Source of the DNA: a virus
Taxonomy: Duplodnaviria > Caudoviricetes
DNA length: 31,076 nucleotides
IMG/VR virus record: IMGVR_UViG_3300037518_000590
Location: 1 to 31,076 of that record
Strand: one strand, 5' to 3'
In this document: piece after piece, positions 1 through 31,076 of the stretch
Position numbering within the stretch: position 1 is the first letter of the stretch
Layout of the letters: each line of letters begins with the position of its first letter
Notes under the pieces: generated by a model
What the model saw: the letters and a program-made list of their open reading frames with translations, nothing else
What the model was told of the DNA's origin: nothing
Databases searched by the model: none
Made by a program: the position numbers and the translations under genes

Positions 1-117
1 CGCCGTGCCTCTCCCCGCCAGGCCTCTCCCCGCCAGCCGTTCCCTGCCTCGCCACGCCGTGCCACGCCCTGCCCCGCCCGGCCATGCCCCGCCCGGCCAT
101 GCCCGGCCGCGCCTGCC
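1..117 (-). repeat. GGC-NN pentamer array (putative non-coding guide-RNA array), truncated by window start
   Basis: On +, GCC (or TCC at 12, 27, 41) recurs every 5 nt at 2-32 and 36-111. On - it reads GGC a GGC gc GGC cg GGC at GGC cg GGC gg GGC at GGC cg GGC gg GGC ag GGC gt GGC ac GGC gt GGC ga GGC ag GGA ac GGC t GGC gg ..., starting 5 nt after the stop of 123-938. Confidence 0.85.
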
Positions 118-122
118 GTCCG

Positions 123-938
123 CTAACTCAATCGATCTTCAACGCTCGGCGCATCGTGCCCGTTCCCGCGCACGTTGCCCGAGTCCACCTCGACACCCCG
201 CACATTGACCTCCTCATCGAACCAGGCGAGCAGCTCCTCGGTCTCGCGGTCGTAGGGCACGGCTTCCTGCATGTCCTGGATCTGCGACTGGCGGCCGATC
301 TTCATGACCCGCTTCCAGTTCGGATCCTTCGCGTCGACGATGTCGAACTGCCCGTAGTTGCCAGAGCCCTTCTGAGGCCGCCAGTCGCCGATCCCCTGGA
401 TCAGGCCGGCGGTCGCCAGCAGGTTCGAGAGCACCGTCGCGTTCAGCAGTGGATTGATATAGCTGATCGAAATCTGGCAGGCCCACTCCGGCACGATCGC
501 GCGGGTCCGGATGTCCGGCGTGCGATTCATGTCGGCCGAGCGAGTGACGGACATGAACATCCGAACGTTGCCGTGAATCGCAATTCGCTCGCCCTCGACC
601 CACATCAAGCGCCCCAGCTGCGCCTTCGTTGCGCCCGGGACGTCAACGCCAGTCGCACAGATCGCCTTCTTGAAGGCCGTCGCCAGGTGCTGCACATACG
701 TCGCCGCCTGTTCCGACGGATCCAGATAGGGCGAGTCGATGAACTCCTGCCGGGGATGGTGCTTGAGTGATCTCGCCTTTTCGGCCGTGCTCTTCCGTCC
801 TTTCGGCATCAGCAGCTCGTGCTTCGCCTTTTCGCTCATGCGGTTCAGGATCAGCGGCGTCCGGCCCAGGACGCAGTACGTCAGCCGGCTCTCTTTCACG
901 GGGACGATATCGATCGTCTGCTCTTTCTTCGTTGCCAT
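123..938 (-). CDS. Solitary Cas7/RAMP-like protein (Vipr-like), 271 aa
   Basis: ATG at 938 with AGGAGG RBS. RAMP-like order of motifs: beta-strand + GRTPL, helix AFKKAI, RTRAIVPEW strand, C-terminal glycine-rich loop AGLIQGIGDWRPQKGSGNYGQF. No other cas gene in the window. Confidence 0.7.
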   Translation of the reverse strand: MATKKEQTIDIVPVKESRLTYCVLGRTPLILNRMSEKAKHELLMPKGRKSTAEKARSLKHHPRQEFIDSPYLDPSEQAATYVQHLATAFKKAICATGVDVPGATKAQLGRLMWVEGERIAIHGNVRMFMSVTRSADMNRTPDIRTRAIVPEWACQISISYINPLLNATVLSNLLATAGLIQGIGDWRPQKGSGNYGQFDIVDAKDPNWKRVMKIGRQSQIQDMQEAVPYDRETEELLAWFDEEVNVRGVEVDSGNVRGNGHDAPSVEDRLS

Positions 939-998
939 GTTATGGCCTCCTTGTACGCCCTGGCCCAATGCCAGGGCTTGTCAAAAATAGTTATCGAG

Positions 999-1106
999 CT
1001 ACCAGTCGTACTTCCCGGTCCCCTGGTGCCCGTGCTCGTTCATGTGGATCGCGCCGGCGCACAGGCAGATCGCGTATCCGACCAGAAACAGCTCATAGGC
1101 GCTCAT
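999..1106 (-). CDS. Small hydrophobic protein (35 aa, MSAYELFLVGYAICLCAGAIH...)
   Basis: ATGA overlap with the stop of 1103-1612; read manually from the sequence. Confidence 0.4.
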   Translation of the reverse strand: MSAYELFLVGYAICLCAGAIHMNEHGHQGTGKYDW

Positions 1107-1612
1107 GCCGCTGCCTCAGCGGAAAAATTGAAGTACAACTGCCCGGTGCTCATCGCCAGTTGCGATGCCTGCATCACCTCAATCGAGTGATGGCCGTGCC
1201 TTCTGGCAATCTCGTCGAACCAACCGAAGTGACGATCGTGCGGCCGGATCTTGAGCTTCGGGCGCCCGACCGTGTCGGCCTTCGGCTGTCCGTTGTCGTC
1301 GATCACCCGCTGCAGGTGGTGGAGCTCGTGATCCAACAGTGCGTTCGACTGCTCCCTGGTGAGACCCGAGTAGCTGTAGCGGTCGACCGTGACGATCGCG
1401 TCGGCAAGCCCTGCGGCCCGGTCGCGGGCCGATGTGATCTTCATCGTCGCGATCGCCGGATAGCCCTTCTCAGTCAGCACGTGCTCGTTCTCATCGGAGA
1501 AGACGAACAGCGCCGTCACCGTCACACCCTCGAGTTCCGGGTAGTGCAGCGAGCGAAGCTTGTTGAGGCGACCGCAAACGTCGTCACTCGCGATCTCATA
1601 GCGCTTGGCCAT
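1103..1612 (-). CDS. Putative phage metallopeptidase
   Basis: ALLDHELHH (HExxH) followed by LKIRPHD..F.EIARRHG; translationally coupled to neighbours. Confidence 0.75.
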   Translation of the reverse strand: MAKRYEIASDDVCGRLNKLRSLHYPELEGVTVTALFVFSDENEHVLTEKGYPAIATMKITSARDRAAGLADAIVTVDRYSYSGLTREQSNALLDHELHHLQRVIDDNGQPKADTVGRPKLKIRPHDRHFGWFDEIARRHGHHSIEVMQASQLAMSTGQLYFNFSAEAAA

Positions 1613-2076
1613 CAGCTGAGCTCGACGGCCAGCCCTTCGACCGCGGCGGCCCGCGAGTCGTCACTGACGGCGAACGGCAGCACGGCGGCAATACCGCGGA
1701 CATCGCCGTCGGTGATGACAACCGCACGAGCCTCATAGTCGCCGAAGTCGAGCTCGTCCTGGGCAAACTCGGTCGCGGTCCCCTCGGCCATGCCGAGCAC
1801 GGTCCATTCTTCGATCCCGACGACGCGAAGCGCGATCTCCGTGGCAACGATGGCGGCCGGATCGAGCGCGCCGCCAGCCTGGCGGGTTGTCGGCAGGGTG
1901 AAAGTGAAAAGCGCATTCTTCATGGCATCGACCTCGACTGAAAAGTGGAGCACGGGAGTAGCGGGTGCCGGTCCGGGTGCGGGATCGACATCCCGGCCAA
2001 GAATCCGGCGGAGGAACCGCTCGATCGCATCGAGCAAGCGGTGAAGGAAGGCCAACACGTCATTCGCACCTCGCAT
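1612..2076 (-). CDS. Hypothetical protein, possible FN3/Ig-like beta domain (alternative start 1923)
   Basis: FTFTLPTTRQAGGALDP...GDYEARAVV resembles the adjacent FN3 protein; part of a coupled operon. Confidence 0.5.
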   Translation of the reverse strand: MRGANDVLAFLHRLLDAIERFLRRILGRDVDPAPGPAPATPVLHFSVEVDAMKNALFTFTLPTTRQAGGALDPAAIVATEIALRVVGIEEWTVLGMAEGTATEFAQDELDFGDYEARAVVITDGDVRGIAAVLPFAVSDDSRAAAVEGLAVELS

Positions 2077-2641
2077 AGACGACGGCGGGTTCGACGTTGC
2101 CGGCCCAGGCGACGAGCTCGCGCGGAACGGCGAAGAACAGATCGCCGCTTGCGACGATGGCCTGGGTCGCGATGCAGATCGTCCCGGCCGGCACGGTGCC
2201 GACCGGAAGCATCACCGCGCGATTCGTTTGCGGCACAAAGTCGTACACTGTGAATGGGCCGTCCGGTTGAACGGTCACAGCGCCAGGCGGGCGCGGATCC
2301 GCGAGCGCAATGCAACCGACCGTCGTCTTCGTCGCCAGATTCGAAAGCATGCTCTCGAGTCCCTGGGCTTTGTGCGCCGTCACCGCGAAGAACCATTGCG
2401 CCGCGCCGAGATCGTCGACGATGTAACTGGTCAGCGATGCATTCTCGAGCGTGACCGAATTCGACAAGTCGTCGACGGCCAGTCCCCAGTACACGCGGAA
2501 GCCGGCTAAATCGGTCAAGGGTGTGCCGTCAGTATTCTCGGTTGGCGGTTGCCAGGTCAGCGTCGCGGAGCAGGTTTGCGCGAAGGCGCCCTGGGCGAAG
2601 AATGCCAGTCCAGCGACGACGAAGATCAGCGCGCGGATCAT
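2060..2641 (-). CDS. Exported fibronectin type III domain protein
   Basis: Signal peptide ending AFA; ATLTWQPPTENTDGTPLTDLAGFRVYWG...WFFAVTA...ES.LSN is an FN3 pattern. Confidence 0.75.
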   Translation of the reverse strand: MIRALIFVVAGLAFFAQGAFAQTCSATLTWQPPTENTDGTPLTDLAGFRVYWGLAVDDLSNSVTLENASLTSYIVDDLGAAQWFFAVTAHKAQGLESMLSNLATKTTVGCIALADPRPPGAVTVQPDGPFTVYDFVPQTNRAVMLPVGTVPAGTICIATQAIVASGDLFFAVPRELVAWAGNVEPAVVYARCE

Positions 2642-3159
2642 GGTGCCGCTACCGTAGTTGGCGGCAGCTGCAGATAGCCGAGCAGTTGCTTCTCCGCATC
2701 GGCGAAACCGAACCAGATCATGCAGCGATACCCCATGAGCTCGTGGCGGCGCAAGATGGCCAGCTGGTCGGCATCCGGCTTCTGTCCATCCTCGTGCTTG
2801 AGTTCGGCCAGAAGACCGAAGAAACCGCCGCGCGGGAGGTTGAGCTGGTAGTCCGGCCAGCCCGCGCGTACGCCCTGCCCTTGCAGGATCGCCGCCTCCT
2901 TGGCATTGCGTGCGCCGCCGTTCGGTATGTGGACGAAGAAGTCGGCGACCTTGATGCGCCCGCGTGCACCATGCTCAACGACGAGTGTATCGACCCAACG
3001 GACGATCTGCCGGCCGGCCTCCTCCTCACGGTAACGCGGACGGTGTGATCGGTGCGCGGAGCTAAGGCCGCCGATGTCGTGCCCGTGGTCCTCGATCTGC
3101 GCGCGGAATCGCGACGAAAGACCGCCGATCTGAGACGTGTCTGTGATGCGGAGTGTCAT
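2638..3159 (-). CDS. VRR-NUC family nuclease (PD-(D/E)xK)
   Basis: HIPNGGAR...GVRAGWPD...AELK...Q motif set. Confidence 0.8.
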   Translation of the reverse strand: MTLRITDTSQIGGLSSRFRAQIEDHGHDIGGLSSAHRSHRPRYREEEAGRQIVRWVDTLVVEHGARGRIKVADFFVHIPNGGARNAKEAAILQGQGVRAGWPDYQLNLPRGGFFGLLAELKHEDGQKPDADQLAILRRHELMGYRCMIWFGFADAEKQLLGYLQLPPTTVAAP

Positions 3160-3578
3160 GGATTCACCACCCAGATCCCGCGTCGACCGTGGTTGCGGGT
3201 ATCGAAGTGCAGCCAGGTTTCAGTGAAGTCGACGTTCTCGATGGCCGACAGATGCGGGAACAGATCGTCGTGCTCAAGCACGTCGTCGAAGACCTCCCGC
3301 GGCGTTGCCCGGGCGAACTTGCAGTCGAACGCCCGACCGTACTTGTGTTGCGAGTACGTTGCGCCCGTTTCCGTATCGGGCCGCCGAAGACCGGACTCGC
3401 TGTAGCTGCCGTGCCATAGCCAGTCGTTGACCGTCAGTGTCCCGAAGCGATCGCGTAGCGCATCGAGGGTGATAAGCGCCTCGACATCGAGCAACTCGAT
3501 CGCCCGCTCGCCCCTCGCTTCGAAGATGTCCGGTGGCACAAGTTCCTCGATGCGGAAGTGTCTCGGTCGGTAGATCAT
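3156..3578 (-). CDS. Peptidase M15-like protein (possible endolysin)
   Basis: SGLR...SQHKYGRAFD...WLHFD zinc D-Ala-peptidase motifs. Confidence 0.7.
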   Translation of the reverse strand: MIYRPRHFRIEELVPPDIFEARGERAIELLDVEALITLDALRDRFGTLTVNDWLWHGSYSESGLRRPDTETGATYSQHKYGRAFDCKFARATPREVFDDVLEHDDLFPHLSAIENVDFTETWLHFDTRNHGRRGIWVVNP

Positions 3579-4390
3579 CCGGTCGCTCCTGCCTGGCCTT
3601 CTCGTTCCGCTTCCGCCCTGGTTGCTCGTTCGCGCTGCTGCTCCACCGTCGTCGCGAGCTGCCGGCCGTGGGCGGCATCGACGCGACGACTGAAGTGCGC
3701 GAGCGTTTCGTTGGGCGTCTTCGGTTCGATCCGAAGCAGCCTGGCCGAGTTGTTCAGCGCCAGCAGCCGGGCGTCGGCGCCGGACGGTTCCGGCGTGGGT
3801 GGGCGCGACTCACTCGCGCGCGCGCCCGCGCCTCTTTGGTTAATGGTTAATGGTTCGGGTGCGCTAGCTACCGCACCCTTACGGTTCAAAAACGCACCCT
3901 TACGATTGTCAAAACGCACCCCTACGGTTTCTTTAGGGTGCGTTTTCCGCAGGGCATGGCCATGCGGTGCGTTTTCCGCACCGAGAGGGTGATTTTCTCC
4001 TTGTGCAGTCAATGACTTAGCATCGCCGGATTCGGCCGAATTCGGGGTAACGCCTAACGGTGCGTTTTCCGCACCCTTAGCACGATTCGGGCTGAACGAT
4101 CCCGGGTCGAACTCCGGCAGTTGAGGGCCCCTCTCCCAGTGAATTCGGTACAGCGTCGGAGTCCGGCCGTGGGCCTTTTCGAGCATTTCCAAAACACCGG
4201 AGTCCAGCAGTTTTTGAACGATGTTCGAGACCGTCCGCGCCTGTTGGTAGCCGCACTTCCACGCAACCCGAGCCAGTGACGGATACGTGTATCCTGTGTC
4301 GTTCGCGTGGTCCGCGAAGGCCATCAGCACGATCTTCTGATCCCTTGGCAGGTCAAGCTTCCAGACCTGGGCACTCGCCTCGACACTCAT
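3575..4390 (-). CDS. Phage replication initiator with N-terminal HTH
   Basis: Start MSVEASAQVW at 4390 (ATGA overlap); KIVLMAFADHANDTGYTYPSLARVAWKCG...RTV is a typical initiator N-terminus; internal iterons. Confidence 0.8.
   Translation of the reverse strand: MSVEASAQVWKLDLPRDQKIVLMAFADHANDTGYTYPSLARVAWKCGYQQARTVSNIVQKLLDSGVLEMLEKAHGRTPTLYRIHWERGPQLPEFDPGSFSPNRAKGAENAPLGVTPNSAESGDAKSLTAQGENHPLGAENAPHGHALRKTHPKETVGVRFDNRKGAFLNRKGAVASAPEPLTINQRGAGARASESRPPTPEPSGADARLLALNNSARLLRIEPKTPNETLAHFSRRVDAAHGRQLATTVEQQRERATRAEAEREGQAGATG
3872..4080. repeat. Iterons / putative replication origin inside the initiator gene
   Basis: CGCACCCYTACG at 3872, 3893, 3915; GGTGCGTTTTCCGCA at 3937, 3966, 4059. 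The second set contains the GGTGCG core in inverted orientation. Confidence 0.75.
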
Positions 4391-4884
4391 GACGCGGGCT
4401 GCCTTGCGGTGACCGCCGGACGCCAGCCACCTGGCTCGAAGTAGCCCCACTGCCGGCGGTTCCGAAAGCGGATCCACAGCGTCCAGGCTGGACGAGCATT
4501 GACGACCTCGAGGCGGTGCGCGTCCGTCGCCCGCCGTCGGCGAATCCGTCGCAGTGGTCGGCCCGTCTCGCAAACCTGCCCGTCGGAGAACCAGACCTCG
4601 ACCCCCGTCGGTCCGAGCACGCGGCGTAAGCCGTCGATATCGACGTAGTTCGCGAGCTCTTCGATGTCATCCGGCGTGTATTCGAGCAGTTGCCCGCGCA
4701 GCCGGATCGAGACGTTGTCGCAAGGATGATCGTGCGGCGTTCGAGGGTCGTTGCCCCGGTGCCGGTGCAGGTAGACGTTGAACCGTGAGTTACGCGGCAG
4801 GGCCCACCAGCGCAGCATCTCGTGATCGCCGATGACCTCGTCAGGCTCGGCCGAGCCGCGCATCCAGTTCGGCCAGCGTTTCAT
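4387..4884 (-). CDS. Cupin-like phage protein
   Basis: NVYLH...PHDHP...S..L.G...E...HRLE...WTL...WG motifs; ATGA-coupled start at 4884. Confidence 0.65.
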   Translation of the reverse strand: MKRWPNWMRGSAEPDEVIGDHEMLRWWALPRNSRFNVYLHRHRGNDPRTPHDHPCDNVSIRLRGQLLEYTPDDIEELANYVDIDGLRRVLGPTGVEVWFSDGQVCETGRPLRRIRRRRATDAHRLEVVNARPAWTLWIRFRNRRQWGYFEPGGWRPAVTARQPAS

Positions 4885-5111
4885 CGTGGCTGCCGGAACC
4901 GGCCGGCTGCGGTGCAATGCGCGAAGTGCGACTCGTGGCGCCGGCTGTCGAACGTTGTGTCGCCAGGCTCTACGGTGTCGGCTTCAACCGGGGTCACCGT
5001 GCCGCCGCCCGTATTGAGAAAGACGATCCTCGCGCGACACTCGTGCGCGGAGCAACGAACGATGCGCCGCTCGTGGGCCTCGGTGGTGAAGTCAGGGTCG
5101 TCGAGGTTCAT
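4881..5111 (-). CDS. Small Cys/His (zinc-binding-like) phage protein
   Basis: CSAHEC...SHFAHC; coupled to the downstream gene. Confidence 0.6.
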   Translation of the reverse strand: MNLDDPDFTTEAHERRIVRCSAHECRARIVFLNTGGGTVTPVEADTVEPGDTTFDSRRHESHFAHCTAAGRFRQPR

Positions 5112-5233
5112 CGCACACCGGCGCCCGAACGGGAATACGGGACACGCGCCGGACTCTCACCGGCTGGCCATTCAGATGATGGCGGCGCGTCGCTACGCCC
5201 TCGAGTTGGGTTGGCGGGTTAACTCGAGACTGA

Positions 5234-5506
5234 CTAACACCCGACACGCCCCCGACGAAACGCGTTCGGCGCCACTGGCGCGGAGGCATCGACGGCTCCC
5301 GGCCCGGGACCGGGGTGGCGCGGCTCACTGTTTTCGTGTCGGAACCAGAGGTTCTTGGCGTCTTTTTGCACCAGTGGTGCAAAGTATTCCGCGACCGCCA
5401 TAAGCATGTACCCAGTTCGCAGCGAGAACGGATATCGCAGAGCCTCGCCACGCTCGGCCGCGCTCTTCGCGAACAGACTGGCAAAGACTTTCCGGTCATA
5501 AGACAC
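5234..5506 (-). CDS. Hypothetical protein at the cII-like position
   Basis: ORF immediately downstream of cro; no recognisable motif. Confidence 0.4.
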   Translation of the reverse strand: MSYDRKVFASLFAKSAAERGEALRYPFSLRTGYMLMAVAEYFAPLVQKDAKNLWFRHENSEPRHPGPGPGAVDASAPVAPNAFRRGRVGC

Positions 5507-5559
5507 TTAAATTGCCAATTAAAAACCCAGCCATTAGGCTGGCCCAAGAAGAACAACAA

Positions 5560-5766
5560 TCAGGCAGCGTCGCTGGGCGGCTCCAAATGCCGCGTCAGGA
5601 AAATGTGCAGCGGCTCCATGGTGCTTAGACGGTGCGACTTGTATTCGCGGCGGGCGACCTTCTCGAGCGTCCGCAGTGGCACACCTGTTGCCTGCGAGAC
5701 CTCCTCCCAACGACCCTTCCATCGCTGAAGCCCTTCAACCACCTGATCATGGATCGACATTGCCAT
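5560..5766 (-). CDS. Cro-like HTH regulator (probably leaderless)
   Basis: WEEVSQATGVPLRTLEKVAR HTH; divergent from the repressor; ATG 7 nt after a TATGCT -10 box. Confidence 0.75.
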   Translation of the reverse strand: MAMSIHDQVVEGLQRWKGRWEEVSQATGVPLRTLEKVARREYKSHRLSTMEPLHIFLTRHLEPPSDAA

Positions 5767-5773
5767 GCGCCCG

Positions 5774-5815
5774 AGCATAGACCCGGATTAGGGTTTTATC
5801 AACCCGGAACAGGGC
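5774..5815 (-). promoter_or_regulatory. PR-like promoter with operators
   Basis: Minus strand TTGATA (5802-5797), 17 bp, TATGCT (5779-5774). Operator AGACCCGGATTAGGGTT at 5779-5795; a second degenerate site at 5801-5815. Confidence 0.75.
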
Positions 5816-5841
5816 ATGCCGCCCGAGTAACTTCTCTGCGC

Positions 5842-6213
5842 ATGGCGCGGCGTTCAAAGAAGGATCGGCCTCCGGCGATAATCCAGGGCGTGCTTGCGGA
5901 CAATGTGCAACGTCTGCGCGATCGCCTATGGCCGGAACTGCCGAATCAGACGCAGCGCAATGAGCGAATCGCGAAGGACTCCGATACGTCGCTCTCGCAG
6001 ATCGTGTGCCGCTTCACGTTGCCCTCGTTCAGCCGCCAGCGGATCATCAATCAGGAACTCGCGCCTGGGATCGATATCGTTGAGCGACTCGCCACTGCCC
6101 TGAACGTGCGCCCTCAGGATCTCCTGACGCCGTATTTCGCCGCCCAGGCTTATAGGCCAACGCTTGTTGAATCGGTCCGAGAGTCGGACCCAAACGGCCT
6201 GCCGACGACATAG
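5842..6213 (+). CDS. CI-like XRE-family repressor with an apparent 11-aa insertion in the HTH
   Basis: VLADNVQRLR...IAKDSDTSLSQI[VCRFTLPSFSR]QRIINQELAPGIDIVERLATALNVRPQDLL. Confidence 0.75.
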   Translation: MARRSKKDRPPAIIQGVLADNVQRLRDRLWPELPNQTQRNERIAKDSDTSLSQIVCRFTLPSFSRQRIINQELAPGIDIVERLATALNVRPQDLLTPYFAAQAYRPTLVESVRESDPNGLPTT

Positions 6214-6254
6214 AGATCGTTAGTATCCACGGAGTGTGGCGCACGTCACGCTAG

Positions 6255-6296
6255 ACCCTAATCAGGGTTGACAAGACCCGGATTAGGGTTCAGTCT
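6255..6296 (+). promoter_or_regulatory. PL-like promoter with two operators
   Basis: TTGACA at 6268-6273. The 17-bp spacer 6274-6290 is identical to the operator at 5779-5795. An inverted operator ACCCTAATCAGGGT lies at 6255-6268. Weak -10 CAGTCT. Confidence 0.75.
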
Positions 6297-6321
6297 CGCC
6301 CCCATGGACATCCAACGCGTC

Positions 6322-6588
6322 TTACCGGGGCTTCCCTTGCATAATTTCGCTCGCCGACCGCGAGTCGGCCTGGCCGTTGACGGCTCGGCAATCACGACAA
6401 ATCAGCCGGCTCGTGAAGAGCAGCACGAAGAACAGAATGGCGGCGACCAGCAGCAGCGGCCAAAAGATAACGCCCGCGATCAAGCAGACCAGAAAGATCA
6501 GCCAGGCGCCGCCCGTGGCGCCCTTGACAATAGCCTTTCCCTCAAAGCCGCAGGTCGGACAGTGGATAGTCGGCGCGGTGAAATACAT
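6322..6588 (-). CDS. Small membrane protein with CxxC-hydrophobic-CxxC layout (LITAF-like zinc ribbon)
   Basis: CPTC...long hydrophobic hairpin...CRDC. Confidence 0.65.
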   Translation of the reverse strand: MYFTAPTIHCPTCGFEGKAIVKGATGGAWLIFLVCLIAGVIFWPLLLVAAILFFVLLFTSRLICRDCRAVNGQADSRSASEIMQGKPR

Positions 6589-6764
6589 GGCGACGGTCTC
6601 CTGTCAGTCAAACCTCGGACCCTATCGGCCCCGCCGATCGAAGACCAGTACCGCGCTCTCACCTGGGAACACATTTCACTCGAGACTGACCGTTTCGGGA
6701 CGACCATCACGCACGCCCTCGACGAGACGGGCGAGCACGTCTGCCTGTCAACCGAGGACCTTTC

Positions 6765-7220
6765 ATGAACGACCAGGCATATCTCACCAAGATCGATTTC
6801 CTCGGCGCCGACCGCCTCGACGAGGCATCCGACTGGGTTGCCGTTCGCGATGAACGAACCGGCCTGACCTGGGCGAAGGAGCCGATCGCGGTCGACGACT
6901 GGCTGCCCGAGACCGAGCAGCGAATCGCCGCCGAGCTAAAGGCATCGACTTTGGCTGGCATGGATGGCTGGCGGATCCCGACGCTCGAGGAGCTGGTATC
7001 GATCGTTCACACCGTTCGGCCGAGCATTGACTCCGCCTTCTTTCCGGGTTGCCCGATCGACTGGTTTTGGACATCAACGGTGTATGCGCCCTCCCCGGGC
7101 GGCGGAGCGTGGAGCGTCGACTTCTACAACGGCTACGCGTACTGGCTCGGCCGAGGCAGCGGCGGGTTCGCTCGCGCCGTGCGCGCCAGTCAGTCATCGG
7201 CCATTGGCTCGCCGAAATGA
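6765..7220 (+). CDS. DUF1566/Lcl-type protein, DGR target 1
   Basis: VRDERTGLTW...GWRIPTLEEL...FWTST...AW.V.F..G...RAVR; C-terminal VR at 7086-7193. Confidence 0.9.
   Translation: MNDQAYLTKIDFLGADRLDEASDWVAVRDERTGLTWAKEPIAVDDWLPETEQRIAAELKASTLAGMDGWRIPTLEELVSIVHTVRPSIDSAFFPGCPIDWFWTSTVYAPSPGGGAWSVDFYNGYAYWLGRGSGGFARAVRASQSSAIGSPK
7086..7193 (+). repeat. DGR variable repeat VR1 (108 bp)
   Basis: Aligns without gaps to 8538-8645, 9518-9625 and 14938-15045. Confidence 0.9.
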
Positions 7221-7435
7221 GTGCCGAGGTGATCGATCTCCGGTTCTACCGGCCGGTCCGAGCGGTACCGGCTTCGGCTAGCCGCGGTGCTGCCGTACCA
7301 CTTGCCAACCCGGGTGTCGTTTACGAAGCCTGGGTCGAGTCGAACGCGAAGCGCATCTGGGCACTCCTGCAGCGATCGAACCGTCGCGACCGGACCTTCA
7401 ACGACTTCGCCCTGGAGCTTTGGAGGACCCTCTGA
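7217..7435 (+). CDS. Hypothetical protein
   Basis: ATGA overlap with target 1; MSAEVIDLRFYRP... Confidence 0.55.
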   Translation: MSAEVIDLRFYRPVRAVPASASRGAAVPLANPGVVYEAWVESNAKRIWALLQRSNRRDRTFNDFALELWRTL

Positions 7436-7578
7436 TGCCAAATGACTTCATCGAATCCTACGATGCCGACGTTGTCGCGGAACTTGAGCGTTACGACCGC
7501 CTGCGAAAGCAATGGGTCGATCGGCACGCAACTATCGATGGCTTCGACGCCTGGTTAGCGACGGAGGGATCGTCATGA
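7435..7578 (+). CDS. Hypothetical protein (47 aa)
   Basis: GGAGG RBS; TGATG and ATGA coupling on both sides. Confidence 0.5.
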   Translation: MPNDFIESYDADVVAELERYDRLRKQWVDRHATIDGFDAWLATEGSS

Positions 7579-7766
7579 GCACAACGCTGACACGCGAGCA
7601 ACGTCTCGCCATGCAGTCCCAGGGATACGTCTTTCCGGATCCACGCGATCAGGAACTCTTTGATCGCGGCCGGGAACTTTCCTGGCACCAGCACATCGCT
7701 AGGAACTGCCTGGCGCAAGGCCGTCACGTAGACGGTCAGCCGATCAGTCGGACGAGACGGCTGTGA
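7575..7766 (+). CDS. Hypothetical protein
   Basis: GGAGG RBS; ATGA coupling. Confidence 0.5.
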   Translation: MSTTLTREQRLAMQSQGYVFPDPRDQELFDRGRELSWHQHIARNCLAQGRHVDGQPISRTRRL

Positions 7767-7871
7767 GCGGCGGCTGGCTTCTCGTCGCCGTGTTGCTGGC
7801 CGTTTGGCTCTGGTGGGGCCGCCGGCCTTCTCGTTGATTTCAATCGCAACAACACCATCAGGAGCTCACGC

Positions 7872-8183
7872 ATGCCAACAGAAACGACGAAGATCGCCGC
7901 CGACGGCGCAGACCTCGCGCCTGACGCGACCGACTGGGTCGCCCTCCGCGACGACACGACCGGACTGACCTGGAGCCGCGCGAATATCGGCGACAAACGC
8001 CTGAAGCACAAGCAAGCCGTCAAGGCCTGCACCGCACTCGACCTCGCCGGCGCCACTGACTGGCGCCTGCCAACGATCCGCGAGCTGCAGCGAGTTCAAG
8101 GCATCGCGCCTGGCTGGCCTGGATGGCTGGCGGATCCCGACGCTCGAGGAGCAGGTATCGATCCTTCACACCGGTCTCGCTGA
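7872..8183 (+). pseudogene. Truncated chimeric DUF1566 paralog lacking a VR
   Basis: 7872-8088 parallels the 8211 gene up to DWRLPTIREL; 8091-8173 is an out-of-frame near-copy of 6932-7014. Confidence 0.8.
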
Positions 8184-8210
8184 TTCCAATAACAACCACA
8201 GAGGTGTCCC

Positions 8211-8675
8211 ATGACGAAAGACGAGACAGAGCCGCGCTTCATCAAGGTCGGCCTGGACGGCGACGCCCTCGCCGGAGAGATGGACGACTGGGTTGCCGTT
8301 CGCGACCGCACCACGGGACTGACCTGGAGCCGGGCAAACGTCAGCGACAAACGTCTGACGCACAAGCAAGCCATCAAGGCGTGCGCCGCGCTTAATCTCG
8401 CGGGCCACGCGGACTGGCGCCTGCCAACGATCCGCGAGCTGCTCACCCTGGTTGACTACGGCCGGTACGGCCCGGCGATCGATATCGACCTGTTCCCCGA
8501 GTGCAAACCGAACTGGTATTGGTCAGACACACCGTATGCGCCCTCCCCGGGCGACTTCGCGTGGTACGTCGGCTTCTACCTCGGCATCGCGGGCTGGTAC
8601 GGCCGTGGCGGCAGCGGGTTCGTTCGCGCCGTGCGCGCCAGTCAGTCATTGGCTGATGGGTCTTCACTCGAATGA
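8211..8675 (+). CDS. DUF1566/Lcl-type protein, DGR target 2 (directly upstream of avd)
   Basis: RDRTTGLTW...DWRLPTIREL...YWSDT...AWYVGF..G...FVRAVR. Confidence 0.9.
   Translation: MTKDETEPRFIKVGLDGDALAGEMDDWVAVRDRTTGLTWSRANVSDKRLTHKQAIKACAALNLAGHADWRLPTIRELLTLVDYGRYGPAIDIDLFPECKPNWYWSDTPYAPSPGDFAWYVGFYLGIAGWYGRGGSGFVRAVRASQSLADGSSLE
8538..8645 (+). repeat. DGR variable repeat VR2
   Basis: Ungapped alignment to the other three VRs; differences fall mainly in NNC codons. Confidence 0.9.
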
Positions 8676-9085
8676 GCCAGGCCGCACCACCGATCGTTCA
8701 GCTTGCGGAGCGCGTGCTCGTCGAGCTCGAACAGGTGGTCCGCCTGTTTCCGCGCTACCACAAGTACGCGGTGGGCGCGGATCTGCGCGAACAGGCGCGG
8801 ATCGTCGCCCGTCGACGCGTGGTCGCACACTGCCGCGAGAAGTTGAACGGATGGCAGCGCCGGCACGTTCGCGGTCGCCGTTTGATCGGTCGGCCAGCGG
8901 ACTTCGAAGCCGTGCGGTCGGTGTGGCAGAGCTATCTCGGCCACCTGTCACATGCCAACAGCAAACGACTGATTGGTCGCTTGCACCGTGAATTCCCGTG
9001 GCTCCGACGAGCCACGGCCAGAACGACTTTTGACTATCGCCTCGAGGGACGGACCGTCGTCCTTCTGGCATCCAGCCAACCATAG
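8672..9085 (+). pseudogene. avd: Avd N-terminus fused in frame to DGR reverse-transcriptase C-terminus
   Basis: First ~45 aa (VRLFPRYHKYAVGADLREQA) match the Avd/four-helix-bundle pattern. The rest (RRRVVAHCREKL...WQSYLGHLSHANS...FPWL) matches the DGR RT C-terminal region. No YxDD motif. Confidence 0.8.
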
Positions 9086-9094
9086 GGGAAATCG

Positions 9095-9628
9095 ATGCAG
9101 ACTTTGCAGGACGAGCTTCGGCAGACGATAGAGCGCCGTGTGCGCCAGGCGTCAGCGGATGAAATGACGCGGATCATCCTCGCGTTGATGATGGAGGACG
9201 AGATCGACCTGTCGGCCGATGAGGAGTCGCCAGAATCTGGCGATCGGTTCGAGTTCACGCACCACGACGACCAGATCGTGATCGATCACAGAAGCGGTCT
9301 CATGTGGTCCCGCGAAGAACTCAGCACCAAGCGAGTGGTGTGGGCCGAGGCCAATTCACTCTGCGGAGATCTCAAACTCGCAGGCTTCAGCGACTGGCGC
9401 TTGCCAACCGTGGACGAGCTGTTCGCCCTGGCTGACCGAACTCGATCTGAACCTGCGATCGATACTCGATTCTTCCCGGACTGCAAACCGAGCTGGTACT
9501 GGTCGAGCACACCGTATGCGCCCTCCCCGGGCGACTGCGCGTGGAACGTCAACTTCTACGACGGCTACGCGCTCTGGTGCAGCCGAGGCTACTACGGGTT
9601 CGTTCGCGCCGTGCGCGCCAGTCAGTAA
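9095..9628 (+). CDS. DUF1566/Lcl-type protein, DGR target 3, with an extra N-terminal segment
   Basis: VIDHRSGLMW...WAEANSLC..L.LAGFSDWRLPTVDEL...YWSST...AWNVNF..G...FVRAVR. Confidence 0.9.
   Translation: MQTLQDELRQTIERRVRQASADEMTRIILALMMEDEIDLSADEESPESGDRFEFTHHDDQIVIDHRSGLMWSREELSTKRVVWAEANSLCGDLKLAGFSDWRLPTVDELFALADRTRSEPAIDTRFFPDCKPSWYWSSTPYAPSPGDCAWNVNFYDGYALWCSRGYYGFVRAVRASQ
9518..9625 (+). repeat. DGR variable repeat VR3
   Basis: Ungapped alignment; retains AAC at two variable codons (TGG AAC GTC AAC TTC). Confidence 0.9.
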
Positions 9629-9796
9629 TTGGTCCTTTGGCTCGCTGTGTCAGATCGCACGATTGAACCCGAGTGCCTGTGCCGCCTGCCGGAGACAGCT
9701 GGCTATGCGTGTCCGGTTCATGACGCTGCCAGGGTAGGCGGCGTTGCGGCGCGTGGGGCGGCGCCCGATGCTCGCCCCACGACGCCGCACCTGCAT

Positions 9797-10009
9797 TTGA
9801 GTCCAGATGAGCTCGTCGAGCTGACTGGGCTCAAGCGTCACAGCGCCCAGATCCGATGGCTTAACGCGAACCGCTGGACCTTCCAGGTCCGTGCCGATGG
9901 CCGGCCGTCGGTCGCGCGCGCGGAGTACTCGGCGCAGATGTGCTCCGGTCGGCCGAGCGATCCCCGGCGCGTCGGCCCCGATCTGGCGGCGCTGGACCGG
10001 CTGGGGTAA
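9797..10009 (+). CDS. DUF4224-like excisionase (start uncertain; may lie further upstream)
   Basis: LSPDELVELTGLKRHSAQIRWL...ADGRPSV...PDLAAL, immediately upstream of the integrase. Confidence 0.75.
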   Translation: MSPDELVELTGLKRHSAQIRWLNANRWTFQVRADGRPSVARAEYSAQMCSGRPSDPRRVGPDLAALDRLG

Positions 10010-10013
10010 CTTG

Positions 10014-11000
10014 ATGCGCGTGGGGCGAAGAAGAAGAACGAACCGCCACCTGCCGAAGGGCGTGACCTTCGAGCATGGCGCCTACTATTACCGCTGTCCG
10101 GACCACAAGCGGATTCACCTCGGCCGTTCGCTCGGCGAGGCGATGGCGGGCTGGTCGGCGTTGGTCGCAACCGACGACGGAGAGCTCCGGACGCTGCACC
10201 AGGTGTTCGAGCGTTATAAGGTCGAGGTCCTGCCGAGGAAGGCAGCGGCGACACAGCGCAGCCAGGGATACATGGTGCCAATCCTGGACACGGTCTTCGG
10301 CCGCATGTCGCCGGCAGCGCTAAAGCCCAGGGACGTTTACGCCTACCTTGCCAAACGCAGCCGCAAGGCCCCGGGTGGCGCGATCAAGGAAGCAAACCTG
10401 CTGAGCCACTGCATGACCAAGGCGGTTGAGTGGGGTGTCGTCGACGAGAACCCGTGCCTGCAGGTCCGCAAGGGCGAGTACACGCCGGCCGCTCGCGATC
10501 GCTGCCCGTCGGACCTCGAATACGTGACGGTGTATGAGCTCGCCAGCGAGCGAATGAAGATCGCGATGGACATTGCCCTGTTAACCGGGCTTCGCCGCTC
10601 CGGCGTGATCTCGCTGACGCTTGACGCCGACACGGCGGACGGGCTGCTCGTGCCCAGGCCCGGTAAGACGACGAAACCACTGCTGTTCGAGTGGTCGCCG
10701 GAGCTCCGGGAAATCGTGGACAGGGCGAAGCGACTGGAGCCACGCGTGCGACGCGCCCTGCTCTGCACAACGAACGGCCAGCACTACACGCCGGATGGCT
10801 TCACGACGAACTGGACCCGGTTGATGGCAAAGGCAAAGAAGGCCGGCCTTGATCCGTTCCGCTTCCAGGACATCCGGGCGAAGTCCGCAACCGACGACGA
10901 CGACGCGACCAGCGCATCAGCGAGGCTCGGGCACTCGACCGTGGAGATCACGAAGCGGGTGTATATCCGGAAGCCGTCGAAGGTGAGGCCGCTGCGGTGA
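10014..11000 (+). CDS. int: Tyrosine recombinase/integrase
   Basis: GRRRRTNRHLP N-terminus; LLTGLR; FQDIRAK; LGH; VY. Confidence 0.92.
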   Translation: MRVGRRRRTNRHLPKGVTFEHGAYYYRCPDHKRIHLGRSLGEAMAGWSALVATDDGELRTLHQVFERYKVEVLPRKAAATQRSQGYMVPILDTVFGRMSPAALKPRDVYAYLAKRSRKAPGGAIKEANLLSHCMTKAVEWGVVDENPCLQVRKGEYTPAARDRCPSDLEYVTVYELASERMKIAMDIALLTGLRRSGVISLTLDADTADGLLVPRPGKTTKPLLFEWSPELREIVDRAKRLEPRVRRALLCTTNGQHYTPDGFTTNWTRLMAKAKKAGLDPFRFQDIRAKSATDDDDATSASARLGHSTVEITKRVYIRKPSKVRPLR

Positions 11001-11043
11001 ATCTCAGATTCTCACCGCACACGTCGAAAAAGGAGATTTGACG

Positions 11044-11418
11044 ATGAACGTTAGCACCACGGAATTGGACGAGGTCTCAAGGACATTCGCAACGCCCATT
11101 CTGGCATCGATCACGACGGGCACACTGCTCTGCCGCTCATTCTCGGAGATGCACGAGGCTTGTGAGTGGCTGCTCGGGCGATTCGTCTGGACGCATGAGT
11201 TTGCGGATGATGCGACGTACGATCGCTTGAAGGCGATGGTGCTCGATCAGCATCCTGACTTTGACCTTCAGGCCGATGGCATTGATGCAGATAACTGGGC
11301 GCCGTTCGCGCTTCACTTGATTGAGCAGCTCGGGCCGTCACGGGTAATGGTGAAAGTCCCCGAAGGGGAAGCGAAAACCAAAGACGGCCGACGGATCGAG
11401 TTGGAGCCAGTCGTGTGA
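11044..11418 (+). CDS. Hypothetical protein
   Basis: AGGAG RBS; protein-like sequence (ITTGTLLC..FSEMHEACEWLLG..VWTHEF). Confidence 0.65.
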   Translation: MNVSTTELDEVSRTFATPILASITTGTLLCRSFSEMHEACEWLLGRFVWTHEFADDATYDRLKAMVLDQHPDFDLQADGIDADNWAPFALHLIEQLGPSRVMVKVPEGEAKTKDGRRIELEPVV

Positions 11419-11759
11419 AAAGATATGGATCCAATCCATCACCGCCCGACTCCACGACGAAGCCACGGCCGCCGCCTTCGCCGTCGCGCGCGACTCGCAA
11501 CGCATCGGGAAACGATCTGGTCGATCTGATTGGCGAGTGCCTGGCCAGAGGCCACAGTGTAGAGATCGTCAAGTGCGGGCAGTACGCGAAGCCCGGAAAA
11601 CCCTTCCTCTGTCGGGTCAGCAGCGGCGGCTTCGGGTCGGATGACCACTTGGTCTACGGCGACGACGCCCGCACGATCCTTCTGAAGGCGATGGAGCACG
11701 TACTGGCGCACGGCTTCACTCAGGAGCAGGACCGATACGGACTTGGACGCAGACGATGA
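11415..11759 (+). CDS. Hypothetical protein
   Basis: GTGA overlap with the upstream gene. Confidence 0.5.
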   Translation: MKRYGSNPSPPDSTTKPRPPPSPSRATRNASGNDLVDLIGECLARGHSVEIVKCGQYAKPGKPFLCRVSSGGFGSDDHLVYGDDARTILLKAMEHVLAHGFTQEQDRYGLGRRR

Positions 11760-11812
11760 CCAGGACGAAGCTCAGCTGACCGCCATCCACCACCCTTTAA
11801 GGAGCATTGACG

Positions 11813-12076
11813 ATGAAGCTGACGGACGCCATTCAACGATTGGAGCGCGAGAAGGAGAAGCTGGGCGACGACTCAGCCGTGTCTTTAATCGGTCTGATCG
11901 AGATCATCTTTGCTGATCAGCCGCGGGTCATCGAAGAGCACAAGGCCAGAGAGCGTTTGGTTTGGGATGTCATCAAGGCGAAACGCGATGCAGGCTATCC
12001 GCGCGATGCCGTCTTCTTTGTGAGCGTGTGGCCGGAGGCGCTGCAGGCTTTGCTGGCGGCTCGCTCGAAGCCATGA
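11813..12076 (+). CDS. Hypothetical protein
   Basis: AAGGAG RBS; ends at the attP arm region. Confidence 0.55.
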   Translation: MKLTDAIQRLEREKEKLGDDSAVSLIGLIEIIFADQPRVIEEHKARERLVWDVIKAKRDAGYPRDAVFFVSVWPEALQALLAARSKP

Positions 12077-12318
12077 TTTCCCACAACCCCCACTTTTTCC
12101 CACACTGCCTAGAACCGCATAGCATCTCAAAGCCGCGCCGGCTGGTGCCCCGGGCAAGACTCGAACTTGCGACCTTCCGCTTAGGAGGCGGACGCCCAGT
12201 TTCACGTAAGGCATTGAGCCAGAAGCCATTCAGTGGCAACGGCTGTGGGAAAAATCGCTCGGATCAGCCGCCGTAAGTGGTTGATTGACCGAGATAGCGC
12301 GAATTATTTCCCACAGCC
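12077..12318. repeat. Putative integrase arm-type sites flanking the att core
   Basis: TTTCCCACA at 12077, 12096 and 12307; inverted copy at 12244-12252. 12241-12252 and 12307-12318 form a perfect 12-bp inverted repeat. Confidence 0.7.
12143..12195 (-). other. attP core: 3' part of a tRNA-Arg(CCT)
   Basis: Minus strand GCG TCCGC CTCCTAA GCGGA AGGTC GCAAG TTCGAGT CTTGC CCGGGGC ACCA gives anticodon arm, T-arm, acceptor 3' strand and CCA. No 5' acceptor strand or D-arm upstream. Confidence 0.88.
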
Positions 12319-12334
12319 TGAGAGGCCCAGAACG

Positions 12335-13921
12335 ATGCCTGACGATAGACTGACGACCCTGCCGCTCGACCGCATCGAGCTGTCCCGGACCGACGCCCAG
12401 GTTGCCCGCCGCAAACGATTTGACGCCGCGGCCCTGAGTGAGCTCGCCGAGAGCATGCGCCAATACGGAGTGCTGCAGCCGATCATCTGCCGCTCGACCG
12501 CGACGGATTACGAGCTCGTCGCCGGCGAGCGCCGTTACCTCGCGGCAAAGCAGGCAGGCCTCGCCAAAATCCCAGCCGTCGTTCGATCGCTGTCGGACGC
12601 GGCGGTGATTGAGGTGCAGCTGATCGAAAACCTGCAGCGCGCCGACGTGCACCCGATGGAGGAGGCGGAGGGCTACCAGCAGCTGATGAAGCAGCACGGT
12701 CGTCCGATCGAGGAGCTCCATGCCAAGGTGGGCAAGAGTCGCAGCTATGTTTACGGGCGGCTGAAGCTGCTCGACCTGTGCAAGCAGGCCCGCAATGCGT
12801 TCTACGATGGCAAGCTGTCGGCCTCGATCTCGCTGCTGGTCGCTCGGATCCCGGGCGAGGCGCTGCAGAAGCAGGCGCTCGATCGGGTCCTCGGCGGGCA
12901 TTTCTGGCAACCGATGAGTTATCGCGACGCGAGCGATTGGATTCAGCACGAGCTCATGCTCCGCCTGAAGGACGCCCCCTTCCCGACTGACGACGTCCTG
13001 CTCGACGATCAGGCGGGGCCGTGCACCACCTGCCCGAAGCGGACCGGCAATCAGCCGGAACTGTTTGGCGATATCCAGGGTGCAGACGTCTGCACAGATC
13101 CGGCGTGCCACAAGGGCAAACTGGTGGCCTGGGGCGAAAGACTCCTCGAGGCGGCCGAGGGGCGCGGTCAGAAAGTCATTGCCGGCGCCGAAGCGAAGAA
13201 AGTAGCGCCGCGCGGTGCGGCGCAATACCAAACGCTAAATGGCTGGCACAAGCTCGACGAGAAGAACTGGGACGTCGGAAAAACGATCAAGCAGATCGTC
13301 GGCAAGACCGCGGAGCGGGCACTCCTGCAATGCCCGGAGACCGGGCTCGTCGTCGAGGTCGTCTCGGCCGCGACCGTCAGGGCCGCGCTGAAGGAGTCCG
13401 GTCAGCGGGCGACGACGAACGACCCGTACAAAGCGGCACAGCAGAAGCAAAGGATCGAGCGACAGTTCCGGCACGCACTCTATGCTGAGATTCGGCCGAC
13501 GCTTCCGCCGCCGACGCCCCAGGCGATCGCGGTGACCTTGCTCAAGCGGCTTTGGCACGACGCGGTCAAAGTGCTCTGCACCGTGCGCGGCTTCGAGGCA
13601 CCAATCAGTAAGGGCTACGGCGGTAGCAAGCACAAAGACTATTTGGCGATCGGGAAGGGTATCGAAAGCTGGACCGACGAAGCTGCCCAGGAGCTGATCA
13701 ACGATATGCTTTACGTGAGCGAGCTCATGGTGTCGACGCACTCAACGAGTCAACCCAAGCAGCTCCTCGAGGCCGCGAAGGCCGCCGGCGTGGATCCGGC
13801 CGCGGTGCGGCGCAGCGTGTCGCCGGCGAAGAAAAAGACCACGAAGAAGAAGCCTGCGCAGAAGAAGAAACAAGCGGCCAGCAAAAAGAGGGTGGCACGG
13901 AAGAAGGCGGCGGCACGATGA
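12335..13921 (+). CDS. ParB/RepB/Spo0J family protein with Cys cluster and Lys-rich tail
   Basis: ELAESMRQYGVLQPII...YELVAGERRYLAA...ENLQRADVHPMEEA; CTTCPKRTG...CTDPAC; likely start ATG 12335. Confidence 0.9.
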   Translation: MPDDRLTTLPLDRIELSRTDAQVARRKRFDAAALSELAESMRQYGVLQPIICRSTATDYELVAGERRYLAAKQAGLAKIPAVVRSLSDAAVIEVQLIENLQRADVHPMEEAEGYQQLMKQHGRPIEELHAKVGKSRSYVYGRLKLLDLCKQARNAFYDGKLSASISLLVARIPGEALQKQALDRVLGGHFWQPMSYRDASDWIQHELMLRLKDAPFPTDDVLLDDQAGPCTTCPKRTGNQPELFGDIQGADVCTDPACHKGKLVAWGERLLEAAEGRGQKVIAGAEAKKVAPRGAAQYQTLNGWHKLDEKNWDVGKTIKQIVGKTAERALLQCPETGLVVEVVSAATVRAALKESGQRATTNDPYKAAQQKQRIERQFRHALYAEIRPTLPPPTPQAIAVTLLKRLWHDAVKVLCTVRGFEAPISKGYGGSKHKDYLAIGKGIESWTDEAAQELINDMLYVSELMVSTHSTSQPKQLLEAAKAAGVDPAAVRRSVSPAKKKTTKKKPAQKKKQAASKKRVARKKAAAR

Positions 13922-14130
13922 GCAGCTACGTGTACCTCGGCAGCGAGCCGGGGCTTTGGACTGTTGGATTCTACCGACCAAGCGGAGAGTGGGAGCCGGA
14001 ATCAGACCACGAAAGCTCGGAAGCGGCCGCCGCGCGCGTGGCGTGGCTGAACGGTTCCGTGACCAACGTCGATGAGGAAGTTCGCGATGTGCCGGCCCCT
14101 CAACCTTACACTGATGGGTCTGCGTCATGA
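13918..14130 (+). CDS. Small hypothetical phage protein
   Basis: ATGA coupling; SEPGLWTVGFY...WEPESDH...AAARVAWLNG. Confidence 0.7.
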   Translation: MSSYVYLGSEPGLWTVGFYRPSGEWEPESDHESSEAAAARVAWLNGSVTNVDEEVRDVPAPQPYTDGSAS

Positions 14131-14357
14131 CCATGAAGGAGCGCAGCGCCTATCCGCTCAGTTGGCCCGATCACTGGCCGCGAACAACGAAGTTCGGGTC
14201 GTCGAGCTTCCGCACCACGCTCGCCGGCGCGCTCAACAACGTGCAGAACGCCATCAATACGCTGCGCTCAAAACACCATCCGGACCGCGGTGGCGATGCC
14301 GCCGCATTCCATGAAGTCCTCAGCGCGTACGAGGCGGCCCGCGCTGAAAACCGTTAG
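14127..14357 (+). CDS. Short J-domain-like protein, probably internally deleted
   Basis: AYPLSWPDHWPRT N-terminus joined almost directly to KHHPDRGG...F..V..AYE. Confidence 0.65.
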   Translation: MTMKERSAYPLSWPDHWPRTTKFGSSSFRTTLAGALNNVQNAINTLRSKHHPDRGGDAAAFHEVLSAYEAARAENR

Positions 14358-14400
14358 CAGTGGTCATCAATTTCACCAACCGCCAATAGGAGGAAACCTT

Positions 14401-14565
14401 ATGGCAACGCGACAGATGCACCCGGCTCAGGATGCGAAAGAAATGAAGGTCCACACGCGGCTCAAGGTGTTTGACATCTTGATCGTTAAGGGGCTTGACG
14501 TATCTGAAGCGAAGGAGAAGGCGCGTGAAATCGCTGACTCCTTCACCGATGACTACGAAGAGTAA
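14401..14565 (+). CDS. Hypothetical protein (54 aa)
   Basis: AGGAGG RBS before ATG 14401. Confidence 0.6.
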   Translation: MATRQMHPAQDAKEMKVHTRLKVFDILIVKGLDVSEAKEKAREIADSFTDDYEE

Positions 14566-14573
14566 TCAGACCA

Positions 14574-14597
14574 GGCGGCGGGCTTCGGCTCGCCGCC
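14574..14597 (+). other. Stable hairpin with C(UUCG)G tetraloop
   Basis: GGCGGCGGGC TTCG GCTCGCCGCC; no U-tract follows. Confidence 0.6.
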
Positions 14598-14616
14598 GCT
14601 GACTAAGGAGTACTTG

Positions 14617-15048
14617 ATGAATGAACGGTTTGTGAAGATCGGCGCCGACGGCGCGGAGTTGCCGGCGGACGCCGGTGAATGGGTTGCCGTGAGGGATACG
14701 ACGACGGGGTTGGTCTGGGCGGTGGAACCCGTCCCGGTGGATGACTGGTCAGACGAGACAGAGGCCAGGGTCGCTGCGGAACTCGCTGCCTCACCTCTGG
14801 CGGGCCTGAACGGCTGGCGGATCCCAACGCGCGCCGAGCTCGTCACGCTGATCGATGACACGCGGTACGATCCGGCGATCGATATCCGTTTCTTCCCCGA
14901 CTGCCCGAGCGATTGGTTCTGGACGTCGACGAAGGCTGCGCCCTCCCCGGGCGACTTCGCGTGGTACGTCAGCTTCAGCTACGGCGGCGCGAGCTGGGGC
15001 CTCCGAGGCAGCAACGGGTTCGTTCGCGCCGTGCGCGCCAGTCAGTAA
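14617..15048 (+). CDS. DUF1566/Lcl-type protein, remote DGR target 4
   Basis: TAAGGAG RBS; VRDTTTGLVW...GWRIPTRAEL...FWTST...AWYVSF..G...FVRAVR. Confidence 0.9.
   Translation: MNERFVKIGADGAELPADAGEWVAVRDTTTGLVWAVEPVPVDDWSDETEARVAAELAASPLAGLNGWRIPTRAELVTLIDDTRYDPAIDIRFFPDCPSDWFWTSTKAAPSPGDFAWYVSFSYGGASWGLRGSNGFVRAVRASQ
14938..15045 (+). repeat. DGR variable repeat VR4
   Basis: Ungapped alignment to VR1-3; 3' flank TAATTGGTC shared with VR3. Confidence 0.9.
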
Positions 15049-15179
15049 TTGGTCTTTTGGATACGGCCACGAAGAAGCGATCGGCGCCGGGCGCTTGTCG
15101 TAAGTGTGACTCAGACACTCTTGCGGCGCGGGCGCCGCCGATAGATTGGGTTGCTCCACTCCACCCTCGGATGACCGCC

Positions 15180-15803
15180 ATGAAGCACGCAAGCCTCTTG
15201 CTACTGATCTGCACGCCCTGCGCCTTCGCTCAGGATTGGGAGTCCTCCTACAGCTACATCGGAGTCGACTACGCCCAGCTCGACGTCGACGTGCTCGGGA
15301 CCACGCTCGACGCCGACGGGTTTGCGCTCGAAGGTTCCGCTGCGCTCGCCGATCACGTTCACGTCTTCGGTACCCATGCCAGCGCAACCAGCGATGACCT
15401 GTCGGCCGATGTCACCTATCAGGAGCAAAGCGTCGGTCTCGGTGTGCACTTCAACCTGCAGCGCGCCTCCGTGCTCGTCCAGCCTGCGGTCAGCGTGTTC
15501 GCCCGTATCGGGTACATCGATGGCGAGATCGAGGTCGACGGGCTCGGGTCATTGTCGGACGACGGGATCACGCGCAGTTTCGGGATTCGTCTGATGCCAG
15601 GCCCGCGGTCCGAATTCCGCGGGGCAGTCGAGTATGTCGACATCGACAGCACCCGGAGCGGCACGGCCGTGTCCATCGGCGGCGACATTTACATCGGCGA
15701 ATCGTCAGCGCTCCGGCTCGGCTACATTGACTACCTCGACGAGGACGCCGAGGCGCTGACGGTCGGGGTGCGGTTCTACTTCGGGAACAGCGCAGCCGAC
15801 TAA
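15180..15803 (+). CDS. Outer-membrane beta-barrel protein (moron)
   Basis: Signal peptide ending AFA; SYSYIGVDY...DADGFALEGS; alternating beta-strands; near-terminal VGVRFYF. Confidence 0.8.
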   Translation: MKHASLLLLICTPCAFAQDWESSYSYIGVDYAQLDVDVLGTTLDADGFALEGSAALADHVHVFGTHASATSDDLSADVTYQEQSVGLGVHFNLQRASVLVQPAVSVFARIGYIDGEIEVDGLGSLSDDGITRSFGIRLMPGPRSEFRGAVEYVDIDSTRSGTAVSIGGDIYIGESSALRLGYIDYLDEDAEALTVGVRFYFGNSAAD

Positions 15804-15813
15804 GGCGGCGTGA

Positions 15814-16263
15814 TCAGCGCGGCGGACGATCGTCCGAACGCTGGCATTCCGTCACGTTGTATCGGGCGCCATCGTTGATGGTCTGGTACTCGGCCTGCTT
15901 CTGATCGTAGGACTCGGCCAGCACATCGTCGACGGCCTGGCTGTTCGGATCCATTCGCAGAAAGAAGATCCGGCAGATCTCCTGACCGAGCGACAGCCGA
16001 TAGTTTTTCGTCTGCTGCGTCAACAGCGCATCGAGTTTCGCCTGGACATCTTCGAGCTGGTCGGCCTTCGCCGTCCCGCCCTGCCAGGGCAGCGTCTCGG
16101 ACACGACCATGTGACCGCACTGCACGGCGAACAGGAACAGAAGCGAGTAAACGACCTTCACTTGCCAGTGCCTCGTCTGTTCAGGACGCGCGCCGACCGG
16201 TGGAGGCGTAAGCCAGAGCCAGATCCGGAGACCAAATCGTTCGACGTCACTGACCACTCCCAT
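15814..16263 (-). CDS. Membrane-anchored hypothetical protein (lysis region)
   Basis: One hydrophobic segment followed by a coiled-coil-like stretch. Confidence 0.55.
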   Translation of the reverse strand: MGVVSDVERFGLRIWLWLTPPPVGARPEQTRHWQVKVVYSLLFLFAVQCGHMVVSETLPWQGGTAKADQLEDVQAKLDALLTQQTKNYRLSLGQEICRIFFLRMDPNSQAVDDVLAESYDQKQAEYQTINDGARYNVTECQRSDDRPPR

Positions 16264-16340
16264 TCACCGCTGCTCCGATTGGGCGGCTACCTGGCCCGAA
16301 GGCGATCGGATGGTGTTTGCGACGAGCACAGTTGCCGCGC

Positions 16341-16922
16341 TCACGCCCGGTCCTGCCGCACGTCTTCGCGCTCGTTCTGCGCGTCGTCGCGTTCTTGCTG
16401 GTAGCTCATGATCGCGGTTTTTTGTTTCGAGCCGACCGACGACCCGAAATAGTAGTCCTTGCTCGCGAACACCATCGCAAACAGCACGCCGAGCGCGGTG
16501 TCGAGGATGCGCATCGCGGAAGGGTCAATGGCGACGCTTGCGACGACGACGTAGAACTGTGCGGCCAGCACGGCGAAGAAGCCGCACGAGTACAGGTAGG
16601 CCAGATTGCGCGGCGTGCTGTCGCCGGTTTCTACCTCCCGATGGCGGGCGTCAGCGCGATCGCCAGCGAGTACGCGCTCGAGGTCGACACCTGCCTCGGC
16701 GAGCTTGGCCTCAAGTGCCGACTCGATTTCGGCGACCTTTGCCATGGCGGCCGGGTCACTCTCAAGCATCATTGCGGCGGCCTCGTCTGAGTCTACGCCA
16801 AGTCCCTCGCGAATCATGTTGCCCGCCATGCCGCCGAGCGGGCCGCCGAGCATGCGCCCGAGGTTCGGTGCCGCGAGGCCGACGAGCTTCTTGAGCTTCT
16901 GGCCAATCTTCAACTTTGCCAT
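16341..16922 (-). CDS. Holin-like membrane protein
   Basis: LGGPLGGMAG...DRADARHRE...two TM segments...YYFGSS.GS. Confidence 0.7.
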   Translation of the reverse strand: MAKLKIGQKLKKLVGLAAPNLGRMLGGPLGGMAGNMIREGLGVDSDEAAAMMLESDPAAMAKVAEIESALEAKLAEAGVDLERVLAGDRADARHREVETGDSTPRNLAYLYSCGFFAVLAAQFYVVVASVAIDPSAMRILDTALGVLFAMVFASKDYYFGSSVGSKQKTAIMSYQQERDDAQNEREDVRQDRA

Positions 16923-16934
16923 TCGTCGATCCTC

Positions 16935-17294
16935 CTATTGCCGTCGATCCTTGATGTGTCCTGGCCAGACCCGATTCAATCGCTTGAACCAGATCTCGGC
17001 GCTGCGCTTCCGGGCCCCGCTACTTTCATGGTAGTGCCGTTTGACGCGGGCCGTGAAGGTGATTTCATGCGGCCGCTCGCGGAAGATCCATGAGCCGAAG
17101 CTCAGGTTCCACCAGATGTCGCCCGGGTAAGCGGCAATCCCTGAAATCCATGCGACGGCCTGCCAGGCCCACCAAACCGGATCGTCGTCTTCGTTGGCCT
17201 GCTCAATGAGCGGCTGCATGTGGGCGACGACGATGTAGCCAATCAGCGTGATGAGCGGCAGGAGCACAAAGAGAAAAAGTACGATGTTCATCAC
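16935..17294 (-). CDS. Phage membrane protein
   Basis: N-terminal TM segments; E.P.E.TFT.R.KR...PGH C-terminus. Confidence 0.6.
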   Translation of the reverse strand: MMNIVLFLFVLLPLITLIGYIVVAHMQPLIEQANEDDDPVWWAWQAVAWISGIAAYPGDIWWNLSFGSWIFRERPHEITFTARVKRHYHESSGARKRSAEIWFKRLNRVWPGHIKDRRQ

Positions 17295-17303
17295 AAACTC
17301 CGG

Positions 17304-17819
17304 TTATGCAGCCTCGGCGAAGTCCGAAGGCGCGGTCGGCGGCACGAAGCTTTCCGTCCACCGCGCCGCCCCTTTCATCGCACGGAACTCGTCAACCCAT
17401 CCGTTCATGTAGCCTGTGCCGGATTGGTAGTAAGGCGCGCCAACAACGACATCTCGGCTGACGCCGCCAGTCGCGGATGCGACCGAACCCGAAGCCATCA
17501 GCACGCCGTCATAGAACAGGTACATGATGAGATCCTTGACCGTCATCGCGACGTGCATCCACTGGTTTAGCGTCGGTGTCCAGGCTTCCGACAGCGAGCC
17601 GCCGGTGGTCCAGTTGTGTCTCCCACTACAGAGCGGGCTGCCGCTGGTGCCCATCCACATGTACCAGCTGCTGGCCGTGTCGCTGTTCCCGTTGCGCTTC
17701 GCCCACCAGCCGGGAAACGACGGCGAGGTCAGGTCGACGACATAGAACCAGCCGTCGAGCGTGTAATCGGCCGTGCCCCACTGGAATGTGCTGCCGCCCG
17801 AGCCGTCTGGCAGGCGCAT
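17304..17819 (-). CDS. LamG/concanavalin A-like domain, apparently N-terminally truncated
   Basis: DYTLDGWFY...NQWMHVAMT...LFYDG...MNGWVDEFR..KG.ARWT.SF.PP. Confidence 0.7.
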   Translation of the reverse strand: MRLPDGSGGSTFQWGTADYTLDGWFYVVDLTSPSFPGWWAKRNGNSDTASSWYMWMGTSGSPLCSGRHNWTTGGSLSEAWTPTLNQWMHVAMTVKDLIMYLFYDGVLMASGSVASATGGVSRDVVVGAPYYQSGTGYMNGWVDEFRAMKGAARWTESFVPPTAPSDFAEAA

Positions 17820-18006
17820 TCGCCGCCCGCTCGCCCGGTTGTCGAATGACGTCGACCCGAATGTAACGCGACACTCGGTTTGTCATTTTGCGACACGGTT
17901 TGTCATCCCTTAAGGGCGAATAACAATGCGCATATTCCAGGTTGATATGCACACCGCTCAGGCTGCTGCCGGGTAATCGGACGGCGCTACAGGCGGCGTG
18001 AAATTC

Positions 18007-18894
18007 TCAAACCGTCGGCGGCGCGTCTTTGTACGGATGCCCGCCCGGCAAATTCGCCTCAAGCCCCCACTTCCAGGCGAGATAGCCCTCGAGCAGTTGT
18101 CTGTTTGTAGTGGTCAATTCGGTGTTGCCAGCGACGACTTCGCACAGGTCCATGTCCGCGTGATTTGCTGCGTTTGGATTGGCTCCTACGCTTGTCGGGT
18201 AAGCGCCCAAAACCAGCGCGCCGTTACTCGTGGTATTGCTCGTGTTGCCGGCGCCGACTTTCCCTGAATCAGATCCGGCCGCCGCCCCATCTGCAAACAA
18301 GTAGGCTTCATCGTCCGCCCATCGGATATCCCAGGCAGCCAGCACGTACGCGTCATACGACGAGCCAGCAGACGATGGAAACCTCAGAAAATTGCCGCTG
18401 CCATCCACGCGCTCACTTTGCACGGTCGGCGCGTTGTAATAGCTCGCATCATTGTTGCGACCGATAAACGGCGCCATGCGGGTGGCTCCGGCACCGCCCG
18501 TACCGACTAACAGATTTCGATTGGCACCCGCCGCATCGTCGCCCGTCTTTTTGTAGATCGCAATCGTCCAGCCGTACCCGACATTCCGCCAGGCGTCGCG
18601 CAGCGCTGAGTCGTGATTCCAAAGGTAATCGGAGCTGCCGTCGAAGCTCACGACGTCGAGCCCGTTTAGTTCTTCACTCAGGACAGCAGGCTGTTCGCTG
18701 GTCGTTGCCTGGACCAGGTGGTAATCGTTTCCGCTCTTGTCGTTCCATTGCGAAACCCCGGTCGCTATCGTGATCGACGCGGAGTCAGAAGCATCGAACC
18801 ACAAGACGGTCGCGATTTGCGCCGGTGTCCACAATGTGGGCTCGCCACCTGCCGGTCTGCGCCACGCCGCCGCTGCTCGCATTAACGCACTCAT
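18007..18894 (-). CDS. Tail-associated lectin-like (LamG-related) protein, candidate receptor-binding protein
   Basis: LWFDASD...VSQWNDKSGN...Q....QP...NG...FDG..DYL...EGYLAWKWGL...HPYK; located at the end of the tail operon. Confidence 0.7.
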   Translation of the reverse strand: MSALMRAAAAWRRPAGGEPTLWTPAQIATVLWFDASDSASITIATGVSQWNDKSGNDYHLVQATTSEQPAVLSEELNGLDVVSFDGSSDYLWNHDSALRDAWRNVGYGWTIAIYKKTGDDAAGANRNLLVGTGGAGATRMAPFIGRNNDASYYNAPTVQSERVDGSGNFLRFPSSAGSSYDAYVLAAWDIRWADDEAYLFADGAAAGSDSGKVGAGNTSNTTSNGALVLGAYPTSVGANPNAANHADMDLCEVVAGNTELTTTNRQLLEGYLAWKWGLEANLPGGHPYKDAPPTV

Positions 18895-19649
18895 GCGGCC
18901 GTCGTCTCGCCGGCCAGCTTGTAGACGTCGGCGGCTCGGCGCTTCAGCACCGCGAAGTCTCCCTGCTCCATGACCAATGTTCCGCCACGCGGAGTCACTA
19001 TCACAGCGTCGTTGTCCTCGACCAAGGTCAGCCCGCCAGCTCCAGCGATCATCAATCCGAACTCTGCCGCCGCCGCGACCGGTTCCGTCGCGTCATCCAG
19101 CAGTGTGAGCGTCACGGCCGTCGCGCTGGTGAACTCATGCCAGGCCCCGTTCGTCAAGTCACCGAGCGTGTAGGTGTCGCCAGCGAGCGTGACGACCGGC
19201 GCGGTGGCCGGCCCGCTGTCACCGCTCTCGCCGGACACAATGCCATCGCCGTCGTACCGCAACAGAATCGTCTCGCCGGCGGCGACAGCGACGCCGGCGT
19301 CGCCAGTGGTGCCGGTCGTGACCGTCAAGGTTTGGGCGGTGTTGTTGGTCAAGAAGAACCGCGGCCGAGACGGACCGCCGTACAACGCGTCGAGGTCCGG
19401 ATAGACGACGTTGATCGGCCCGGTCAGCACGACGCCGGTGTCCGACATCACAATGACACCGTACGGCCACTCGTCGGCCGGATCGAGCGGATCGCTCGCC
19501 TGGAACACGTAGTCCTCGTCGGCCGGGATGTCGATGACGATCTCCCCGAACATCGCGGCCGTGATCGCGCGATCGCCAGCGTTGATGACGACGTGGGGTT
19601 GCGCCTGCGCCTGTACCATCTCGGCGAAGCCGAGTTGCGGGTTGGTCAT
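18891..19649 (-). CDS. DUF2793-like tail accessory protein
   Basis: N-terminus NPQLGFAEMVQAQAQPHVVIN; follows the GTA-like tail-tip gene. Confidence 0.6.
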   Translation of the reverse strand: MTNPQLGFAEMVQAQAQPHVVINAGDRAITAAMFGEIVIDIPADEDYVFQASDPLDPADEWPYGVIVMSDTGVVLTGPINVVYPDLDALYGGPSRPRFFLTNNTAQTLTVTTGTTGDAGVAVAAGETILLRYDGDGIVSGESGDSGPATAPVVTLAGDTYTLGDLTNGAWHEFTSATAVTLTLLDDATEPVAAAAEFGLMIAGAGGLTLVEDNDAVIVTPRGGTLVMEQGDFAVLKRRAADVYKLAGETTAA

Positions 19650-19659
19650 GTCGTTTCCT

Positions 19660-22419
19660 TCAGAGGGTCGCTTCGAGCGGATAGCCGCGGCCGACGACGG
19701 CCGACAGCTGGTAGATCCGGACCGTGACTTCGGCCTGCGCCGATCCGAAGTCCGTGGTCTGCTGGGCCGCGGTGTACAGCGCCGCAGGTGACGTCAGCGA
19801 GCCGATGGTCCGAACGACCGTCGACCCGTTCAGGATGTCAACCTCGTACGCTTCGCTTGCCTCCGACATTGGCACCGGCGCCCCGTCGAGCAGCGTGTCG
19901 GCAAGGCGGTCGCGGCGCGTCCAGCCGATCGTAAGATCCCCGGTCGAGTCACGCTCCCCGGCGGCCTGCACCGGCGAGAACGGCTCGAGCGCTTCGCCCG
20001 ATCCGGTGAACGTCTGGTCGACGCCTGCGGCGAAGGCGGCGCCATTGGTCACCGGCCGGTAGATCCGCTCGGCGCCGATCTCGTTGTTCGCAAGGCTCGG
20101 ACGGATGATTCCAGGCCCCGAGACCAGAACGAAGGTGTCGCCCGGCTGCGCTGTCCCGATCAGATGCTCGGTGCCACGGCGCCCCTGCAGGAGCCGCGTC
20201 AGGCGATATCGCCCGGTCGCGATCAGCTCGGCGCTGGCGAACTGGAAGATGTGCCAGCGGCCGTCCGCGCCAATCGCCGCACCGTTCGCGCCGGCGAGGA
20301 CCGCAGCGTCCGTCCGACTCTCGAGCGTGCCCTGGCTGATATCGACGACGATTTCGCGCGCGTTGTCCCAGGTGTGCGGGTCGCCATCCGCCGGTGCGCT
20401 GACGACCGTCCCGATCGTCGCCTGGTTCGCCACCGTCGCGATGTTGTCGTAGGTCTCCCCGTCGACGGATCGAAACACCCGCGCGCCAGGCCAGTCGGTG
20501 CCGATGCCGGTGCGGACCGCGGCGACGTAGAACGCAGCGTTGTCGTCGGCCTCCCTGAGCGCCGGAAGATCGAGAAAGATCAGCGCGGTGCCGCCAAGCA
20601 GCACAACGCTCGACGGCGGTCTGAGTCCGGCGGGCGCAAGCCCGATCGACGTGTACGCATCATCGTCGTCACGCACCGCCTCGGCCGATCGGATCACGAG
20701 TCCCGCGTCGCTGATCGAGGTCAGCCGGATCCGGTAGAGCCGACCCTCGTCCGGCACCAGCAGCACGTCGGCAGGCTCAAGCCGATGCCATTCCGGACCG
20801 AGTGTGATCTGGTAGTTCCAACGGCTGGCCCAGGCCTCGCGGTGCACGATGTCCACGATCTGCGAGGCCTTCGCGTCGGACATCGCGACCGAAAGCTCCG
20901 TCGAGACGTCGTTGACGGCAATGGTATTGTGGCGCACGCGCGAGAGCTGCTCACCGCGCTCGTAGTCTCGCGCGACCGAGCGATAGCGCAATCTGACCTG
21001 CCGCGGCAGCTCGACGTCCTGCGCCTTCACCACCGAAAGCCCCGGCGGCCCCTCGGCGCCTGACTCGTGGACGCCGAAGTCGTCGACGGTCAGTGTCGCA
21101 ACGGGTGCTTTGCCGCGGGCCGGGAAGCGCAGCGTTGGTCCGCGCTCAACGATATCGAACATTCCGACAGTCCGAAGCGGCGCGAGTGCGGAGCGCGCCG
21201 ACGTCTCCCGGGTCAGGGTGTAGCCGTCAATGAAGTTCTCAAGGTGGTCTGACGCATCGATGCTTTCAACCCCTGCGCGCCCGCAGATGCTTCGAATGAC
21301 GCTCTCGAGGGATGTGCCGTTCGTCTCGGTCCAGTGACGGAAGCTGTCGATCGCGAACGCGCCGTCACCCCAGGCGAAATCCGCGCGCGACGTCCAGTGC
21401 GCGGCGCCCGGCGGCGCAACCCCGCGCGCGGTCGGGCGGACCCATTCCGCCAGCGCGTCGTAGCCATAGATGAGCGCGCTGTAGGTGGTGCCGATGATCG
21501 CCATCGCTTCGTCGTACCACTGGATGCCGATCCGTGCCCAGGGCGCATCCTCGTCCGCGCCCCAGCTCTCCGACGGACTCTGCAGCCTCGCCTCGAGGCC
21601 GACGACGGTGCCGGGCTCGACGGTCGGACGGGCGTCGTTCGTCAGCGTCTTCTGCGTGCTGTTCGGATTGGAGGTGAAGCCCGCCCGTGCAGACCAGGTG
21701 CCGTCGAAGGTCGGCCCGACTTCGTCAATCGTGCCGGAGCCTGATCCGGTCCACGTCCACCCGGTGTCCCCGCCTTCGAAGTCGGCGTTGTCGAGCTCGT
21801 CACCGTAACGGACGAGCCCGCTGGTGCTGAGTCCGCCGGTGAGCCGAAACTGAAAGCGCCTGAGCACACTCATGCCGACCTGATCGAGCATGGCACCCTC
21901 GACGTCGGCCGACAGCAGATACTCCGTGTCGTAGCGATCGCGTTGCTGCCGGTAGTAGAGCGAGCTGCCCCGGACGTACGCGAGGATCACGTCGGACGTG
22001 CCGCTCTCGGTGGCGAGCTCCCGGTGGTCGTCGAGCGAGCAACGCACGCTGGTCGAGCCGGCCGGCAGTGTGTCGGTCGTGAAGCCGGGAATCGTCGGGT
22101 CGAACCAGTAGAACCTTGCCGCGCCGTTGGCAGTGTCCCAGGCGATGACCGGTTGCATGTTCTGGTCGAAGGCGAGCGAGCACGAGATAACAACGTCGGC
22201 GACAGAGACGAGCGTGACCGGATCGACGCCGGGCGTGTCGATGATGAAGTCGCCCTCGACAAATCGCAGCCGCCAGATCCGGACCTCCAGCCCCTCGCTG
22301 CCGTCGTTGAGCGCGACACCGCCGAGCTCGAATTCCTCGAGCGGCCGCTTGTAGCGGTTGCGGGGCGGCAGGAACGCGGCCGGGTACGGCTCGGTCGACA
22401 GTACGTCCTGAGGCAGCAT
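19660..22419 (-). CDS. Tail tip/host-specificity protein (GTA-like C-terminal half) with carbohydrate-binding-like insert
   Basis: LPRQVRLRY...RDYE; LDLPAL; LLQGRRGTE; IGWTRRDR...SEAYEVDI...YTAAQQTTDFG...IYQLSAVVGRG; NADFEGGDTGWT insert. Confidence 0.85.
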   Translation of the reverse strand: MLPQDVLSTEPYPAAFLPPRNRYKRPLEEFELGGVALNDGSEGLEVRIWRLRFVEGDFIIDTPGVDPVTLVSVADVVISCSLAFDQNMQPVIAWDTANGAARFYWFDPTIPGFTTDTLPAGSTSVRCSLDDHRELATESGTSDVILAYVRGSSLYYRQQRDRYDTEYLLSADVEGAMLDQVGMSVLRRFQFRLTGGLSTSGLVRYGDELDNADFEGGDTGWTWTGSGSGTIDEVGPTFDGTWSARAGFTSNPNSTQKTLTNDARPTVEPGTVVGLEARLQSPSESWGADEDAPWARIGIQWYDEAMAIIGTTYSALIYGYDALAEWVRPTARGVAPPGAAHWTSRADFAWGDGAFAIDSFRHWTETNGTSLESVIRSICGRAGVESIDASDHLENFIDGYTLTRETSARSALAPLRTVGMFDIVERGPTLRFPARGKAPVATLTVDDFGVHESGAEGPPGLSVVKAQDVELPRQVRLRYRSVARDYERGEQLSRVRHNTIAVNDVSTELSVAMSDAKASQIVDIVHREAWASRWNYQITLGPEWHRLEPADVLLVPDEGRLYRIRLTSISDAGLVIRSAEAVRDDDDAYTSIGLAPAGLRPPSSVVLLGGTALIFLDLPALREADDNAAFYVAAVRTGIGTDWPGARVFRSVDGETYDNIATVANQATIGTVVSAPADGDPHTWDNAREIVVDISQGTLESRTDAAVLAGANGAAIGADGRWHIFQFASAELIATGRYRLTRLLQGRRGTEHLIGTAQPGDTFVLVSGPGIIRPSLANNEIGAERIYRPVTNGAAFAAGVDQTFTGSGEALEPFSPVQAAGERDSTGDLTIGWTRRDRLADTLLDGAPVPMSEASEAYEVDILNGSTVVRTIGSLTSPAALYTAAQQTTDFGSAQAEVTVRIYQLSAVVGRGYPLEATL

Positions 22420-22425
22420 CGTCGC

Positions 22426-23448
22426 CTACGTGGTACGCGCCCAGGCGAGTCGGAAGACCAGCGAGAGCTGGGCGGTGTTGTCCTTGGGGATGGCAGGATC
22501 GAATTCGCACTGGAACTCCATGCTCTGTCGCTCTGCCACCGACACCGGCTGCGAATTGCCCCAAAAAACCGCAACCGATTGAATGCCACCCGCGAAGTTG
22601 CCGTCGTCGAGTCCGAAGCTCCAGGTGGTATCCCGAAAGAAGTTTCCGGGCGTGTAAGCGCCGTCCGATGCGTTGTTACCGCCGTCGACCGAACCTGCCG
22701 GCGACCCGGTCACGGCCCCGATGGCGCCGTCGTAAGCGTTGATCCCGTTGTTCGAGCCGCCATCGTCAGCCGTCGCGATGAAGCCCCCGCCGGTGTAAAG
22801 ACCGCGCGCCCACGCGAGGTTCGAGGCCCTGAGCGTCGTGTCGTGCGATCCGCTGCCGGTGATCGTGATCGAATCCACGTCGTCCACCAGCGGCGGGTAG
22901 ACGATGAGCTCGTAGGCAACATCCAGGAACTCATCGGCCGCCACCGGGAAGGTCGTTGGGCTCCCACCGCCGTCGACGATCAGCGCACGCGAGAACAGGG
23001 TTGCGTCGCCGGTACCGACGCCCACCTCCGCGAGGTTGCCCTCGGCCGCGCCCTGGGCGAAACGGTAAACCACCGTCGAGTGATTGTCGAACGGCGAGCT
23101 GCCGTTCACCGTCCGGCCGACGCTCGTCTGCGTGCTGGTGGTCGCTACCTGGGCACCGAGGGCTGTGTCGGTCGCCGCCGGCGCGGTGTTGTCCGTGCCG
23201 ACCTTGCACTGTGGAAAGGGTGTGTTGTCACTCGCGCAAAGATCAAGCCCGGTGTTGGTGATCAGGTTGTCGATCCATCGCGTCTGGCGCCGGACCGTGA
23301 CACCGTCGCGACCGATGGCCGAGAGGCGGAACCGGCCGCGCAAGCGCATCGGCAGCAGAATCTCACGCTTCGGCTCGAGCAGTTTCGGTCGATGCGTCCA
23401 CACACGCGGCGCCTTAATGTCGGTCGCTAAAGCGATTGGCCCTGTCAT
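22426..23448 (-). CDS. Virion structural/tail protein
   Basis: WIDNLITNTGLD...VGT...P..TDTAL...YRFAQGAAEGNLAEVG...LFSRALI...IPK. Confidence 0.75.
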   Translation of the reverse strand: MTGPIALATDIKAPRVWTHRPKLLEPKREILLPMRLRGRFRLSAIGRDGVTVRRQTRWIDNLITNTGLDLCASDNTPFPQCKVGTDNTAPAATDTALGAQVATTSTQTSVGRTVNGSSPFDNHSTVVYRFAQGAAEGNLAEVGVGTGDATLFSRALIVDGGGSPTTFPVAADEFLDVAYELIVYPPLVDDVDSITITGSGSHDTTLRASNLAWARGLYTGGGFIATADDGGSNNGINAYDGAIGAVTGSPAGSVDGGNNASDGAYTPGNFFRDTTWSFGLDDGNFAGGIQSVAVFWGNSQPVSVAERQSMEFQCEFDPAIPKDNTAQLSLVFRLAWARTT

Positions 23449-23672
23449 TCCGTGCTCCTTGATGATGGTTTCTCGGCGGCGGCGGCGCTACTGTCTTTCT
23501 CGCTTTTGCGGCCAGCCGCGAAACTCGACTTTCGAACCTCTGCGATGAACTGATCCATCTTGCTGTTCGTCGTGTCGTGGACTTCCTTGACTTTGACGAG
23601 GACCAGCAGCAGCCCGCCGATGGCGGTCACCAGGGTCGACAAGGCAATCGCAAGATTGGCAATTTCAATCAC
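23445..23672 (-). CDS. Small single-TM protein (holin-like) within the tail module
   Basis: Likely GTG start 23672; hydrophobic N-terminus, then VHDTTNSKMDQ and a basic tail. Confidence 0.5.
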   Translation of the reverse strand: MIEIANLAIALSTLVTAIGGLLLVLVKVKEVHDTTNSKMDQFIAEVRKSSFAAGRKSEKDSSAAAAEKPSSRSTE

Positions 23673-23694
23673 TGAGGTCGCTCCGTTGATTCCC

Positions 23695-24750
23695 CTAGGA
23701 AAGCGTGCCGCCGATCGGTGTGACCGACACGTCGATCTCCTCGTCGTCCGTCGGCCAGATGTCGTAGGTGACCAGGACGACATCCAGCAGTCCGGACACA
23801 GGCGCTGCGGCGATATCGATTTCTTCTGGCTCGTAGTTCTCGTAGCTCACCAGCTGGCTCGCCATCGCACCCGACACGGGCGCCGCGCCGATATCGATTT
23901 CCTCTGGCTCGTAGTTCTCATAGCTGACCAGCTGACTGGCCATCGCGCCCGACAACGCCATCGCTCCGACGTCCAGCGACTCGATCACCGACGGCGGATT
24001 ACCGCCCCTGACGGGCGCGGCCCCGACGGTCATCTGCTCCTCAAGGCCGTACGGGTACGGCCGGGACGTCAGGACAAGCTCGCCTGACGAGACAATGCCG
24101 ATCTTGAGCACCGGCTGGCGGTTCCCCTGGTCCAGCCTGAGCGCCCGGTGCGGCCAGACGATAAGGCAGACGCCCCGGTAGCCAGGCACGTTGCCCACGC
24201 CTTCATGCTCTTCCAGCGTCGGATCCGGCAGCTGGCTCTCCGTCCCCGGATAAAAGACGAAGGTCTCCGCATACGCGGCGGTCATCGCCACCCGGCCGGC
24301 GTAATCCGTGTCGCTCTCATCGCCGCGCTGCGGCCTGACGTCGTAGACCAGCTCGCCGTTCTCGTAGATAAACTCGACGCCCGATTTGATGCCTTCGCAA
24401 AGCGCGACGGCATAGGTCTGAAAGTACGTGAAGGTCGTTTGTTCCGGACCGCCCTTGCCAACCTCCTCCGTCGTCGCGAGCTCCCCGACCGGCCCCAGAT
24501 AGATCGGGAACCCAGGCACCGCGTCGCGCCCGTACACGACCATGATTGGCGCCCCGGGATCGACGTTCAGCGATTCGAAATCGTCGAGCCTCGGGCCGTC
24601 CGGCAAGGGCGCCGGGAAAAGAAGCTGGCCCGCCGATAGACCGTAAAGCGACCCCTGGAACGCGCCCTTCGCCGCACCGCCAGGGCCCGCGACAAGGAAG
24701 CCAACGACCCCGCCGGCGATTGTTGTTAAGGCTTGTTCGGTGTTGCTCAC
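23695..24750 (-). CDS. Tail protein (N-terminal part of a GTA-like tail-tip protein) with C-terminal repeats
   Basis: GPRLDD...GAPI..VYG...GKGG...YAVALCEG...YPGTESQLPDP.LE...G.GNVPGYRG. Confidence 0.8.
   Translation of the reverse strand: MSNTEQALTTIAGGVVGFLVAGPGGAAKGAFQGSLYGLSAGQLLFPAPLPDGPRLDDFESLNVDPGAPIMVVYGRDAVPGFPIYLGPVGELATTEEVGKGGPEQTTFTYFQTYAVALCEGIKSGVEFIYENGELVYDVRPQRGDESDTDYAGRVAMTAAYAETFVFYPGTESQLPDPTLEEHEGVGNVPGYRGVCLIVWPHRALRLDQGNRQPVLKIGIVSSGELVLTSRPYPYGLEEQMTVGAAPVRGGNPPSVIESLDVGAMALSGAMASQLVSYENYEPEEIDIGAAPVSGAMASQLVSYENYEPEEIDIAAAPVSGLLDVVLVTYDIWPTDDEEIDVSVTPIGGTLS
23791..23952 (-). repeat. 78-bp tandem coding repeat (x2)
   Basis: SGAMASQLVSYENYEPEEIDI(G/A)AAPV repeated twice, with degenerate flanking copies. 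Confidence 0.85.
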
Positions 24751-25178
24751 GCGTACTCAACCCCGGGGAGCCGCCAGGCACCGGCAAGGCGGCGGGTCCA
24801 CGGCTCACCCCACGACTGTTCGATCACCCGCGCGGGCTTTACCAACTGATACGCATGGATCAGCGTCGGGCCGGTCAGTAGTCCGATATGGCTCGGGCGA
24901 CCGCGGCGGTACCGGATTGCAACCACGGTGCCGGGTGCCGGGTCCGACCGTTCGCACCAGTGCTCGAGGTGCTCAAGCAGCGCATCATTGACCGCCGTGC
25001 GTCCGTAGTTTCGCGGGGTCCGGTAGCCTTCCGGCAGGCCGACGGTTTCGGCGAGCGCGCACTCGATCAGCCCAACGCAATCGACCCCGAGTCGCGAGCG
25101 GCCCTGGTGGTGCCAGGGCACGTCCAGCCAGCCGCGGGCGGCGACGATGAGCTCGGCGGCCGTGGTCATCAGTCCCAC
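24747..25178 (-). CDS. NlpC/P60 tail-associated peptidase
   Basis: ARGWLDVPWHHQGR...GVDCVGL...HIGL...IHA. Confidence 0.9.
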   Translation of the reverse strand: MGLMTTAAELIVAARGWLDVPWHHQGRSRLGVDCVGLIECALAETVGLPEGYRTPRNYGRTAVNDALLEHLEHWCERSDPAPGTVVAIRYRRGRPSHIGLLTGPTLIHAYQLVKPARVIEQSWGEPWTRRLAGAWRLPGVEYA

Positions 25179-26161
25179 CCGAGGTCATCGAAGAGATCCT
25201 CAAGGTTCTGATCGAGCGTGGCCTGGGTGAGCCTGGCGGAATACGCAGTGTCAACGCCGCTGTTGGTACCCGACATCAGCCGATCGCGACCGACGGCGAA
25301 GATGCCGACCCCGCGGAAATTAATGAAGTTCTCATGCACCAGCTTGCAGGTGATGGGCAGCAGGTCGCAGCCGGGGTCGACGGTTACGGTGTCTCCGATC
25401 TCGACGTCGGCCGGCGCTTCGTCCTGCAGCGTCACCTCGAGCGACTGCGGATCGCCGTCGAGCGTGGGCTCACTGTGCAGGCGGATCGAGCGGAAGAATC
25501 CTGCGTTGTCGCCGGCCGTCCAGCGCAGGATTCCGCCGAGGTAGTACGAGGCGATCACCGGCGCGGGGCCAGCGTCGAGATCGACGGTGAAGGTCTTGCG
25601 GTTTGCCACCGCAGACACCGTGCCGGTGCGGCGCTTCGCGAGCACGTCGAACTGACAGCGCTCATCGCCGAAGCGCTTCACGTCACACCGCTCCGAGGCG
25701 GTTCGGACGATCTGCTGCGACAAGGCCTGGGCAGCGCTTCTGACCTCCGTCCGGTACCAGCCGTGGGAGTCGCGGCGAAACTCGCCAAGCGTGCCTGCGA
25801 CCAGCGCCTTCTGGCCCGCGCCGGGTTCGCGCCAGTCGACCAGGAGAAGCGTTGCCTGCGCCTGATCGTAGAGCCCGGCCTCGAGATCCTCCACCGTGAA
25901 GTTCGGCACGACGGCAAAGAAGGCGCCATCCACTTCGAGGTTCTGAACCGCGCCCGACGCATCGTTGACCACATCGGACGAGGTGATGCCCATGTGCGAT
26001 CGATAGAGCCCGGCGTATTCGCCGGCCGGGATCTCAATGTCCCGATCGTGAGCGGTGCCAAGAATCGATTCACCGTTCGACTTCGTGATCCGCCAACACA
26101 CGGTGAGTGTCAGCTGACGTGCGGCAAGTCGCGCCGCGAACGCCGACGTCAGGTCGAGCAT
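25169..26161 (-). CDS. DUF2163/BR0599 baseplate hub protein
   Basis: CWRI...G.T.HDRD...DLEAGLYD.A...C...FGD.RC...PGCD....C.....N..NFRG. Confidence 0.9.
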   Translation of the reverse strand: MLDLTSAFAARLAARQLTLTVCWRITKSNGESILGTAHDRDIEIPAGEYAGLYRSHMGITSSDVVNDASGAVQNLEVDGAFFAVVPNFTVEDLEAGLYDQAQATLLLVDWREPGAGQKALVAGTLGEFRRDSHGWYRTEVRSAAQALSQQIVRTASERCDVKRFGDERCQFDVLAKRRTGTVSAVANRKTFTVDLDAGPAPVIASYYLGGILRWTAGDNAGFFRSIRLHSEPTLDGDPQSLEVTLQDEAPADVEIGDTVTVDPGCDLLPITCKLVHENFINFRGVGIFAVGRDRLMSGTNSGVDTAYSARLTQATLDQNLEDLFDDLGWD

Positions 26162-26788
26162 CTACTCGCGCACTTCGCGGACGGTGAAAGCCGTCGCCTG
26201 GATTCGCACGCTCGAGATCTCGATCGGCAGCTCCGACGAGAAGCGCGCGTACACATGAAACTCGCCGCCCCAGAAGGTTGGCGTGCCGCCGAAGGCGGAT
26301 TCCGGCACGAGCTCGCCGGTCGCCTCGTCAATCGTCCAGGTGTCAGGGTCCTGGGCGACACCGACCTCGTTAGCGATCAGGACGGTGCTGCCGAGCGGGC
26401 GATGGATCGTCCGGCGGTGGGTCAGCGTGCCGAAGCTGTAGTCCTTGACCAGCTGGTAGCTGCCGTCGCTCCCGGCCTCGATCGGCTGGTCCAGCGCCGT
26501 GATGTCGTTGCCCAGATCGGCCGAGCGGTAATCCGCATAGTCGATAAAGCGGAACCGGCCCCAGGTGCCGCCGACGGCAAGCCAGAAGGCCAGGATCTGC
26601 TCGATGTCGGCCTCCAGGCGTTCGCCAATCGGCACCGACGAGAACTGCCTGAGTGCCTGATCCCACAGCCTGACCGAACGCTCATAGCCGCTCTCGGTGA
26701 TGATGTGGCGGGCCAGGATGACGGGCTCGACCGTAAATCCGAAGGCGGGACAGGTGGGGAATACGGGCAGCGGGTCGGCGGTGATCAT
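26162..26788 (-). CDS. DUF2460 distal tail protein
   Basis: SGYE.R...W...FRF.D..DY...YQLVK.Y...R.I..P...GGEF....RF. Confidence 0.88.
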   Translation of the reverse strand: MITADPLPVFPTCPAFGFTVEPVILARHIITESGYERSVRLWDQALRQFSSVPIGERLEADIEQILAFWLAVGGTWGRFRFIDYADYRSADLGNDITALDQPIEAGSDGSYQLVKDYSFGTLTHRRTIHRPLGSTVLIANEVGVAQDPDTWTIDEATGELVPESAFGGTPTFWGGEFHVYARFSSELPIEISSVRIQATAFTVREVRE

Positions 26789-28977
26789 CCGTTTCGCCTC
26801 GCCGCGCGCACCAGGCCCCGTTCGACCTGATATCCGATCTGCGCTTGCGTCGCGCGGGAGACGCTGCCCTGCGGCGCCTGGATCGAGAAGTTGATGACCG
26901 TCGCCGCGCCCATTTTGGACAGCGGCACGACGGCGCCCGAGCTGCCCGGCACGAAGTACTCAGGCTCGTTCTCGTTGACGCGGTATAGCCGGCCGGCAGT
27001 GACCGGCCCGCCCGTTGCCCGGCCGCCGCCGAAGATACTGCCGATGAACTTCGCGAACCCGCCGGCGTCATCGCCCGTTCCGATATCGCCGAAGATCTTC
27101 TCGGTGAGGCGAGCGGCCGCGGCCTGCGCAGCCATCTTGAGCAGCATGTCCCTGAACGCGTCGAACATCCCGTCGAGGCCGTCTTCGAACTGACTGAACA
27201 GCGTATCCGCGAAGATGTCCTGGGTGTTGCGCATCAGCTGATCGCGGACGGTGTCGAACTGCTCACTCACCTCGGCCAGTCCGTCCTGCGCCTGGACGAC
27301 CGCGCGCAGATAGGTCTCATACGAGATCGCGCCGGCATTGAGCAGGTCGTTCAGTTCCGCGTAGGTGTCGCGCAGCCGCTCGGCCGGCGTGATGACCGAT
27401 TCGGTAATCTCCCGACCCCGGTCCATGACCGATTGCAGCTCGCGATTCGCGTCGATCGTCGCGGCCAGCGTCTCGAGCTCAGCCTGCTGGGTCTCCGTGA
27501 GACCGGCCAGGCCGCCGCTCGCAATCTCGTAGCGGATTTTCTCGAGCTCGGTCAGCTCACCCGTCATCTCGATCTGACGCTCATAGGCGGTGACCTGGCT
27601 GTCGAAGGCCTGGGCCAGCTTCGTCGCTTCCGCCTCGAGTGCGCGCATCGCCTCAGCCGATTCGGTCAGGCCGTCGAGTTGTGCGGCCAAAGCGAGGATC
27701 TGGTCCTGCTCGGCGGCCGTCAGACCCTCAAGGGAGCCGCTCGCGATCTGATACGCCAGCCGCGCCGCCTGGCCGGTCTCCTCGAACAGCGCAATCTGCT
27801 GCTGCAGCTGCTCCTGGAGCTTCACGAACTGCTCGGACGGTGGCGTGACGATCGGTGTGCGATCGTCGGACTGGCCAGCAGGGCGTAGTGGTTGCGCCCC
27901 GCCAACGCCGACACCGCGTGCCTTTTCTTGCAGGAAGATCAGCCTATCGAGTTCGGTCTGCGCGCGCTCCAAGTCCTCGACCAGACCGGGCGGCCAGAAG
28001 CTCTGATCCGCGCCGCCCATGTTCTGGCGAATCGCCTCAAAGCCTTCGAGTTCTCTGCGGGCTCGTTTGATCTCCCGCTCGAACTCGACCGGCTCAATTT
28101 CCAGAAAGGCCGCGCTCAGCCCGATGACGGCCGCTGTCGCCGCGCTGAATCCACGAATCAGCGCCGACGTCAGTTCGCCTGCCGCCGCGATGGTTCCGGG
28201 ATCCTGCAGCAGATCGGCCAAGTCCTGCAGCGCGCTCTTCGCATCGTTCATTCCGCCGGGCGCCTCGAGCAGATCGCCGAAGGCGTTCCTGACCTGGGTC
28301 AGCGCGCCGCCGAAGGTGTCGGCCGCGGCCCTGGCGGAGCCGCCGAACTGGGTCTCGAGCTCGGCGAGAATCACTCGCTGGGCCCCGGCGATGTCACCGG
28401 TCTTGGTCAGACTCCGGACCAGGTCGGCCTGCTGTTCCGAAAGCTGCACGCCGGCCTCGCGCAGCGCCGAGACACCGAGGATCGGATCGTTCAGCGCCTT
28501 GCCCACCTGCAGCGCCGACTCCTGCAGATTCTTGCCCAGCGCAACCGACATGTTCAGGATCGCCTCGGTCGCGTCGACGAACTCGTCGCCGCGAACCTGC
28601 GTGAAGGTCAGCAGCACGCTCTGCATCGCGGCGATCGCCTCGTCACCGAAGGTCGAGACGCGCTGAAAATCCTGCGCCAGCCCGAGCAGCTCGTCGGCCG
28701 TGAAGCCTGCCACCTGGCCGGTGGACTTGACCCGCGCTTCCAGTTGCCGATAGACGTTCTCGGCTTCGATGGTAGACTGGATGATGTTCCGGAAGATCGC
28801 GGCGCCGCCGATCACCGCGAACGCACTCAACACGGTGCGCTTCAGTTTCTGCATGCTCCGGTCGATCCGGCGCGAGCGGTCGGATGCCGCTCGAGCGGCA
28901 CGGTCCATCCCCTTCTCGAAACCGCCGACGCGAGCAATGAGATCGAGCGTCAGACTACCGAGAGAACGGGATGCCAT
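26785..28977 (-). CDS. Tail tape measure protein
   Basis: SLGSLTLDL N-terminus; QVGKALNDP..G.SAL; C-terminal GGRATGGPV...Y.VNE..PE; 730 aa, helical. Confidence 0.93.
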   Translation of the reverse strand: MASRSLGSLTLDLIARVGGFEKGMDRAARAASDRSRRIDRSMQKLKRTVLSAFAVIGGAAIFRNIIQSTIEAENVYRQLEARVKSTGQVAGFTADELLGLAQDFQRVSTFGDEAIAAMQSVLLTFTQVRGDEFVDATEAILNMSVALGKNLQESALQVGKALNDPILGVSALREAGVQLSEQQADLVRSLTKTGDIAGAQRVILAELETQFGGSARAAADTFGGALTQVRNAFGDLLEAPGGMNDAKSALQDLADLLQDPGTIAAAGELTSALIRGFSAATAAVIGLSAAFLEIEPVEFEREIKRARRELEGFEAIRQNMGGADQSFWPPGLVEDLERAQTELDRLIFLQEKARGVGVGGAQPLRPAGQSDDRTPIVTPPSEQFVKLQEQLQQQIALFEETGQAARLAYQIASGSLEGLTAAEQDQILALAAQLDGLTESAEAMRALEAEATKLAQAFDSQVTAYERQIEMTGELTELEKIRYEIASGGLAGLTETQQAELETLAATIDANRELQSVMDRGREITESVITPAERLRDTYAELNDLLNAGAISYETYLRAVVQAQDGLAEVSEQFDTVRDQLMRNTQDIFADTLFSQFEDGLDGMFDAFRDMLLKMAAQAAAARLTEKIFGDIGTGDDAGGFAKFIGSIFGGGRATGGPVTAGRLYRVNENEPEYFVPGSSGAVVPLSKMGAATVINFSIQAPQGSVSRATQAQIGYQVERGLVRAARRNG

Positions 28978-28979
28978 GG

Positions 28980-29285
28980 TCAGTCCTTGCTCACTTTGGC
29001 AGTCTTGAGAATGTTCATGAAGTCCTCAATGGTCGCCTCATGCTCCGGCTCTTTCGGCCACGGCATCAGCGATCGCTTGTCGCCTTTGACAAACGGTGAA
29101 ACGGCCCGTGAGATCGCCGCGTCGAGTCGCAGCAGCGGGTTCAACGGGCCGACGATCTTCTGGTACGCAATCCAGCTGCCTAGCTCCTCAACGCTCATCC
29201 GGGCACGGAGCTCAGAGACGGTCATGCCGCCGAGGGCGAGCGCGAGGTCATGCAGCAGGCGGTCGGTCGGCGTCAGGCTTTTGGG
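28980..29285 (-). CDS. Tail assembly chaperone, -1 frameshift extension (gpT-like)
   Basis: LALALGGMTVSELRARMS..E...W..Y....GPLNP..R.D; entered through the slippery heptamer. Confidence 0.75.
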   Translation of the reverse strand, partial: PKSLTPTDRLLHDLALALGGMTVSELRARMSVEELGSWIAYQKIVGPLNPLLRLDAAISRAVSPFVKGDKRSLMPWPKEPEHEATIEDFMNILKTAKVSKD

Positions 29286-29614
29286 TCGGGAATCCTCTTG
29301 TTGACTTCGCCGATCGCGTCCATCATCGCGCGTCCCAGTTCCGGGTGAAGCTTGTAGGCATCCTCGAACGGGATTGACTCCTCGCCCTTCGCGCCGAGCG
29401 TCACACACTCTGAAATCAGGTGAGCCATCCGACTCCGCTTCTTGCCGGCCTCTTCGCGCAGAAAAACCCGTTCGTGCTCGCCGATGGATAGCTTCTTAAC
29501 GAAAACCACCGCCTCGTACGGGCCCTCCCCGTCGATCGAAAACGTGATCTCACGCTCGACCAGTCGGTCGTCGACAAAGCCGCCGACGGCGCGGAATTCA
29601 TCCAGAGACCTCAC
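29273..29614 (-). CDS. Tail assembly chaperone (gpG-like)
   Basis: Between the tail tube and tape measure genes; ends GAC CCA AAA GCC TGA. Confidence 0.8.
   Translation of the reverse strand: MRSLDEFRAVGGFVDDRLVEREITFSIDGEGPYEAVVFVKKLSIGEHERVFLREEAGKKRSRMAHLISECVTLGAKGEESIPFEDAYKLHPELGRAMMDAIGEVNKRIPDPKA
29279..29285 (-). other. Programmed -1 frameshift site C CCA AAA
   Basis: In-phase X XXY YYZ heptamer; the -1 frame continues SLTPTDRLLHDLALALGG. Confidence 0.8.
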
Positions 29615-30090
29615 GTGGCGGTCTTCGGCACGAGCAGCGGCTCACCCGAAACCTGGATACCAATGTTCGACTGAACCGACTCGTTCTGGGCGAAGCTGAA
29701 GGGGAAGGAGTTCATGAAACCCTCGAAGGTGATCCAGCTGCGACTGTCGTCCAGCACGAAGTCGCCTTCCCCCGCGCTATCCAGCGCAACCGTCGGATCG
29801 ACGCCGGTGTTGTCGGAAAACCCGACCGCCCAACGCAGCTGGGTGCCGGCCACCTTGAGCTGGTGCAGCCGGATGTGGCTGGCGTCGCCCGGGTTCGTGT
29901 AGATCCCAAAGTTCGCCGTGCCGGGCGTGCCGAGGCCTGCCTCGTAGCGCCGGACGAGATCCTGCAGGCAGGTGACCTCGTTCTGTTCGATCTGGACGTC
30001 AATGCCGTCGATCGAGGTGATGCACCCGATGACGAGTAGCGAGTCGTCTGCCGGGTCGATGGTATAGAGCTCAGTGCCCTGGGCTTTCAT
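29611..30090 (-). CDS. Major tail tube protein
   Basis: KAQGTELY.IDP...EVTCL...GLGTPG...WAVGFSD...FPFSFAQN..V...IQVSG. Confidence 0.88.
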   Translation of the reverse strand: MKAQGTELYTIDPADDSLLVIGCITSIDGIDVQIEQNEVTCLQDLVRRYEAGLGTPGTANFGIYTNPGDASHIRLHQLKVAGTQLRWAVGFSDNTGVDPTVALDSAGEGDFVLDDSRSWITFEGFMNSFPFSFAQNESVQSNIGIQVSGEPLLVPKTAT

Positions 30091-30103
30091 GTCGATCTCC
30101 TCT

Positions 30104-30472
30104 TCAGGATCGTGGTGTCAGAAACTCGGTGGTGAACGAGTAGCGATAGAGCTTCGTCTCCGGCTCCCGGAATTCACCGTTCCAGGAGACGACATAGGCG
30201 ACCGGTTCCACCGCGTTACGAATGGCCTCGGCCGCGGCCCGTGCGGTGGCCGCATCGTCTGCATAGACATCAACCTGCACGCCCCAGCGATCGTCGTCGG
30301 GCGTGTCGGCGAGCTTGTTCTCCGGGGATCCGTAGACCGTCTGCCAGACGGCGTACGGACGCTCCACGCCCTGCGGCGCCTCGCCGAAAAGAAAGAAGCG
30401 CACAGGCGCGCTGCCGAGCAGCGCGGTGACCGCGGGCGCCGCCGACGCGATGGCGAACACCGGCGCATTCAC
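30104..30472 (-). CDS. DUF3168-like tail terminator
   Basis: FGEAPQGV.RPYAVWQ...G.PEN.L...PD.D...QVDVYA. Confidence 0.85.
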   Translation of the reverse strand: MNAPVFAIASAAPAVTALLGSAPVRFFLFGEAPQGVERPYAVWQTVYGSPENKLADTPDDDRWGVQVDVYADDAATARAAAEAIRNAVEPVAYVVSWNGEFREPETKLYRYSFTTEFLTPRS

Positions 30473-30984
30473 AATTCGGTTGCCACCAGCTTGTCGATCT
30501 GGCGCTCGAGTTCATTCGCCACGGCCGCGGTCGCGGCGACCTGGTTGTTCTCAAGCGCCGGCAGCAGGAACGGCTGGGCGCGCGTTCGCGAGGTGCCAAG
30601 CTCGACGAAGCGCCAGTACCAGGTGTCGCCACCCGGGTTCGATTTGTCACCCAGCGTGGCGTAGCTCTGCCCGACCCGGCCCTTGCGGACGTTCTCTTTC
30701 GTGTTGCCGTACTGCCGGGCGCCGCCCTTCACGCCAACCCGAATCGCAATCCCGCCGTTCTTCCGCCCAAGCCGGGCCGACGACTGCGACGAGATGTTGC
30801 GCGCGATGTTCTCCGCCGTCTGCGGGTTGTCGATCCGCTTCGCGTTTTGACGCGCCGCCTTTGCGACAAGGTTGGCGCCCTTGCGCACAGCCGCGCTCAA
30901 CCCCTTCTTCTGCAGCTTGTCCGGAAACTGCCGCAGGCGTCTCAACGCCTGCTCAAGACCCTGTAGCTCGAACTCGTTCGCCAT
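30469..30984 (-). CDS. HK97 gp10 family tail-completion protein
   Basis: YWRFVELGTS...AQPFL.PAL. Confidence 0.9.
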   Translation of the reverse strand: MANEFELQGLEQALRRLRQFPDKLQKKGLSAAVRKGANLVAKAARQNAKRIDNPQTAENIARNISSQSSARLGRKNGGIAIRVGVKGGARQYGNTKENVRKGRVGQSYATLGDKSNPGGDTWYWRFVELGTSRTRAQPFLLPALENNQVAATAAVANELERQIDKLVATEL

Positions 30985-31076
30985 CGATCCTAAGCTCCTC
31001 TTCGAGCGTCGAGAACGGGAACCGCGTCAGCGCCGATCCCGGCGTGCAGTTGACGATCGGCGCGCCCTTCCAGCCG
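30953..31076 (-). CDS. Partial CDS (C-terminus only)
   Basis: ...GAPIVNCTPGSALTRFPFSTLEEEL...; continues beyond the window. Confidence 0.55.
   Translation of the reverse strand, partial: GWKGAPIVNCTPGSALTRFPFSTLEEELRIDGERVRATGS

Follow-up and report, generated by a model that had tools for sequence, protein, structure and literature searches.

Lectin-domain genes and their variable repeats

Within the window (the whole stretch of 31,076 nucleotides from a Caudoviricetes virus that was analysed), four small plus-strand genes encode proteins that match Pfam Lcl_C/DUF1566 (PF07603; E 6e-21 to 2e-31), and each carries a variable region (VR). Upstream of the first three lies a pair of divergent regulatory genes. 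One encodes a Cro-like regulator (5560..5778, minus strand; phrog_9425 transcriptional repressor, E 8e-11); the other (5842..6213, plus strand) has no Pfam or PHROG match and is a probable repressor by position only, being divergent from the Cro-like gene and lying between two operator-like pairs. The OR-like pair between the regulators (5781..5815) consists of 14-mers at 5781 and 5802, 21 nt apart. The OL-like pair (6255..6289, plus strand) has sites at 6255 and 6276, also 21 nt apart, around a TTGACA at 6268, and its 14-mer at 6276 is identical to that at 5781; the operator pattern was derived from these very sites, and its chance figure is therefore inflated. Judged from its sequence, 6255..6289, an operator pair of lambda-like type, is likely the early promoter, under repressor control, that precedes targets 1-3. 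A promoter/terminator scan gave chance-level output, and the TTGACA at 6268 was not among its sites.

Target 1 (6765..7220, 151 aa) has its VR at 7086-7190, followed by the initiation motif (IMH). Beyond it lies a truncated fifth target copy (7872..8183, plus strand), an N-terminal half without a VR that covers Lcl_C residues 25-75 and is followed by an 86-nt piece similar to target 1 (repeats D2 and D4); the same truncated protein is found on 11 contigs, and positions 8088-8147 are bridged by none of the contigs examined. Target 2 (8211..8675, 154 aa; VR 8538-8642) is the core target, immediately upstream of avd. Target 3 (9095..9628, 177 aa; VR 9518-9622) is predicted to begin with two helices, which a linker connects to the C-type-lectin (CLec) domain; the helices had no Atlas match and were scarcely covered in the fold search. 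There follow an excisionase and a tyrosine integrase (9629..11000, plus strand; phrog_4764 and phrog_1), a tRNA 3′-half (12143..12220, minus strand; Rfam tRNA, model positions 9-63), a ParB-like protein (12233..13921, plus strand) and the remote target 4 (14617..15048, 143 aa; VR 14938-15042). The tRNA 3′-half is likely the attP core, so that integration would put target 4 at the opposite prophage end. Loose contig ends occur at 12143 and 12191, possibly from other organisms' tRNAs. The tail module lies 2-15 kb from the targets on the other strand and contains no VR; an ARAGORN tRNA call at 21617-21708 falls inside a tail gene and is likely spurious.

The 108-nt repeats at 7086, 8538, 9518 and 14938 align without gaps and differ in 26 columns. 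Realignment reproduced in full what a first-pass annotation of this DNA had described: 12 codons vary at positions 1-2 and keep a third C in 47 of 48 cases, and the remaining differences are limited to CGA/CGT and GTT/GCT. The variable codons are numbers 6, 7, 10, 12, 14, 15, 17, 19, 21, 22, 25 and 26, and the one missing third C is in copy 1, whose codon 7 reads GGA. The window holds four copies of the repeat's 3′ 30-mer, whereas 100 shuffles gave 0.00 on average. In the 66 nt that precede the VRs, identity between copies is 52-77%.

The same annotation had attributed this pattern to adenine-specific mutagenesis by a DGR, which calls for a template with A at the variable positions. The closest real template, from a relative (locus L179), bears this out: it has A at 21 of the 26 variable columns, and A makes up 25 of its 108 positions (Fisher p 5e-14). 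Identity between the four copies is 94-99% at the non-A columns of that template versus 25-46% at its A columns. The template/VR pair of L179 itself has 15 of 16 changes at A, and target 1 differs from the L179 template at 22 positions, 15 of them A. With this template as proxy, VR-template differences fall almost only at A; codon 7 of target 1 does not fit this pattern. A template had also been reconstructed from the repeats alone, and most of it stands: 30 of 36 codons agree with L179, and 10 of 11 codons given as AAC are AAC. It needs correction at codon 7 and at the 3′ end. Codon 7, given as AAC, is most likely TAC (7 of 8 VRs have T as its first base; TAC or TGC in related templates), and the end given as AGT CAG should read AGT GAG, since 152 of 154 related pairs combine a template GTGAG with a VR GTCAG. 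GTCAG terminates all four VRs here. The 50 nt after each VR form weak folds (-1.6 to -7.5 kcal/mol), none common to all; unlike in Bordetella phage BPP-1, no shared downstream hairpin was seen. A BPP-1-type DNA hairpin downstream of the IMH is described as not universal (PMC6602519). The four repeats are, with near certainty, DGR-derived VRs. Across 135 pairs, codon use at AAC sites was strongly non-independent (Cys 0.08x, Ile 0.07x, Leu 4.6x, Tyr/Gly/Ser 1.5-1.6x), a skew in which RT context bias is inseparable from selection.

Fold prediction, which the annotation had proposed, returned the CLec-like architecture. The model of target 4 (pLDDT 94) has the Lcl C-terminal domain as its closest solved fold (Z 11.3, rmsd 3.5, 116 aligned); target models gave Z 11.3 and 14.5 against this domain and also matched TvpA and Mtd. 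Both PF07603 and the models place the VR at the C-terminus of the fold. The four proteins are, as had been claimed, small stand-alone domains, with no Mtd-like tail-associated or virion-attachment domain. No transmembrane segment or lipobox was found in 69 of 69 aligned targets, and by a hydropathy heuristic 3 of 69 N-termini came close to the score of a control signal peptide.

A deleted DGR core

Between targets 2 and 3 lies a deletion chimera (8672..9085, plus strand) in which Avd residues 1-47 are fused in frame to RT residues 305-397 (the last ~93 residues), with the junction at about 8804-8812. Its halves match the Avd of L179 at 74% and the RT of another relative, L004, at 92%. DNA alignment with the intact L179 locus shows that ~1.36 kb is missing, comprising the rest of avd, the template and the RT core including YVDD: 47 of about 143 avd codons are left, and the YVDD at RT residue 246 is gone. 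A template was absent across the 31-kb window, where all four repeat copies lie within target ORFs, and a 3′-end pattern search of metagenome contigs gave no match. There is no intact RT in the window or in a sister fragment (G002). Having lost the greater part of avd, all of the template and the catalytic core of the RT, the DGR is unable to work in cis, a conclusion we hold with high confidence and one at odds with the working element implied by the title of the first-pass annotation. That annotation had overlooked both the Avd::RT chimera and the truncated fifth copy. Since the window covers just a 31-kb fragment, and a 44 kb contig bears this chimera as well, a second RT may be located elsewhere in this phage.

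It is highly improbable that misassembly created the deletion and that this phage has an intact element. Assembly around these repeats is fragile (VR-to-template collapse was seen in L004), the contig from run X4 reaches no more than 25 nt to the left of the junction, and run X5 offers no cover; however, the junction lies in unique sequence, contigs in five of seven runs (X1, X2, X3, X6 and X7) span it without gaps, and the chimera protein was found on 10 contigs from two sources.

With accessory gene, template and RT core deleted, the VR tips of the four targets are likely frozen. Identical proteins recur across contigs for target 1 (10 contigs), target 2 (9) and target 3 (9). An allele of target 2 (P0245) differs from it at seven residues, all in variable VR codons; this change, confined to the VR of the same gene, indicates that retrohoming is recent or ongoing in some genotype. 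Many VR variants were present in runs X3, X4 and X6 (contigs only), unassignable to gene or phage.

Targets with mutated VRs that outlive the core have been described in Treponema denticola strains without RT and template, and so far as that account goes those leftovers are chromosomal, whereas here they are phage-borne and accompanied by an in-frame Avd::RT scar (PMC4891356). The locus in the window is a decayed copy, a known state, and matters chiefly because it leads to its lineage.

Intact relatives in one RT clade

The intact relatives belong to a single RT clade of prophages, mostly of Lysobacterales, with the order target-VR, avd, template, RT. In a tree of the RTs gathered in this analysis the clade split had a support of 1.0 and an SH-aLRT of 99.9; a FastTree value of 0.046 for the same split was a rooting artefact. 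Template and VR were found in 75 of 80 viral RT loci, and 65 of these 75 have at least two VRs or targets; clustering the RTs of the 75 loci at 95% leaves 62 clusters, 56 of them multi-target. Median target length is 142-146 aa (133 of 154 targets with an ATG start), and in 154 of 154 cases the VR lies on the template strand.

The annotation's placement of the targets among early genes is supported by these relatives. An early marker was present in 73 of the 75 viral loci, and a tail gene was the nearest marker in none. Repressor, Cro or CII genes lay upstream in 36 loci and downstream in none; integrase, excisionase or transposase genes lay downstream in 30 and upstream in two; structural or lysis markers occurred in eight, on the opposite strand in six. 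The placement recurs in a Mu-like locus (L080: transposase A, B, Gam, targets, RT, GemA), and in L037 it is next to a P2-like replication gene. Among genome loci, those of the clade had small targets in 20/20 and early phage markers in 18/20, versus 1/39 outside the clade. Neighbouring genes include SutA RNAP-binding domains, DNA methyltransferases, ParB and recombinases; a scan of 149 small neighbours turned up no family known to be protective other than Mu Gam, and no effector, NTPase or TIR gene recurred beside the targets. Cultured GenBank phages lack the lineage (best RT 42%; target 4 unmatched). A complete 41-kb phage (G001) keeps one such target at a similar site and has no RT; its VR matches one of the unassigned variants mentioned above.

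Several of these features are known. The DGR of Stenotrophomonas sp. SKA14 has eight tandem CLec2 targets, and category 'd' of Wu et al. (2018) comprises short DUF1566 targets (PMC5758913, PMC6602519), a category that the targets here fit as short single-domain proteins whose VR overlaps DUF1566. Like those systems, the present one combines several short DUF1566/CLec2 targets with one template and avd, and Stenotrophomonas genomes belong to the RT clade. Non-adjacent targets inside one prophage are also described by Wu et al. Both multi-target short DUF1566 DGRs and DGR decay are known. The present system differs from what those accounts relate in its early-operon placement, the intracellular role proposed below and the deleted core. 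With BPP-1 (mtd-avd-TR-brt) it shares gene order, A-to-N changes, 3′ template/VR divergence and the CLec fold (Mtd Z 6.3 and 8.1); BPP-1, however, has a single tail receptor-binding target (376-residue chain), whereas the four here are of 143-177 aa and lie away from tail genes. We found no literature on early-operon or intracellular phage DGR targets like these, and the supplements of Wu 2018 and Roux 2021 may list such loci.

Possible roles of the targets

Our main reading, to which we give a probability of roughly 0.55, is that the four genes are targets of a core-deleted phage DGR and encode early, intracellular binders of host molecules, whose partners are most likely defence components. 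In BPP-1 the template is copied with its adenines randomised and pasted into the VR at the initiation motif. In the same manner, one template would be copied, adenines randomised, into every VR ending in the shared GTCAG, with the changes falling on the C-terminal strands of the predicted C-type-lectin fold. A phage would carry 2-4 such small binders in its early operon, each diversified independently. With a promoter overlapped by operators in front of them, targets 1-3 would stay off in a lysogen and be expressed upon infection or induction. Lambdoid phages house counter-defence and takeover genes in that operon. After the deletion, new VRs could arrive through ordinary recombination with relatives (one mosaic contig was observed), and retrohoming in trans perhaps supplies others.

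That the targets are non-virion, cytoplasmic and early we consider probable with fair assurance. Phage DGRs are usually read as tail-fibre diversifiers for attachment, and viral DGR targets are for the most part annotated as tail proteins in the account cited (PMC8144416). The targets could accordingly be virion accessories or released surface binders, such as detachable receptor-binding or decoration subunits, with an incidental early location. An early gene position is compatible with presence in the virion, small DUF1566 proteins occur in other phages too, the closest solved folds come from extracellular domains of adhesins (Lcl, Bd2740, intimin), and most of the longer Lcl_C proteins are fusions of surface or kinase type. 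However, the early-operon placement is consistent and opposite to late genes in lambda-like, P2-like and Mu-like layouts, a scan of the 25 longer targets revealed neither fibre nor anchor domains, and the tail module of the window lacks a VR; we consider virion or surface subunits decidedly unlikely. Because such genes sit in the early region of intact relatives, away from tail genes, the targets are probably intracellular binders. This likely intracellular role gains support from the sequence comparison with relatives, in which the RT clade diversifies tiny stand-alone lectin domains, and their consistent early placement points to partners inside the cell.

A service to the lysogen is very unlikely. 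Short targets that consist of a CLec domain alone, with a predicted cytoplasmic location and a link to conflict systems, have been proposed as antigen sensors of multicellular bacteria (clade 5 DGRs), and target 4, beyond the likely att site, might be expressed separately, so that prophage-encoded antiphage sensors are conceivable; but the clade 5 sensors, as there described, are host-encoded and effector-linked (PMC10907252), whereas the targets here are phage-encoded, have no recurring effector, NTPase or TIR neighbour and would act from the phage side, with targets 1-3 behind an operator-covered promoter.

Early cytoplasmic binders might instead act on host physiology or phage decisions, through takeover of transcription or division, tuning of lysis-lysogeny or exclusion of co-infecting phages. 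The positional evidence fits this equally, and the SutA domains, methyltransferases, ParB and recombinases nearby, together with the rarity of known counter-defence families, agree with it. Continuous randomisation would nevertheless be better matched to a partner that changes quickly than to a conserved housekeeping protein, and two Acb4 fusions also speak against it; we rate it as rather unlikely. In the first fusion, the remote target of locus L018, Lcl_C is joined to PF13876, the family of the anti-CBASS sponge Acb4 (PMC11722364); of the 14 VR changes in this target, 13 fall at template A. The second (P0123) is 45% identical, making at least two, a lower bound. Such a fusion accounts for 1 of 154 targets, Acb4-like genes occur in 2/80 viral and 0/59 genome loci, none of 80 Acb4 phage loci has a DGR RT, and Acb4 domains are also joined to unrelated domains.

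A counter-defence role specifically, indirectly supported by the two Acb4 fusions, is our best guess for the targets, though at clearly less than even odds. If the targets do bind defence components, they would represent a programmed, antibody-like evolution of phage counter-defence. A broader and more tentative proposal, which we think rather doubtful, is that temperate phages of Lysobacterales and other proteobacteria run the DGR as an adaptive counter-immune system: 2-4 early intracellular CLec scaffolds, sometimes fused to Acb4, would present randomised binding faces as inhibitors of the next host's defence proteins or signals, and engine-less phages would keep selected binders, refreshed by recombination or in trans. 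The lineage is experimentally accessible, as one 105-nt template defines each VR library and intact copies are present in cultured environmental strains (Rhodanobacter thiooxydans LCS2, Arenimonas caeni z29, Dyella mobilis DHON07 and Luteimonas notoginsengisoli).

Variable repeats, lectin-like targets and a proxy template

Alignment re-derived exactly the four gap-free 108-nt repeats described in the first-pass annotation, with 26 variable columns, and a recount returned its twelve codons that vary at positions 1-2 and retain the third C in 47/48 cases. The common 3′ 30-mer of the repeats gave 4 matches against 0.00 expected, and every repeat forms the end of a Pfam Lcl_C (DUF1566) ORF (targets 1-4 at 6765-7220, 8211-8675, 9095-9628 and 14617-15048). 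The suggested CLec-like fold was borne out by an AlphaFold model of target 4 (69 homologues as input; pLDDT 94), which matched the C-terminal domain of Legionella Lcl (Z 11.3, rmsd 3.5, 116 aligned) as well as two DGR proteins, TvpA and Mtd. The target 3 model (Z 14.5) has two additional N-terminal helices, for which no Atlas match was found; one paralogue in many loci carries such an extension (A2; window 9095-9200), possibly an oligomerisation module. Upstream of target 2, 7872-8183 is a truncated fifth target carrying a patch similar to target 1, and contigs of sets X3 and X4 join 8176 to target 4-like sequence, which suggests shuffling between target paralogues. Two target 4 variants with new variable repeats (VRs), P0248 and P0253, lie on the same 2.6-kb contig, and their ends pass into the terminal part of the small ORF that lies upstream (about 14400-14565), through rearrangement or misassembly.

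The window, which is the whole genome record, contains no template (TR). An intact cassette syntenic with it (VR, avd, template, RT) was found on the metagenome contig L179, where the RT is followed by one small ORF, a target 3 orthologue and then, as in the closest phage relative, L004, excisionase- and integrase-like genes. Because the L179 RT is 69% identical to the L004 RT, its template serves as a proxy. The previously inferred template agreed with this proxy at 30/36 codons, with AAC present at 10/11 of the inferred AAC codons, and differed at the rest; for codon 7, read as AAC, TAC is the likelier triplet in the true template, and the inferred 3′ end was also wrong, as template GTGAG faces VR GTCAG in 152/154 related pairs. 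Adenine-specific mutagenesis was upheld: 21/26 variable columns sit on the 25 adenines of the L179 template (p 5e-14), although it cannot account for GGA (codon 7) or GCT (codon 29) of target 1. At related loci, template adenines were the site of 2142/2331 template-VR mismatches, a figure that arises partly by construction because the pairs had been filtered at 70%. AAC-derived codons in 154 related VRs were strongly non-independent (CTC enriched 4.6-fold, TGC and ATC depleted over tenfold), reflecting either RT context bias or selection.

Deletion of the DGR core and state of the alleles

The DGR origin of the repeats stands, but the engine at this locus has been deleted. The ORF at 8672-9085 is an in-frame join of Avd residues 1-47 (74% identity to L179 Avd) to RT residues 305-397 (92% to L004 RT), from which the YVDD site (246) is absent. 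At the DNA level, window 8603-8777 aligns to L179 5-177 and 8804-8880 to 1562-1638; therefore, about 1.36 kb is missing. Contigs bridged the junction gap-free in 5/7 sets (X1, X2, X3, X6, X7), while the X4 contig starts 25 nt to its left and X5 has no coverage there; the seven sets perhaps derive from one sampling campaign and perhaps include the source sample. The chimera was found on 10 contigs, the longest of 44 kb, which makes the window a fragment; another RT may lie elsewhere in the same phage. P0001 (414 aa, Logan contig) is another protein reading through from Avd to the RT C-terminus, which suggests that a similar lesion arose independently.

Identical copies of targets 1, 2, 3 and 4 occurred on 10, 9, 9 and 5 contigs, respectively, as expected if the VRs were frozen. 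However, allele P0245, present on 4 contigs, shows 7 residue differences from target 2, all at variable codons, which argues against a long-dead element. One X2 contig has the deletion plus a different target 3 3′ half, with 6 upstream changes all as in L004; therefore, VRs also travel by ordinary recombination. The complete 41-kb phage G001 (locus L001) encodes one target with the window's VR framework and has no RT, a possible case of targets that are frozen or trans-acting. At L004:1-1398, a target 2 orthologue continues in frame into a complete RT, with avd and template missing, through either VR-template recombination or assembly collapse.

Early-operon placement across the RT lineage

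A Cro-like gene and a divergent unannotated ORF flank a pair of operator-like 14-mers spaced 21 nt apart. The spacing recurs in another such pair, which has one copy identical to one of the first pair and straddles TTGACA at 6268; downstream on the same strand follow targets 1-3, excisionase and integrase. Beyond these lie a tRNA half that is likely attP, the ParB gene and target 4. The opposite strand carries the replication and tail genes, in agreement with the earlier placement of the targets away from tail genes. We take this order to be that of a lambda-like early leftward operon, and the operon of targets 1-3 would be under repressor control. In the interval from the early promoter to target 1, the antisense ORF 6322-6588 (-) encodes a small zinc-ribbon membrane protein, in a position like that of lambda sieB. 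Directly after target 4, 15171-15803 encodes an outer-membrane beta-barrel protein (PF13505) whose N-terminus is signal-like; this gene is a Lom-like moron, and its L004 counterpart is interrupted by an HNH-type insert.

A search with the L004 RT gave 590 viral loci, of which the 80 best were retained. Of these, 75 had a template together with one or more VRs within 8 kb, and 65 had at least two VRs; the remaining five were cut by contig ends or had the fused form. Among 154 targets, the 133 with an ATG start had a median of 142-146 aa, and 131 of them were 300 aa or less. Neighbours were annotated from 145/150 de-duplicated large ORFs (one ParB and four antisense frames being left out) and 52 cluster representatives, mapped back to loci, with the window's 14 tail-module proteins added. 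An early marker was present in 73/75 loci; repressor/Cro/CII genes lay upstream in 36 loci and never downstream, whereas integration genes were downstream in 30 loci, upstream in 2. Structural or lysis markers occurred in 8/75 loci, a count that could miss small structural genes unlike the window's; these markers were on the opposite strand in 6 of the 8. That of L042 is a weak fibre match located some 4 kb 5′ of its VR, and those of L080 are Mu late genes, downstream. L080 is a Mu-like phage with its DGR between gam and gemA.

Among 59 genome loci analysed, of at least 80 (21/64 parts scanned), all 20 in the clade had targets of 118-313 aa, and 15/20 were Lysobacterales by title. Early phage markers were found in 18/20, against 1/39 outside the clade, a contrast to be read in light of the markers' derivation from clade phages; targets of at least 480 aa were present at 16 of those 39. 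In the RT tree, the clade is a single branch (65/121 RTs, SH-aLRT 99.9); since it was defined by query similarity, what is informative is how it coincides with target size and context.

The window locus is a decayed example of an already known class. Wu 2018 (PMC5758913) describes DGRs with several targets, prophage targets that are not adjacent and short targets consisting of DUF1566 alone, MyDGR (PMC6602519) lists Stenotrophomonas SKA14 with eight CLec2 targets, and PMC4891356 reports leftover targets after core loss; the accessible portions of PMC10743442 and PMC11661182 hold nothing further on this RT lineage. Roux 2021 (PMC8144416) takes most viral DGR targets to be tail proteins; the exception named in the preprint is a CotH-kinase cluster. 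What appears to be new is the lineage-wide use of tiny DGR targets in the early operon, a placement for which no description was found in the article texts searched.

Probable intracellular role of the small targets

The first-pass observation was confirmed, and its interpretation was supported in part. We put the chance that the targets are early intracellular binders at roughly three in four, with defence components, tentatively, as the likeliest partners, because an Acb4 fusion is informative yet rare and no further known counter-defence family but Mu Gam was found (149/462 de-duplicated small neighbours scanned). Action in host takeover or regulation ranks lower, as do virion accessories and lysogen sensors; cytoplasmic CLec sensors have been proposed in bacteria (Doré 2024, PMC10907252). 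By heuristic prediction, none of 69 aligned targets had a transmembrane segment or lipobox, and 3/69 had a moderately hydrophobic N-terminal helix.

A counter-defence role for the lineage's small targets is a plausible hypothesis. One of 25 longer targets scanned had a second known domain: the remote target of L018 (L018:1159-1896) joins PF13876 to Lcl_C, and 13/14 changes in its VR fall at template adenines, verifying this Acb4-CLec fusion as a DGR target. PF13876 corresponds to Acb4, a family of anti-CBASS sponges of which 8/8 homologues assayed bound cGAMP (PMC11722364). The link between Acb4 and DGR targets is rare: Acb4-like genes occurred in 2 of the best 80 viral loci and 0/59 genome loci, and no RT was found in 80 Acb4 loci. 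The L018 fusion shows that a cytoplasmic counter-defence protein can carry the Lcl_C domain, and a second PF13876-Lcl_C fusion, P0123 (45% identity), has a VR-like end as judged from its protein sequence.
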